Positions 1 through 64,000 of a DNA stretch of 64,000 bases are shown here, piece after piece. Where the stretch lies: NCBI GenBank assembly GCA_008080735.1, contig SHMW01000010.1:1-64000 (forward strand), in the 5' to 3' direction. Source of the stretch: Promethearchaeota archaeon. GTDB lineage: Archaea > Asgardarchaeota > Lokiarchaeia > Sigyniarchaeales > SOKP01. The translations under genes and the position numbers were made by a program. How positions within the stretch are numbered: the stretch's first letter is position 1; each line of letters opens with the position of its first letter. The notes below the pieces were generated by a model, which saw only the letters and a list, made by a program, of their open reading frames with translations, did not search any database and was not told the DNA's origin.

Positions 1-275
1 AAAAATCGTTTTAATATCAAAAACATTTCTTCCCATCTAATTATTATTAAAGTATGTATTTAGTATCCTATTTATTAAATGATAAGACGGCGATATTTAA
101 AGAAAAAGGAATTTTATCTTAATAATCTTTAATTTTATATCGAGAAATTTTTAAAGAGTATTGAACTTACTATTAAATAAGCGTAGTTAATTATATGCAA
201 TGAGTCTCTTAAGAACCAAAACAACAACTCGCTTTTATTATGTTTATTACTAAACGTCCTTCGAGATGAACATTT

Positions 276-1175
276 TTGGAAACTAATTCAACAAATGAAC
301 AAAAAGAAAGTGGGGAAAAAGAAATAATTAAAGAAGAGCAACCCATCAAATTTCATTGGTATTTGCTTGGTTTTGTCACAACTTATTTTGTATCATGGTT
401 AATCCCCGGAATTGCATTTTTCACTTATGTGATGCTATTTTTTTTACCTTATTTCCTTGAAACTTCCAATTTTATCCTAATCTTTACTGAATTAAAGCCA
501 TTACTTTCACTATTATTATTTCCCTTAGTTTTAATAGCCTGTGTATTGCTACATCTATTTTTTGCAGCGGCGGTCGTAAAATTTTGGTATGGATTTACTC
601 AGAGAATTTTGCCTTCAAAAGAAGGCGTTATACCCAGAAACGTTCCAAGTAAAACTTCAAGTTTATACCATATCCGCTCTTTTTTACTCAAATATCCAAA
701 GAATGCGGTAATGAAAGGAATGTTTCCTTGGGTATTTACATGGATTTTTAATTTTATAGGTTCGACAGAATATGGAAAAGGAACGACCGTCGAGGAGGAA
801 GTTTGCGGAGATAGGTTTGCAATAACAGGTGAAAATTGCTATGTTGGGCCAAATGCATCATTGGCAAGCCATTTAGTAGAGGGTATTTTTGGGAACATTT
901 ATTATTTCAAAGTAAAATTGGGTGATAATTGTACTGTGGGGGCAGAGACCCCATTAGCACCTGGTACAGAATTAGGAGACAATTCATATGTATTTCCCGG
1001 AGCTGCGACCTTAAAATTTACAGAGGGAAAAGGAGGCTATTATTATTTTGGAATGCCCATACGTAAATTGTTTTCTCGTAAATTGAAAAAATATTTGGGA
1101 CTCATTGATGAAGACCTCGAAAGAGCGGAGAAGCTGATGGAAATCCAACAAAAAAATAAGAAAGAGGATGATTAA
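276..1175 (+). CDS. Membrane protein with 2 TM segments and left-handed beta-helix (hexapeptide acyltransferase-like) domain; subunit A of trio 1
   Basis: Two hydrophobic segments, then hexapeptide repeats (ITGENCYVGPNA, VKLGDNCTVGAE, TELGDNSYV), SHLVEG and terminal YFGMP motif; TTG start. Confidence 0.8.
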   Translation: METNSTNEQKESGEKEIIKEEQPIKFHWYLLGFVTTYFVSWLIPGIAFFTYVMLFFLPYFLETSNFILIFTELKPLLSLLLFPLVLIACVLLHLFFAAAVVKFWYGFTQRILPSKEGVIPRNVPSKTSSLYHIRSFLLKYPKNAVMKGMFPWVFTWIFNFIGSTEYGKGTTVEEEVCGDRFAITGENCYVGPNASLASHLVEGIFGNIYYFKVKLGDNCTVGAETPLAPGTELGDNSYVFPGAATLKFTEGKGGYYYFGMPIRKLFSRKLKKYLGLIDEDLERAEKLMEIQQKNKKEDD

Positions 1176-1177
1176 AT

Positions 1178-2038
1178 TTGGGTAATGAAAATGAAGAGGA
1201 ACCAGAGGATGAATATTTAATAAATTTTGTAACCAGCAGCGCCATATCCCGAGTTAATCTGAAATTCCTAATAGTATATCTGCCGATTATTTGGTTGAGT
1301 GGTATGATAACCTTGACATATTGGTGGATTTATCAGCCAAGATGGCATTTATTTATAGATTTTCTCCTTTTACTACCAGCACATATATTAGCAATGCTAA
1401 CCATTTTTACCTTCGCTTGTGTTATATTTAGCAAACTTTTATTGATATTAGTAAATTTAATCCATAAACCACGAGAAGGGATCTTTCGAGCCGAACTTGG
1501 AGATAATGATTTTGAGTTTTGGTGTTTGAGAATCGAAATTAAAAAATTAGTTTTATGGCTTTTCAATAATTGGCCCTTGCCTTGGGCAGATGTTATAGCA
1601 TTTAAATGGTTTGGGACTAATATAGACCTTTCTAGCCATCTTCATGATGCGTGGTGTGATGCAGAATTTGTGAAATTCGGCAAAAGAGTGATGGTGGGGC
1701 AAGGTGCGGTGGTCATGTCAAGTATGGTTATTGGAAAGTACCTCATAATCAAGGAGGTAGTTTTGGACGACCATACGGTTGTAGGAGGGCAGAGTACAGT
1801 GGCACCTGGAACAATACTTGGAGAAGAATCTGTAGTAGGAGCGGCAGGATCTACTGCGTTTAATCAAATTCTTGAACCTGGTTGGATTTATGCGGGAATC
1901 CCAGCACGAAAACTAAAAACAAACGAACATGCGATTAAAAGGCGAGATATAATCGTTAAAAAGAAAATTGATGAGGAAGAAAAAGAAGAAATCAAACAAG
2001 AAGTAAATATAGATGAGGATAAAAAAGATTTGGTATAA
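1178..2038 (+). CDS. 2-TM + left-handed beta-helix protein; subunit B of trio 1
   Basis: HKPREGIF, VKFGKRVMVGQGA, VVLDDHTVVGGQSTVAPGTILGEESVVGA, WIYAGIPA; 2 bp after upstream stop. Confidence 0.8.
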   Translation: MGNENEEEPEDEYLINFVTSSAISRVNLKFLIVYLPIIWLSGMITLTYWWIYQPRWHLFIDFLLLLPAHILAMLTIFTFACVIFSKLLLILVNLIHKPREGIFRAELGDNDFEFWCLRIEIKKLVLWLFNNWPLPWADVIAFKWFGTNIDLSSHLHDAWCDAEFVKFGKRVMVGQGAVVMSSMVIGKYLIIKEVVLDDHTVVGGQSTVAPGTILGEESVVGAAGSTAFNQILEPGWIYAGIPARKLKTNEHAIKRRDIIVKKKIDEEEKEEIKQEVNIDEDKKDLV

Positions 2039-2053
2039 TGAGATGAATAAGAA

Positions 2054-2941
2054 ATGAGTGTTCCCACAAGTATGCGAGTAGGTCCGTTTGCTCCCACGGA
2101 ATTACCAAAAAAACGTTATATTCTGTTCTACGTATTTTTAATATGGATTAGTATAATCCCTATTATGCTCCAATTCTGGTTATATTGGCAATTTTTATGG
2201 GATTATCAAAGACCAATCCATTTTTATATTTATTTGCCGCTTTTTGCTTTTTTCTGTTATGTTGAGTTGGTTCTAATCTCATTAATATTTGCTAGAATAC
2301 TTCTAAGCGTAGTAAATACCATCCATAAGCCTCGAGAAGGAGTGTTTTTAAGGGATAAAAGCGATAAAAACTATCGATATTGGTGTATTCGAAATACAAT
2401 TAAAAGATGGCCTGTTTGGCTTGCGCATAAATTTCCATTTCCATTTTTAGATAACCTTTGTTTTAAAATGTTTGGGGTTAAAACCACCTTTACAAATTCA
2501 CTCTTCGAGGGGTGGGTGGATACGGAATTTATCGAATTTGGAGAAAATGTGGTTGTTGGGCAAAGTTCCCACATCCAATCCTCGGTCATTATGGGGAATT
2601 TGCTAATTGTACGGAAAACCGTAATAGAAGATGATGTAAGAATTGGAACTCATGCTGTCGTCATGCCAGGAACTCATATAGGGAAGAGAGCCTCACTAAG
2701 CACATGGTCCCTTACCACTGTCGGGCAAGAGCTTGAGTCGGGGTGGATCTATCATGGTGTTCCTGCCAGAAAATTTAAGAAAAACCGGTTTTTTGAGGAT
2801 GGTTTGGAAGATAAAATCCAGTTTAAAGCTGAGACACAAGAAAGGCTTGAGGAAATCTATAAAAAATATTATAGAAAGCATCAAGCTGAGCATGTCTCAT
2901 ACGTAGAGAGATTAAAACCCGCACCAGAAAAGGAGGATTAA
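2054..2941 (+). CDS. 2-TM + left-handed beta-helix protein; subunit C of trio 1
   Basis: HKPREGVF, IEFGENVVVGQSS, TVIEDDVRIGTHAVVMPGTHIG, WIYHGVPA. Confidence 0.8.
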   Translation: MSVPTSMRVGPFAPTELPKKRYILFYVFLIWISIIPIMLQFWLYWQFLWDYQRPIHFYIYLPLFAFFCYVELVLISLIFARILLSVVNTIHKPREGVFLRDKSDKNYRYWCIRNTIKRWPVWLAHKFPFPFLDNLCFKMFGVKTTFTNSLFEGWVDTEFIEFGENVVVGQSSHIQSSVIMGNLLIVRKTVIEDDVRIGTHAVVMPGTHIGKRASLSTWSLTTVGQELESGWIYHGVPARKFKKNRFFEDGLEDKIQFKAETQERLEEIYKKYYRKHQAEHVSYVERLKPAPEKED

Positions 2942-3083
2942 ATTCTCGAATTATATATTCTAAATTTTCCTCATTTCATAATCATACTAAATTATTCGTT
3001 TTTTGCATTAAATTTATGCATTTTAGGATTAATTTGGACTAATTATAAAAACTGCTGTTGATATTTATTCTTCAAGAACAATA

Positions 3084-3557
3084 ATGACAAAATGTTTTTA
3101 TTGTAAAAACCAAATTGAAACAATTCCATTTCGATGTAAATATTGCGGGATGGTGTTTTGTCGTAAACACAGATTACCAGAAAATCATAATTGTACTTTC
3201 TTTTTTCAATTTGACGAGTCTGACAAAATTCGATATCAAGACACCTTGGATTATATGAGGAAAAATCTGAGTGTGGCAGATATATACCATTATTTCACAA
3301 CAAAAGAATATACTGAAGCCCAAACTCTTGAATTACTCCAACATTTTATTGAACAAAATGATGACCCTGAAATTAGAATATATAGCTTAGAAGCACTGAA
3401 ATTACTTGATTTGGATAGAGATAAAGTTTTTACGATTCTAGAAGCGTCTGTGCTCTCTGATGCGGATTCTAATGTACGAGAAATCGGAATAAAGATTCTT
3501 AAAGAGATATTTCCAAAAAAGAGCAAAAATATCTTGAAATGGATTGAGGATAGATAA
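3084..3557 (+). CDS. AN1-type zinc finger fused to HEAT-like repeats
   Basis: CFYC...PFRCKYCGMVFCRKHRLPENHNC matches the AN1 pattern; DDPEIRIYSLEAL and DADSNVREIGIKIL resemble HEAT repeats. Confidence 0.8.
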   Translation: MTKCFYCKNQIETIPFRCKYCGMVFCRKHRLPENHNCTFFFQFDESDKIRYQDTLDYMRKNLSVADIYHYFTTKEYTEAQTLELLQHFIEQNDDPEIRIYSLEALKLLDLDRDKVFTILEASVLSDADSNVREIGIKILKEIFPKKSKNILKWIEDR

Positions 3558-3841
3558 TATTATTCGGCTATATTCCCATTCATCGTTCTTTAGGTATTTA
3601 TTACTCGTATAAATAAAATTATCTTATTATTTAACATTCATCAGTATATCTAATTATTCCTCACCGATAATAAGATTTTGATACACTATATAAATCTATT
3701 TCGAAATTTAAGAAAGTAGACATTACACATCAAGTAATTAATTTTAAATATTCACTGAAAAACCCCTCTACTCTAAATATTTTGAACTTTTAATGAAATA
3801 TAATCTCAAGTTTTTTTAAGAAAATCCTAATAACTATTCCT

Positions 3842-4213
3842 ATGACACTCAATAGAAAAGATGCTCCCAAAAGTTTTATTCCTATTTTCATAATATGGAT
3901 ATTTCTCTGTAATGTGGCAGCAATAATTCTTGCTGTGGTATGGTGGTTACAATTTCCCGAGACTTTTCTGTTTGACGCGACCATTTCCATGGTTATAATT
4001 ATTGGTATAAATGTGCTAAGTATTATTCTTTTATATCCTATGTTCGGAATGGATCCTATAAGACCATTTTTAAAGGGAGCACTTATATGGTATGTGGTCA
4101 TTTCAATAATTTATATTATATTGTGGGCGTGGATCTTTTTGATTCCGGGGACAATCCAGTTGATGGGGGACCTTTGGTTTCATTGGAAGAGGAAAAAATT
4201 AATTGGCGAATAA
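3842..4213 (+). CDS. Hypothetical membrane protein (3-4 TM)
   Basis: Hydrophobic ORF, 123 aa. Confidence 0.6.
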   Translation: MTLNRKDAPKSFIPIFIIWIFLCNVAAIILAVVWWLQFPETFLFDATISMVIIIGINVLSIILLYPMFGMDPIRPFLKGALIWYVVISIIYIILWAWIFLIPGTIQLMGDLWFHWKRKKLIGE

Positions 4214-4354
4214 AAATCTAATGATTTGCTTTTTTTATTTTAAATTTTATTTTATCTCCTTTTAAATAGAAATAAACCTTATATATGGCTTTTACATTAG
4301 AAAATTAATAGTAAATGCAATAATATACGCCATTCGTAAAATAGATCATCAATT

Positions 4355-5260
4355 ATGTCGAATGAATCTACTGAATCGAATTCTGTTGCAGATGGTAGAA
4401 AGGGGAGAAAAGAGCTTGAAGTGGAGAAGACAGAGATAAATCTTCAATTTCATTTTTATTTCTTAGGATTTGGAACTGCCTATTTACTTTCTTGGCTCAT
4501 TCCAGCAATAATTTTATGGATTTATGCATTTTTAGTCTATTTACCGTTCTTCTTAAACGCAAGCTCTCTTATTATCCTTTTCACAGATATTAGAGCGTTA
4601 TTAGCATCAATTTTCATGCCTTTAATCGTAATAGTCTGTTATTTAATCCATTTATTTATTGTAGCTGCTGTAACTCGATTTTGGTGGAACATAACCGAAA
4701 AAATACGACCATCAAAAAATGGAATTATACCCCGCAATATTCCCAGTAAAACTCTCAATTTGTATCATATTCGTAGTTTTTTAATAAAATATCCAAAACA
4801 CGCGTTTAATAGGGGACCATTTCCTTGGTTACTTCCTTGGCTTTATAACTTTGTGGGTGCGAACAAAGTTGGGAAGGGGACAACTATTGAGGAGCAATTC
4901 GGAGCGGACAAATTTGTTGAAATTGGGAATAATTCATATATTGGGGTAAATTCTGGATTTAGTTCTCATGCAGTTGATGGGACTTTCGGAAATGTAGCTT
5001 ATTTTAAAATTAAAGTTGGAGATAATGTGACAACATCTTGTTTGAATTGTATCGCACCAGGCGTTGAGATCAATGATAATTCATATCTCCTCCCAATGGC
5101 TGGGGCGACAAAACATAGTGTTTTAAAAGGAGATAATTATTATTTCGGAGTTCCCTTGCGACGTGCCTTCTCACGAAAAGTAAGAGAATATCTAAATGTA
5201 TCAAAAGAAGACTTGGAACGGGCGGAGCAATTAAATGAAGCTGAAAATATGAAGGATTAG
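4355..5260 (+). CDS. 2-TM + left-handed beta-helix protein; subunit A' of trio 2 (paralog of 276..1175)
   Basis: GIIPRNIPSKTLNLYHIRSFLIKYPK vs GVIPRNVPSKTSSLYHIRSFLLKYPK; SSHAVDG; YFGVP. Confidence 0.8.
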   Translation: MSNESTESNSVADGRKGRKELEVEKTEINLQFHFYFLGFGTAYLLSWLIPAIILWIYAFLVYLPFFLNASSLIILFTDIRALLASIFMPLIVIVCYLIHLFIVAAVTRFWWNITEKIRPSKNGIIPRNIPSKTLNLYHIRSFLIKYPKHAFNRGPFPWLLPWLYNFVGANKVGKGTTIEEQFGADKFVEIGNNSYIGVNSGFSSHAVDGTFGNVAYFKIKVGDNVTTSCLNCIAPGVEINDNSYLLPMAGATKHSVLKGDNYYFGVPLRRAFSRKVREYLNVSKEDLERAEQLNEAENMKD

Positions 5261-6166
5261 GTGGTCAAGATGACAGAAAGTGAGACAAAGCAAAAAGATA
5301 TAAAATCAGATCAACTGGTTGTACCAAAAGGACATGAAATCTCCGAGTTAGAAATTGATTTTATAACTACGGGAGCAATGAAATCAATCAATTATACACC
5401 TTTGATATTATATATTCCAGTTATCTGGATAAGCAGCTTTCTAGTAATAATTTTTTGGGTATATTTTTTTATTTTAAATGAATTGGTCATATTGCAAGTT
5501 GTATTATTTCCTCCTATGGTTTTTGGGTCTTATATGGTTTTCATTTTAGGAGTGGCCATATCAGCAAAATTACTTATGATAATCATTGAAATGATCCATC
5601 TCCCAAGAGAGGGTATATTTATAGCTCAAAAAGGAAATAAAGAGTATGATTTCTGGTGTCTTCGCGTCCAATTGAAAAAGTTTGTTTTATGGGTGATGGA
5701 TAATTGTCCAGTCCCATGGATAGATATCTGGGGGTTTAAATGGTTCGGTCTAAAAGTAGATTTCTCCAGTCATATGTTTGATGCGTGGGTCGATACGGAA
5801 TTTATTGAGTTCGGACACAAAATTACGGTGGGACAGGGAGCAACGCTAATGAGTTCGATGGTTGTTGGGAAATATCTTATAATCAAAAAAATTATCTTTG
5901 AGGATTATGCGGTTATAGGAGGTGTTTCTAATATAGCTCCAGGTACAAAAATAGGCGAGGAGACCATAATCGGAGCATTTAGTACTACGAATTACAATCA
6001 AGAACTTGAACCAGGATGGGTCTATTTTGGAATACCCGCTTCAAAATTAAAAGAAAATAAATATTCGGAAATAAGGACTGGCATGGTCTATAAAAAAGAT
6101 GTTGATGAAGAATCCAAATATTTGGTAAAGGAGGATATCAACATCGATGAGGATGGTAATAAATAG
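5261..6166 (+). CDS. 2-TM + left-handed beta-helix protein; subunit B' of trio 2 (paralog of 1178..2038)
   Basis: PREGIF, DFWCLR, SSHMFDAWVD, MSSMVVGKYLIIK, NQELEPGWVYFGIPA. Confidence 0.8.
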   Translation: MVKMTESETKQKDIKSDQLVVPKGHEISELEIDFITTGAMKSINYTPLILYIPVIWISSFLVIIFWVYFFILNELVILQVVLFPPMVFGSYMVFILGVAISAKLLMIIIEMIHLPREGIFIAQKGNKEYDFWCLRVQLKKFVLWVMDNCPVPWIDIWGFKWFGLKVDFSSHMFDAWVDTEFIEFGHKITVGQGATLMSSMVVGKYLIIKKIIFEDYAVIGGVSNIAPGTKIGEETIIGAFSTTNYNQELEPGWVYFGIPASKLKENKYSEIRTGMVYKKDVDEESKYLVKEDINIDEDGNK

Positions 6167-6179
6167 GAAATACTAAAAG

Positions 6180-7052
6180 TTGAAAAAGGATAAAATGTCA
6201 AAACCTGCATCGTTAAAAGTTGGACCATTTACAACAAATGTTCTCGTTAAGAAGAGATACTTGCTGTTTTATTTATTTCTTTTTTGGGTTGCTCTTTTTA
6301 CTATTCAATTTGAATTTTGGATTTATTACCATTATTTGAGTACGGAAATAATTTTATTTTACGTATTGCTGCCATTTTTGCTTATTTTTTTGTATATTTC
6401 GAGTGTATTTGTATCGCTTCTATTTGCGAAATTTTTGCTTTTTTGTGTTAACTTGATTCATAAACCACGCGAAGGAGTTTTTCTAAGAGATAAAAATGAT
6501 ATTGATTATCGCTATTGGAGCATACGCAATACGATAAAAAAATGGCCCGTATGGCTTTCCCATAAATTCCCCTTCCCGTTTTTGGATAATCTTTGTTTCA
6601 AAATGTTCGGGGTAAAAACAAGATTTAAAAATTCACTCTTTGAGGGGTGGGTGGATACGGAATTTATCGAATTCGGGGAAAATGTCACTGTGGGAGAGGG
6701 AAGTATAATTCAATCCGCATTAATCGCCGGTAATTTATTTATCATTCGAAAAACAGAAATAGGTAATAATGTAGAGATTGGGAGCCATGCGATACTTATG
6801 CCAGGAACCAAAATAGGAGATAATTGTATTGTCGCTGCAAGTTCCACTACTACCGTTGGTCAAGAATTAGAATCGGGTTGGATATATTTAGGTGTTCCAG
6901 CGACCAAATTTAAGAAAAATAGGTTTTTTGATGACAATCTAGAAGACTTGATTGGTGACTCGGAAGATATCGAAAATTTACGAGAAAAATATGATTTGGT
7001 ATACGTAAAAAGGAAAGATAAAGAAAAAATTCAAAAAAACTCTCCTGAGTAA
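6180..7052 (+). CDS. 2-TM + left-handed beta-helix protein; subunit C' of trio 2 (paralog of 2054..2941)
   Basis: HKFPFPFLDNLCFKMFGVKT and NSLFEGWVDTEFIEFGENV identical to subunit C. Confidence 0.8.
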   Translation: MKKDKMSKPASLKVGPFTTNVLVKKRYLLFYLFLFWVALFTIQFEFWIYYHYLSTEIILFYVLLPFLLIFLYISSVFVSLLFAKFLLFCVNLIHKPREGVFLRDKNDIDYRYWSIRNTIKKWPVWLSHKFPFPFLDNLCFKMFGVKTRFKNSLFEGWVDTEFIEFGENVTVGEGSIIQSALIAGNLFIIRKTEIGNNVEIGSHAILMPGTKIGDNCIVAASSTTTVGQELESGWIYLGVPATKFKKNRFFDDNLEDLIGDSEDIENLREKYDLVYVKRKDKEKIQKNSPE

Positions 7053-7062
7053 TCCTTGGTAT

Positions 7063-7499
7063 TCATTCTCTTATTTTTCTTAATGGACCATGAGTATCCC
7101 CCCTTATTATTTTGAGATCCTTTTCGAGATACTCTTTCAGGACTATACGTGTTATTGAGATTTTGTTTCTGTTTTTTAGGAAAAGTCTTGGGTTTGGACA
7201 ATCCTTATCAAGTACATATTGGTTAATTTCTATATCATATACTAATGGATAACAATGGCAACCTTGAGGGCGAAACTCATAAATTTTACATCTCACTGTG
7301 TTTTTATCAAAAAAATAGCAGGCTCTATTAATATTTTTTAGTTAATATTTTCCTATAGATAATTTCGTAGAAAATTCGATTTGATCGATCTGATTAGGAG
7401 TGTATTGAATATGACATAAAGTTCTTTTTCTGAAAAGACCATCCCCGTATTTAGACAACAACGACCACATTTTCTGCATTCTTCCAGATTGCTAAACAT
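7063..7499 (-). pseudogene. YkgJ-family (CxxCxxCC) cysteine-cluster protein, frameshifted
   Basis: N-part CRKCGRCC ends at TAG 7353; C-part ACYFFD..RCKIYEFRPQGCHCYP continues in another frame. Confidence 0.7.
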
Positions 7500-7599
7500 A
7501 TGATTTTTTATTAGTATCAAATTTAAATATAAAGCTGATAACACTTATTTAATACAACCTAATGATATATAAATTATTTACATTTTGAGGGAGAAAAAA

Positions 7600-8418
7600 A
7601 TGTCTGATGTTTTAATATCTATATTACAGATACTTGGTTGGACTGGTCTATTCTTTTTAGGATATTTATTACTGGCATTTGTTGTAGGAACTGCCAAAAA
7701 AGACAATTCATTGATAGATCGCTTTTATCCTGGTGGATTTATGCTAATTGCATGGTCAACCTTGATCTTAAAAGGAACTTTCGATTTTAGACAAATCATA
7801 ATAACAATCTTAGTCACGATCTGGGGAATCAGGCTCGGCACATATGTCACTATTAGAAATTGGGGAAAAGGTGAGGATAAACGATATCAAAATATGCGAG
7901 AACGTTGGGGAGATAAAGTTCTTATAAATAGTCTTCTTCGCATCTATCTCTTTCAAGGATTAATTATTTTTTTAGTTGTCTCTCCTGTGTCATATATTAA
8001 TGTTGTTGATAATCCAGCAATTTGGTGGTTAGATTTTATTGGAATTGGTGTCTGGGTAATTGGGTTTTATTTTGAAACGGTAGGAGATTACCAATTATAT
8101 GTATTCTTAAATAATCCAGAAAATCAGGGAAAGGTTTTTGATGAAGGATTATGGCGTTATACTCAACATCCAAACTATTTCGGGGAAGTCACTCAATGGT
8201 GGGGAATCTTTTTAGTCGCAACAAGCGTTGCACTCAAAGTATATTTTCCCTATGGATTTATTACGATTATAGGACCAATCATTATCACCTATATGATTAT
8301 TAACGTTTCTGGTGTCAGATTATTGAACAAACAATTTGAAGGAGATAGTGAATACGCAAGATATAAGCGACGAACCAGCCAATTTATCCCACTACCGCCC
8401 AAAAAAGATAAGGATTAA
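7600..8418 (+). CDS. DUF1295 / steroid 5-alpha-reductase-like membrane protein
   Basis: GEDKRY, ETVGDYQL, GLWRYTQHPNYFGE, YKRRTSQFIP; ATG at 7600 preferred over TTG 7585. Confidence 0.85.
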   Translation: MSDVLISILQILGWTGLFFLGYLLLAFVVGTAKKDNSLIDRFYPGGFMLIAWSTLILKGTFDFRQIIITILVTIWGIRLGTYVTIRNWGKGEDKRYQNMRERWGDKVLINSLLRIYLFQGLIIFLVVSPVSYINVVDNPAIWWLDFIGIGVWVIGFYFETVGDYQLYVFLNNPENQGKVFDEGLWRYTQHPNYFGEVTQWWGIFLVATSVALKVYFPYGFITIIGPIIITYMIINVSGVRLLNKQFEGDSEYARYKRRTSQFIPLPPKKDKD

Positions 8419-8572
8419 AATCTTCTTTCTTTTTTTACTTTTTTATTATTAAAATATTTCTATTTTGATCTTTGACTAATAAAAACTAATTCTTTATTAA
8501 TGGAAAAAATCAGAGATATAAATTTAAAAAAAATTGTAATTTGTGTCGAAAAAATAGATCTTCTTAATTTTA

Positions 8573-10342
8573 TTATTCTTTGTATAATGGATCTGCTTCC
8601 TGTAAGGCTCTACGTTGGACTTTTCCCAATACGTTTTTCGGTACTTCAGGAATAAATTCTATCTGTGTCGGAACTTTCCATCTTGTGAGATTTTCCTTAG
8701 CCCAATCGATAAGCTCTTGCTCTGTTATTTTCCCTTGATATCCTGGCTCTAATGCAACCCATGCTTTAATTATTTCTCCTACTTTACCCTCTGGATCGGG
8801 TAAACCTGCTACGGCAGCCTCGTTTACGGCTTCATTTCTCATTAAGAACTCTTCTACTTCCTTTGGAAAGACTGAATGACCCGCCATCTTGATAAGCTGT
8901 TTTTTACGGTCTCGAATGGTTACTAATCCATCATCTCTCATAAATCCGATATCGCCTGTTCGTAGCCAAATTCTTCCATCCCATTCTTGAAGGGTGGAAG
9001 CGGTTTCTTCAGGTTTATTTAAATATCCTTTCATAACTTGTGGCCCGCAAACACATATCTCCCCCGTATTTTCTTCTCCATACTTTGAACCTGGAAGACC
9101 ATTTGCAATTGGCCCATCGCTTAAGTCATCTGCTTCTGCGCTAAAGATACCCCAGTCTGTTCCCGGTATTGGCATACCGATATTACCTAAGGGACTTTCT
9201 CCAAAGAGACTTCCTGAACTTACAACTGGACTGGCTTCAGAAAGCCCGTATCCTTCAACAATCTTACCACCAGTATTTTCTTCAAATGCTTCTTGTACTG
9301 GAGCGTGGAGTGGTCCAGCGCCGGAAATGCATTTCTTTATTTTGCCCATAATATCATAATCATCTAAATCGGGAAATTCCGCTAATCGCTTGAACAAGAT
9401 TTCTGCTCCAACATACGCAACTCCCTCTGGAGCAGGCAACTTCTCAATCGTTTCCACTAGCTCCTCGGTCTCTGGAGGTCGTGGAAAGAGCATCATCCAT
9501 CCTCCTAAGCCAATAGATGCATTCATTACCGCAGTCATCCCAAAGGAATGAAATAATGGTAAAACGCCTAAATCTGCTATTCCTGGTTGTTCTCCACCCA
9601 ACCATTCCACACATTGAATCGCATTAGAAACCACATTGAAATGGGTAAGATTTGTTGCTTTAGGCACCCCAGTTGTACCACCCGTCATAATATAAGTTGC
9701 AGTATGCTCTGTAGGATCAATAGATATGTATGGTAATTTGGCGGGAGTGTTCAATAATTCGACAAAATCATAGCAAGGTTCAAAATCAACTTTTCCTTTT
9801 GGTATTTTACCTACTAACTTCCCAATGAATTTCAATACTGAAGAAATCCCTGAAGCCAGATCGGCAATGTTGGTAGAGATAATGAATTCTATATTGATTT
9901 TTTGGATTATTGGTTTAACCAATTCATCATATAACGCATCAAGAACAATGAGCGCCTTAGCCTCGGTTATTTCTATATGATGTAAAACCTCCAGAGGTTT
10001 ATAGGTCGGATTTATTCCCGTCGCAATTGCTCCGATTTTAGCACATGCGAAATAACTAATAACATATTGGAAACTATTTGGGAGCAAAAAACCGACACAA
10101 TCGCCTTCCCTTAGACCCAAATCATATAATGCCGTCGCAAGGGAATCAATCATCTTTCCTGCCTCTTCATAAGTCATCCAAGATTCCAAAAACCACATCA
10201 TATTCAAATCGCCATATTTTTCTCTCTGCCGTTCGAAAAATTCGCCTAAACTAAGCGATTCGAATTCTATATTTTTTTTAACTTCCTCGGGCCACCATTT
10301 TTTAAACCATTGCTTTTTTTCATCTACATACCATTTTTTCAT
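8573..10342 (-). CDS. fadD: Long-chain fatty-acid--CoA ligase (ANL adenylating enzyme)
   Basis: MTGGTTGVPK, EGYGLSE, LRTGD, DRKKQLIK, PKNVLGKV. Confidence 0.9.
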   Translation of the reverse strand: MKKWYVDEKKQWFKKWWPEEVKKNIEFESLSLGEFFERQREKYGDLNMMWFLESWMTYEEAGKMIDSLATALYDLGLREGDCVGFLLPNSFQYVISYFACAKIGAIATGINPTYKPLEVLHHIEITEAKALIVLDALYDELVKPIIQKINIEFIISTNIADLASGISSVLKFIGKLVGKIPKGKVDFEPCYDFVELLNTPAKLPYISIDPTEHTATYIMTGGTTGVPKATNLTHFNVVSNAIQCVEWLGGEQPGIADLGVLPLFHSFGMTAVMNASIGLGGWMMLFPRPPETEELVETIEKLPAPEGVAYVGAEILFKRLAEFPDLDDYDIMGKIKKCISGAGPLHAPVQEAFEENTGGKIVEGYGLSEASPVVSSGSLFGESPLGNIGMPIPGTDWGIFSAEADDLSDGPIANGLPGSKYGEENTGEICVCGPQVMKGYLNKPEETASTLQEWDGRIWLRTGDIGFMRDDGLVTIRDRKKQLIKMAGHSVFPKEVEEFLMRNEAVNEAAVAGLPDPEGKVGEIIKAWVALEPGYQGKITEQELIDWAKENLTRWKVPTQIEFIPEVPKNVLGKVQRRALQEADPLYKE

Positions 10343-10443
10343 TTTGTATCACATTTTTCATTATAAAATTTTGCCATCTTATTGTCTTATTGGTTTTTCT
10401 CATTTTTAAAGATTAACTTATTTGCCGAAAAAATAAATCACTT

Positions 10444-10977
10444 TTAAATTGGTATCCCATACATGCCAGTTAATGAATCTTCAAAGAGAGGAATTTGTGG
10501 CGGAAAATATGTGAATACTACAAAAAGAACACCGATAATTATAATTCCGAAGACGGAAATATATGAAATTTTGAGATTAAATTCAGATTTCATCATAATT
10601 TTATAACTTACAAATTGACCAACACTTACAGCGAATATGAAACTGAAAATATCAAGCCAAAGTATATGCTCACCAATAATTGCAGTATAGGTATAAAAAA
10701 AGACCGGAATTATAAAAAGAATCAACAATGCTGAAACTAAATTTGCCAGAAAAAAGTTTTGTGATTCTTTATTGACATTTCTATACTCAAGAATCCCAAA
10801 AAAAACTAATGGCCAATAGCCTAATTTCAAGTGTTCCCAGATACTTTCATTCACAGCACTGATGGCCCCAATGGGAGGAAAATTTCCAGAGAGTTCAAAA
10901 AGAAAATGCAAAAATGAGCCAAACATGATAATGAATACAGACCCACCAATCTGCCAATTCAGAATTTTATTTCTCAT
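10444..10977 (-). CDS. Conserved membrane protein (DUF6512-like)
   Basis: GSFLHFLFELSG, AVNESIWEHLKL, FYTYT, FTYFPPQIPLFED. Confidence 0.7.
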   Translation of the reverse strand: MRNKILNWQIGGSVFIIMFGSFLHFLFELSGNFPPIGAISAVNESIWEHLKLGYWPLVFFGILEYRNVNKESQNFFLANLVSALLILFIIPVFFYTYTAIIGEHILWLDIFSFIFAVSVGQFVSYKIMMKSEFNLKISYISVFGIIIIGVLFVVFTYFPPQIPLFEDSLTGMYGIPI

Positions 10978-11207
10978 TTTCGAATAAAAAATATTTATTT
11001 TCTTAGAAGAGAATAAGAATGTGATAATTAAATAGACATCTTCTTTCTCTAATAAAAAAAAGTTGCAAGCTTGAGTTCTTTTTCAGGAATTTATGATAAA
11101 AAATTTATGAAACATAAACTCTTACGCAAAAATACGTATAGGGATTTAGAAAAATTGGTTTTTTCGCACCCTAACCTAAAATAAATTTTAATAGAATTAA
11201 AACCTAG

Positions 11208-11360
11208 TTAGCCCTTTTCTCTATGCATTTTTGGGAGGTTCTTTCGCGGTTCTTTCGCTCTCTTAGGTTTTTCTTCCCGTTCTTCAAGAGGTTTTTCATC
11301 AACGGGCTGTTCTTTTTCCATCTTTTTTTGCTTCATTTTTTTCTTTTTTTCATGTTTCAT
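11208..11360 (-). CDS. Small Lys/Glu-rich protein (50 aa), not in ORF track
   Basis: ATG 11360 preceded by AAGGAG; MKHEKKKKMKQKKMEKEQPVDEKPLEEREEKPKRAKEPRKNLPKMHREKG*. Confidence 0.55.
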   Translation of the reverse strand: MKHEKKKKMKQKKMEKEQPVDEKPLEEREEKPKRAKEPRKNLPKMHREKG

Positions 11361-11497
11361 AATTTCACTACTCCTTAATAGGACTATTGGTTGATTTTTC
11401 TTTATTAGTGTATTTTAAGTGAACCTAATAAAACTTAGCATTATAGCTTATTAGGTGGTTTAATATTTGAAGAGTTCTAAATTTGGAATAATCCAGC

Positions 11498-11662
11498 TTA
11501 TTCCATAATCATTTTTGCTCCACATTCGGGACAAATCTCTTCCGTACAAGGTTTTCCGGCGGTTCTTGTTTTAGTAGTCTTACATCGTGGGCAAACGCAA
11601 ACCCCTCCAGGTCCAGACACATACCTTGTCCCTCTCTGCGAATCATTTTCTTTAGAGTCCAA
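11498..11662 (-). CDS. Small Cys-rich zinc-binding protein (54 aa), not in ORF track
   Basis: TTG start after GAGAGG; GPGGVCVCPRCK...GKPCTEEICPECGAKM. Confidence 0.75.
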   Translation of the reverse strand: MDSKENDSQRGTRYVSGPGGVCVCPRCKTTKTRTAGKPCTEEICPECGAKMIME

Positions 11663-11717
11663 CTGTTATATCCTCTCGTGATAATTGTTATATTTTTGCA
11701 TTTTATTTTATTTTCTT

Positions 11718-12725
11718 TTATTTCAATTCAGTCATAACTTGTTCCAATGGATTTTTCTCAATAAAATCTTCAACCATATCAAAATTACTTGGGATACCTT
11801 CCCGTACTCCTGTTTCCCTTGCTTCAAACGCACCTAAGGCAGCAGCGAATTTTGATGTTTTATCAAGATTATATTTATTCAGAGTGGCGACGATGATTCC
11901 ACTCATAAATGCATCTCCCGCACCGGTCATATCTTCAACAGAGACATCATACACACCGCTATTGATAACCTTTTTACCATCTGATAAAACAGATCCGTTT
12001 GATCCATTTGTTATAGCAACCAGATCCAATCCTTTGTCAATTAATACCTTAATCATATGAATTGTATCCGTTTTTCTTGTATACGATTGGGCTTCTTCTT
12101 TATTCAAAGATATTATATCGGAATTTGAGATTAGAACATCAGCCCATTTTGGATTATTTTTAATAATGGACATACTTGGAGCACCGAATACCTTCCCTCC
12201 TTTTTCCTTAGTTAGTTTTATACATTTTTCCACCGCTTCACAGCTCTTCTCTTTTGTCAGGGAAGTCCACGCAAACGCTTTAATATTTTCAAATAAGTTT
12301 TGATTTATGTCCTCTGGGGAAACAAGGTCATTAGCTCCTTTATAGGCTAATATACTTCTGTCTTTACCCCATTTCGTTTTTAAAATTACAGAAAATGCAG
12401 TCCTATCCTTTTCAGTCTGGTTTATATGGGAAATATCCACACCCCGATTTTCCATATCATCAAGACACATCTTTGCGGAAAAATCCTTTCCGATCATCCC
12501 GATAAAACTACTCGGGATCTTCATCATCGCACAGTCACAAGCGATATTGGCGGCAGAACCTCCAGGAAAAAATCGTAGATTTTCTATATTCAATTTTTTA
12601 CTATACTCGATGGCGGTGTATTTCTTTACCTCATCTTCTTTTAAAAGCTCGAATCTCAGTATATCTTCAATATCTATAATACAATCTAATGTACAACTAC
12701 CAATTGTTAATAACTCTAAACTCAT
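11718..12725 (-). CDS. PfkB/ribokinase-family carbohydrate kinase
   Basis: PGGSAANIA, LNKEEA, DMTGAGDAF. Confidence 0.9.
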   Translation of the reverse strand: MSLELLTIGSCTLDCIIDIEDILRFELLKEDEVKKYTAIEYSKKLNIENLRFFPGGSAANIACDCAMMKIPSSFIGMIGKDFSAKMCLDDMENRGVDISHINQTEKDRTAFSVILKTKWGKDRSILAYKGANDLVSPEDINQNLFENIKAFAWTSLTKEKSCEAVEKCIKLTKEKGGKVFGAPSMSIIKNNPKWADVLISNSDIISLNKEEAQSYTRKTDTIHMIKVLIDKGLDLVAITNGSNGSVLSDGKKVINSGVYDVSVEDMTGAGDAFMSGIIVATLNKYNLDKTSKFAAALGAFEARETGVREGIPSNFDMVEDFIEKNPLEQVMTELK

Positions 12726-12767
12726 AGTGAAATTATCCTCTCCTTTAAATTGTTATTTTGAAAAAAA

Positions 12768-15044
12768 CTATATTTCTCTCATATTATTCAGTAAAAATCT
12801 TCTTTCAACTCGAGCAATCAATCTTCTGGTCGGCTCAATTCTGTCTGGATTTACACTTATACTCGTGATTCCATGCTTCACTAAGAACTCAACGATTTCT
12901 TCATAAACAGAAGGAGCTTGTCCGCATATTGAGACGGTCTTATTATTACGGCGACATCCCTTAATTACGAACTCTAAAGCTTTAAGAATGGCGGGATCTC
13001 TTTCATCAAACAGCTCGCTAAGGTTTTGGTTGTCTCTGTCAACACCTAAAGTTAATTGAGTGAGGTCATTACTTCCTATGCTCACACCATCTACATATTT
13101 GAGAAAATCGTCGATTAGAAATACGGTACTAGGTACTTCAACCATAATCCAGAGCTTAAACTCCTTACTCCGTGCTAAGCCATTTTGATCCATTATTTCA
13201 ATAGCTTTTTTAAGAATTCGTTCAGTTCTTACAAATGGGAGCATAACATGAAGGTTCTTATGGTCATACTCATCTCTCACCTTTTTAATAGCTTTTAATT
13301 CTAATTCGAATACCCTACGACTTTTAACATTTCTATGGCATCCTCTGAATCCTAACATGGGATTATTTTCTTTGGGCTCGGCTTCTTCCCCTCCCGGTAA
13401 TTCTCTATACTCATTTGTCTTAAAATCGAGCGTTCTATAAACCACAGGTTTGGGATCGAAAGCTGCAGCAACTTTATTGATTCCTTCTGCCAATTTATCA
13501 GACCAATCTTCACTTTTACCCTCCTTTATAGCCTTTTGCGGATGGATTCCAATCTGGGCGGCAATAAATTCCGCTCTAAATAGGCCCACTCCATCCACAT
13601 TTCTTTTTGCTATAGACTCAGCAGCATCAGGCGAAGAAAGATTTACATATAGATTAGTCCCAGTAATGAGAGCAGATCTCGCAACTTTTTCATGAGATTT
13701 TTTAGTGGTTTCCTCTTCTACCATGCTCTCTTGAATACCTTGAAATACTACTCCTTTTTTCCCGTTTACGGTAACCTCCTCATTATCACTTAATTTTGTT
13801 GTAGCCTCTCCCGTGCCAACCGTGCATGGAATCCCAAGTTCTCTTGAAACGATAGCTGCATGACTCGTCATACCCCCTTCATCGGTAATTATTGCTTGAG
13901 CTCGTTTCATCGCTGGAACCATGTCTGGAGTCGTCATAGTTGTTACAAGCACATCTTCTGAGGTAATTTTATCTAATTGACTTGCATCTTCGATAATTTT
14001 CACCGTTCCTGCCCCAATCCCTGGACTTGCTGCGAGACCTTTTAAAATGGGTTTGGTTTCCATAGATTGTGCTGATTGGGCTTCTTCGTTTTCTTCTGGT
14101 ATAGTAGTTATCGGTCGTGACTGAAGAATATAAAGTTTATCAGAATATGCCCATTCAATATCTTGCCCTTCTCCTTCATAAAAATCTTCAATATCTTTTC
14201 CAATTTTAGCCAATTTAATGATATTATCATCAGACAATTTTTGTTGACTTCCCTCTTTTTTGGAGAGATCAATTTCTTTTGTCGTATTCCCTTGTCGGAT
14301 GATTTTAAAATCTTGGGTTGAAACCTCCTTGTTTAGAATTTTCCAGTCTCCAGGATCTACCAAATAGGTATCTGGAGTGATGCTTCCTGAGACAACCGCC
14401 TCGCCAAGCCCTATACCTGCTTCTATAAGTACTTGATTCTCGCCAGTAGATGGATGTTTCGAAAACATAACTCCCGCGACATCAGCATCGATTAATTTTT
14501 GCACTATCACAGAAATGCCGACATCCATATGATTAAAATTGTTATTTTCTCTGTAATATATAGCTCTGGCAGTAAACAGACTTGCCCAACATTTTTTTAT
14601 TGATTGCACATAATTTTCTTTGTTTACTCCTAAATATGTGTCTTGTTGGCCCGCAAAACTTGCTTCTGGCAAATCTTCTGCCGTTGCGGAACTTCTTACT
14701 GCAACATTTAGTTCATTGTTTCCATTTTTCAATTTATCAAAAGGTTTAGAAAATAACTCATTAAATTCATCAGAGATATCTTGCTCTAAAAAAAGTTTTT
14801 TAATTGTATCCGATGCCTCTTGCAATTTATCCGTTTCTTCAACATCTAAATCCGCTAATGTTTCCTCTATTTTCTTTTTAATTTCAGCCTCTTCTATAAA
14901 ATCAAAATACACTTTAGAAGTTATTGCATAACCGGGTGGGATTGGGAGATCTCGTTTAGTCATAGCTCCTAAATTGGCACCTTTTCCACCCACCGCATCT
15001 ATATCATCTTTATCAATTTCCTCAAACCATAAAATACCCTTCAT
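12768..15044 (-). CDS. ppsA: Phosphoenolpyruvate synthase (pyruvate, water dikinase)
   Basis: VGGKGANLG, AVRSSATAEDLPEASFAGQQDT, GGMTSHAAIVSRE, SIGSNDLTQ, SICGQAPS; start likely ATG 15044 (track gives 15071). Confidence 0.95.
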   Translation of the reverse strand: MKGILWFEEIDKDDIDAVGGKGANLGAMTKRDLPIPPGYAITSKVYFDFIEEAEIKKKIEETLADLDVEETDKLQEASDTIKKLFLEQDISDEFNELFSKPFDKLKNGNNELNVAVRSSATAEDLPEASFAGQQDTYLGVNKENYVQSIKKCWASLFTARAIYYRENNNFNHMDVGISVIVQKLIDADVAGVMFSKHPSTGENQVLIEAGIGLGEAVVSGSITPDTYLVDPGDWKILNKEVSTQDFKIIRQGNTTKEIDLSKKEGSQQKLSDDNIIKLAKIGKDIEDFYEGEGQDIEWAYSDKLYILQSRPITTIPEENEEAQSAQSMETKPILKGLAASPGIGAGTVKIIEDASQLDKITSEDVLVTTMTTPDMVPAMKRAQAIITDEGGMTSHAAIVSRELGIPCTVGTGEATTKLSDNEEVTVNGKKGVVFQGIQESMVEEETTKKSHEKVARSALITGTNLYVNLSSPDAAESIAKRNVDGVGLFRAEFIAAQIGIHPQKAIKEGKSEDWSDKLAEGINKVAAAFDPKPVVYRTLDFKTNEYRELPGGEEAEPKENNPMLGFRGCHRNVKSRRVFELELKAIKKVRDEYDHKNLHVMLPFVRTERILKKAIEIMDQNGLARSKEFKLWIMVEVPSTVFLIDDFLKYVDGVSIGSNDLTQLTLGVDRDNQNLSELFDERDPAILKALEFVIKGCRRNNKTVSICGQAPSVYEEIVEFLVKHGITSISVNPDRIEPTRRLIARVERRFLLNNMREI

Positions 15045-15488
15045 AATTAACCAAATTAACCTCTTGTTCATTAAAAAATATATAAAAGAATTTTTTATTA
15101 TTTCCCTTAATAAGTTATAAATTCCTTTTTAAGAGAGGAATTCTTTAAAGAGATGAACACGTGGATGAATAGACACTCATTCAATTATACATATGCAGTT
15201 TGAGTTATTAATTTGAACTTGATCAAGCTCATTGAATATGTATGGGAGCGGATTGTAATTTATGAAAGATATTTATGCCTAAACTACACTTCTCCCCAAA
15301 AACTTATGATTTAATGGATAAAGATATACATATGAGAAAAATTATACTTTTAGAATCTAAATGAAGTCAGTTTAATATGGAGGGATCACTACTTTTTCAA
15401 AAAAAGATAACTAAAGAGATCATTTAATTCCATTAATAAGTTTAAAATACAAAATTTATTAGGATCTCATTCCGACTACACAATAAGA

Positions 15489-16250
15489 ATGGATACACTA
15501 ATTTGGATTTTTGTATTTATAATTGGAATGGTGGCTAGTTTCATAGATAGCGCATTTAAAATGGGATATGGATTAGCCACACCCACATTAATACTGCTCG
15601 GTTTCGATCCCATCATTGTAGTGTCAACATTATTATTTTCTCAATTATTTGCAGGATTTACCAAAACAATATATTTTTCAATTTTCCATCATACGCCGTT
15701 TGTCGAAAATGAGCAGGAAATCCGCTTAAATATATATTATATTATAACAGGTATGGCTGGAATGATTTCCGCAATTATTCTGGTATACTTTTTGCCTGAA
15801 CTCTATGTGTTATTCTATATTGGAATAATGATTATTTTCGTGGGTATTATTACTATTTTAAACTTTAAACTCAAATTTACCAATAGAAAATTTTATCTTA
15901 TAAGTTTAGTAAGCGGATTTAACCAATCAATATCAGCTGCGGGATATGGTCCACTCGCAACCTATCAAGAATTTATGAAAGACGGAGATTATAAAAAAAC
16001 GCGTGCGATCACCTCAATCTCTGAGGCTATATTATCTGGTTTTGGGTTTTTATTATATTTTGTGTTATATGACCTTCTATTCGACCAAATTCAGTTGATG
16101 ATTATTCTAATAACCACTGGAGTGATATCAACCCCATTTGGGGCATTGACTTCCGATATGTTAAACAAAAGAAAATCGAAGATAATAATTGGCATTTCAT
16201 CAATCGTTATAGGAATCTTGTTAATATTGAGGATTTTCTCAATTATATGA
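15489..16250 (+). CDS. TauE/SafE-family anion exporter (divergent)
   Basis: SFIDSAFKMGYG, SAAGYGP, about 8 TM. Confidence 0.8.
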   Translation: MDTLIWIFVFIIGMVASFIDSAFKMGYGLATPTLILLGFDPIIVVSTLLFSQLFAGFTKTIYFSIFHHTPFVENEQEIRLNIYYIITGMAGMISAIILVYFLPELYVLFYIGIMIIFVGIITILNFKLKFTNRKFYLISLVSGFNQSISAAGYGPLATYQEFMKDGDYKKTRAITSISEAILSGFGFLLYFVLYDLLFDQIQLMIILITTGVISTPFGALTSDMLNKRKSKIIIGISSIVIGILLILRIFSII

Positions 16251-16356
16251 TTTAAGTCAGGTTAGACCAATGAATATATTGCTTAATTTTTAAAATTTTT
16301 CCATAAACAATAAATAAAAAATAATCTTAGATAAAACAATAAAGGAGTTTGGAATC

Positions 16357-17133
16357 GTGGAAATTTCTATTGATATTTTGGTCATAATTATTATATTAGG
16401 CTTTATAGGAGCATTTATCGATAACGCATTCGGCATGGGGTTCGGGACTCTGACACCTATCCTCACAGCAATGGGATTTAAACCAATAGTTGTGGTTCCT
16501 GTTCTTTTGATCGCCCAGATGAGTTCTGGCTTAAGTGGGTCTATATTCCACGCGATATTTCGGAATGTGGAATTGGATTCCAAGGAAAAACGAGATGTTA
16601 AAGTAACCGTACTCCTTACTGTAGCAGGTATGATCGGAATGACAGCAGCTATATTTCTAGCCATCAATCTTAATGAATTAGCAATAAATATTTATATTGG
16701 TGTGATGATTCTTATTGTCGGTATAATAATGGTAAAAGAGATTGGATTTCATTTTTCGTGGAGCAAAATGTATATAATCAGCGGATTAGCCTCTTTTAAT
16801 AAAGCCATCTCAGGAGGAGGTTATGGTCCAATCACTACGTCCGGTCAAGTAATATCCGGGAGAGATCACGAGGAATCAGTCGCCACTTCAGTTATATCTG
16901 AATCATTCCTTTCGGGGTACGGATTTTTGTTATATTACTTATTTGAGGGATTTCAAAATATTAGTGTCACTATAGATTTAATGATAGTTTTAATAATATC
17001 CGCCGTTATAGCCACACCATTAGGTGCATTGACAGCGGATAGATTAAATAAAGGAAAAGCCAAAAAAATTATAGGGTATGTCTCAATCGTGTTAGGCATT
17101 TTTACACTTATTAGACTTTTTTGGTATGTATAA
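16357..17133 (+). CDS. TauE/SafE-family anion exporter
   Basis: AFIDNAFGMGFGTLTP, FNKAISGGGYGP. Confidence 0.85.
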   Translation: MEISIDILVIIIILGFIGAFIDNAFGMGFGTLTPILTAMGFKPIVVVPVLLIAQMSSGLSGSIFHAIFRNVELDSKEKRDVKVTVLLTVAGMIGMTAAIFLAINLNELAINIYIGVMILIVGIIMVKEIGFHFSWSKMYIISGLASFNKAISGGGYGPITTSGQVISGRDHEESVATSVISESFLSGYGFLLYYLFEGFQNISVTIDLMIVLIISAVIATPLGALTADRLNKGKAKKIIGYVSIVLGIFTLIRLFWYV

Positions 17134-17165
17134 AATGAAAATATCGAAATATCATCAATATTCAT

Positions 17166-17936
17166 ATGAAACTAATCGCTTGGAATGTAAATGGTATTAA
17201 TGCGAGGGCAGAAAAGGGCTTAATCGATTTCATTCATGAAAAAGATGCCGATTTCTATCTTTTCCAAGAAATTAGAACAAAAAAGAAAAACGCTAATTCG
17301 AACTTACTTGATTTAGACGGATATCATGATTACTGGTTTTCCTCAGAAAAAAAGATGGGCTACAGTGGAGTAACAACTTATTGTAATAAAGAGCCGCTTT
17401 CCCTTCAAAAAGGTATGGGAATAGAACAATTTGATCGGGAAGGGCGCTTAATGACATTAGAATTCGAACGATTCTATTTAATCAATGTGTATTTTCCCAA
17501 TGCCGGGACAGAGTTAGAACGATTAGAATTTAAGACTTGGTTTAATAAAGAATTCCTGAATTTTTGTGAGAAGTTGAGGAAAGATAAACCTCTTCTTATA
17601 GGAGGCGATTTCAACGTAGCTCACACTGAAAAAGATCTTGCTGAACCAGAAAAAAATCAGCAAAACGCGGGATTCACAATAGAAGAAACAGAATGGTTTT
17701 CTCGTTTTCTTAGGAAGGGATACATTGACACCTTTCGAGAATTTGAACAAGAGGGAGGGAAATATACCTATTGGAGTTATCAATTTAATTCGAGGGAGAA
17801 GAATTTAGGATGGAGAATTGATTATTTTATTGTAAGTGATGAATTGGAGGATAAGATTCATGATAGCTATAGATTGGCAGACGTTAAAGGTTCTGATCAC
17901 TGTCCTATTTGCTTGAAGATGAAAAATTTACTTTAA
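17166..17936 (+). CDS. xth: Exodeoxyribonuclease III / AP endonuclease
   Basis: WNVNG, QE, GYSGV, VYFPN, GDFNVAH, YTYWSY, GWRIDY, SDHCP. Confidence 0.95.
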   Translation: MKLIAWNVNGINARAEKGLIDFIHEKDADFYLFQEIRTKKKNANSNLLDLDGYHDYWFSSEKKMGYSGVTTYCNKEPLSLQKGMGIEQFDREGRLMTLEFERFYLINVYFPNAGTELERLEFKTWFNKEFLNFCEKLRKDKPLLIGGDFNVAHTEKDLAEPEKNQQNAGFTIEETEWFSRFLRKGYIDTFREFEQEGGKYTYWSYQFNSREKNLGWRIDYFIVSDELEDKIHDSYRLADVKGSDHCPICLKMKNLL

Positions 17937-17982
17937 AGCAATAAGATTTGAAATGTAAAAATAAAAAATAGGGAAAGAAAAT

Positions 17983-18840
17983 CTAAAGTACTTCAATTTT
18001 TTCTTGATTATAAATGTCTAAGGCTTCTTGGACACTTTTTCCTTCAAATATTGCCTTATATCCTAATGCCTTATTGATTGGTTTAGGATCTTGGAAGATA
18101 TTCCTCCCAATTGCCATTCCTTCGAGATCTTGGACAATATCATAAGCTGTTTGATATGCAGTTTCAACTGTATCCATTTTTGCCCCTCCTGCGATTAAGC
18201 AATAAATACCTGGGGTGTATTCCTTCACTTTCCTTAGACCTTCTTTATTTTCGGGGTAATATAATTTAACCATATCTACACCCATTTCAAATGCGACTCT
18301 TGCAGCGTATCGTACATTTTCCATCTTACCCTCCTCTTCTTTTTTTCTTGGATCATGCTGCCTTACATAAGACCATAATATTACGGGTACTTGGAATTTT
18401 CGAGCATTTCTCACGATCTCTGCTAATTCTGTCATCTGTTCAGCCTCATCTTGTCCTCCTGTATATAGACTATATCCCACTCCAACTAAACTAGGACAAA
18501 TTGCCACAGCTTCTTCCACGGAACAATCAAGACCTCCACGTGGCGGCCTGTTATTATAGAATAATTCTGTTTTTCCGTTGAGTTTCAATACCATAGGTAA
18601 ATCAGGGTGCAAGTGGGCATATCTTATATATGTTCCTTTATGTAATACGAGTGGAATTCCAGCTTTTTCCGCGATACTCATCACATAATGTGGATTGGAT
18701 GATTCTGGAATGGTAAAATCCGCCCTATGTTCCAGTCCATGGTCATTTGCAAGAAATAGAGCCTTATCTCCGATAGACCCGTGTATCAGCATCTTTTCAA
18801 TTCGAATTTGAAATGCTGTATAAGGGTTATTTACTGACAT
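17983..18840 (-). CDS. Class I (DhnA/archaeal-type) fructose-bisphosphate aldolase family
   Basis: DHGLEH, LKLNGKT, DMVKLYYP (Schiff-base Lys), IAGG, GRNIFQ. Confidence 0.85.
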   Translation of the reverse strand: MSVNNPYTAFQIRIEKMLIHGSIGDKALFLANDHGLEHRADFTIPESSNPHYVMSIAEKAGIPLVLHKGTYIRYAHLHPDLPMVLKLNGKTELFYNNRPPRGGLDCSVEEAVAICPSLVGVGYSLYTGGQDEAEQMTELAEIVRNARKFQVPVILWSYVRQHDPRKKEEEGKMENVRYAARVAFEMGVDMVKLYYPENKEGLRKVKEYTPGIYCLIAGGAKMDTVETAYQTAYDIVQDLEGMAIGRNIFQDPKPINKALGYKAIFEGKSVQEALDIYNQEKIEVL

Positions 18841-18967
18841 TATTATTTCATACCTCTATTGTTAATTGCTGTATTATTTTTGAACTTTTAAAACTAATGT
18901 TTAAAAAAATTAGAGTTGTGAATCTTTTCGTAAAAAAGTTATTCTTGTGGAAATTATACGCAAAGTT

Positions 18968-19163
18968 CTATTTTGATTTTATATTAAAGTTATCGAATAG
19001 AATTTTTACAATTTTGATGCAAAATTCTGCATCAGCTAATACTTCTTTTGCATCAGTCTCATTAAATAATTCAGATGGACCTAATTCACGTCCTTCATCA
19101 CCATACATTGCAGGTTCTCTCAGAGCAGCTAATCTTTCTGAAATTTAGGTCTTTTTGATTCAA
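18968..19163 (-). pseudogene. HEPN-domain gene remnant (internal deletion and frameshift)
   Basis: TTG start overlapping the MNT stop (TTGA) gives MNQKDL; a different frame from 19144 gives ISERLAALREPAMYGDEGRELGPSELFNETDAKEVLADAEFC..*, a typical HEPN C-terminal half. Confidence 0.7.
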
Positions 19164-19906
19164 AATTCGAAAACCTCTCCAAATTCAATATTTAAGTCTA
19201 AATAATATCTTCCATCTTCAAGATATTTTCTTTTAACACCCTTTTTATCAATCTTATCTTTAATAATATGCAAATATTCTGTTAAAACACCTTCATCATA
19301 TAAGATGTTCAAATCAAATGATATATCGAGGGTAAAAAAATTCAACCTCAGCTCATTTTTTTCTCTTATAAAAAAATTTAGTTTCGGATGGATGTTATGT
19401 TTATCTAGAAAATCTAATTCTGATTCGACTAAATCTTGCCTTTTGATTTTTAGCAAATATTTGGTTCTCTGTAAAAGAGAAAGCGACATTTCATCAACAA
19501 TAATAAATAGATCAATATCACTGTCGAGTTTTGCATGACCTCTGGCTACTGATCCAAATATTCCTATTGCTAATAGATTATCTTTCATATCTTCTTTTAA
19601 TAATTTTAAAAATTTTAATAGAAGATGGGCATAGCGCCCCTGTTTGAGCCAATCTAAGTGAAGTTGGTTAGCATAACTAAAGATATAAATTTGCGGAGAT
19701 AATAATCGATAATCGCGTTTTTTACCATTCTTTTGAAAAACAAATAGTGTGTGGGCTTTCTTCATCTCACTTAGATAATTGGATGTGTATTTACCCAATA
19801 ATTCTTCAGCATCATCATAAGTGAATATTGCCTCTTTATAGGATGACCATAGGATAGAATATCGTTTTCCAATCCATTTTGGCATCCAATCAAATGAATT
19901 ACCCAT
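19160..19906 (-). CDS. MNT-type nucleotidyltransferase with N-terminal wHTH-like extension
   Basis: IFGSVARGHAKLDSDIDL. Confidence 0.85.
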   Translation of the reverse strand: MGNSFDWMPKWIGKRYSILWSSYKEAIFTYDDAEELLGKYTSNYLSEMKKAHTLFVFQKNGKKRDYRLLSPQIYIFSYANQLHLDWLKQGRYAHLLLKFLKLLKEDMKDNLLAIGIFGSVARGHAKLDSDIDLFIIVDEMSLSLLQRTKYLLKIKRQDLVESELDFLDKHNIHPKLNFFIREKNELRLNFFTLDISFDLNILYDEGVLTEYLHIIKDKIDKKGVKRKYLEDGRYYLDLNIEFGEVFEF

Positions 19907-20019
19907 ATAATATTAGATAAGTAAATAGCTTATTTAAATAACTACAAGAAATTTTAATATTCACCAAATTTTTACCTATAAATTTTTCTTTTTTGCTTCC
20001 ACTTTTTTCGATCTTCAGC

Positions 20020-21735
20020 TTATAATAGTTTTTTTAATTCATTGAAATTCTTCGTATTGGCAACATTTTTCTTTTCTAACCATCCTCTTCTAGCGGTTGA
20101 AACACCTAATTCCATAAATCTTAATTGATCTTTGCTATGAGAATCTGTATTTATAGATATAAATAAATCATAATCTCTTGCATTCAAGCATCCTAAATCC
20201 GTCAAATCTAAGCGCTCTGGAAATGAATTTAATTCAATAAAGATACCCTTTTTTTCTGCCTCTTCAAAAATCTTAGTTAAATTTACTTCATAGGGTTCTC
20301 TCTTATTTAATTTACGTCCCGTTGGATGGCCGATAATGGTAACATAATCATTTTGCATGGCAGTGATGATTCTGTTTGTCATCTCCTTCTCAGAGCTTTT
20401 GAATCCCGAATGAATACTCGCAACTACTATATCTAAGTCCTTTAAAACTTCCTTTTTTACATCTAATTTGCCATCGGAATCAATATTTGCTTCAATTCCA
20501 GATAGAACTGTAATACCATCTAATTTATCATTAACTTTTTCAATTTCTTTCATTTGTTCACGAATTTCTTTATCACTCATTCCTTTTGCTATTTGAAGTA
20601 TTTTGGCATGATCACATATTCCCAAATATTTGTATCCCAAATTTTTAGCTTCTATTGCCATTTCTTCGACTGTATGGCTTCCTTCACTCCATTTCGTATG
20701 CACGTGTAGATCTCCCTTAATATCTTCCATTTTAATCAAATTTGGTAAGTTTCCTTTTAGAGCTGCCTCAATCTCACCTCTATCCTCTCTAAGCTCAGGT
20801 TGAATATAATCCAGTCCCAACTTTTCATAAATATCCTTTTCATTTTCCCCCGCAATTTTTTCATTGGTGTGTTTATCGATTAATCCATATTCACTGAGTT
20901 TCCAATCGTTATCAAGGGCAATCTTCCTCAATTTTATATTGTGTGATTTCGAACCTGTAAAATATTGGAGAGCGGAACCGAAGCTTTCTTCTTCAATCAC
21001 ACGTAGATCGATATGCAAATTTTCTTGGGCGATCACCGTACTTTTAGTGGTTCCCTTTGAAACAACTTTTTCAACTTGATCTAGATTAGTGAAAAAATCC
21101 ATAACCTTATCTGAATCAGTAGAAACCACCAATATATCCACATCTCCAATCGTTTCTTTTCTTCGGCGTATAGAACCAGCAAGATTAATCCGTTCAACTT
21201 CATTAAGATTAGATAATTGCTTTTCAATGTCTTTAGCTATGGGAAGGATATATCCCAAAAGAAAGCGTTCTTGATATTTCCGATACCTTTGTATATTTTC
21301 AAGTATGTTTTGCTCGGAAGTTTCTCCAAAACCCTCAATTTCCCGTATCTGTTCGCTTTTCGCTGCCTTTTCGAGCTCATCAACAGATTTAATTCCCAAT
21401 TCTTCATAAAGTTTCATCAGAGATTTTGGACCTAATCCTTGAATCTTCATCATTTCTTGGAGGGTTTCAGGAAATTTCTTTCTCAGCTCATTTAGATATT
21501 CTAACTCTCCAGTCTCGATTATTTCCTCGACTTTTTCTGCGATACTTTCTCCCACACCTTCAATATCTTGAAGTTTTTTTTCTTGATAATAGGTTTTTAT
21601 GTCCTTGGATAAAGTACTTATATTTTGAGCAGCATTCCTGTACGCACGAGGTTTAAATTGGACTCCTTTTAGTTCAAGTAAGTCGGCTATTTCAAATAGA
21701 AAGTTTGCAATTTTTTTATTTGACACATGACTCAT
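20020..21735 (-). CDS. polX: DNA polymerase X / PHP exonuclease
   Basis: AGSIRRRKETIGDVDIL, DLRV, YFTGSKSHN, LSEYG; PHP motifs HVHT, DH, HPTGR, TDSH. Confidence 0.95.
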   Translation of the reverse strand: MSHVSNKKIANFLFEIADLLELKGVQFKPRAYRNAAQNISTLSKDIKTYYQEKKLQDIEGVGESIAEKVEEIIETGELEYLNELRKKFPETLQEMMKIQGLGPKSLMKLYEELGIKSVDELEKAAKSEQIREIEGFGETSEQNILENIQRYRKYQERFLLGYILPIAKDIEKQLSNLNEVERINLAGSIRRRKETIGDVDILVVSTDSDKVMDFFTNLDQVEKVVSKGTTKSTVIAQENLHIDLRVIEEESFGSALQYFTGSKSHNIKLRKIALDNDWKLSEYGLIDKHTNEKIAGENEKDIYEKLGLDYIQPELREDRGEIEAALKGNLPNLIKMEDIKGDLHVHTKWSEGSHTVEEMAIEAKNLGYKYLGICDHAKILQIAKGMSDKEIREQMKEIEKVNDKLDGITVLSGIEANIDSDGKLDVKKEVLKDLDIVVASIHSGFKSSEKEMTNRIITAMQNDYVTIIGHPTGRKLNKREPYEVNLTKIFEEAEKKGIFIELNSFPERLDLTDLGCLNARDYDLFISINTDSHSKDQLRFMELGVSTARRGWLEKKNVANTKNFNELKKLL

Positions 21736-21797
21736 GAAACCACCAATCTATTATTTTGAAGGAGAGCAGATCTAATATAAGGCAAATTTAGAATAAC

Positions 21798-21830
21798 GCG
21801 ATTCTATAGGTTTACATTACTATAGAACGC
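21798..21830. promoter_or_regulatory. Inverted repeat upstream of polX (candidate operator)
   Basis: GCG(A)TTCTATAG-N10-CTATAGAACGC. Confidence 0.35.
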
Positions 21831-21886
21831 ATCAGTTTTTAAAGATTCTTTATATTATTTATTTGTCAGTGTAGGTGTCTAATTGA

Positions 21887-21900
21887 TTCTCTTAAGAGAA
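21887..21900. promoter_or_regulatory. Perfect 14-bp palindrome between divergent polX and DUF599 genes
   Basis: TTCTCTTAAGAGAA. Confidence 0.35.
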
Positions 21901-21977
21901 ATTCTTTGAATCAAATTTTTAAATTTTTAAAATCTTTCCTATTCATATAAATAAAATATGTATTTCTTGATTCATAA

Positions 21978-22607
21978 ATGAGTTTATTCGATGATATTGC
22001 TCTCATAATTTTTACATGTTGCTTCACTATTTTTATCTCGACTTTCTTTTATTATTTAAGGAAAAAGGAGAGACCTTCGAAATATAATGTATTTAAATTA
22101 ATTTATGATAACTGGGTTAAAAGCCGTTTGGATCAAGAATCACCTTTAACTGGAGTGCAGGCATTAAGAAATTTTTTAATGGGTAATTCTACCTTTATCT
22201 CCAGCCTATTTATTCTAATTGGTATATTAACGGGGTTTTTTGAGAATATAAGCCAAAATGGCGAATTGCTATTTAATATCCCCGGATTATCTTTAGGTAT
22301 TATTAAGTTCTCCTTAACAATAATAATGTTGATATTTTGTTTGTTTAATTTCATCTTATCTATACGTTATGCTACCAGACTTTCAATATTAATAACCGGC
22401 AAACCACGAGATTTTTCCATTGGGGATATAAAAGGATTTAAATTAACAAAACAAACGCTCGTGAAAGCCCAAAATCACTGGATGTTGGGGATTCGTAGCT
22501 TATTTTATCTCGCAACCTCATTTTTTTGGTATATTAATTCAATTTTATTTATTATCGTTAGTATCATTATAACCGCATATCTCTTTATCTCACATGACGT
22601 CATTTGA
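21978..22607 (+). CDS. DUF599-family membrane protein
   Basis: WV...GVQALRNFLMGNSTFIS, FILSIRY, GIRSLFY. Confidence 0.8.
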   Translation: MSLFDDIALIIFTCCFTIFISTFFYYLRKKERPSKYNVFKLIYDNWVKSRLDQESPLTGVQALRNFLMGNSTFISSLFILIGILTGFFENISQNGELLFNIPGLSLGIIKFSLTIIMLIFCLFNFILSIRYATRLSILITGKPRDFSIGDIKGFKLTKQTLVKAQNHWMLGIRSLFYLATSFFWYINSILFIIVSIIITAYLFISHDVI

Positions 22608-22683
22608 AATTGTTCACTATTAGTATTAAATAAATATAAATATGATAATAGAAATAGAGCTTTTAATCTGAAAATCGGATGAT

Positions 22684-23469
22684 TTAGATAATTAGAAAGA
22701 ATCGGATTAATGTAAATATTCCAATTGAGATAGATAAAAATCCGATAATCTTTTTTGCCTTTTTCTTGTCAAGTTTTTTTGTAAAAAGCGCTCCAATTGG
22801 GGTAGCTATTAACCCTGAAATAATCATAATAATCCCTAGTTCGATGGTAAGAAGGACTCGCTCACTAAAGGACTCGAAAATAACATACAATATAAATCCA
22901 TATCCAGAAAGAAACGCCTCGGAAAAGTCAGTAACCGCAACCGATTCTCTGGCATCTCTTCCAGAAGTTATTTGCCCAATCGTCATGACTGGGCCATACC
23001 CACCTCCGGAAATTGCTTTATTAAATGAGCCTATGCCGCTCAAAATGTACATTCGCTTCCAAGAAAACGTAAATTGAATATTAGGGAGCATTAATAGACC
23101 AGCAATAATTATGATTATTGCGATATAAAGCATCACGAACTCTTCTGTTAGAATCGTCGCCAGAAATACCGCTATAGTCATTCCAATTGAGCCAGTTATG
23201 ATAAATAATATCGTAGATTTAATATCTTCAGTTTTCCTGGAACTCAAATCCACATTTTTATATAATGCATGAAAAATTGTCACTGAAAATCCGGTTGTCA
23301 TTTGGGAAAGGAGCAACATAGGGACCACCACTAAGGGCTCTAACCCCAATGCAATTAGAATTGGTGAAAGTAATCCATATCCCATTCCTAGTGATCCATC
23401 CAAGAAAGCACCACAAAAACCAAGGATAATAACAAAAATTATGATACTCTCTAATGCTTCAGCTATCAT
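22684..23469 (-). CDS. TauE/SafE-family anion exporter
   Basis: FLDGSLGMGYG, FNKAISGGGYGP. Confidence 0.85.
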   Translation of the reverse strand: MIAEALESIIIFVIILGFCGAFLDGSLGMGYGLLSPILIALGLEPLVVVPMLLLSQMTTGFSVTIFHALYKNVDLSSRKTEDIKSTILFIITGSIGMTIAVFLATILTEEFVMLYIAIIIIIAGLLMLPNIQFTFSWKRMYILSGIGSFNKAISGGGYGPVMTIGQITSGRDARESVAVTDFSEAFLSGYGFILYVIFESFSERVLLTIELGIIMIISGLIATPIGALFTKKLDKKKAKKIIGFLSISIGIFTLIRFFLII

Positions 23470-23761
23470 TTTCTTTGCCTTTTAGACTTGAGATTTATAT
23501 TAATAGATTATTATAGATTTATGAAATACAAATAACTGTGAATTTTTCACTATAAAAAGACATGGTATCTAAATTAACGATAAATTTAAAATTTTTTGAA
23601 ATGTAATCTGAATAGCTGAAATGATGAAATTAGCCAAAATTAAAATATAATAAGAGGCGATGTAAACCTAATGAGAATAATAAATTCCTATATTAAGGCA
23701 GAATAAGAAAATTAAAAATTTAATTAGATTTTGTGGATTGGGATAGATGTGTGTGGACACT

Positions 23762-24430
23762 CTATAGACTTTCTATTATAAGATTGTCATTGATATTAAC
23801 TACGCCAGCGGTGAATTCTGTTGCATCCATGACTGCTCTATATGCGCTCCAATCGGCGACAGTTCCCGAAAGTGTGACCTCTCCATCTTCTACCTTTACA
23901 TCTACCTTTTCCGCATCTGCGTTGAAGTTTCTGCTAATTGAACCGACAATATCTTCGGCAATTTCCTTATCAATAAAATTTTCTGTTGGTACAATAGTTA
24001 ATTTATTTATAATGTCAAGCACTCCCGATACTCCTGAAGCGATGCTCTCTGTCCTTGTCTTTTTCCAATACGCATCTACAGATCCTTGTAATGTAACTAT
24101 TCCGGCGGTTACTGAAACTTCAATATCAGTAGCGTCTAAGCTGAGGTTTAGTTCTAATGACGTTTCAATGTTAGATTTTATTTCTTCGTCCGTAGGTACT
24201 GTAACTGAAGGAGGATAAATAACTTCTATTTGGTTCTCCACATCACGTACCCCTGAAATAGCCCACGCGTCAGCAGAAGCTGCGCCCTTTGCAGAATAAT
24301 TCGGCACTGAACCTTTCAGCGTAACTTTATCTCCGGTTACTTCTACTTCAATTTCAGATGCATCCACTCTAGAATCCCAATAGAGCTGGTCTACTATGTC
24401 CTTCTTAATTTGTTCTTCAGATACACTCAA
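23762..24430 (-). CDS. Triple BON-domain protein (OsmY-like), no signal peptide
   Basis: Three repeats of D.EI...I.V.V..G.VTL.G.V.......A....GV..V.N.[IL]. Confidence 0.9.
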   Translation of the reverse strand: MSVSEEQIKKDIVDQLYWDSRVDASEIEVEVTGDKVTLKGSVPNYSAKGAASADAWAISGVRDVENQIEVIYPPSVTVPTDEEIKSNIETSLELNLSLDATDIEVSVTAGIVTLQGSVDAYWKKTRTESIASGVSGVLDIINKLTIVPTENFIDKEIAEDIVGSISRNFNADAEKVDVKVEDGEVTLSGTVADWSAYRAVMDATEFTAGVVNINDNLIIESL

Positions 24431-24664
24431 AATTTACACCTCTTTTCCAAAAGGGTTATTGTTTTTGGATTCTTTCTATTTCTAGTATAAGAATCGAATA
24501 ATAAAAAAGTTGGATTAATAACTTATTTACACATTGAGGATTCATTTTAGTAGCGAAAAATTTTTTCAAAAATATATTAAAACTTATTAATAACTTCAGA
24601 GAAAAAAAAGAGAGGTTTTTATCCTATTAGAAAAACAATTTTATAGTCAAAATCGTTAATGTAA

Positions 24665-24856
24665 ATGAAGCCTATGAGTATGGATAATAAAGGATTGTCA
24701 ATTTCTTGTCCCGCATGCGGATACACATTCAAGCTCGCAGATGTAAATATGAAAAAAGAAAAGGTGAAATGTCCCGCCTGTGGATATGAAATCAAAAGAA
24801 AACCCTTAAGACCGGGAAAAACGGATAAACCCGATTTTGATCAACCGATTGTTTAA
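24665..24856 (+). CDS. Small zinc-ribbon protein
   Basis: CPACGY twice. Confidence 0.7.
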   Translation: MKPMSMDNKGLSISCPACGYTFKLADVNMKKEKVKCPACGYEIKRKPLRPGKTDKPDFDQPIV

Positions 24857-24873
24857 TAAGGAGGAAAAGAAGG

Positions 24874-25467
24874 ATGTCTTTAGAAGAATATAAAAAGAAA
24901 AGGAAATTCAATAAAACTCCTGAACCAAAAGGAGAAATCAAGAAGAAAAAAAAAAACTTATTTGTTGTTCAGAAGCATAATGCGAGTAATCTTCATTATG
25001 ATTTTAGAATAGAGTTAAATGGAGTTTTAAAGTCTTGGGCAGTACCAAAGGGACCATCACTCAACCCTAGTCAAAGGAGATTAGCAGTGGAAACAGAAGA
25101 CCATCCCATAGATTATGCCGAGTTTGAAGGAGTGATACCGGAAGATGAATATGGTGGAGGGTATGTAATAGTGTGGGATTTAGGCACTTTTAAAAATATC
25201 ACAAAAAAAGATGATAAGGAAATCTCACTAAACCAAGCATACGATGATGGCCACATTACTATTCTATTGAACGGAACGCGTCTTAAAGGCGAATTCGCAC
25301 TAATCAAAACAAAACGTGAGGATCAGTGGCTTTTAATCAAAAAAGGTGATTCTGAAGCGAATCGAGACATAAATATTATAGAAGAATATCAAGATTCGGT
25401 TCTTTCTAATAAAACTATAGATGACCTTAAAAAGGCAAAAAAAGGAAATCTTGACAAATTTTTGTAA
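24874..25467 (+). CDS. Stand-alone LigD 3'-phosphoesterase (PE) domain protein
   Basis: TPEP, FVVQKHNASNLHYDFRIE, SWAVPKGPS, RRLAVETEDHP, FEGVIP..YGGG, WDLG; AGGAGG RBS. Confidence 0.9.
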   Translation: MSLEEYKKKRKFNKTPEPKGEIKKKKKNLFVVQKHNASNLHYDFRIELNGVLKSWAVPKGPSLNPSQRRLAVETEDHPIDYAEFEGVIPEDEYGGGYVIVWDLGTFKNITKKDDKEISLNQAYDDGHITILLNGTRLKGEFALIKTKREDQWLLIKKGDSEANRDINIIEEYQDSVLSNKTIDDLKKAKKGNLDKFL

Positions 25468-25485
25468 GACACAATTAGGATTAGA

Positions 25486-27459
25486 TTATGTATTTTTATT
25501 TATATGGATTTCACAATCTTCACTATCGCAAAAAATTTGTCCTCGAGCTTGTTCTTTGACATTTTCCAAATATAAAGGCTTAAGATACTTTGATAGTCTC
25601 TGGTATTCTTCTTCCGAAATCTCCTCAAAAGGAGCTTGTTCATAGCCGTGTTCTTTTAAAGGGAGAAAAGAAATCGCTTTAAGTTCATCTTCAAAACTCT
25701 GTAGTAAATATTTTATGTCATTTTTCTCTTCATCTTTAAAACTAACCGTTACAGATACTTGATTATCTGACCAATATTTTTGATATAATGCGGCATTTTC
25801 TGCTTGTTCCCAAATAGATACATCTGCCTTCCCACGAGTGAAATATTCTTTTTTCACAGGGAATTCAATGATCATAGTGTTTTCAGAGTATTTGTCTTTT
25901 ATTACCTTGTAGCCAGCTTCTTTTGCTATCTTAACTAATTCAGAACCCTCTTGTACCCTTATTCTGCGTATATAATATTTCGAATGAGGGAAATGGATGC
26001 CATGAGACACACCGGGCAATAAACTTACTGTACCGCTTGGTTTTACCGTAGTAATTTTAATAGACTCTGGAACACATAACCAGTCTGAATAATTCTTATC
26101 AAGTTTTTTTAGATATTTATATCCTTTTTTACACCATTAATTCATTTTATTTTTTCCGTGTCTTGAAAAAGCTTCTGTTATGCCTGTCTGAGAGATACCC
26201 ATCCTACGATTTTTCAGCATTACTGCGTTAGTAACTTTTACTTTAGTGTTTACAAGAGTCACGGTTTTAGCATAAATATACGCATATTTTAGAGTCTCTT
26301 TAAATTCTTCCCAATTTTGATGCCGTGAAGGATAGGTTTCTGCCAAACAACAGAGTTCAAAAGATTCTAGTGTTTGTTCTCCACATGGATTCATACCCAT
26401 TGCGTTTTTATCTTTATAATCTGGAGGATCTATCATTCGCGAATATTTTTGGGCATTTTCTAACCAAAATAGACCGGGTTCTCCATTTTTCGCGATTTGC
26501 TCAGAAATAAAAGAATAATCCATACCTTTCTCCGCTATAATACTGTTATTACTTACCCATCGGTGAGATTTGAGTTTTTTCTGATTCTGCTTAGCCTTTA
26601 TAAAACTCTTATCATCTGGATTACCTAATCCAATTTCCGCACTCCTTCTTACCCCGCCCGCGACGACACACTTTCCAATTAAATTCATTATATCAAGAAT
26701 ATCCAAGGAATTTATAGGTTCTCCAATTCTTCCGTTTAGAATAATGTCAATAGTATTCAGCATATTCTCTAATGGTTCTGGACCCGATGCGGTTCCCCCA
26801 AAACTTTTGAGTGGTTCTCCTTTAGGACGGATCTTTGAATAATTAAAATCTGGTTGTTTTTCTCCTAAAAAATATGCATCTAACAACTTTTTAAGTGCTT
26901 TAACCCATCCTTCTCTATTGTCGGGAATAGTGAATCTAAATTTCTCGTTTTTAGGTTGTTTGATAAATAATTTACCCGCCCCTCTGGTGTCAAAACCCAC
27001 CCCTACACCCACCATTAGCGAGTGCATGAGAAATTCAAAAGCTTGGGTATATTTAACGTCAATATCGTTAGTAGAGACAAATCCACAATTATTTAATGCC
27101 ATAGAACCATGTTCTGCTATGAATTCCGTGCCCATAATCCAAAATCCTCTCCCTGGTGGTGTAAATTTGAAACACCATATTTTTTCATACATTCTTTGGG
27201 CGGATTTCCTTGCTTTTTGCTCATTCCACGGTAATCTTAAATCTTGACAATGTTCTTTCTGAATTGAGAAGCAACCTTCGACAACTCTCTTCACCGTTTC
27301 CCAATATTCTTCCTTTCGCGCCCTTCCATGGATATATCTCGCATAAGTTCGTTTATAGATAAAATATCCCAAAGGACCCCAATCGGGTTGCTTTCCTTTA
27401 TAATCCTTAAGGAAGTTTTTGTTTAGCTTAAAACAATTTATATCTAAATTATCAATCAT
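25486..27459 (-). pseudogene. nrdJ: Class II (AdoCbl-dependent, RTPR-type) ribonucleotide reductase interrupted by one in-frame TAA at 26139-26137
   Basis: PPGRG, NNC, RRSA, NPCGEQ; after TAA the same frame continues WCKKGY..ITTVKPSGTVSLLPGVSHG to C-terminal FCDSEDC. Confidence 0.85.
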
Positions 27460-27682
27460 TTGGATCCTTCCTAAATTCACCGATTACTTCTTAAAATGAT
27501 AGATAAAAATTCTCTCTGATTAACTTAAAGCTTATGATTATATTGTATTGATTTTAATGACATTTTTTAATCTGCCTCCTTTATGCTTAAATCTGGCTAT
27601 TGGCTGGTTCATATAATAATTAAGGGATTTCGTCTTTATTCTAATAAATTTAATGATAAATTTTTAAAATTCTTTAATCATT

Positions 27683-29140
27683 TTGGAAAGTATGAACGTG
27701 AAGAAAATTGATGACAACATCTACGAAATACCAGCTCATAAAATTGGGAACTTCGAGATGAAAGTACCAGTTAAAATTTACGCTAATAATTATATACTTG
27801 ACAAAATCAAACAAGATAGGACGCTAGACCAAATTAGTAATGTTGCTACCTTGAAGGGAATCAGAAAGCACGCAATTGCTCTTTCCGATGCACATCAAGG
27901 ATACGGATTTTGTATCGGAGGCGTTGCGGGAACTGACGCAGAGTCCGGTATGGTAAGTCCTGGAGGAGTCGGATATGATATCAATTGTGGGGTTAGGCTC
28001 TTAAGAACCAATTTGTATGAAAATGATGTAAGAGACGTCATTGAAGATTTATTAGAGAGAATATATAGAAATATCCCAAGCGGTCTCGGTTCGGAAGGAA
28101 AAATTAATATTTCTTATTCAGATCTAGACAATTTAGCTGATAATGGTCTTAAATGGGCATTAGAAAATGGTTATGCAACAAAAAAAGATTTAGAACATGT
28201 TGAGGAGAATGGATGTTTAGAGGGTGCAAATTCAGATTTAGTGTCAAAAAAGGCAAAACAAAGAGGTATTGACCAAGTAGGTTCACTCGGGAGTGGAAAC
28301 CATTTCCTAGAAATCCAGAGGGTTGACAAAATTTTTAATAGGGAAATCGCAAAAAAGGTTGGCATATTAGAGGAAGGACAAGTCACGGTGATGGTACATA
28401 CGGGAAGTAGAGCATTTGGACACCAAGTGTGTACGGATTCATTGAGAATGGTTGAAAAAGCTATGAAAAAGTATGGAATTGAAGTTCCAGACAGAGAATT
28501 GGCTTGCGTTCCCGCAAATACTAATGAGGCGCAAAATTACCTAAGCCAAATGGCTTGCGCGGCTAATTTTGGTTTCTGCAATCGACAACTGATTACTCAT
28601 TGGCTAAGAGAATCATTCGAGCAATTTTTCAAAAAAGATATGAATGAATTAGATTTAAATCTTATCTATGGAGTGTGTCATAATATTTTAAAGATTGAAG
28701 AGCACAAAGTAAATGGCTCTAAAATGAAACTTAACATCCACCGAAAAGGTGCAACAAGGGCTTTTCCTGCGGGACACCCTGAAATTCCACAAGACTACAG
28801 AGATATCGGACAACCCGCATTAATACCAGGAACTATGGGTTCAGCCTCATATTTGTGTGTAGGTAAGGAAAAAGGAATGGATTTATCATTTGGTTCAACT
28901 GCTCACGGTGCTGGAAGGGTAATGTCGCGGAGGAGTGCAGATAAAAAATGGCCTGCTCGTAATGTGTTAAATGACTTGTCTAGTCGTGGTATTCATATAA
29001 AGGCTGCCAATATGAGAGTTGTCGCGGAAGAAGCTCCTGGGGCTTATAAAGATGTAGATCAAGTTGTCCAAGTGAGTCATGATTTAGGGATAGTAGAAAA
29101 AATCGCTCGTTTCAAACCTATTGGGGTTGTTAAAGGATAA
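27683..29140 (+). CDS. rtcB: RNA-splicing/repair ligase RtcB
   Basis: DAHQGYG, GYDINCG, GNHFLE, HTGSR, HRKGAT, STAHGAGR. Confidence 0.95.
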   Translation: MESMNVKKIDDNIYEIPAHKIGNFEMKVPVKIYANNYILDKIKQDRTLDQISNVATLKGIRKHAIALSDAHQGYGFCIGGVAGTDAESGMVSPGGVGYDINCGVRLLRTNLYENDVRDVIEDLLERIYRNIPSGLGSEGKINISYSDLDNLADNGLKWALENGYATKKDLEHVEENGCLEGANSDLVSKKAKQRGIDQVGSLGSGNHFLEIQRVDKIFNREIAKKVGILEEGQVTVMVHTGSRAFGHQVCTDSLRMVEKAMKKYGIEVPDRELACVPANTNEAQNYLSQMACAANFGFCNRQLITHWLRESFEQFFKKDMNELDLNLIYGVCHNILKIEEHKVNGSKMKLNIHRKGATRAFPAGHPEIPQDYRDIGQPALIPGTMGSASYLCVGKEKGMDLSFGSTAHGAGRVMSRRSADKKWPARNVLNDLSSRGIHIKAANMRVVAEEAPGAYKDVDQVVQVSHDLGIVEKIARFKPIGVVKG

Positions 29141-29145
29141 TTATT

Positions 29146-29586
29146 CTATAATTCTAACGAATTAAGCATTTCTTTTCTTTTTATATCTTTTTCTAATACA
29201 TTTTTAATGGTTTTTCTAAAATTCGCATTTAAGTGAATAGGATTTTGCTTTACATAAATCTGTTTCATATATTTTTTTATAAATTGAAACTTGATTTCTA
29301 AAAGGATTTCGGTTGTCTCATTTGATTTTGTTTTACTAGTACATTTAGCGACGATAAAGTTTTCAGTAAAATCATCCTTTATAAAATAGAAGCAATTTTT
29401 CCTGACTTTTAAGCTATTTATCCCATTCTCCCCCGTTTTGAGTTCAAAATTTTTTAGAGCAGAAAACAGATTAGCTAACATAGAATAATTTAGTTCCCTA
29501 TTCTTTTCTTTGGAGAGATTATAGGAAAAAATCGAAGTCCCTCTTTTATTGATTATATATATACCCTCTATACCTTTCATTACCAA
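29146..29586 (-). CDS. Longin-like domain protein
   Basis: GIYIINKRGTSIFSY ... MLANLFSALKNF, an Asgard longin-type pattern. Confidence 0.6.
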   Translation of the reverse strand: MVMKGIEGIYIINKRGTSIFSYNLSKEKNRELNYSMLANLFSALKNFELKTGENGINSLKVRKNCFYFIKDDFTENFIVAKCTSKTKSNETTEILLEIKFQFIKKYMKQIYVKQNPIHLNANFRKTIKNVLEKDIKRKEMLNSLEL

Positions 29587-29677
29587 CTCTCTTAATTAGT
29601 AGTCCTATTTGTATTTATATATTTCCCCAAATTAATCTAATGCAAATCGATCATTTAAATCTTGCATTTATACTTTT

Positions 29678-30838
29678 TTACTCACTCTTAAAATATTTTT
29701 TGTAGATTAGGTAAAAAAGCAGACCGATAATAAATCCTATGGTGATATTGAGAAAAAAACATCCTAAAGCTGAGATGATAATTAGGGGAATGGTTTTCCA
29801 ATCCTCAATCTTTTTTAGGGCTACTTTTCCTAATGTAAATGAGGTAAAAATTAGCATCGCGCCTAAAATTCCTTCAGGAAAATAAATAAATATGGTAAAT
29901 AATAAATCTGAGAAAAAGAGTCCCAACACTAATTCAATAGTGCCTTCGAAAATCATTGAGCCCCCCGTTCTCGCACCGAAAGCATATTGTGCTGCCAATC
30001 CCCCAGATCCATGACATAATGGCATTCCTCCGAAGAATGGACTTACAAGATTAATCACTCCCATATTGGAGGCCAAGTTATTAGAATTAATATCACTTTT
30101 CACTTCTGGAAATAATTCTTTTATTAATGCAATCGTAGCGATCATAACATTGGTTAGCGTGAGTATTAATTGACCGATTCCGGCTACTAAAAACCCAATA
30201 ATAATGTTTTCTATCGTTGGTAAATGAAATGGGATGTGAGGGATATTAAAGGCTAAGACATCTATGGTTAGTATCCCCGAGAAAATCATAATGCATACCC
30301 CTAGAATCACTAAAAATATTGCTGTAGGGACTTTCTCCCAGCGAATGAATAGAATAATGATGATAAGAGCGATTGTTCCTATGATATAATCATTTATAAA
30401 TAAGAGTAGAGCAGACCAGCCTAAAATAAAAGATAATCCAAGTTGAATTCCCCGTACAGATAATTTTGGGACTTTTTTAGTAATTTTATCAAGAATCTTG
30501 GTAGCTCCAAGAATGAACCAGACAATTCCCGTGGAAAATCCTGTAGAAATAACTTTGTTTGGAGTCCATTTTTGAGAAAGTGCGATTGTACCAATCGTTT
30601 TTTGTGGTTGGACGGGTAATGGGAGATTATAACGTATCCCTAATACTATATTGGTTAACCCTAAACATAAGAAAATGCCAGCGGGGTTTAACTTAACTAA
30701 CGAAACATACCCGATTAAGAACGGGACTAAAGTTCCCCAATCTCCAAATGCCCCACTTAGCTCGTTTAATGAAAATTTTCTCGCTGCTTTTTCTTTGAAA
30801 TTTTCGATTTCAGAAATATATCTCACCTCGATTATCAA
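29678..30838 (-). CDS. Molybdate transporter MOT1-family (sulfate/molybdate) permease
   Basis: ELSGAFGDWGT, PLPVQPQK, MPLCHGSGGLAAQYAFGARTG. Confidence 0.85.
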   Translation of the reverse strand: MIIEVRYISEIENFKEKAARKFSLNELSGAFGDWGTLVPFLIGYVSLVKLNPAGIFLCLGLTNIVLGIRYNLPLPVQPQKTIGTIALSQKWTPNKVISTGFSTGIVWFILGATKILDKITKKVPKLSVRGIQLGLSFILGWSALLLFINDYIIGTIALIIIILFIRWEKVPTAIFLVILGVCIMIFSGILTIDVLAFNIPHIPFHLPTIENIIIGFLVAGIGQLILTLTNVMIATIALIKELFPEVKSDINSNNLASNMGVINLVSPFFGGMPLCHGSGGLAAQYAFGARTGGSMIFEGTIELVLGLFFSDLLFTIFIYFPEGILGAMLIFTSFTLGKVALKKIEDWKTIPLIIISALGCFFLNITIGFIIGLLFYLIYKKYFKSE

Positions 30839-30884
30839 AGAATCGTACTTATAATATAAAGAGCTTTAGATTATTTTTTATTTA

Positions 30885-32009
30885 TTACTTATCTATATGT
30901 TTATCCCAAATGAGTTCAAATAGAGCGCCTTTATCGTTTTTGCTATAGATAATTTTACCTCCATATCTATCCATTATTTTTTCAATGATGGTAAGACCTT
31001 TTAATTTTCTATTCTGTGTGGGGTTTTGGAAATGTGATTTAACAATCTCTTCTGGTAGGCCAGGACCGAAATCTTGTATTTTAATCGTTGCAGAATTATC
31101 ATCTTCACATAGGGAAATATCTATCTTTTTGGTATTTGTGTGCTTAAACGCATTCCTAATTAATTCTTTGAGAAGCAAGTCCAAATAATCATCAGCTAAG
31201 ACATTACAGGTGCCTTCAATTTCAATTGGTTGAGAGTATTCTTTTTTTATCTGTTCAATGATGTTTCTTGGATTAATCTCTCTCAAAGAACTTTCCCTTG
31301 TGAAAAGTTCTTTTAATTCTTCAATATGTTCAATAGAATCTAAAATACTTTGAATATGTGGCATTAGAGTTTCTATTATTTCATTAGATAATTCTGAATC
31401 TTCTTGTTTCATTTGTAAAAAACCGTAAATAAACGTGAGGTTGTTGGCAATTTCATGTCGAACGGTACTAGTTAATAATTTAAGGTTGTCTCGTTGTTCT
31501 TTGATTTTTTCCTGAGCTCTTCTTAGTGTCTCATTGTTAAATATGAGTTCAAGGTGAGCATCCACAGCTACTTTCATCTCTTTCATTAGATTTTTCTTTT
31601 TCTCTGAGAAATTGCGCTCTTTCTTGTCGAGCACACAGATTGTTCCGAAAACGTCGCCCGTCGGCCATTCCAGAGGAAATCCTAAGTAGGAGATTAATTT
31701 ATTTTCTTCCAATCCCGGTTTGTTTTTATGAATGGGATCCTTATAGGCATTAGGTACTTCATGCATTTTTTTTCTCTTTATAGTAATTTCACAGTATTTA
31801 TCAAAAATTGTCTCTTTATAATTCTTAGGTATTGGATTTCCCTCGTTCTCGCTTGTTATAATTGCCTCAAGATATGGATCTTCATATTTCATGATGATTG
31901 CCGCGGGGACACCCATTAATTGGGCTAAAGCATTGACTAATCTTTGCCATTTATCCATTATTGATTGCGGCAAATCTAGGTCACTAACTAACATTTGAGT
32001 TTTCCCCAT
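30885..32009 (-). CDS. GAF-domain sensor histidine kinase
   Basis: SYLGFPL..GTICVLD (GAF), RHEIAN (H-box), ELIRNAFKH, DFGPG. Confidence 0.85.
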   Translation of the reverse strand: MGKTQMLVSDLDLPQSIMDKWQRLVNALAQLMGVPAAIIMKYEDPYLEAIITSENEGNPIPKNYKETIFDKYCEITIKRKKMHEVPNAYKDPIHKNKPGLEENKLISYLGFPLEWPTGDVFGTICVLDKKERNFSEKKKNLMKEMKVAVDAHLELIFNNETLRRAQEKIKEQRDNLKLLTSTVRHEIANNLTFIYGFLQMKQEDSELSNEIIETLMPHIQSILDSIEHIEELKELFTRESSLREINPRNIIEQIKKEYSQPIEIEGTCNVLADDYLDLLLKELIRNAFKHTNTKKIDISLCEDDNSATIKIQDFGPGLPEEIVKSHFQNPTQNRKLKGLTIIEKIMDRYGGKIIYSKNDKGALFELIWDKHIDK

Positions 32010-32231
32010 ACTAGATTAATTAAACTAATTATTTTTAAATTCTGTTCTTAATAGATTTAATAGTCTATATTAATATATTGAGATATATTCTATATTCAGA
32101 AAAATAAAAGAAAATAATAGTACGAATCTATTTTTAGGTTCCAGAATTTAGGTTAAAATCCCTTAAGGGATGAGTTTTCTCGCATTTTCGATGATAAAAT
32201 TAAGGTAAAATATTTCCAGTAATTTCTTACT

Positions 32232-32390
32232 TCATAAACTCTCATATAATTCTGATGGTTTCCCACCGCACCCAAAGGTAAAAGACAAAAATTTTCTCTT
32301 TTTTTCACACTGGGGGCAGTAATAATTTCCCGATTCCTCTTTATCATCAAATGTAAATCCACATTCTTCGCAGATCACATAGCTTTTCAT
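32232..32390 (-). CDS. Small zinc-ribbon protein (52 aa), not in ORF track
   Basis: MKSYVICEECGFTFDDKEESGNYYCPQCEKK... Confidence 0.7.
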   Translation of the reverse strand: MKSYVICEECGFTFDDKEESGNYYCPQCEKKRKFLSFTFGCGGKPSELYESL

Positions 32391-32547
32391 ATCCAATTTA
32401 TGCTAAATAGATTATTAAAAACCAGAGGTTATAATCCCTTAATAATTGGAATGACCTTGAGATAATAGATAATAAAAAATTCATATTATACTATTTTCTA
32501 AAAATTGAGAAATAAAAAGTGTTAGGACAAAATCCGTGAGAATTGAG

Positions 32548-32679
32548 TTAGGATTCTGATTCTTTTTCAGACTCCATCTTAAAGAATTCGGTGTATTTCC
32601 CACAATTAGCGCAGTAATACTTTCCTGGTTCATCTTCATCATCGATCGCGGTTCCGCATGATCTACAAATAACAGTCAT
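32548..32679 (-). CDS. Small zinc-ribbon protein (43 aa), paralog of 32232..32390, not in ORF track
   Basis: MTVICRSCGTAIDDEDEPGKYYCANCGKYTEFF... Confidence 0.7.
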   Translation of the reverse strand: MTVICRSCGTAIDDEDEPGKYYCANCGKYTEFFKMESEKESES

Positions 32680-32743
32680 AAATTAATTTAGGATAATGGG
32701 ATATATTAATGTTTACTCCATTTCAAACTGTTCCTTTTATCAT

Positions 32744-33376
32744 TTAAATGATACAAATTGGATCAGTCAAAAATCCGTCTCCCATTGGGATACTGTCAAA
32801 GATAGCTCTTGCGTAATTGGAAGAGTATCTATATGCGCAAAAGTCCCCTATGAAAGTTCCGCGTAAACCATAATGAAGATGAGAGCCATCATTTGCATAT
32901 AGCAAATCTGCAATTGGGTCACCTATATTCACACGTTGAAGTATAGATACTTTAATGGCGTTTCGTTGTAAAGTGTTATTATAGGTATCATCGCCGTTAA
33001 AATTAGGTTCTATACATAATTCGACTGCCCATCCCCAATTTATAAGAATACTTACACTGAATAATATATTAGAATTTTCTGAATGAGGATTTTTATGTTC
33101 TGTTATACCCATAACGGTGCCTTTCACGGGTGAGATTATAGTCACTGTATCATTAATAACGAGATCAATTCCATTATGGTGTGTTCCAGGACCGCTCCAA
33201 TCTGGTACTCCATAAGGACGAATATGGTCAATTTTCCCAGATTCTTCAATTGGAAATTCTAATGATGGATCGAACGGTATTGGGGAAACGCCTATAAGTA
33301 GGATCGCAGTAACGAATAATGAAAGGAGAAGAATGGGAATAAAGACCAATAACTTTTTCTTTTTGGTCCAATTCAT
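32744..33376 (-). CDS. Membrane-anchored M23-like metallopeptidase
   Basis: N-terminal KKKK + hydrophobic helix; HNGIDL, SPVKGTV, QRVNIGDPIA, HLHY. Confidence 0.75.
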   Translation of the reverse strand: MNWTKKKKLLVFIPILLLSLFVTAILLIGVSPIPFDPSLEFPIEESGKIDHIRPYGVPDWSGPGTHHNGIDLVINDTVTIISPVKGTVMGITEHKNPHSENSNILFSVSILINWGWAVELCIEPNFNGDDTYNNTLQRNAIKVSILQRVNIGDPIADLLYANDGSHLHYGLRGTFIGDFCAYRYSSNYARAIFDSIPMGDGFLTDPICII

Positions 33377-33501
33377 TTTTTCATGATTATAAAACTATAA
33401 AATATTATTTAAGTAAAAAATGTATGATTTTGATAATAAATTTTTTCTCAACATTAATCATCGAACTATTAAGAGAGGATATGAAATAAAAAATGAAAGG
33501 G

Positions 33502-33571
33502 TTCCCATAACCCGCGCGAGGCAGTCATCAAATGTCTCATTTTTTTACATTTGACTCATCCAAAATGGGAA
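33502..33571 (-). promoter_or_regulatory. Eukaryote-like SECIS element in 3' UTR of selenoprotein 33575..34066
   Basis: UUCCCAU..AUGAG-UCAAAUGU-AAAAAAAUGAG-ACAUUUGA-UGAC..AUGGGAA: AUGA/GA quartet, 8-bp helix, A-rich loop, outer stem. Confidence 0.85.
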
Positions 33572-33574
33572 ATT

Positions 33575-34066
33575 TTAACAATATTGTTTAATTGCGTTGA
33601 GAATAGTCTCGATATCTGGTCTGTCCGTCTTAGTTTCAGCAATATATTTCCACATAATTTTTCCCGAGTTGTTAATTAAAAATTTAGACGGTATAGCTTG
33701 CTTAGATTTAATATTTGTTTCTGCTATATTTTCATATATCTCAATATCGAATTTTTCTGCAATTTCTGCGTTCTTATCTGAGATTTGTGAAAAATGTAGG
33801 TTGTTCTGCTCTTGATATTCCCGCATATGGTTTTCACTGTCCGATGATATTGAAATAAGTTTAACATTGTATTTTCGGATTTTTTCTAGGTTCTTATTTA
33901 AGAGAATAGAATGCTGTTTTCAATGACCTCACCAAGTCCCTCGGAAGAAATCGATAAGTAATCAACTATAATTATCTATTATCTCTGATAAATCAATTAT
34001 ATTTCCGAGAATGTCTGTAATCTTAAAGTATGGTGCGTTTTTTCCAACCATAAGTCCTTCATTCAT
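33575..34066 (-). CDS. Peroxiredoxin-like (AhpC/TSA) selenoprotein, UxxU motif, with a third in-frame TGA at codon 35
   Basis: MNEGLMVGKNAPYFKITD..NYS*LLIDFFRGTW-U46-GH-U49-KQH..LISISSD..AIPSKFLI..DRP; TGA at 33964, 33931, 33922; SECIS follows the TAA stop. Confidence 0.8.
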
Positions 34067-34282
34067 AATTTAGGCACTGTGATTATATTATTGAAGTATA
34101 GGTGTTTAAACAATCATCTTAAATGTATTATAAATAATAAATTATGACCAATATCTAAAAACAAATTTATAATGTTTTTTTATTGTATTTTGAATTGTAC
34201 ATTTTTTTCAGCTTTTCTCCCCAAAAGTATGATCATGCCGAATTTTTAAAAGCTTAAAAAAATAAGAGAAAAGAGTCTAAAT

Positions 34283-34351
34283 ACCAGAACCTGGACAAAA
34301 GGTCGTCAACAAATGCCTCATTTTTTCTGCATCTGTATCATTCTCTCTGGT
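34283..34351 (-). promoter_or_regulatory. Eukaryote-like SECIS element in 3' UTR of selenoprotein 34353..34868
   Basis: ACCAGA..AUGAU-ACAGAUGC-AGAAAAAAUGAG-GCAUUUGU-UGAC..UCUGGU. Confidence 0.85.
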
Positions 34352-34352
34352 T

Positions 34353-34868
34353 TTATAATTTTTTATCAATTTGCTCTGTTAGCAACTTGATTGAGGGCCT
34401 ATCTTCCCTTGTACCAATATATCTCCATGCAATTTTCATTTCCTTTCCAATTAGAAAGGTGGAGGGAATCGCTAATTTAGTCTTAAGATAGATTATATCT
34501 ATGGCGCTTCCAAAGGTATACACATCAAATTTCTTCGCAATCCTCGCTCCTCTGTCAGAAACTAAAGGAAATGTATATCCAAACTTACCGGATAATTCTT
34601 TTAAATGGTTTTTACTATCACTGGCAATTGCTATAAAGAACACCTTTCGTTTTTGAAATTCAGTTATATTTTTATTAATTCTCTCTAAATGTTCTTTGCA
34701 TGGAACTCAAAATGCGCCTCTAAAGAAATCTAATAGGATACCCCCAGAATCCTTCAAAACTTTTGTAAAATCTAAAATATTTTCGTTGATATCTACCAGC
34801 TGGTCAATAGGGATTTGAGATCCCACTTTTAATCCTTTATCAGAATCTTTATGCTCAATATCATTCAT
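34353..34868 (-). CDS. Peroxiredoxin-like (AhpC/TSA) selenoprotein, UxxC motif
   Basis: MNDIEHKDSDKGLKVGSQIP..GGILLDFFRGAF-U54-VPCKEH..IAIASD..FPLVSD..AIPSTFLI..DRP; single TGA at 34709-34707; SECIS follows. Confidence 0.9.
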
Positions 34869-35313
34869 ACAAAAAGAGATCATGTGGAATGATTTATTTA
34901 TTCCTTTTTTAAAAAATAACTTAATTATATTGACAGTGATCAGGAAGATAATTCTTATATATTGATGAGAAACCCTTGCAAGGTGGTCAACATAAATCTA
35001 TAATTTGTATTTATGTCTCATTCCGTTAAAATGCACAGTATATAGTTTTTATCATTTGAAGCTAAAGACCATAAAATATTGGATTGATTTTCACAAAGGG
35101 CAATAATGATAACCGTTGGTCTTCTTATCCAAATGTAATATTTTTCCGCATTTTTGACAAATTATCATATATTCTCTAAGAGTGTAAGCTTTTATTCTAA
35201 ATTAAAAATAAGTTCTATATTTTAAAATATCGATAATTTTATTATCCAAAATAAATAAATGTTGATTAATCCAAATTTTTTTCGAAAATATAACTAGAAT
35301 CTTCTTGATCAAA

Positions 35314-36357
35314 ATGGAATTTGTCCGATATAATGAAGAGAAATATACAGTTGAAAAAGGATTCTTAGATTTAGGTCTGTTAGGTATAAAAAACTTACGA
35401 GAAGTCAAAGGACTAAACAAATTAAAAGATATTTACCACTTGGAATTGAGCTCTAATGAAATTTCTTGTATTGATGGTTTAGAGGAACTCACCTCATTAG
35501 AAGTTTTAAACTTAGGGAGCAATTCGATCCTAGAAATATCAGGATTAGAGAGTTTAGAAAATTTGGAAGTATTGCATCTAATTAGTAATCAGATCGCAGA
35601 AATTAAAGGATTAGAAAATCTAAGAAATCTAAAAGAACTCTATTTGCGAGGAAATCAAATTAAGAAAATAATGGGATTAGAAAGTCTAAATAAATTGGAA
35701 AAATTAGACCTTTCTTGGAATCTTATCAAATCGATAGAAGGATTAGAAAATTTACAGAATTTACAAGTCCTCTGGATAGCAGGAAATATAGTCACTCAAA
35801 TTTCTGGATTAGAACATTTGAGTTCTTTGAAAATCTTAAATTTAGCGGGAAATCAAATACAAAAAATAACGAGTTTGGATAATCTGGAAGAAATAGAAGA
35901 GCTTTATCTAAATAACAATCGGATAAAAAAAATTGAAGGTATGGGGACTCTGAAAAACCTTGAATCACTATGGCTAAATGGAAATAAAATAAGCAAGATT
36001 GAAGGATTGGATAATCTTTCAAATCTAAAACTGTTAAATCTTAAAGAAAACAACTTACCAAGAATTACTGGGTTATTAAAACAAAAAAATTTGAAAGAAC
36101 TTTATTTATCTGGAAATGAGATAGGACATATTTCCGGACTTGAAACTTTAACTAATTTAGAAACGCTCGATCTAAACGATAACAATATAAAGAAAATTAA
36201 TGGCTTAGAAGCTCTAATGAATTTAAATTCCTTATGGATTAAAGGGAACCAACTACCTGAAGATGTATTAGAAAAATTAGGGGGCATAGATTCGTCTGGA
36301 TTTGCGAATGATCCTATTAAATTTGTAGAATATTGTCTAATCAATATTTCCCAATAA
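35314..36357 (+). CDS. SDS22-type leucine-rich repeat protein
   Basis: About 12 22-aa repeats LxxLxLxxNxIxxIxGLExLxx; ATG 35314 (track start TTG 35305). Confidence 0.9.
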   Translation: MEFVRYNEEKYTVEKGFLDLGLLGIKNLREVKGLNKLKDIYHLELSSNEISCIDGLEELTSLEVLNLGSNSILEISGLESLENLEVLHLISNQIAEIKGLENLRNLKELYLRGNQIKKIMGLESLNKLEKLDLSWNLIKSIEGLENLQNLQVLWIAGNIVTQISGLEHLSSLKILNLAGNQIQKITSLDNLEEIEELYLNNNRIKKIEGMGTLKNLESLWLNGNKISKIEGLDNLSNLKLLNLKENNLPRITGLLKQKNLKELYLSGNEIGHISGLETLTNLETLDLNDNNIKKINGLEALMNLNSLWIKGNQLPEDVLEKLGGIDSSGFANDPIKFVEYCLINISQ

Positions 36358-36388
36358 AAAGTAGTAAAAAAAAATGAAAATGATATCT

Positions 36389-37666
36389 TTATTTATCTCT
36401 TTCTTCTTGGATCTCTTCTAAAGTTTGTCCTTTAGTTTCATAAGGTTTTAGGAGTAGAGTAAATAGAGGAACAATCATTAATAAGCCCGGAACTATCCAA
36501 AATATATTCATTTGAGGATTCAGTATGAACAAAGCTGAAGCACTTAATGGAGCGATAACATAAGAAATTCGAGCCCCAGTTGCAGCTATTCCTGTCGCCG
36601 TGGATCTTATCTCTGTTCTATAAACTTCTGCGAAATAAACCATTATCCAAGTAAACACTACGGGCATAAATAAATAACACATCCAGAAAGCCAGAAAATG
36701 TCCAATTGTTCCCATTAAGATAAAGCCTGTAATTGAACCAACACACCCAATAATTAAGGTAGCTTTCCTTGATACTTTATCCATTAAAACTCCTGAAATT
36801 AATGCTCCTACTAAAATCAACAGCCCCCCCACCAATAAAATGGTTTTCCATTCTAACGGCATGGTAGTATTAACCTTTGTATAGTATGTCTCACCCCAGC
36901 TTGTACCGAATTTAAATGCAATTGCCCAGATTCCATAAACAATTGTAGAAATCACGATATAAAGCCCATCCCTTCTTGTAAGAGATTTAAGAGCTCTTTT
37001 AATCTTCATAAGTTCATGACCCCTATCTTCCTTACTCTGAGACCATCTTTTTGGTTCTTTCATGAAATACCACATGACCAGTAATCCCAGCATAAAAAAG
37101 AAGAAGACACCGTATGTCCATCTCCAACCCAAAGCTGCTTCAATATCTTCTCCAATAAGTGCATAAAGCGGAATTAAACTGATCAGAGTTGCGATACCAC
37201 CTAATAAACCACGCTTTTTAGGATTAGCTTCTTCGGATACAGGTATCTCCCACATATTAGAGAGAGTCCCAGTAATAACGATTGCATATAAGATATAAAA
37301 TATCAGCAAATTTATAGCAATAAGAGGCAACAACAGCGAGGGAATACCCATCACTATTAACAACAATAATATCCCCTTTTTTCTTCCAAATGCATCCGAA
37401 AACCATGCAATGAGAAAAACTGAGAATGTTATAATTCCAAAGATCCCTTGCCAAAAGGCAAATTCAGCCTCTGTTATTCCGAACTCATCTATTATACCAG
37501 CAATCGCAACGGCTTCCATTAAGTTTAAATTATTATCCATAAGTCCAACTAATCCCATAAAAATAACGATGTACCATTGATATTTGCTCGAACGTTGAAA
37601 TTCTTTGTCTTTTTGTTCCATCTCTTTTTTCTTTGCTAAAGCATCAATTTTTCCAATTTCAGACAT
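36389..37666 (-). CDS. MFS transporter
   Basis: SDAFGRKK, about 12 TM, AEVYRTEIRSTA, ETKGQTLEEI. Confidence 0.9.
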   Translation of the reverse strand: MSEIGKIDALAKKKEMEQKDKEFQRSSKYQWYIVIFMGLVGLMDNNLNLMEAVAIAGIIDEFGITEAEFAFWQGIFGIITFSVFLIAWFSDAFGRKKGILLLLIVMGIPSLLLPLIAINLLIFYILYAIVITGTLSNMWEIPVSEEANPKKRGLLGGIATLISLIPLYALIGEDIEAALGWRWTYGVFFFFMLGLLVMWYFMKEPKRWSQSKEDRGHELMKIKRALKSLTRRDGLYIVISTIVYGIWAIAFKFGTSWGETYYTKVNTTMPLEWKTILLVGGLLILVGALISGVLMDKVSRKATLIIGCVGSITGFILMGTIGHFLAFWMCYLFMPVVFTWIMVYFAEVYRTEIRSTATGIAATGARISYVIAPLSASALFILNPQMNIFWIVPGLLMIVPLFTLLLKPYETKGQTLEEIQEERDK

Positions 37667-37872
37667 AGATTTGATCTATCTAACTTTTATTTTTCAATTA
37701 TGAATTTTTCAACATTAGTATTTATAAGTTTTTTCTTTCAGATGTGTTATCAAATTTCTCTTAATAAATATTTCCTATCGAAAAAAATCTGTAGATTAAA
37801 ATAATTTAATTTCATCTTAGATTTATTAAATTTAAGAAAAAAAAAATTAGTATAAATTTTTAAATATTTTTA

Positions 37873-39153
37873 CTATCTATCTCTCTCGATTTCTTCGAGT
37901 GATTGACCTTTAGTTTCATAAGGCTTTATCAATAAGGATAGCATCGGTATAAGAATTATTATTCCTGCAACAATCCATAATGAAAACATACCTGGGTCTA
38001 AAGAAAATAATCCAAATGCAATTAAAGGTGCTGTAACGTATGATGATCTTGCTGCTGTGTTTGTAATTCCTACAGCTGTGGATCTTATTCTAGTTGGGAA
38101 GATTTCTCCGAAATAGACCATTATCCATGCTAATACTATTGGCATAAACAAGTAAATCATCCAGAAAAATATAGGAATTTGGGTTATGCCCAAAAAGAAG
38201 AAACCTATCGCTGCACCAATGCAGCCTACTAATAAGGTTCCAATTCTTCCTAATTTATCAAGTAACAATCCACCAATACCAGCACCGACCATAGTTAGTA
38301 AACCTCCTATTGTTAAATAAGTATCAAATGTATCATCTGAAATTCCCACGATATCCGTATAAAATTCTCCACCCCAGCTAGTCCCCATTTTGAACGATAT
38401 TGACCAGAGAGTATATACAATAGCGGATATAAGTACATAAACCCCATCTTTGCGTGTCATTGATTTTATTGCATCTCTTATTTTTAAATATTTCCCTCCA
38501 TGATCCTCTTTCCTACTTCGTTTCCATCTTTCAGTCTCATTCATAAAATAAAGAGGAATAAGAAGTATTAAGAATAAGAAAAACATTATTCCATATGCCC
38601 AATACCATCCAATGGAATTAGCTATTGGTCCAGCAACAAATGCATATATAGGTATTAAGCCTATAAGGAATGTTAAGCCCCCGTATAATCCACGTTTTTT
38701 TGGGGGAGATTCTTCAGTTATAGGAATTTGCCATGCATTTGATTGAGTCGCCATTATTGAAATTCCATACATAGTCATTACAAAAAAGAAATTCCAAGGA
38801 AGCAATCCTATAAAAAGACAAGGAATTGCTAATGTAGCCATAAGTAATAAGATACCTTTTCTTCTACCAAAAGCATCAAAGAACCATGCAATAAAGAAAA
38901 CACTGAATGAGATTATTCCAAAAATTGATTGCCAAAATGCGAATAAATCTTTATTTAACCATGGATAAAAATCTATGATCTCCGGTATTATCCTAGATTC
39001 AACGAGTGAAATAAAATTGTCCATGTTCCCAACTAAACCCATAAAAATCACTAGAAAAATCATATAGCTACGAGATCTTGGTTCAAAAGTTTTTAGTTCT
39101 TCTTCTTTTTTTTTTGCTAAAGCATCTAATTTTACCATAGATTCATTTTTCAA
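37873..39153 (-). CDS. MFS transporter (paralog of 36389..37666)
   Basis: DAFGRRKG, GEIFPTRIRSTA, ETKGQSLEEI. Confidence 0.9.
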   Translation of the reverse strand: MKNESMVKLDALAKKKEEELKTFEPRSRSYMIFLVIFMGLVGNMDNFISLVESRIIPEIIDFYPWLNKDLFAFWQSIFGIISFSVFFIAWFFDAFGRRKGILLLMATLAIPCLFIGLLPWNFFFVMTMYGISIMATQSNAWQIPITEESPPKKRGLYGGLTFLIGLIPIYAFVAGPIANSIGWYWAYGIMFFLFLILLIPLYFMNETERWKRSRKEDHGGKYLKIRDAIKSMTRKDGVYVLISAIVYTLWSISFKMGTSWGGEFYTDIVGISDDTFDTYLTIGGLLTMVGAGIGGLLLDKLGRIGTLLVGCIGAAIGFFFLGITQIPIFFWMIYLFMPIVLAWIMVYFGEIFPTRIRSTAVGITNTAARSSYVTAPLIAFGLFSLDPGMFSLWIVAGIIILIPMLSLLIKPYETKGQSLEEIERDR

Positions 39154-39449
39154 CTTAAAACTATATAAATGTTTTTCTTTTTTGAATAAAAATTAGAAAT
39201 AATGAGTATATTATATCTGAAATTTTCAAATAAAATACCAATTGACTTAAAAATGTCTGAGAAATTTTAAATTAAACAGAATATATGAACGGACACTCGT
39301 ATAAATTATTCCTAAGCTTAAGATTATATTAATAGACTGATTTTGTCGAAGATTCGCTTTTGGATTCTAAATTTATGATTGTATAAATACTACTAATTTT
39401 ATTAGGAACAAAGATATATCTTTCATAATACCCTAGCGAGGTATTTGAT

Positions 39450-40715
39450 GTGAAAAATAATAAAGTAAAAATCAATCCATGGAAAAGCGCGAAAAAAAAA
39501 CTTAAAATCGCCGCACGAGAATTACGTATGGATCCTAATACATTAAATTATCTAAATAAAGTGGAGCGTATCTTATCTGTGTCAATTCCGATTCTCATGG
39601 ATGACGGCACTTTAGAAATTTTTGAGGGATTTCGGTGTCATCACAGCACATTAAGGGGACCCGCGAAGGGTGGTGTGCGCTATTCCCCTAATGTCAACAT
39701 AGATGAGATAAAAGCATTAGCTTTTTTAATGACGTGCAAGACAGCACTTCTAAATCTGCCCTTAGGAGGATCTAAAGGGGGAATTCGGGTAGATCCAAAA
39801 CAATTGTCGAAAAAAGAATTAGAACGATTAACACGTCGCTATACTGCCGAAATTATTAATGTTATTGGCCCCGATTTAGATATCCCCGCACCAGATATGG
39901 GTACAGATGAACAAATTATGGCGTGGATATTTGACACGTATTCTATGCAGAAAGGGCATCCAGTTCCTGGTGTCTGTACAGGAAAACCCCCCGAGATAGG
40001 GGGATCTGTGGGAAGAACAGGAGCAGTTGGCACGGGAATGTTCTATGTGCTTGAGGAATTTTGCAGGAGAAAAAACTTAGATATCAGATCTATGTCTGTT
40101 GCAATTCAGGGATTTGGAAAGGTTGGAAAGGAAATTGCTAAAAAATTATATGATTCAGGATGTAAAATTGTAGCAGTAAGCGACACTAAAGGAGCGATTC
40201 TTGATCAAGAGGGACTTAATATAGATGATGTTATAGGGTGCAAGAATTCGGGAAATCCAGTGATTGAGTTTGAATCTAGAAATGGAGAACAAATTACTAA
40301 TAAAGATTTATTAGCTATGAAATGTGATATTCTATGCCCTTGTGCTACGGAAAACCAATTATATTCTGGAAACGCCGATGATGTCAAAGCACAAATAATT
40401 CTTGAGGGAGCTAATAGCCCTTCAACATCAAAGGCAGATAAGATATTTGAAGAAAAGGAAATTTGGGTTATTCCGGATATTTTAGCAAATAGTGGTGGGG
40501 TATGTATTAGTTATTTCGAATATGTACAAGATATCCAATCATATTCATGGGATTTGGAGAGAATTAATCGAGAAATGAGAACTGTGCTTTTAAAAGCTTT
40601 CGAGGAGGTATATAACTTATCTTTAGAAAGACGAATCTCTTTAAGAACTGCGGCATACATGATAGCGGGCAATAGATTAGCAAAAGCACATGAATGGAGG
40701 GATCTTTTTCCATAA
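39450..40715 (+). CDS. Glu/Leu/Phe/Val dehydrogenase-family protein (divergent GDH subunit)
   Basis: GPAKGGVRY, GGSKGG, DIPAPD, GFGKVG, EGAN, PDILANSGGV. Confidence 0.9.
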   Translation: MKNNKVKINPWKSAKKKLKIAARELRMDPNTLNYLNKVERILSVSIPILMDDGTLEIFEGFRCHHSTLRGPAKGGVRYSPNVNIDEIKALAFLMTCKTALLNLPLGGSKGGIRVDPKQLSKKELERLTRRYTAEIINVIGPDLDIPAPDMGTDEQIMAWIFDTYSMQKGHPVPGVCTGKPPEIGGSVGRTGAVGTGMFYVLEEFCRRKNLDIRSMSVAIQGFGKVGKEIAKKLYDSGCKIVAVSDTKGAILDQEGLNIDDVIGCKNSGNPVIEFESRNGEQITNKDLLAMKCDILCPCATENQLYSGNADDVKAQIILEGANSPSTSKADKIFEEKEIWVIPDILANSGGVCISYFEYVQDIQSYSWDLERINREMRTVLLKAFEEVYNLSLERRISLRTAAYMIAGNRLAKAHEWRDLFP

Positions 40716-40739
40716 AAATTATGAGAGGGGATTATAAAT

Positions 40740-41990
40740 ATGAGTATGAATCCATTTGAAATGGCTCAAAAACAAATAGACCTTGTTGCGGAATATATAG
40801 ATATCGATTCTAATATTCTTAGATTTATAAAACGAGTTGAGAGAGTACTAATGGTGTCTATTCCAATAATAATGGACGATGGAAGGTTGCAAATTTTTAA
40901 AGGGTATAGAGCACAACATTCAACCGTACGAGGAGCGGGAAAAGGAGGAATAAGATACTCTCCCGAAGTGAGCTTAGATGAGGTGAAAGCATTAGCTACA
41001 TGGATGACTTGGAAAACGAGTCTATTAAATTTACCATTAGGAGGAGCAAAAGGAGGGGTATTATGTGACCCCGCAAATTTATCTAAAAATGAAATTCAGC
41101 GCATTACAAGGAGGTACACCTCAGAAATAATAAACATAATTGGGCCACATTTAGATATTCCAGCGCCTGATGTCAATACAAATAAGGAGATTATGGGGTG
41201 GATTATGGACACCTACTCAATGAATAAAGGACGTCCAGTCCCTGGAGTCGTGACTGGAAAGCCTATCGAAATCGGTGGTTCAGTTGGCAGACAATCTGCG
41301 ACGGGAACAGGTCTTTTTTTTGTTTTAGAGGCTTTATGTCATAAATTAAATCGGGATTTGAAAGACCAAGAGATAGTCGTGCAGGGTTTCGGAAATGTGG
41401 GAGGAACTATTGCAGAATTGTTATATGAGAAAGGATGTAAGGTCTTAGCGATTTCAGATATCTCAGGAGGACTTTATTCAAATGAGGGGTTAAACATAAA
41501 TGAGTTAATTGAATGGAGAGACAAAGGGAAATCATTAAAGGAATATCCTAATGATCATTATAAGAAAATTTCGAACAATGACCTCCTTACAACTGAATGT
41601 GATGTTTTAATACCTGCTGCGGTTGAGAATCAAATTACTATTGACAATGCGGGAGATCTTAAATGCGATATAGTCTTGGAAGGTGCGAACGGTCCAACCA
41701 CTCCAGAAGCGGATGAGATTTTAAATAATAACAATATTTTGGTGATTCCCGACATACTTGCGAACTCAGGAGGCGTATGCGTCAGTTATTTTGAATATAT
41801 CCAAGATACCAGTTCCTACTTTTGGAGCTTAGAACGTATTAATAAGGAGTTAAAAAAAATTATATTAAATGCTTTTGAGGAGGTATGGACAATTTCACAA
41901 GAAAAACAAATTACCCCCAGAATTGCCGCATATATAATCGCTGTAAACCGAGTAGCAAAAGCTGTTGAATTAAGAGGTTTTTATCCTTAA
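40740..41990 (+). CDS. gdhA: Glutamate dehydrogenase
   Basis: GKGGIRY, MTWK, GGAKGG, PAPDVNT, TGKP..GGS.GR..ATG, GFGNVG. Confidence 0.9.
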   Translation: MSMNPFEMAQKQIDLVAEYIDIDSNILRFIKRVERVLMVSIPIIMDDGRLQIFKGYRAQHSTVRGAGKGGIRYSPEVSLDEVKALATWMTWKTSLLNLPLGGAKGGVLCDPANLSKNEIQRITRRYTSEIINIIGPHLDIPAPDVNTNKEIMGWIMDTYSMNKGRPVPGVVTGKPIEIGGSVGRQSATGTGLFFVLEALCHKLNRDLKDQEIVVQGFGNVGGTIAELLYEKGCKVLAISDISGGLYSNEGLNINELIEWRDKGKSLKEYPNDHYKKISNNDLLTTECDVLIPAAVENQITIDNAGDLKCDIVLEGANGPTTPEADEILNNNNILVIPDILANSGGVCVSYFEYIQDTSSYFWSLERINKELKKIILNAFEEVWTISQEKQITPRIAAYIIAVNRVAKAVELRGFYP

Positions 41991-42103
41991 ATTCGCGAAC
42001 TAATGTCAAGAATTTTAGCTTCTCAGAGGGATAGCAAAATATAAATAATTTAATTTTTATTATTTACTAAAAAAGTGCTGATAGCATAAAAGACCAGAGC
42101 GTT

Positions 42104-42442
42104 ATGAGCTTTTTTCCATTTATTGACTTTACCGGACCATTTATAATATTTGCCATAATTGGGATTGCCATATTTGTTATTTTTATCGTAATCATTATTG
42201 TCATTTTAAAATCCATATTCTCCAATAATAATTACAGTTCCAAAACATCGAGCACTCACCAGCCTTACGAACCTCAAGATCCTACACAAGTTTTAAATCC
42301 ATATAGGGCAAAACCAGAAAAAATTGAAAAGGAAAAAGAGAAAAAAGAAGCTTCCAAAGAACAACATAAATTCTGTCCTTTCTGTGGCGATAAAATACCC
42401 ACAAATGCAAAATTCTGTCCTTCTTGTGGGACTAAACAATAA
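42104..42442 (+). CDS. Single-TM protein with C-terminal zinc ribbon
   Basis: FCPFCG...AKFCPSCG. Confidence 0.8.
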   Translation: MSFFPFIDFTGPFIIFAIIGIAIFVIFIVIIIVILKSIFSNNNYSSKTSSTHQPYEPQDPTQVLNPYRAKPEKIEKEKEKKEASKEQHKFCPFCGDKIPTNAKFCPSCGTKQ

Positions 42443-42548
42443 CTTTTTCTATAATTGCTTGTTCTTTTTTAAAACTTTTATTATAAATTTCTTAATTTTA
42501 ATATTCTTTAATCCTCTAAATTTAATGGCACAAGTAGCTTTAAGAAAA

Positions 42549-43322
42549 TCAATAATCTAGAGAAAATAATTTGGTTATAATAGAATCGACCGAAGCGAGG
42601 GATTGAGCGTTCTCTGGTAGATCTATAAGTGGCTTTCCTTGTAGATCAAATTGAGATATTATCTCATCATCTGGGATTTTTCCAATCACTTGTAAGTCCA
42701 ACCTTGCAATATGATCCGTTAGAGTTTGAAAACTTCCCTTGACCTTGTTCAGAATTAATCCGATATACCTGGAGCTTGTAAATCTTTGTGCCGATTCTTT
42801 TATTGAACTCGCGGTCTTTATCCCTCTGACGGACATATCTGATATGATTAATACAATATCTACATTTCTTATCACTTTACGATTTATTTGCTCTAAACCT
42901 GCCTCACAATCAATTAATATGAAATCATAATCTTTAGAAATAGAATCTATAACATTTCTTAAAAGATTATTCAACGGACAAAAACATCCTTCAATTTTGG
43001 GTTGACCAATAGATAAGACTCCAAAAGATTTCGTCTCTTTCACGATATTATAGATTTTATAATCAATATTACGAGCAATTTTATCCACTTCTAAGGTTCT
43101 ATTTATTGATTCTTCAATTATTTCCGTTCTCACATCCTCAATGGTTTTTTCGGGAATCAGATTAACCATATAACTGAGATGTGGATGTGTGGGATCAGCA
43201 TCTATTAGGAGGAGTTTTTTATTATATTTCTCAGATAACAATTTCGCCAATAGTGTAGTCGTCACACTTTTTCCAGACCCACCTTTACCCGTAATTGCAA
43301 TAATTTTTGGACCAATTTCCAT
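42549..43322 (-). CDS. cooC: CooC/AcsF-type nickel-insertion ATPase
   Basis: GKGGSGKS, IDADP, GCFCP, DCEAGLE. Confidence 0.85.
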   Translation of the reverse strand: MEIGPKIIAITGKGGSGKSVTTTLLAKLLSEKYNKKLLLIDADPTHPHLSYMVNLIPEKTIEDVRTEIIEESINRTLEVDKIARNIDYKIYNIVKETKSFGVLSIGQPKIEGCFCPLNNLLRNVIDSISKDYDFILIDCEAGLEQINRKVIRNVDIVLIISDMSVRGIKTASSIKESAQRFTSSRYIGLILNKVKGSFQTLTDHIARLDLQVIGKIPDDEIISQFDLQGKPLIDLPENAQSLASVDSIITKLFSLDY

Positions 43323-43338
43323 TTCATATCCTACTCTT

Positions 43339-44112
43339 TTATTTTTCTATCTTCTTTCTTCTCTCTAGAATTTCTTGGATATTCTGGCATGCGGATATAT
43401 AGGGACATATTTCACATGCCCATTGATAGTCGCAGTCAATACGTTTCTTCCAATCTTCAATCTTTTTTTTCCATCGCTGATTCATCTCTGCTTTCATAGT
43501 TGAAACACACGTGAGGAATTCCGTGATAATTTGCTTATCCGAATTAATCATAAATACTTTCATAGAATTGATAAACCCCTCAAATCGTTTCTTATAGCTA
43601 TGTATTATAGCTTTACCAAAAAATTCAAACGAGAATCCTTTCTTAATTACTTCATCGCTTATTCTACTCCAAAATCGTCGTGGTATTGAGCGAATAGAAA
43701 ATCCTTCAATATCATTTGAGATGGAAGAGAAATGTCGTAGCTGAGTAAAAAGAGAATCATCCAATTGATCTGACTGAATCAAAATAAATATTCCGAAATT
43801 AATTGCTTTTGTATTGATTTGCTGAATTTCGTTCCCTAATACAAAAACCAAATCTCTATCATCATCTAACTTTTTGTTTGTAGGATAAATCAAAGAAAAT
43901 GAAGTATTTGACATTCCTCCGAGTTCTATTCCAAGTTCTTCTTTAAGAACTATCCCTTTGTTTTTGTCTATCTCAACACTTATTTCGCAATTTTTGAAAT
44001 AATTTGTTAGTGAATCATTTATTTCATACACACTAAGCGGTTGGGAAGATGTTTTTTTATCCTCAAAAAATACGATTATACGTGCGAGATGATCATTAAT
44101 ATTCACTATCAA
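43339..44112 (-). CDS. ACS/CODH-associated protein (CdhC-fragment-like) with C-terminal Cys motif
   Basis: GIELGG, RFWSRIS..GFSFEFFG, DCDYQWACEICPYISAC; upstream of cooC. Confidence 0.5.
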   Translation of the reverse strand: MIVNINDHLARIIVFFEDKKTSSQPLSVYEINDSLTNYFKNCEISVEIDKNKGIVLKEELGIELGGMSNTSFSLIYPTNKKLDDDRDLVFVLGNEIQQINTKAINFGIFILIQSDQLDDSLFTQLRHFSSISNDIEGFSIRSIPRRFWSRISDEVIKKGFSFEFFGKAIIHSYKKRFEGFINSMKVFMINSDKQIITEFLTCVSTMKAEMNQRWKKKIEDWKKRIDCDYQWACEICPYISACQNIQEILERRKKIEK

Positions 44113-44214
44113 TCAATCAGATTCATTTATATAAACTAATTTATTTAGAAAATAATTAAATATTTATAAATTAAAGATCAATTTAGTTGTATTAAAGTTT
44201 GGAGTTAAAAAACA

Positions 44215-44634
44215 ATGATTGAAATTCAACAACCCAAGGATCTTCTTTCTGTTTCTATTAAAAACATTTTAAGTTATAGAGATGAGAATGAACTGCAGAA
44301 ACTGATTAAAGATTATAATAAAAAAATCATAGTCGAGATAGAGAATTTTTATCCCTCTATGGTCCTATTCCAAGAAAATACTATTTCGTTCGATTTTGGA
44401 GAAGATCTTGGAAAAGCAGATTTGAAGATTAGAATGAGTTTGGATACTTTATTAGACCTTGCATATGGGAGATTAAGTCTCCCCAAAGCAATTCTAACCA
44501 GAAAATTAAGGATTAAAGGCATCTATAAACTAACAACAGTTCTTAGATTCAAGAAAATCTTTCTTGACACCCTTAAAATGGTCGCAAAAGAACCTAATCA
44601 AAATTACTATGAATTAAATCAAAATATCCGATAA
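44215..44634 (+). CDS. SCP2 sterol/lipid-binding domain protein
   Basis: ADLKIRMS..LLDLAYGRLS..AILTRKLRIKG. Confidence 0.7.
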   Translation: MIEIQQPKDLLSVSIKNILSYRDENELQKLIKDYNKKIIVEIENFYPSMVLFQENTISFDFGEDLGKADLKIRMSLDTLLDLAYGRLSLPKAILTRKLRIKGIYKLTTVLRFKKIFLDTLKMVAKEPNQNYYELNQNIR

Positions 44635-44648
44635 GTGGTGAGAAAAGA

Positions 44649-46130
44649 ATGACAATTACGAAAGAGAAAGAAGATTATAATGGTGTGAGTAAAGAGAAAG
44701 TCTATGAAAAACTCGTCCAAATCTTTGGGAGCACTAATATAAGTCAGAGGGCAGTGGATTTATATCCCTATTCCTATGATATGACTGAATGTGAACCTCA
44801 TATGCCCGATTTTGTAGTGATTCCGGAAAATAAGGAGCAACTTATTGAGTTAGTAAAGTTTTGTAATACAAATATCATTCCTATCGTTCCTTATATCACA
44901 GGAAACAATGTCGGAGGGCTAACTATACCCGAGAAAGGAGGTATCATCATTGATTTCAGCAAAAAAATGAATAAGATCCTCCATATTAACGAAAATATGA
45001 TGTATGCTCTATTAGAACCGGGCGTTACGTTTGGACAATTAAAAAAGCATTTGGACACGATCTATCCTCATTTGCGATATAGTTATCCGTATGCTCCGCC
45101 TTATGCGGGAGTAGTAGGGAATGCTATATTGAGTGGTATGAATAATCTATCGTGTAAGATTGGATCTATGGGTGACTCGATCAATGGTTTAGAAGTCATT
45201 ACCGCAGATGGACAAATAGCCAGGATAGGATCTTGTTTTTATGGAAAAGATGAGGCAGACAAGGATAGTTGGTTTTGTAGGTATCCCATGCCAGATCTGA
45301 TGGGAATATTTGTAAATTGGCAGGGGATGACTGGGCTCGTGACGAAATGTGCTGTTCAGCTTTGGCCGAATCCACCTTATAATAAAACATTTCTTGTTTT
45401 AGTTAAAGGATTAACGGATGTAGCACCAGTTATAAGAGAAGTAGGTAAAACTGATGTTGTTGATGACATTTCAGCCGTAAGTACCGAAGTAGTTAAAATG
45501 ACAGTAGAGATTCCAGAACCTGAAAAATATCCCGGTGAGCCTGATTTTGCCGCGCTTTTTCCCATTTCTGGAAAGACAAAAAAATTACTCGATGCGAAAA
45601 GTGAAATAGTTCTCGATAAATTGAATGAATTAAAAAAGAGTGGAAAAAATATTATCATCGCTGATGTGGATGAGTTTGCTAAAATTTTTAATTTACGTGT
45701 TCGATGTCATTTAGATCTTCCTGCGGTTCTATTATCCTTAGTGGAGTATTCTGGTCTCACTTGGTTTGGGTCCTATGCTCCCACACATAAATTAGAGCAT
45801 TTAATAAAAAATGTAGATGAAATATTTCATAAACATAACGTTCCATCGTTTGTATACATGAAAATTATGAAATCGGGTCATTATGGGATTTTCAGGCCTA
45901 TTATCCGATATAATAAATATAAAGAAGGAGAAGAAGAGCGAATCCATACACTATTAAATGAGATTACTGAATTTTGCATATCAGAGGGATGCATTCCCTA
46001 CAAAACACCAATTTGGATGACAGAAAAGATGCGAAAAAAAATTAATACTGGTTGGCTACATCTTTTTGAAAAGATTAAAAAATGCATGGATCCAAACGGA
46101 ATTTTCAATCCTGGGAGGTGGAATACTTAA
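44649..46130 (+). CDS. FAD-linked oxidoreductase (GlcD/alkyl-DHAP synthase-like, VAO family)
   Basis: YSYD..PDFVVIP, GGIIID, EPGVT, GLEV..DG, GMTGLVTK, IKKCMDPNGIFNPG. Confidence 0.85.
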   Translation: MTITKEKEDYNGVSKEKVYEKLVQIFGSTNISQRAVDLYPYSYDMTECEPHMPDFVVIPENKEQLIELVKFCNTNIIPIVPYITGNNVGGLTIPEKGGIIIDFSKKMNKILHINENMMYALLEPGVTFGQLKKHLDTIYPHLRYSYPYAPPYAGVVGNAILSGMNNLSCKIGSMGDSINGLEVITADGQIARIGSCFYGKDEADKDSWFCRYPMPDLMGIFVNWQGMTGLVTKCAVQLWPNPPYNKTFLVLVKGLTDVAPVIREVGKTDVVDDISAVSTEVVKMTVEIPEPEKYPGEPDFAALFPISGKTKKLLDAKSEIVLDKLNELKKSGKNIIIADVDEFAKIFNLRVRCHLDLPAVLLSLVEYSGLTWFGSYAPTHKLEHLIKNVDEIFHKHNVPSFVYMKIMKSGHYGIFRPIIRYNKYKEGEEERIHTLLNEITEFCISEGCIPYKTPIWMTEKMRKKINTGWLHLFEKIKKCMDPNGIFNPGRWNT

Positions 46131-47321
46131 ATGACCGAGATTAGCGTTCCAGAAGGTATAATGGGAAAAGAATATGTTCAGTTGGCCTTTGATCACTGCA
46201 TTAAATGTAGTACATGTAAATTTTCATATAAAGGATTTACGAGCTCATGTCCTTCAGGAGAAAATTTCCTTTTTGAATCCTTTTGGGCTTCAGGGAGAAT
46301 CAGAACCACGAGAGGGCTCTTATTAGGTGAGTTGGAGTGGACACAAGATTTAAAAGATGTGATTTTTGCATGTCCTACGTGTGGAGCGTGTATGGACGCG
46401 TGTCAAGCACCTCACGCAGATTATATTGTCGATATTATTGAATCTCTAAGAGAAGTGGCAGTAAAAGAGATCGGCCCCGCGGATAATCAAGAGAAATTAA
46501 TTGAGCGAGCAACCAATCCAGAAATGTGGAATCCCTATGGAGAACCCAATTCTGACAACGAAAAATTAAAGCAGGAATATAATTTGCCCGATAAAGCGGA
46601 ATGGGTATATTTCATCGGATGCACTTCTAATTATAGACAAAAATCTTTACGTGACGCAACATTAAGGTTATTAAAAAAGGCGGGAATAGATTTTACGCTA
46701 ATTGATGAGCACTGCTGTACCAGCCCGATGATAAGAACAGGACAAGTAGAAAATAGCAAAGAGTTTATGCGATATAATATAGAGAAAATAAACGAGGCGG
46801 GAGCGACGAAAGTCATAAGTTCTTGTGCGGGATGCTATCGAACATTGAAAAAAGATTTTGAAAAATTTGGAGAAGATTATGATTTTAAAGTATATCATAC
46901 GGTAGAATTACTGAAAAAACTTTTTGATGAGGGAAAACTAAAAATTAAATCAGACTATAACAAGGCAATTACCTATCATGATCCATGCCATTTAGGGAGA
47001 CATATGGGGATATATGAAATACCGCGAGAAGTCTATAAAAAAATCCCGGGAATAACATTTGTCGAAATGGAGAGAAATAGGAACCATTCATGGTGCTGTG
47101 GAGCGGGTGGTGGTGTGAAAATCGGATATCCGGATTGGGCGATAAACATCTCTAAAGAGAGACTTGACGAAGCAAATAAAACTGGAGCAGAGGTCATCTC
47201 TTCTACATGTCCGTTTTGCAAAACAAATCTTAGCGATGCGAATAATCAATTTGAGTATGGGTTTGAAGTCTTAGATTTAGTAGAAATCTTGGATTCATTA
47301 GAAATTGAAGTCTCAGATTAA
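46131..47321 (+). CDS. Fe-S/CCG-domain oxidoreductase (HdrD/GlpC-like)
   Basis: CIKCSTC, CPTCGACMDAC, HCC, CAGC, YHDPCHLGR, CCGAGGG, CPFC. Confidence 0.9.
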   Translation: MTEISVPEGIMGKEYVQLAFDHCIKCSTCKFSYKGFTSSCPSGENFLFESFWASGRIRTTRGLLLGELEWTQDLKDVIFACPTCGACMDACQAPHADYIVDIIESLREVAVKEIGPADNQEKLIERATNPEMWNPYGEPNSDNEKLKQEYNLPDKAEWVYFIGCTSNYRQKSLRDATLRLLKKAGIDFTLIDEHCCTSPMIRTGQVENSKEFMRYNIEKINEAGATKVISSCAGCYRTLKKDFEKFGEDYDFKVYHTVELLKKLFDEGKLKIKSDYNKAITYHDPCHLGRHMGIYEIPREVYKKIPGITFVEMERNRNHSWCCGAGGGVKIGYPDWAINISKERLDEANKTGAEVISSTCPFCKTNLSDANNQFEYGFEVLDLVEILDSLEIEVSD

Positions 47322-48514
47322 TTTTCTTTTTTCTTTTTAAGTTGTTCTTTCGCAACTAATAATTCAATTTTATCCTCTAATTCTTCGAATGTTAATTGTT
47401 CAACCTTATCATTATATCCAAGTTGTTTTAATTTTTCAATCTTTTTGGCACGTTCCTTTTCTGATTTTTTTTGTTTGAATTCTAAGAATCCTAAATGGTC
47501 GGTCTTGGCTCTTGATTTCGATTTTTCTTCCTCTGGCACTTTAGAGAGTAACTCTTTCACATCTCCCACACTTTCAAACTTTTCTTTCATTTCCCTCATT
47601 ATTTCAATTTGGACGTTCATCGATTTCGGATCCTTTTCCCCGCGAAATACCTTGGTTGTATTTGTCTCACTGAGTGAATATTTTTTATTTACAGAAGGAG
47701 GGGTTTTTGTCCCAGGGGGAGGATTCAGCTGAGTTGGAGATCCCGGAGCACCAGGCGGAGCTTGTAGATATACTGGATTTGATGGGGCTGAGGATTTATT
47801 TAACGCAATTTGTTTGATTGCAGAATTTAATTCTTTAATTTCAGTTTTTAATTCTGATAGTTCCCCAAACCCTTTCCTGACCATGTGTAAGGTTGTATCC
47901 CACGTTTTCTCCCCCTTCAATTCATGCCATTTACGATATTCAGACTCGGAAATGGTGATATGTTTCTTAGTCTGATTTGCTGTTCCCGATCTGCTTTTGA
48001 TGATATTTCGCGTTGAAGTCGCTTTTTGCATACTACTTTTTGATTTTGACTGTTGCTTAGATTTAGATTTATTAACACTTGTTTTTTTCTTATAAGAATA
48101 CCGGGTCTTTGTTTCATAGACTACTTCTTCTTCCATTATTTCAAGTGATTCTCCATCATCATATAAGATTTCTGACAATTGAAAAGATCTGTTGATAAAG
48201 ATTTCCTCTCTCTCTCCAGAGTAATAAAAAATCGTGAGACGAATAATTTTGATTTTAAGGTTTTCAATATCATTTAATTTGTCCAATTCAATTGAAAATG
48301 CAATAATATTCGCAGAAAAATGAAAGTCTTTAATTGATAATAAAAACGGTTCTTGAATGATATTAGGAGCCCTATCATGTACTTTTAGCAACTCAAACTT
48401 TATATTCATACTTTTGATATTATCGGGAAGTAAACGCTCCATATCCTCTTGATCTTTCTGGAACTTAAAAAGAAGTCTATTCTGATCTTCCCAACATAGT
48501 TGTAAGAGTTGCAT
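47318..48514 (-). CDS. Hypothetical protein: RHH-like motif, coiled coil and proline-rich segment
   Basis: KHITISESEYRKWHELKGEKTWD; LSELKTEIKELNSAIKQI; APPGAPGSP..NPPPGTKTPP. Confidence 0.6.
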   Translation of the reverse strand: MQLLQLCWEDQNRLLFKFQKDQEDMERLLPDNIKSMNIKFELLKVHDRAPNIIQEPFLLSIKDFHFSANIIAFSIELDKLNDIENLKIKIIRLTIFYYSGEREEIFINRSFQLSEILYDDGESLEIMEEEVVYETKTRYSYKKKTSVNKSKSKQQSKSKSSMQKATSTRNIIKSRSGTANQTKKHITISESEYRKWHELKGEKTWDTTLHMVRKGFGELSELKTEIKELNSAIKQIALNKSSAPSNPVYLQAPPGAPGSPTQLNPPPGTKTPPSVNKKYSLSETNTTKVFRGEKDPKSMNVQIEIMREMKEKFESVGDVKELLSKVPEEEKSKSRAKTDHLGFLEFKQKKSEKERAKKIEKLKQLGYNDKVEQLTFEELEDKIELLVAKEQLKKKKEN

Positions 48515-48685
48515 AATTTAATCAATATCCTAATTTTGTCGGATGTATTGAATGGAATATTCCTTTAACAGATGTAAAGATCTCTGGAATTTAAATAATA
48601 ATAGTCTTTCAATTTATTGTAAAATAAAGCTAAGAAAAAAGGATTAGATTATTAGAAATATATTTTTTTTGATTCAAGTTGGGTT

Positions 48686-49129
48686 CTATATACTTTCGAT
48701 TTCTTCTTCAAACGCTTCTAACGCTAATTCAATAATTTCTTGGAACGCCATCGCGTCTTGTAGATTTCCCTCGACAGTTATGTCACCAGCCATATATGCG
48801 CTGGTTGCATCTATCTCTCCAAATAGTAAACCCGCACCCGTCTCAAAATTAGCAGTAAAAGTAAAGGAGGGGTCTTCTAATTCTCCTTCTCCATATTCCA
48901 TATCACCTTCGTTGACTTTCACCCAAAACTTTTTGTCTTTATCTGAGATTATCATTTGAACAGCGATATTCATATCTTCAATTTCCTCCTTTAAATACTC
49001 ACTCTTCTCTGCTAATTGGCTATATAATTCGAATGCTTTCAATGTATCATCAATATCTGCAGCTTCAGGACCTCCTTCAAACTTTTCTTTCATTTCCATT
49101 AACAAATTTTCATCAACCATAAAACTCAC
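48686..49129 (-). CDS. SCP2 domain protein
   Basis: PSFTFTA..LLFGEIDATSAYMAGDITVEGN. Confidence 0.85.
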   Translation of the reverse strand: MSFMVDENLLMEMKEKFEGGPEAADIDDTLKAFELYSQLAEKSEYLKEEIEDMNIAVQMIISDKDKKFWVKVNEGDMEYGEGELEDPSFTFTANFETGAGLLFGEIDATSAYMAGDITVEGNLQDAMAFQEIIELALEAFEEEIESI

Positions 49130-49274
49130 ATTTTAATAACTTGTATTGTTTATCTATAGTTTATATCCGATATTATTTAAACTATACTGATCACCACTAA
49201 GTTTTAAATAAGTTCCCATCTAATATAGATTAAACAAATTAATATAAAATTCGAAAAAGAAAAGCTGAATAGTT

Positions 49275-49730
49275 ATGGTAAAATTTGAGGAATTACAAGA
49301 CGAAGCAGATAAATTTGCTGAAGAATATAAAATAGCTTTGAATGAGAATACCAATTATGAGGAAGCTGCTAAAGATTGGGGTGTAGAGCAAGAGGGTGGA
49401 ATGATTTATTATATGGAACACACGGGAGAAATTGAAGAGGATATTAGACTTTGGTTAGATCTGAAAGGAGGGAAATGTCTTGATGCGAAGATTTTACGTC
49501 CTGGTGAGGAGCCACCACGAGAACCCATCCTTTCTTTAAGCGCCCCAATGCCGATATGGAAGGCGTTAGCTTTTAAAGAATTGGATCCTATTACCGCATT
49601 GATGCAGAACAAACTTCGAGTGGGCGGTGATATGGGATTAGCTATGCGATATTCCAAAGCAGCCTTGGAACTAGCAAATTCCACCGAACAAACAGATAGA
49701 ACCGTGTTGACGAAATATAATTTAGAATAG
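49275..49730 (+). CDS. SCP2 domain protein
   Basis: YEEAAKDW, WLDLKGGKC, WK..ELDPITALMQNKLRVGGDM. Confidence 0.85.
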   Translation: MVKFEELQDEADKFAEEYKIALNENTNYEEAAKDWGVEQEGGMIYYMEHTGEIEEDIRLWLDLKGGKCLDAKILRPGEEPPREPILSLSAPMPIWKALAFKELDPITALMQNKLRVGGDMGLAMRYSKAALELANSTEQTDRTVLTKYNLE

Positions 49731-49778
49731 GATTATTTTTTGCTAGATTTATCCTACTTTTTTATTCATCATCCTTAT

Positions 49779-50534
49779 TTAGAAAAGAATCTCTTCCTTT
49801 AAATCATATAAGAATTCTAATGCTCTCATCCCATTTTTCGTAATTGAATAGGGCCCCTTGCTTTCTTTTTGGGTGATATAGTCTGCCTCTAAGAGTTTCT
49901 CAAGGTGAAAATGAAAATGTCCCCCTTTTATCCCCATGTTATCCTCCAATTGGTTATAATATAAACTTCCATTGCTCAGGATTTTTAAAATTTTTATTCG
50001 CTTTTCATTTGATAAGGGGGAAATAAGCTGATATTCCTTTTCTATATCATCCAGAGATGATATATTATCTGTTAAATCATATAATTTCTGAGCAGAATCC
50101 CTTCTTTCGGAACGAGCCGTATAAATCAGTTTTTTTAATGCTTCATATACATGCATTGCTTTCGCAAGACATTGCTCATCGGGACATACTTGTTTGGATT
50201 GCGCATTATCTATATTTTGAATATATGCATTTAATAAGTGAGTTGCCGCATTTGGGCCCTTTTCGGTGAAAACCCTCAAGATTTTCAGAGCTCCTTTCTC
50301 GATCATCGTGGTACATTGCTCTAAAATATGACAGTCTCTTGGTCTATGTTTTAAAAATGTTTGGACTTCCTCATCAGCTGTAATAGTTAACAGTGAAATA
50401 TTATCCTCCTTATATTTAGTTTGGGTAAGCAAATCTAACTGAATTTTCATCTTTAAGACAAGATCTTGTAAAAACGTGATACTTTTGTTGAGATCTTCGA
50501 GTTCTTGATGAAGGGGTGGTTTTTTTTCTTGCAT
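49779..50534 (-). CDS. Winged-HTH (ArsR-like) transcription regulator with N-terminal Cys-containing domain
   Basis: PLSNEKRIKILKIL..YNQL..GGHFHFHLEKL..YSITKNG. Confidence 0.8.
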   Translation of the reverse strand: MQEKKPPLHQELEDLNKSITFLQDLVLKMKIQLDLLTQTKYKEDNISLLTITADEEVQTFLKHRPRDCHILEQCTTMIEKGALKILRVFTEKGPNAATHLLNAYIQNIDNAQSKQVCPDEQCLAKAMHVYEALKKLIYTARSERRDSAQKLYDLTDNISSLDDIEKEYQLISPLSNEKRIKILKILSNGSLYYNQLEDNMGIKGGHFHFHLEKLLEADYITQKESKGPYSITKNGMRALEFLYDLKEEILF

Positions 50535-50631
50535 TATAATACACTATTTTACTATATTACTATAGTAGAGTAGAGTATTTTAAGAACTTTTTTATAGTTA
50601 GAAGGAATTATAAAAATATCTAAGAATTGAG

Positions 50632-51108
50632 ATGACATTAAAGATGGAAAATATAAATAAAGACTTGCTTGCTCCGTGCGGACTCTATTGTGGGGCATGC
50701 GCAATATTTATCGCCCACCGAGATAATAATGAAAAATTCAAAAAGGCACTTCTCCCGGTCTATAAGATGTTTGCCAAAAGTATTGATGATATCGCATGTA
50801 CTGGATGTCTTTCAGAAGGGATTGTTTTTCCCGTATGTCAGAGCTGTCCGATTAAAAAATGTACCAATAAAAGAGAGTTAGAAGGATGTTTTGAGTGTGA
50901 TGATTGGCCGTGCAAGTATATCACCAACTTTCCTATACAAAAAGCGAAAAACGTGATGATGCGGACGATTCCCACGTGGCGCGAAATGGGAACACAAAAG
51001 TTTGTTGAGCTAGAAGAAGAGAGATATCGATGTCCAGAATGTGGAAATCAGTTATTTCGCGGAGTTCGTAAATGCAATAAATGCGATACTACTGTTGAAT
51101 TAGACTAA
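50632..51108 (+). CDS. DUF3795 Cys-rich protein
   Basis: APCGLYCGAC, CTGC, CPIKKC, CFECDDWPC, CPECG. Confidence 0.85.
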   Translation: MTLKMENINKDLLAPCGLYCGACAIFIAHRDNNEKFKKALLPVYKMFAKSIDDIACTGCLSEGIVFPVCQSCPIKKCTNKRELEGCFECDDWPCKYITNFPIQKAKNVMMRTIPTWREMGTQKFVELEEERYRCPECGNQLFRGVRKCNKCDTTVELD

Positions 51109-51204
51109 AAATTTAAATGTTAGAAATTAAACGGGGTATCATAGTTAAATAGGGAAGAGCCCCTATAACGATTTAGTTCATATATTCAATTTAAATCTCA
51201 TTTT

Positions 51205-52371
51205 ATGAAGTTTCAAGCTAAAGATCAAGGTCTCCATTCAAAACAACACAATAGCATTAAATTTATACATGCGAGCGATATTCACCTTGGGTGTGCTCAA
51301 TATCAAAATGAATATCGTGCTGATGACTTTATTACTGCGTTCAAACAAGTATTATATTTAGGCATTAAGAATTCAGTTGATTTTATCATCTTGGCGGGGG
51401 ATGTCTTTACTTCCATAGATATATTACCCGAAAAACTCTTACAAATAATTAAGCTTTTAGAAAAGTTTCACAAAAGAACAAATAATATAATACCAATTAT
51501 TGCGATTGAGGGAAACCATGATTTAAGAAGATATTCTCGCGGATTAAAAACAGAAAGAACACAATCATGGCTTAAACTGATGAACCATCTTGGGTTAATG
51601 ATTCTTTTGCAAGCTTGTGAGAATGGAGATAAAAGGCAAAAATTAGAATTTCAAGAATATAACTCTAAATCTAAAATAGGGAATTTACTGAAAATTAGAT
51701 TTGCCAACATATTTGGAACTTCTTATAGGGGAGAGAGGCCAAAATCACACATTCTAAATCTTTATAACTCTATTGAAAAAAAAGAAGATGAATTTAATAT
51801 CCTGCTTCAGCATTTCGGTATTGCCGGACAGATGGATAACGTACCGGGTTTAAATCTATGTGTAGTTAATAAATTAAGTAATAAAGTGGATTATTTGGCC
51901 TTAGGACATTTCCATTTGCAATATACAATCGGCGGATGGATTTATAATCCAGGATCTACTGAGGCAGCTTGTTCCGTAGATAATTTATTTAATCGAGGTG
52001 TCTTTTTTGTAGAAGTTTTTAAAGATGCTAACGGATTCTCTAAAAGGGTGAAATCTATTAAATTGATAAACAGAGAGATACTTTGGAAGACAATTTGTTT
52101 ACCTTTTCAATTCAAAGAGAAAAACAAGTTCTTCGAATACCTTTTATCCCAATTAAGTCTGTATCTAAAAGATTTTAGGAATGAACTAAAACCCACCAAT
52201 TATCAATTACCATTATTATATCTTAAAATAATCGGTATTAAACCTGTAAAAACATGTAAAATAACCAAAAAAGAAATTAGAAAACTGATATGCGGTAGTT
52301 TTTCAATATTGGATGCTCGTATTTATTTTGAATATAATAGACCATCAAAGTCAATAGTACAATACTTATAA
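51205..52371 (+). CDS. Mre11/SbcD-like metallophosphoesterase nuclease
   Basis: SDIHLG, AGDVF, GNHD, ALGHFH, NPGSTE. Confidence 0.85.
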   Translation: MKFQAKDQGLHSKQHNSIKFIHASDIHLGCAQYQNEYRADDFITAFKQVLYLGIKNSVDFIILAGDVFTSIDILPEKLLQIIKLLEKFHKRTNNIIPIIAIEGNHDLRRYSRGLKTERTQSWLKLMNHLGLMILLQACENGDKRQKLEFQEYNSKSKIGNLLKIRFANIFGTSYRGERPKSHILNLYNSIEKKEDEFNILLQHFGIAGQMDNVPGLNLCVVNKLSNKVDYLALGHFHLQYTIGGWIYNPGSTEAACSVDNLFNRGVFFVEVFKDANGFSKRVKSIKLINREILWKTICLPFQFKEKNKFFEYLLSQLSLYLKDFRNELKPTNYQLPLLYLKIIGIKPVKTCKITKKEIRKLICGSFSILDARIYFEYNRPSKSIVQYL

Positions 52372-52389
52372 AAAAATAAAAAAAGGAAT

Positions 52390-53343
52390 TTATGGAATAG
52401 AACTTGGATCCCATGGTACAGGAATTTTGAGCGTTAAATTGATTGTAATCCCCCCAAAAAATGTATCAAAGATGATATGATAACTTAAGGTAGCATTAGT
52501 AGTGGCTAAATCTTCGACATAGCTAGTATCAATAATAACCGTTATATTTTTATTTGCAACTCCCGAAAAAGCCCCGATTTCTGAATATTGGGTAATTGTA
52601 GATTCTCCAATTTTTGTATTAGGAGGTAATGTAGTTTCGTTTTCACTGGAATCTACCCAGATTTCAGATTTGAGATTTACATTTCTCAGTGGATAAATGC
52701 CACCGTTAGAGAGATCATAATTAAGAGTAAAATTTAGACTATTAGGAGCGCTATAATCGAAACCAGATGCTCCCGTATTAATACTCGGTCTTATCATTAC
52801 TCCGCTTCCGATTAAAGTTAATATATAAATTGCCAAGCCTAAACTAATCAATGTTCCAATTACTTTAAATAATAAACTCGGTCGCGCTCTTCGTTTGTAT
52901 TCTGCAGAATCTTTCGAAACTCCCCGTAACTCAAACGCTTCAAAAAGATATTGAAGGCTTCTCACCGCTGCTGCTCCCAGAGAAAGCCACGCAATAAGCT
53001 TAAGCCCCAATCCAATTTCTAGTTGTTCCGTTGATATGGAGAAATTTCCTAATTCCACAGTTGGGTCGAACCCTCCAAAGATATAAAATAGATACACTCC
53101 AGAATATATAGTCACGATGAACATAATGACTCTATTTTTCGCAGAATCTTTCGGATATGCGCTCTTTAGGACTGCGATAAAAACGCCTATTATACCAAAT
53201 ATGATGATGCCTATAATAAAATATTGGCTCAGCGCAAAAATCCCAAAAAAGTCCAGCAAGAACAAGGCAGTAAGCGGTGCAGCGATGTATAAAATTGCAT
53301 AGAGGATTCCGTTTAGAATCATCTTACCAATTTGAATTTCCAT
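52390..53343 (-). CDS. Membrane protein with C-terminal beta-rich extracytoplasmic domain
   Basis: About 5 TM, then a Thr/Asn/Ser-rich beta domain. Confidence 0.6.
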   Translation of the reverse strand: MEIQIGKMILNGILYAILYIAAPLTALFLLDFFGIFALSQYFIIGIIIFGIIGVFIAVLKSAYPKDSAKNRVIMFIVTIYSGVYLFYIFGGFDPTVELGNFSISTEQLEIGLGLKLIAWLSLGAAAVRSLQYLFEAFELRGVSKDSAEYKRRARPSLLFKVIGTLISLGLAIYILTLIGSGVMIRPSINTGASGFDYSAPNSLNFTLNYDLSNGGIYPLRNVNLKSEIWVDSSENETTLPPNTKIGESTITQYSEIGAFSGVANKNITVIIDTSYVEDLATTNATLSYHIIFDTFFGGITINLTLKIPVPWDPSSIP

Positions 53344-53529
53344 AGTATTTTTTCAACTTACTATTATGTTTAATATTTTTGTTGATAATAAGATTTGATT
53401 AAAGGGTAATAAATGTTCTCTTTTTATTCTAAATAAGTCAGATGAAATTCTGATTTAAATTAAGATATTTAGAAATGATAAATGTTAGTTATTTAAATTT
53501 AGAACATTTATTTCTTTTAGCGATGCGAG

Positions 53530-53934
53530 TTGAAAATGATGATAGTTCAAAAAACACATAAAAAGATTAATAAGAATTTGAGTGGAACACCTATTGAATT
53601 AACTGAAGGTTATAGCAAGATTAGGCTTACCACCATCGAAGAAATGATTTTAGATGAATCGGGATTGATCCACGGAGGATTTACATTCAGTCTTGCTGAT
53701 TATGCGGCGATGCTTGCCGTGAATCACCCAAACGTAGTATTAACCAAAGCAGAAGTGAAATTTATTAAACCTGTTCTGCTCGGAGATACTCTCATTGCAG
53801 AAGGAAGAGTAAAAAATCAGGAAGGTAAAAAATCAGAGGTTAATGTGGTGGTCAAGAAAGATAATAAGACAGTTCTTGAAGGAACTTTTTTTTGTTATAG
53901 CCCAGATCAACATATACTTGGAGGAGGATCTTAA
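53530..53934 (+). CDS. PaaI-family hot-dog thioesterase
   Basis: GLIHGGFTFSLADYAAM, FIKPV..GD. Confidence 0.85.
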   Translation: MKMMIVQKTHKKINKNLSGTPIELTEGYSKIRLTTIEEMILDESGLIHGGFTFSLADYAAMLAVNHPNVVLTKAEVKFIKPVLLGDTLIAEGRVKNQEGKKSEVNVVVKKDNKTVLEGTFFCYSPDQHILGGGS

Positions 53935-55673
53935 TGAACGCAGGGGATATAATCGGACAAGTGCTAAAGAATAAAGGTGTGGAATTTATTTTTACACTCT
54001 GCGGGGGACATATCGCACCTATTTTGGTGGGTGCTAATAAAAGTGGTATTCGAGTAATTGATGTGCGTCACGAGCCTACCGCGGTTTTTGCTGCAGATGC
54101 AATTTCACGGCTTACTGGGATCCCAGGAGTGGCCGTAGTTACGGCAGGGCCTGGAGTGACTAACTCTGTTACCGCTATTAAAAATGCTCAAATGGCCCAA
54201 TCTCCGCTTATTTTACTGGGAGGTGCTGCCGCGACCATGCTTCAAGGAAAGGGTGCCCTTCAAGATATAGAACAGATTGAATTATATAAATCTATTACTA
54301 AATGGGAAACATCTATAGAGCAAAATTGTGATATCGAGCCTGTTTTGAATGAAGCTTTCGATGTTGCTACGTCGGGCATCCCGGGACCCGTATTTATTGA
54401 ATGCCCTATTGATATATTATATGAGGAGGAATTGGTGCGAGAATGGTACGGACGGCAATCTAAATCGAAGAAATCATCCTCATTCAAACAAAAAATGGTA
54501 AATTGGTACTTGAGACGTCATGTCGATAAATTGTTCGCTTGCTCCATAGATGAGGTGAAATCTAAATCCGACCAAGAGATAATTCCATTTGAAGTCGATC
54601 AAGAACACATAGAGAAAATAGCTTCCCAAATTAATAATGCCAAAAATCCAATCTTGGTATTAGGAGGACAGACCACAAAACGAGTGGAATTAGTTGAGGA
54701 ACTCTCTGTGGGCTTGAAAAAATTTGGTGCCCCAGTTTTTTTGGCAAGTATGTCGAGAGGATTGATGGGAAAGGATCATTCTTCATATTTTCGCCACGGT
54801 CGTTCTAAAGCTCTAAGAAATGCCGATGTTATAGTAATTGTTGGAATGCCTTGCGATTTCCGATTAGGATATGGAAGATCGATTAATAGGAATGCATTTC
54901 ATATCGCAATAAATCGAAGCGAGGAGGATTTAACGAAAAACAAAAAACCAGATTTAGCTATCCAAGCCGATCCCGCTACATTCCTCGTTGAATTGACCAA
55001 ATCGTATTCATTTGATAAGGATAAATGGTCGGAATGGTATGAAATGCTAAACGAATGGGAAAAAGAGGGAAAAGAAAAAATTGAACATTTCGCAAGAGTG
55101 GATACGGATTATTTAAATCCATTAGCATTTTTAAAAGAAATTGAAAACCATATTGGAGAGGATGCAATTATCATAGGGGATGGCGGAGATTTTGTTGCTA
55201 CTACTTCATATATCATTAAACCACCTAAACCGTTATCATGGCTCGACCCTGGTCCTTATGGAACCCTTGGAGTTGGTGCGGGATTTGCGTTGGCCGCTAA
55301 ACTGGTTCATCCCGATTCTGAAGTATGGTTGTTCTGGGGAGATGGTGCTGCAGGATATAGCATCGCTGAGTTCGATACATTTGTTCGCCATGATCTTCCT
55401 ATAATTGCTGTTGTGGGAAATGATGCGGGATGGACTCAAATAGAGCGAGATCAGGTGGAATATTTAAATGATGATGTTGGAACTGTTCTAAGATACACAG
55501 ATTATCATATAGTAGCTGAAGGTTATGGGGGAGAAGGATTACTACTAAAAAATGAGATAAATATCTCTCGGCTGATGGAACAAGCGAAGCTTTTGGTAAA
55601 GAACGGGTCTCCCATACTGATAAATGCTCTCATGGGGAAAACAGATTTCCGAAAAGGGTCCATTTCAATGTAA
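53934..55673 (+). CDS. ThDP-dependent ILVBL/HACL2-like enzyme (2-hydroxyacyl-CoA lyase / acetolactate synthase-like)
   Basis: [61 protein letters not shown]. Confidence 0.85.
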
Positions 55674-55704
55674 AATACCCAATTACATAATAATTTACTA
55701 CTTG

Positions 55705-56613
55705 TTATTTTATACTCAAATCAAAAAATTCAATTGCGTTTTGTGTCGTTTTTTCGGCTACTTCTTCTTGAGAGACCTCATGAGTATATGCAATAGCTGC
55801 AATTGAATAGCGAACATTTGCAGGTACATTATAAGGACCCCTTTTATAAGGATGTTGATAATAGCTATCAGTTTCAGTGACAAGCGCTTCTATAGGTGAG
55901 CCTTTAGTATTTTCTCTCCAATTTTTATATCCATATGCTGAACTCGGTACAGACAATATAAAACCTTTTTCGGGTAAAGATATACCATACTCCCTCGGGC
56001 CAGAGAAGCAATGAAACATAACTCTATTTGGATCTATTTTATAATCATCCAGAATTTTAAGTATCTCCGTGGTAGCTCCATCTGGCTGATTGAACTTATG
56101 GTTTGAATTTTCTTTATCATATTCATGGGGTGCAGGGTTTCTAACGTGGAGGGTATAGGGCTTACCTATATCTTTAGTTTTTTTGAATATCTTTTCTAAC
56201 TCCTCCACTTGCTTCTTTCGCTTTTCTAATGTCTTTGCATGATGGAAATCCAATCCAACTTCACCGATAGCTAAGTATTTCTCTGGATTTTGTAGTACAT
56301 ATTCTATCCATTCTTCCCATTTTTCATTATATTTATTTCTTGAGGTATAAGTGACGGTTTGTGGAGCCCATCCTATTGTAAAACCGTAATTTTTATCCAC
56401 TTTTTCCATAAAGTCCAGAGTCATCTTCATCGTCTCTAAATCTATAGAACTCGTAACTAGATATAGACCTCCCATCTCGAAATAATCGTTTAGCTGATCT
56501 TCATCTGAAGGTAATTTATCATTTTTTTTCGGTCTTGGAAATGGAAGATGACAATGCGAGTCAATAAAAGGCAAATTCGGTTTTGGTTCGGGAATTTCTA
56601 TATTTTTCGGCAT
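55705..56613 (-). CDS. tatD: TatD-family DNase
   Basis: IDSHCHL, IGEVGLD, LHVR, FHCFSG, ETDS. Confidence 0.9.
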   Translation of the reverse strand: MPKNIEIPEPKPNLPFIDSHCHLPFPRPKKNDKLPSDEDQLNDYFEMGGLYLVTSSIDLETMKMTLDFMEKVDKNYGFTIGWAPQTVTYTSRNKYNEKWEEWIEYVLQNPEKYLAIGEVGLDFHHAKTLEKRKKQVEELEKIFKKTKDIGKPYTLHVRNPAPHEYDKENSNHKFNQPDGATTEILKILDDYKIDPNRVMFHCFSGPREYGISLPEKGFILSVPSSAYGYKNWRENTKGSPIEALVTETDSYYQHPYKRGPYNVPANVRYSIAAIAYTHEVSQEEVAEKTTQNAIEFFDLSIK

Positions 56614-56749
56614 TATTTTAAGGAATTAAAGCTACATTATATTCTTTTTTACATCATTTTCCCAAGAGAAGCGAAACCTAATTGTAAATCAATTTATAAA
56701 TGTTTTTATTAGAGCAGATTTAAATAGTCAAAACCTTATCAATATCTTG

Positions 56750-56766
56750 TTGACTTTCTAAGTCAA
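56750..56766. promoter_or_regulatory. Palindrome between divergent tatD and ORF 56794
   Basis: TTGACTT-tct-AAGTCAA. Confidence 0.3.
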
Positions 56767-56793
56767 TATATTTGTATTTATCATAATATCGAG

Positions 56794-57051
56794 ATGGTTA
56801 TGAAAGGGTTAAAACAGTTTTATGTGGCTAAATTCAGAGGTAAAATAAAGAAATATATACGAGTGGAGAGTTTTTCAATAGAGGAAGCAATAGAAGATAT
56901 TTTAACACGTGTTCCTCAAAAAGATGAGGGTTATGTAAAAATATACAAGGTTAATTTTATCACGAGCAAAAGCGTGTTAGTAAAGAAAATCTTGATTTTA
57001 TGCGAATTATTTATGCAAAAACAAGAAGAAAAACCCGTTATTCATTATTAA
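56794..57051 (+). CDS. Hypothetical protein
   Basis: 85-aa ORF only. Confidence 0.5.
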   Translation: MVMKGLKQFYVAKFRGKIKKYIRVESFSIEEAIEDILTRVPQKDEGYVKIYKVNFITSKSVLVKKILILCELFMQKQEEKPVIHY

Positions 57052-57114
57052 ATCAAAATTTATAGCAAATATATAACCACATCTCATTAAAAACCGAATA
57101 GGAGAGGAACTTAT

Positions 57115-57525
57115 ATGGCAGAACAGATTTTACATAAAATAGAAGAATTAAGAAAACTTAAACAAGAAATTGAGCCAAGGATAGAAGAATTGGAAGAAAA
57201 ACGCGATTATGAGATTGTAGAGATAAATAAAAAATACGATAAAAAGATCTCAGATGTGTCAAACGAGGTGGAATCTTTTAAGAAAGACTTAATGGAGAAT
57301 CTATATCAATCGTTTGAACAAGCTGTTATGAATGAATTTGACAGCAAACGAAGTACAAGCGAATATAGTATTACTTCACAAATCAGAGATTACAGAGATT
57401 CTATGAATGAAGTTGATCTTTTCCCAGACGAGCTCATAGAAAGATTGGATAAAATTATTGCTGAAGAAGAACCAATCGAAAATCTTGCTTATGATTTGGA
57501 ATCAATTAAAACTCAGTATTTCTAA
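57115..57525 (+). CDS. Hypothetical coiled-coil protein
   Basis: Glu/Lys-rich helical ORF preceded by GGAGAGG. Confidence 0.7.
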   Translation: MAEQILHKIEELRKLKQEIEPRIEELEEKRDYEIVEINKKYDKKISDVSNEVESFKKDLMENLYQSFEQAVMNEFDSKRSTSEYSITSQIRDYRDSMNEVDLFPDELIERLDKIIAEEEPIENLAYDLESIKTQYF

Positions 57526-57863
57526 AAAATTTACCCTCCTTTTTAATCTAATTCTTCTGGAGATATAGATAATATATAATCTCCATATCACTCCATTTAA
57601 TAAATAATTTCTATGTTACGTCTATTATAAATTGGTTGTAGATTCATAAGGCATAGAAATGGAGATATTAGAATCGGAAATTGAAATTTATAATTCAAAA
57701 ATGCGTTTATTAAATTGGTTATGGGATGAAATAAAGCTATTTGACTCAGAGCTGAAGAAAAAGATCAATCAAAAAGGACAAAATCTGCCAATTAATCTGT
57801 AAAAATGTTTTTCTAAAGTTAAATAAGAAAAAAATGAATTAATTAAGCTAAGAAGTAATAAAA

Positions 57864-58616
57864 TCAAGAAATCTTAGTTGTAATAAAATCAGGAATTATA
57901 TTTCCAAAAAATTCATGCGAAAATATAGTGAAAACTGCCATATCTCCTTTTCGGAACCCACCAATCCAATGTTTTTCCGCTCTCATTAAAACTTCATTGA
58001 TTTTACCTGCCTTGAGTTCATTACCCATACGATCTATGAAATTAAACAACATAGAACTAAAGGATTCAAAACTTTTTTCAGTTATATCGGGCGGTACATC
58101 GCTCGCGATCACTCTATCATTCTTAAGATCGAAAACAATTATACCTTTGATATTTTCATCGCTCGCGGCTTGTTGGAAATAATTTAAAATAAAATCTCTA
58201 TTATTTTGTTTTTTTAGTTTTCCGATTTCAGTAGAGATTTTCTCATATTCCTCCTTAAAATCATTGAACGCAGCCATCTCATCCTTCTGAGCATCAATCG
58301 TCTCTTTTGGATACTTTTGTAAAAATGCCCTGCTTAACCGCTCTGCTATAATTTTATAAATTCGATTATCGATCTCATCAGAAGGATCTGCGGCGACTAT
58401 CGAAAAAATGGGATCTCGTGCTGAATAATAGAAAGTATAGGAATCCATATTAATCGAATCAATACAGCTATTTCCTACCTCCTTCGCGAAATTCTGAATC
58501 GCACTTAGGAAGCACCCAATCAACGAATTATCTGTAAAGGAGTCATTCGGGCTAATCGTAAAGAGAGGCAAGCCGTCTTTGGATATGATTAAATATGATT
58601 TTATCATTTCAAACAA
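57864..58616 (-). CDS. Longin domain fused to roadblock/MglB-like domain
   Basis: SYLIISKDGLPLF..LIGCFLSAIQNFAKEV (longin); IKGIIVFDLKNDRVIASD..LKAGKINEVLMRAE (roadblock-like). Confidence 0.7.
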   Translation of the reverse strand: MFEMIKSYLIISKDGLPLFTISPNDSFTDNSLIGCFLSAIQNFAKEVGNSCIDSINMDSYTFYYSARDPIFSIVAADPSDEIDNRIYKIIAERLSRAFLQKYPKETIDAQKDEMAAFNDFKEEYEKISTEIGKLKKQNNRDFILNYFQQAASDENIKGIIVFDLKNDRVIASDVPPDITEKSFESFSSMLFNFIDRMGNELKAGKINEVLMRAEKHWIGGFRKGDMAVFTIFSHEFFGNIIPDFITTKIS

Positions 58617-58630
58617 CTATGGATAATGTT

Positions 58631-59203
58631 TTATTCTTCTTTAATAAAATGAATATCCGTTTTTGTTCCAGTTGGGGTGAATGAGCTGTAATCTATTTCG
58701 ATGGGTGTTGACTCGTCAGCAATCGCAGTGGAGGAGGCGAGAATTAACGCCATAGGACAAATGCCCTTTTGATCTCCAATTATTTCATGGATAGGATTTG
58801 AAAGAGAGCAATCGGGGATGACAATTTGATATTTATCCTCTCCTTTTTCGACAATATGTCCGGTCTTTGTTATTCCGGTCATTTTTAAAATTTCCATCCA
58901 TGTTTCCATCGCTTTTTTGGGATTTTTAGACTCAAAAAGACTCGAGATCTTTGGATCCTCGTCTTTTATAGTTTTCATTGTCTTAACAATTTCGGGAAAC
59001 ACATGGCTTTTATAACCTCTTCCACCAATTAATTCGATCATCGCTTTTTCATATCCGAAGAGCGCAGAATGCAAAGTAGAAAGCACTTTCATCATAAGGG
59101 GATGAGGGAATTGGCTTTTCAACCACACCATAAACACGACAAAGAACACCACAAATGCGATTAAAATCCCCAAAACTGTATAGAACCATATATCTGGTAC
59201 CAT
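58631..59203 (-). CDS. Single-TM protein with V4R-like ligand-binding domain
   Basis: N-terminal TM; IPDC...H...GICPMALIL. Confidence 0.55.
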   Translation of the reverse strand: MVPDIWFYTVLGILIAFVVFFVVFMVWLKSQFPHPLMMKVLSTLHSALFGYEKAMIELIGGRGYKSHVFPEIVKTMKTIKDEDPKISSLFESKNPKKAMETWMEILKMTGITKTGHIVEKGEDKYQIVIPDCSLSNPIHEIIGDQKGICPMALILASSTAIADESTPIEIDYSSFTPTGTKTDIHFIKEE

Positions 59204-59346
59204 TCTAATCTCCTAATTATTCTATATACCTAATCTAGTTTATATATTCTATTTGTTATAACCAATAAAAAAATTCGAGAATTTATAGTTTAGTTATTTT
59301 TAAGATATATGGAGGCAAAATTCCGATTGATTTAATAATAATTAGT

Positions 59347-60318
59347 GTGATTTATCCTATAAAAAACAGTTTTAAAAAAATGTCAAAAATATCCTCTCTC
59401 CTCAAAAAGAAGTTTGTCCCGGTATATATATGTTTTATTCTAACAATTCTTCTATACGGAATAATTTTCCTCCTTGCGAGATTTCCAAACATTTTATTTG
59501 GGCTTGGTATACCTGAGGAATTCGTAACCCACTTTGTAAAGATTATACCTGGTCCGTTATGGTCTGATATTCTATTATTATATCTGATTCCGTTGGGAGT
59601 TTATATCGGAATGCAATATTTAAGCCCTTATTCTACGCGATTTTATATGAGACTCCATAAATCCTTTTATGTGCTAAGAACAAAGCCCATTTATGGAATT
59701 AATCCAAATGAAGGTCACATTAGCACAGGAAAAATATTCTTACGATTATTGAAAGGAAGTTTCTTAAGTTTTGTGATTGCCACTGGAATAATGCAATTTG
59801 GTCTCACGCCAATATTTCGTCATATTACGGGTGAGCCAGGAACGATAATAACCTTATTTCGTGCAGAAGCAATCTTTTTAGCGACTTTCTTTTTCAGCTT
59901 TTTAATTGTGATAATCTATTTTCCTATTTGGAATCTAGAAGATTCGGGACTAGTTGCTTATAGGAAATTTACAAAGAAACGGAAAAACCCAGATATTGAG
60001 GGAGTAAATCGGATTTTTCGAGATTTCATAGAATATTCTATCAGCTTTTCAACAATTTTAGTATATTTCAATCTTTTCTTTAACACTTTAACTTGGGTTA
60101 TAAATTACGATCCGACTGGAGCATCTCTATTAATTCCTCTTATCTTAATATTTCTCCCGTTCCTGATTCCTGGGTTATATGCAATACCGATGATTCTCTA
60201 TGAGCTGAATTTTGATAAGAATATGAAAAGAATCCATAAACATTTGGAAAAAAAGGAGATTCCCCATATAGCCGTTCCAGATTTTTATGATTTAGTGAAG
60301 AAAGGAGAAAAAAAGTGA
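59347..60318 (+). CDS. Hypothetical multi-pass membrane protein
   Basis: About 6 TM; PIWNLEDSGL motif. Confidence 0.65.
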   Translation: MIYPIKNSFKKMSKISSLLKKKFVPVYICFILTILLYGIIFLLARFPNILFGLGIPEEFVTHFVKIIPGPLWSDILLLYLIPLGVYIGMQYLSPYSTRFYMRLHKSFYVLRTKPIYGINPNEGHISTGKIFLRLLKGSFLSFVIATGIMQFGLTPIFRHITGEPGTIITLFRAEAIFLATFFFSFLIVIIYFPIWNLEDSGLVAYRKFTKKRKNPDIEGVNRIFRDFIEYSISFSTILVYFNLFFNTLTWVINYDPTGASLLIPLILIFLPFLIPGLYAIPMILYELNFDKNMKRIHKHLEKKEIPHIAVPDFYDLVKKGEKK

Positions 60319-60385
60319 ATAATTTCATTTTTATTCTTTTTTCTTTTAATTTTTTATTTCTGAGCTATGAACCTTGTTGATGATC

Positions 60386-61696
60386 TCAATCCCTTATCAA
60401 GCTTGAATTCTCAAATGATTCCTCTAATCTCGGTTTTATAAAATGGATTGAACTGAGATAGAAGGGGACTAAACATAGTTCCACGATAATTGATATAATA
60501 AAGGGAGCTGTCAAGTCTATGAAATCAACAGCTAACCCCCCCAACAAGGGTCCCAAAATAAATCCTCCATTTCTTAAAAATTGATATAATCCCATCAATT
60601 TCCCTCGATTTGAGATTGTTATTCTGCTATAGAGATTGAGTATCAGAAGATTACTCAAATTAACTATTGCGGTATCAATAGTAAGTAACATAGAAAAAAG
60701 TATTATATTGTCAACATTTATTATACACCATGTTGTAATAGCCCCTATAATGCTGATCGTTACGATGCCCAGTTTTGGACTTATTTTATCGAGCCCACTG
60801 CCAAGCTTTGGGGCAACGAACATTGCGATAATTCCGCTCGGAATATACGCGAGCATCGCAAATATGGTATTATTAATGATTTTTTCAAGAACATATACAT
60901 TGAGAAAGGGTTTTGCCAAAGAACCATTGATATTACTCATCAATATTACTACACTTAGAAATCCAATCCCAACCAAGATTCCAATATCCGTTTTTTGGGG
61001 TGATTTAGATTTTGCTTCACTATGTGTAGCAGAGATTGCATTAGGATTATTTTCGGAAAATTTAAGAGATTCGTCTACTCGATTCATAAATAAGATTCCC
61101 GCAACAAAATTAGAGAAGCCATATATTAATATGGAAGAATATGTGAAAAAAAGATTCCCTGGCAAGAATTCAATTCCAATACTTAGAATTCCGAAACCGA
61201 GTAATCCCCCAATAAAAAGTCCTTTCCCGACCGCAGAATCTCGTTTTCCATATGCATGTGAACGATGGTCTTTATTAGATTTTTCCGCGATTATTGTATC
61301 GAATGGGATCCAGAAAAAACCTGCAAAAAATCCTATCGAAAACGTACCTACTCCCATATAAATTAATGATTTGAATACTATGGCAAAATATAGTACAAAA
61401 TATGCGAGACCTCGTCCAAATGAGCCCAATAAAATTAAATTCGTCTTAGATTTGACTTTATCGGTTAAAAACCCTGTAAAAAGCGTGCTTATTATTAATC
61501 CTATCGTTTGAACGGAAAAAATCAATCCAATCTGGAATCCGGTAGCACTTAATTCTTGACTTGCATAGATGGGAATAATAAATTCCAGAAAAAAAAAGCC
61601 GAGGCTATTGAATATTACATTGTTTATAACAGATTTAAAATCTTTCGTATATCTATTTTCTTGTGTCTTGGTCTTTGGATGAGTATCTTTCTTCAT
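60386..61696 (-). CDS. MFS transporter
   Basis: GFLTDK, RGKLMG, GPLLGG; about 12 TM. Confidence 0.85.
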   Translation of the reverse strand: MKKDTHPKTKTQENRYTKDFKSVINNVIFNSLGFFFLEFIIPIYASQELSATGFQIGLIFSVQTIGLIISTLFTGFLTDKVKSKTNLILLGSFGRGLAYFVLYFAIVFKSLIYMGVGTFSIGFFAGFFWIPFDTIIAEKSNKDHRSHAYGKRDSAVGKGLFIGGLLGFGILSIGIEFLPGNLFFTYSSILIYGFSNFVAGILFMNRVDESLKFSENNPNAISATHSEAKSKSPQKTDIGILVGIGFLSVVILMSNINGSLAKPFLNVYVLEKIINNTIFAMLAYIPSGIIAMFVAPKLGSGLDKISPKLGIVTISIIGAITTWCIINVDNIILFSMLLTIDTAIVNLSNLLILNLYSRITISNRGKLMGLYQFLRNGGFILGPLLGGLAVDFIDLTAPFIISIIVELCLVPFYLSSIHFIKPRLEESFENSSLIRD

Positions 61697-61788
61697 TTTT
61701 ACAGAGCTGCCAGATACCTTTGAAAATATTTCATAGTAAAAATATTTTACAATTGCGTTCTCTAAGGTCTTTTTATTGGAAACTTGAA

Positions 61789-62802
61789 TTAAATTTTTAT
61801 CAAAACTTTGATATCTTGATGAGTTTTTTCCGCTAATTCCTCAAAAAGCTCGGGTGTTCCATCCAGAGGAACAATTCTAGTAATCATAGTTTTCAAATCA
61901 ATATGACCATTTTTTACAAGATTTAAAGCCGTCGAAAACGTATCGTTTATATAACCAAAAACACCTTTCATCGTTACGCTTTTTAGGACCATCGACATAA
62001 ATCCTTTCATTTCGAATGGCTTAGTATGAAGTCCAATCAGTGTTATAATACCTCCCCGTTTGATTAATTTCATCGAATTCATAATTGTATCTGGAATTCC
62101 CACGCAATCAAAAATATAATCTGGACCTATATTTTCTGTCAATCGATTTATTTTTCCCCATTTATCAGGGGGAAACACATTACTCGCCCCAAAATTTAGC
62201 GCTAGTTCTTGTTTTGATTTGACGGGTTCAAGTACACTAATTTGACTCGCTCCCCCAGCATTAAGGACTTGAATTACAAATAGTCCTATACCTCCAGCAC
62301 CTATCACTGTGCATGACTTCCCAATTTTAAATCCTGAATCTTGGACTGCATACAAAGCCACAGCAAGAGGCTCAATTAAAGCGCCTTCTTCTAATGAAAT
62401 ACTATCTGGTAGTCTGAATAACCTTTCCGCTTTAACATTTATAAATTCTGCCATTGCTCCGTTATACGTCGTCCCGAGTGCGCTTGACCAACGACATAAG
62501 TTTTCTTGACTATGAGCACACCAATAACATTGGTCACAAGGAAGAGCTGGGTTAGCGGTCACCTTGTCCCCTCTCTTCCATCCTTTCACCTCCTCACCCA
62601 TTTCCACAATTTCCCCCGAGAATTCATGCCCGATAACTATCCCGGGAGTTTCCAAGACGCCGGTTTTAAACGATTCCACATCAGAGCCACAGATTCCGCA
62701 ATATTGTACTTTTATTAGGACCTCATCCTTCTGTATAGTAGGTTGTGGCAAATCATCCTTAACGACGAGATTATGTTTACCCTCAAAAAATACCCCTTTC
62801 AT
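61789..62802 (-). CDS. Zinc-dependent medium-chain alcohol/polyol dehydrogenase
   Basis: CGICGSD, GHE, CDQCYWC..C, IEPLAV, GAGGIG; start likely ATG 62802. Confidence 0.9.
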   Translation of the reverse strand: MKGVFFEGKHNLVVKDDLPQPTIQKDEVLIKVQYCGICGSDVESFKTGVLETPGIVIGHEFSGEIVEMGEEVKGWKRGDKVTANPALPCDQCYWCAHSQENLCRWSSALGTTYNGAMAEFINVKAERLFRLPDSISLEEGALIEPLAVALYAVQDSGFKIGKSCTVIGAGGIGLFVIQVLNAGGASQISVLEPVKSKQELALNFGASNVFPPDKWGKINRLTENIGPDYIFDCVGIPDTIMNSMKLIKRGGIITLIGLHTKPFEMKGFMSMVLKSVTMKGVFGYINDTFSTALNLVKNGHIDLKTMITRIVPLDGTPELFEELAEKTHQDIKVLIKI

Positions 62803-63105
62803 ATGCACTTTTCCATCCAAATCTAATTTATAATTAATTAATTGTAAACTTTTATCCATATATAATTAATCCGATTAACCTAGAATTTTCTTACAGAAAG
62901 TTTATATTCGTGAAAGTCTGCTTTCATGATTAAAGGTATATATTGGAATATTGTTGAGGTGATATTTCTAATTATTCAATATCAAGAAATTAAAAAAATT
63001 CTTATATTGTTTTTTTATGTTTTTTCTACCACCAATTTTTTTTTAATTTGTATCACTTAATCTATTAATCAGAGCTAAAAATATCGAGAGGATTTTAGTA
63101 TTCCA

Positions 63106-64000
63106 CTGACGAGAATTGGTAAAAAAGATCTTGTTCCAATCATTTTGGTCAATTTGCTACTCTTCGTAAGCATCGCCTGTGCAAATATGCTCATACCATC
63201 ATATGCTGCGATAAAAGAAGAGTTCGGCATCCCAGAATCATTAATCGCCATCCCCGATGCGTTTTTTGTATTAATTAGCGCGATTTTTGCGCTTATCTGG
63301 GGATATTATACCGATCGTATCAATAGGACGAAACTCATATTTGCCGGAGCATTTTCTTGGACGGTTGGGATGTTGCTTACGGCTTTCTCTTTTAATTTGC
63401 CCATGGTAATTTTTTCCCGTATGTTAAGCGGTGCTGGACTTGGATGTGTACTGCCTGTTGGATATTCTATTATTTCCGATGCCATCCCGCCCGATGAACG
63501 ATCTGGATGGTTTGGGATGCTCGCAATCCTCAGTTCCGTTTCCAATGGGATCGGGCAAGGATTATCTTCGTTTATAGGACCTATTCTCGGGTGGCGTTTT
63601 CCGTTTTTCTTACTCTCTGGAATTAGTCTTGTAATCGTATTTTTATTGTTTTTTGTCAAGCTTCCATATCGAGGTGCTAGTGAAAACGAACTAACAGAAT
63701 TAGGGGATATGAACCTGGAATATAGCTATAGAATTTCCCAAGCGGACTTAAGAGAAATACTTGGCAAAAGTACAAATAAATATCTTATCATTCAAGGCTT
63801 CTTTTCCATCATTCCGGGAACAATTTTTATATATTTTCTTACCTCGATGTTCGCCTTATATTATTTCCATCCTCTTCCTCAAGAAATACGACTTCAGACC
63901 GCAACTATTTTTGCAGCATTAGTAGGAATCGGGTATCTCTTAGGTAATATTATCTTGTCAGCCCTTGGAGATTTCTTATTTAAAAAAAACAAGAAAAATC
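63106..64000 (+). CDS. MFS transporter, 3'-truncated by window end; start codon uncertain
   Basis: Open frame from TAA at 63076-63078 to end: NMLIPSY..IWGYYTDRINR..ISDAIPPDERSGWFG..WRFPF. Confidence 0.8.
   Translation, partial: MTRIGKKDLVPIILVNLLLFVSIACANMLIPSYAAIKEEFGIPESLIAIPDAFFVLISAIFALIWGYYTDRINRTKLIFAGAFSWTVGMLLTAFSFNLPMVIFSRMLSGAGLGCVLPVGYSIISDAIPPDERSGWFGMLAILSSVSNGIGQGLSSFIGPILGWRFPFFLLSGISLVIVFLLFFVKLPYRGASENELTELGDMNLEYSYRISQADLREILGKSTNKYLIIQGFFSIIPGTIFIYFLTSMFALYYFHPLPQEIRLQTATIFAALVGIGYLLGNIILSALGDFLFKKNKKN

Follow-up and report, generated by a model that had tools for sequence, protein, structure and literature searches.

The closest characterised relatives of the proteins described here are the membrane-embedded C-terminal polymerisation domains of the ε-poly-L-lysine synthetase Pls and the δ-poly-L-ornithine synthetase PosA (TIGR02353, NRPS_term_dom), which form peptide bonds from carrier-bound amino acids, not acyl-CoA. 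Enzymes of this family make isopeptide bonds iteratively, and their product is a cationic homopoly(amino acid). Each enzyme carries three modules, C1-C2-C3, with six membrane helices in total, and each module consists of a membrane-helix hairpin, a P-x-E-G linker, a strand plus two helices, a five-turn left-handed β-helix (LbH) and a W/Y-x-G-x-P motif. The β-helices of PosA have been modelled side by side, and as of 2023 no structure of the membrane-embedded part had been solved (PMC10522769). Our literature searches, which were partly off-target, found no stand-alone or archaeal forms, and the PosA paper was their sole relevant result. A second group of relatives comprises the MAT/GAT acetyltransferases (LacA 1kqa, 1ocx, 3srt, 3ect) and the YvoF-type heptaprenylglyceryl phosphate O-acetyltransferases (NF058585). 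These share a helical N-terminal piece and the β-helix with the proteins studied here, but they are soluble, and their three identical subunits form three equivalent active sites at the subunit interfaces. Hexapeptide acyltransferases are homotrimers as a rule. Finally, bacterial stand-alone tri-module proteins of 650-685 aa, all uncharacterised (Elusimicrobiota MBK8576353.1, designated P0240; P0194; P0197), also contain three modules of two membrane helices plus LbH without adenylation or carrier domains, and match TIGR02353 partially. In contrast to the archaeal system, they are single polypeptides, form their own clade in a module tree and carry the candidate catalytic histidine in one to three modules.

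The window, a stretch of 64,000 nucleotides from a Promethearchaeota archaeon (contig SHMW01000010.1), encodes six proteins with such modules on the plus strand, arranged as two operons with gaps of 0-15 nt inside each (Table 1); B starts 2 nt beyond the stop of A. In BLASTP comparisons each protein of the first operon pairs with its counterpart in the second, whereas B and C share 33-38% identity and A shares 20-28% with B or C (E 1e-12 to 1e-20). Thus, there are two operons of the same order with three paralogous types each, and coordinates, strand and pairing confirm what an earlier note had read from the letters of this DNA. The same six-gene layout was found again in two other species of the genus (L070, L071), which places the duplicated operon far beyond chance. 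Alternative ATG starts lie 3 codons downstream of the GTG in B' and 5 codons downstream of the TTG in C'. A scan for bacterial promoters and terminators was uninformative, since the host is an archaeon.

Table 1. Genes of the two operons, with positions in the window.
Subunit	Position	Strand	Length and start	Features
A	276..1175	+	299 aa, TTG start	LbH with S198-H199-x-V-E202-G, preceded by two membrane helices and a linker; candidate catalytic subunit
B	1178..2038	+	286 aa	Architecture as A; Ser replaces His; TIGR02353 E 3.4e-9; typed as B
C	2054..2941	+	295 aa	Architecture as A; without His at catalytic position; TIGR02353 E 6.9e-15
A'	4355..5260	+	301 aa	Paralogue of A (50% identity); S-H-x-V-D-G motif retained
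B'	5261..6166	+	301 aa by GTG start	Paralogue of B (47% identity); TIGR02353 E 1.3e-8
C'	6180..7052	+	290 aa by TTG start	Paralogue of C (62% identity); TIGR02353 E 1.4e-12

The proposed architecture of two transmembrane helices, linker, β-helix and terminal Y.G.P motif is real. Near the N-terminus all six proteins carry a pair of hydrophobic segments, and all match Pfam Hexapep (PF00132). The order is two long membrane helices (26-61 and 66-111 in the AF2 model of A, pLDDT 91), a P-x-E/K-G linker, two short helices, the LbH and a Y-x-G-x-P end. A six-way alignment revealed as invariant G117 (of the 'EG' in P-R/K-E-G), R134 and Y257/G259/P261. Lysine and arginine number 5-9 after helix 2 versus 0-1 in the inter-helix loop, which would place the LbH in the cytoplasm. 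Fused adenylation (A) or carrier (T) domains were absent from all six proteins according to the PF00501 and PF00550 profiles, as the earlier note had maintained. Its description of modules on separate genes without A/T domains holds for the window, but fused forms and the bacterial stand-alone tri-modules lack these domains as well. At present, members of the family are annotated only as 'hypothetical' or 'DapH/DapD/GlmU-related'.

Comparisons of sequences, profiles and predicted structures agree in identifying the entire module as a homologue of a single Pls/PosA module, of which the terminal domain contains three. B, C, B' and C' matched TIGR02353 better than any other NCBIfam model (E 1e-8 to 7e-15), and in C the match (residues 27-243) spans membrane helices, linker and LbH. 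These matches cover model positions of about 8-224 of 695, equivalent to one module, and leave the curated cut-off unmet (best 54.4 bits, for C, versus 423.1 bits required; the control P0248 scored 471 bits). A profile of the six proteins matched true A-T-TIGR02353 synthetases in three stretches each (P0248, E 1e-26), the A-type profile aligned with NRPS module 3 at a probability of 98.3% (hhalign), and the AF2 model of A superposes over residues 14-277 on ESM-Atlas models of Pls/PosA (TM-score by query 0.66). The resemblance to the Pls terminal domain that the earlier note had anticipated was thus recovered in both sequence and predicted structure, and the module architecture agrees with the AlphaFold description of PosA (PMC10522769). 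Unlike in Pls/PosA, where three modules are arranged in tandem in one polypeptide, each gene in the window encodes a single module; in related loci the modules are partly or fully fused, still without A and T. No Pls-like chain was found in the PDB (copy to April 2026), as sequence searches with C and A gave only generic LbH enzymes, and a Foldseek search with a 797-aa fusion model found no PDB entry combining six membrane helices with three β-helices. A feature search of the ESM Atlas returned only the family's own clusters.

In the module tree, the Asgard modules group as their own clade apart from the NRPS modules. This implies a triplication independent of Pls; no Pls gene was broken up to give rise to the system. 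Hence the label 'split Pls-like' is apt with respect to module homology but not to descent. An origin of A from NRPS module 3, considered on the basis of their common H-x-x-E motif, was rejected as a clade (AU test, p 0.016; the group was named post hoc from the tree). The family is present in all 66 sampled genomes of the same archaeal family, and the cyclic order A-B-C is kept in all 27 loci examined, which stem from at least 10 genomes; the triplet is thus conserved, as had been proposed. Natural fusions occur as A=B (P0128, 623 aa), as C=A (at loci C53 and C1 in this genome) and as C=A=B (P0129, 797 aa), the last of which folds as one unit in its AF2 model (pLDDT 82.8, pTM 0.72). In three loci (L018, L022, L065) an A=B fusion lacks its own C, and the stoichiometry of the complex may therefore vary. 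Related lineages have single genes, in which the histidine is kept, or two-gene pairs.

The distribution of this histidine distinguishes the three types. His199 of A aligns with the catalytic His115 of E. coli galactoside acetyltransferase (phmmer; GAT 1kqa was the best PDB match) and, in its motif, with T-H-L-F-E-D of NRPS module 3. A histidine occupies this position in A and A' only, with Ser or Ala in B, B', C and C'. The asymmetry resembles that of Pls/PosA, where H-x-x-E occurs in module 3 (two NRPS examined), as it does here in A only. The 118 A-type homologues retain His199, Glu202 and many polar residues with a frequency of at least 93%, and the histidine occurs in none of 121 C-type homologues. 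All six inspected singleton genes, from two genomes (G038, G006) of two other Asgard families, keep it, and in the gene pairs of a sister family it is found in the upstream gene only. Since only A has a histidine aligned to His115, a single active site per complex appears likely from the sequences. In structural comparisons, the soluble part superposed best on MAT/GAT enzymes, which were the top Foldseek matches (target-normalised TM-scores 0.55-0.64), and VIA gave Z-scores of 13.8 (3ect) and 13.4 (3srt) over residues 109-288. NF058585 was among the top NCBIfam matches. Compared with MAT/GAT, however, the Asgard system is membrane-anchored and has three different subunits, probably with one site. 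Loss of the histidine in two of three subunits would also fit a structural or regulatory membrane assembly without enzymatic activity, comparable to the γ-carbonic-anhydrase heterotrimer on mitochondrial complex I or dynactin p25/p27. Complex I γ-CA subunits are indeed among the PDB sequence and fold matches, and C, which lacks the histidine, is the most conserved of the three types (homologues 60-96% identical). Such a function is nevertheless very unlikely, given the high conservation of His199, Glu202 and many polar residues in A and the fact that the highest fold and sequence matches are active CoA-dependent acetyltransferases. The conservation of C may point to an essential role beyond what a heterotrimer model accounts for.

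We consider it rather probable that each operon encodes an asymmetric A:B:C membrane heterotrimer acting as a CoA-dependent acyltransferase, with a stoichiometry, topology, donor and acceptor that we infer. The heterotrimer put forward in the earlier note is supported by the fusions, by the loss of the histidine in B and C, by the fixed gene order and by complex prediction. The prediction for A+B+C reached 0.87, compared with 0.53 for the best control; three runs agreed in at least 81% of contacts, and the partners had a pLDDT of at least 80. Of 78 solved complexes, 51 reach the mark used for such predictions, as do 2 of 108 mismatched pairs, and because LbH trimers are very common among solved structures, the pass of A+B+C may partly reflect memory of them. 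Alternatively, A3, B3 and C3 could be three separate homotrimeric enzymes in one operon, catalysing for example successive acylation steps. This would conform to the norm for hexapeptide acyltransferases and to the singleton homologues in other Asgard families, which presumably are homotrimeric. However, B3 and C3 would be devoid of a catalytic base, the fusions combine unlike types within a single chain, the cyclic order does not vary and the A+B+C prediction exceeds its controls, so that separate homotrimers are unlikely.

A heterotrimer of this kind would be seated in the cell membrane, probably as one A:B:C complex per operon. Six long membrane helices would result from the hairpins of the three subunits, two helices each, and every subunit would add a cytoplasmic MAT/GAT-like domain made up of a short strand, two helices and a five-turn β-helix. 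The packing of the three β-helices next to one another would follow that of ordinary hexapeptide acyltransferases and of the C1-C2-C3 model of PosA. The one active site would be located where A meets a neighbour, with His199 of A as the putative general base; the roles left to B and C would be scaffolding and substrate shaping. In the predicted reaction, an acyl group would be transferred from a cytoplasmic CoA thioester to a hydroxyl or amino group of an acceptor positioned at the six membrane helices or passing through them. The acceptor could be a lipid head group, a glycan linked to a lipid or an exported chain. Because each genome contains many paralogous sets (triplets, one pair and one singleton), different complexes may act on different substrates.

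With regard to the donor, the stand-alone carrier protein or PPTase that the earlier note had suggested might co-occur was sought in vain: the genome, which is 93% complete, contains no PF00550 (PP-binding) or PF01648 (PPTase) domain. Together with the fold, this difference from Pls/PosA makes an acyl-CoA donor more likely than a Pls-type aminoacyl carrier. A Pls-like poly(amino acid) synthetase could still operate in trans if an independent adenylating enzyme, alone or together with a carrier, supplied an activated amino acid to A-B-C, which would then polymerise and export the product. The homology of the module to the Pls/PosA polymerisation domain, the H-x-x-E motif common to A and NRPS module 3, an AMP-binding gene 1.5 kb downstream on the opposite strand (8573-10342) and another near a related locus (L024) are consistent with this scenario. 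Yet besides the missing PP-binding domain and PPTase, the neighbouring AMP-binding protein resembles a long-chain fatty-acid-CoA ligase and is one of about 20 AMP-binding proteins encoded in the genome, none of which reaches the amino-acid adenylation cut-off. Moreover, the adjacency is not conserved and the Asgard modules form a clade separate from the NRPS modules. Taken together, synthesis in trans seems improbable. Conceivable, though rather unlikely, is a membrane polymerase and exporter that works without a carrier protein: its one active site would accept CoA thioesters or other soluble activated monomers, and the growing product would be threaded through the six helices. If true, this complex would be a minimal counterpart of the Pls polymerisation domain with separable subunits, and Lokiarchaeia would use it to make a novel surface polymer or acylated lipid.

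The gene neighbourhood was also inspected. No neighbour gene is shared across seven more distant loci, where coiled-coil proteins, GDPD, CBS, aminotransferase, aconitase, POR and HEAT genes occur. Among close kin, which are not independent, divergent CxxCxxCC, AlaX-like, DUF6512, AMP-binding and DedA/VTT genes recur; the window has no CxxCxxCC gene at the matching place. Since conservation of neighbours does not extend past close kin, the surroundings of the operons do not point to any acceptor.

The membrane-embedded end of Pls and PosA is little understood in its mechanism, and the archaeal system offers its module in the form of three small individual proteins, one of which is the evident candidate for catalysis. 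This makes it a far easier target for expression, mutagenesis and cryo-EM. The forms found in Asgard archaea can be arranged in an evolutionary series that leads from single genes, all with the histidine, via pairs and triplets with one histidine to fusions. In the archaea most closely related to eukaryotes, a homomer would thus have turned into an asymmetric, obligate heteromer, a textbook-style transition. Because most genomes of the Lokiarchaeial family contain several paralogous sets (5-18 modules), the system probably represents a major yet unrecognised cell-envelope activity across this family.

The window covers contig C10 from its start to 64 kb, in a 4.1-Mb assembly of 93% completeness, and both operons lie near the contig start. 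They share the A-B-C order described in the earlier note and fall within its coordinates; counterparts are 50% (A/A'), 47% (B/B'), and 62% (C/C') identical. Across types, B and C are 33-38% identical, and A shares 20-28% with B or C. The common build claimed for these proteins was found in all six: after a pair of hydrophobic helices come a P-x-(E/K)-G linker and a hexapeptide beta-helix, with Y-x-G-x-P at the end. G117, R134, S198, Y257, G259, and P261 are invariant in their alignment. Homologues are labelled Lokiarchaeota or Promethearchaeota, and database names of A-, B-, and C-type proteins are hypothetical, "acyltransferase", or "DapH/DapD/GlmU-related". A literature search, in part poorly targeted, yielded no description of stand-alone archaeal A-B-C proteins.

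Features of the two operons and their surroundings in the window
Feature	Position	Strand	Remark
A	276-1175	+	first operon
B	1178-2038	+	first operon
C	2054-2941	+	first operon
zf-AN1 + HEAT protein, 157 aa	3084-3557	+	between the operons
123-aa ORF, nearly all hydrophobic helices	3842-4213	+	putative gene, 140 nt 5' of A'; no match in family search
A'	4355-5260	+	second operon
B'	5261-6166	+	second operon
C'	6180-7052	+	second operon
DUF1295 (steroid-reductase/ICMT-like) membrane protein	within 7585-10977	+	3' of C'
AMP-binding gene, long-chain fatty-acid-CoA ligase-like	8573-10342	-	3' of C'
DUF6512 gene	within 7585-10977	-	3' of C'

For A, the AF2 model (pLDDT 91, pTM 0.84) begins with the long helices 26-61 and 66-111 and a strand at 117-120; helices 126-146 and 151-161 then lead into the beta-helix (~165-265), which is followed by two C-terminal helices. 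The distribution of Lys and Arg, with 5-9 residues after helix 2 versus 0-1 in the inter-helix loop, indicates that both termini would be inside and the beta-helix cytoplasmic.

The proposed homology to the terminal-domain module of Pls was borne out by profile search, hhalign, and model superposition alike. The best NCBIfam match of B, C, B', and C' is TIGR02353, the NRPS terminal domain of Pls and PosA synthetases; these matches score far under the cut-off and always cover one module of the model, which in C (residues 27-243) includes membrane helices, linker, and beta-helix. A search of 1.8 billion representatives with a profile built from all six proteins retrieved genuine A-T-TIGR02353 synthetases (P0248 and P0276) with three matched stretches each; for P0248, the profile E-value is 1e-26 and the TIGR02353 score 471 bits, above the cut-off. 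In the module alignment, the P-x-E-G linker and a W/Y-x-G-x-P end also occur in NRPS modules, and hhalign matched the A-type profile to NRPS module 3 (probability 98.3%), pairing S-H-L-V-E-G with T-H-L-F-E-D. Residues 14-277 of the model of A superimpose (TM by query 0.66, rmsd 3.2) on models in ESM-Atlas that carry the name "Pls/PosA family non-ribosomal peptide synthetase". The architecture equals that of the PosA terminal domain predicted by AlphaFold, which has six bent membrane helices and, per module, two helices and a strand followed by a five-turn left-handed beta-helix (PMC10522769). As of 2023 no experimental structure of a PosA-type terminal domain existed (PMC10522769), and a search of a PDB copy found no solved Pls/PosA terminal domain. 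The wider family has yet another architecture: in the 960-aa metagenomic protein P0231, a three-module [2TM+LbH] domain is fused to a short-chain dehydrogenase domain, and neither an A nor a T domain is present.

Fusions, fixed order, and complex prediction support the view that A, B, and C would form one complex and not three enzymes. Fused modules occur as A=B (~620 aa; P0128), as C=A (515-536 aa) in the same genome (contigs C53 and C1), and as C=A=B (P0129, 797 aa), whose predicted fold is a single compact unit (pLDDT 82.8, pTM 0.72). When all modules of 27 loci (at least 10 genomes) were typed with type-specific HMMs, the conserved triplet was upheld: only "A B C", "A=B C", or "C=A B" was found and A-C-B never, although these loci share descent and their order counts as a few independent events rather than 27. 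The cyclic order is therefore fixed, as expected for a ring in which the C-terminus of one subunit has to extend to the following one. Complex prediction for A+B+C gave 0.87, versus 0.53 for the best control. Among solved complexes 51 of 78 attained that mark, and among mismatched pairs 2 of 108; the three runs share at least 81% of contacts, with partner pLDDT of at least 80. This pass may be partly owed to the abundance of solved beta-helix trimers. An extra A=B fusion (~606 aa) without its own C occurs at L018:176-1996, L022:5754-7580, and L065, and a divergent CxxCxxCC (PF03692) gene lies between it and the "A=B C" set that comes next; the extra fusion either borrows the neighbouring C or builds a different assembly.

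Fold searches ranked maltose and galactoside O-acetyltransferases at the top, and the best solved relative of A in phmmer is E. coli galactoside acetyltransferase (1kqa), with His199 of A falling on His115, the catalytic base of that enzyme. S198, H199, V201, E202, and G203 are retained in at least 93% of 118 A-type homologues. C has Ser or Ala at the His199 position in 121 homologues and, despite lacking the His, is the most conserved subunit overall.

Neither a PP-binding domain nor a PPTase was found in the genome (search controls were positive in 10-11 of 14 genomes), and none of its ~20 AMP-binding genes reached the adenylation-domain cut-off. From these results and the ligase-like AMP-binding neighbour, whose adjacency to the operons is not conserved, we infer that a CoA thioester would be the likelier donor. 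The gene context of related loci offered no consistent partner as a clue to the acceptor. DUF6512 and AMP-binding genes also lie near loci L022 and L024, and the C53 locus, which has an acyl-CoA dehydrogenase extended at the C-terminus upstream on the opposite strand, is followed on the same strand by an MFS_2 transporter. The paralogous C1 locus has another zf-AN1 protein, here with a fused M50 peptidase domain (L014:4063-5106, minus strand), immediately upstream, and a HEAT-repeat protein follows the fused pair in genome G065 (L049); the zf-AN1/HEAT protein is a possible recurring partner.

On contigs C53, C1, C56, and C48 (L013-L016), the genome has further paralogues: two C=A + B sets, a singleton, and a pair of genes with a metallophosphoesterase after it. 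Matches at E <1e-40 were found in each of the 66 genomes sampled from this family, 2-18 per genome. In the seven genomes with matches listed in full, these sort into several triplets plus a single pair and a singleton, and the same paralogue classes recur in every fully listed genome of family f1. The arrangement shifts with distance. The sister family has two-gene pairs with the His in the upstream gene only; in one complete 4.4-Mb genome of that family (G109), the His-less partner of one pair (L045:5497-6801, minus strand) bears an extra C-terminal region of ~150 aa without Pfam match. In two families of the class that are more distant, both genes of a pair have the His, and the other Asgard families inspected (G038, G006) have scattered single genes with His retained. 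In the module tree, all Asgard modules form a single clade (support 99/98), divided into an A clade (100/98) and a B+C clade (98/93), with NRPS modules and bacterial stand-alone tri-modules outside. A forced clade of A with NRPS module 3 was rejected (AU p 0.016). Read most simply, a homotrimer would have evolved into a heteromer, with two of the three active sites being lost.
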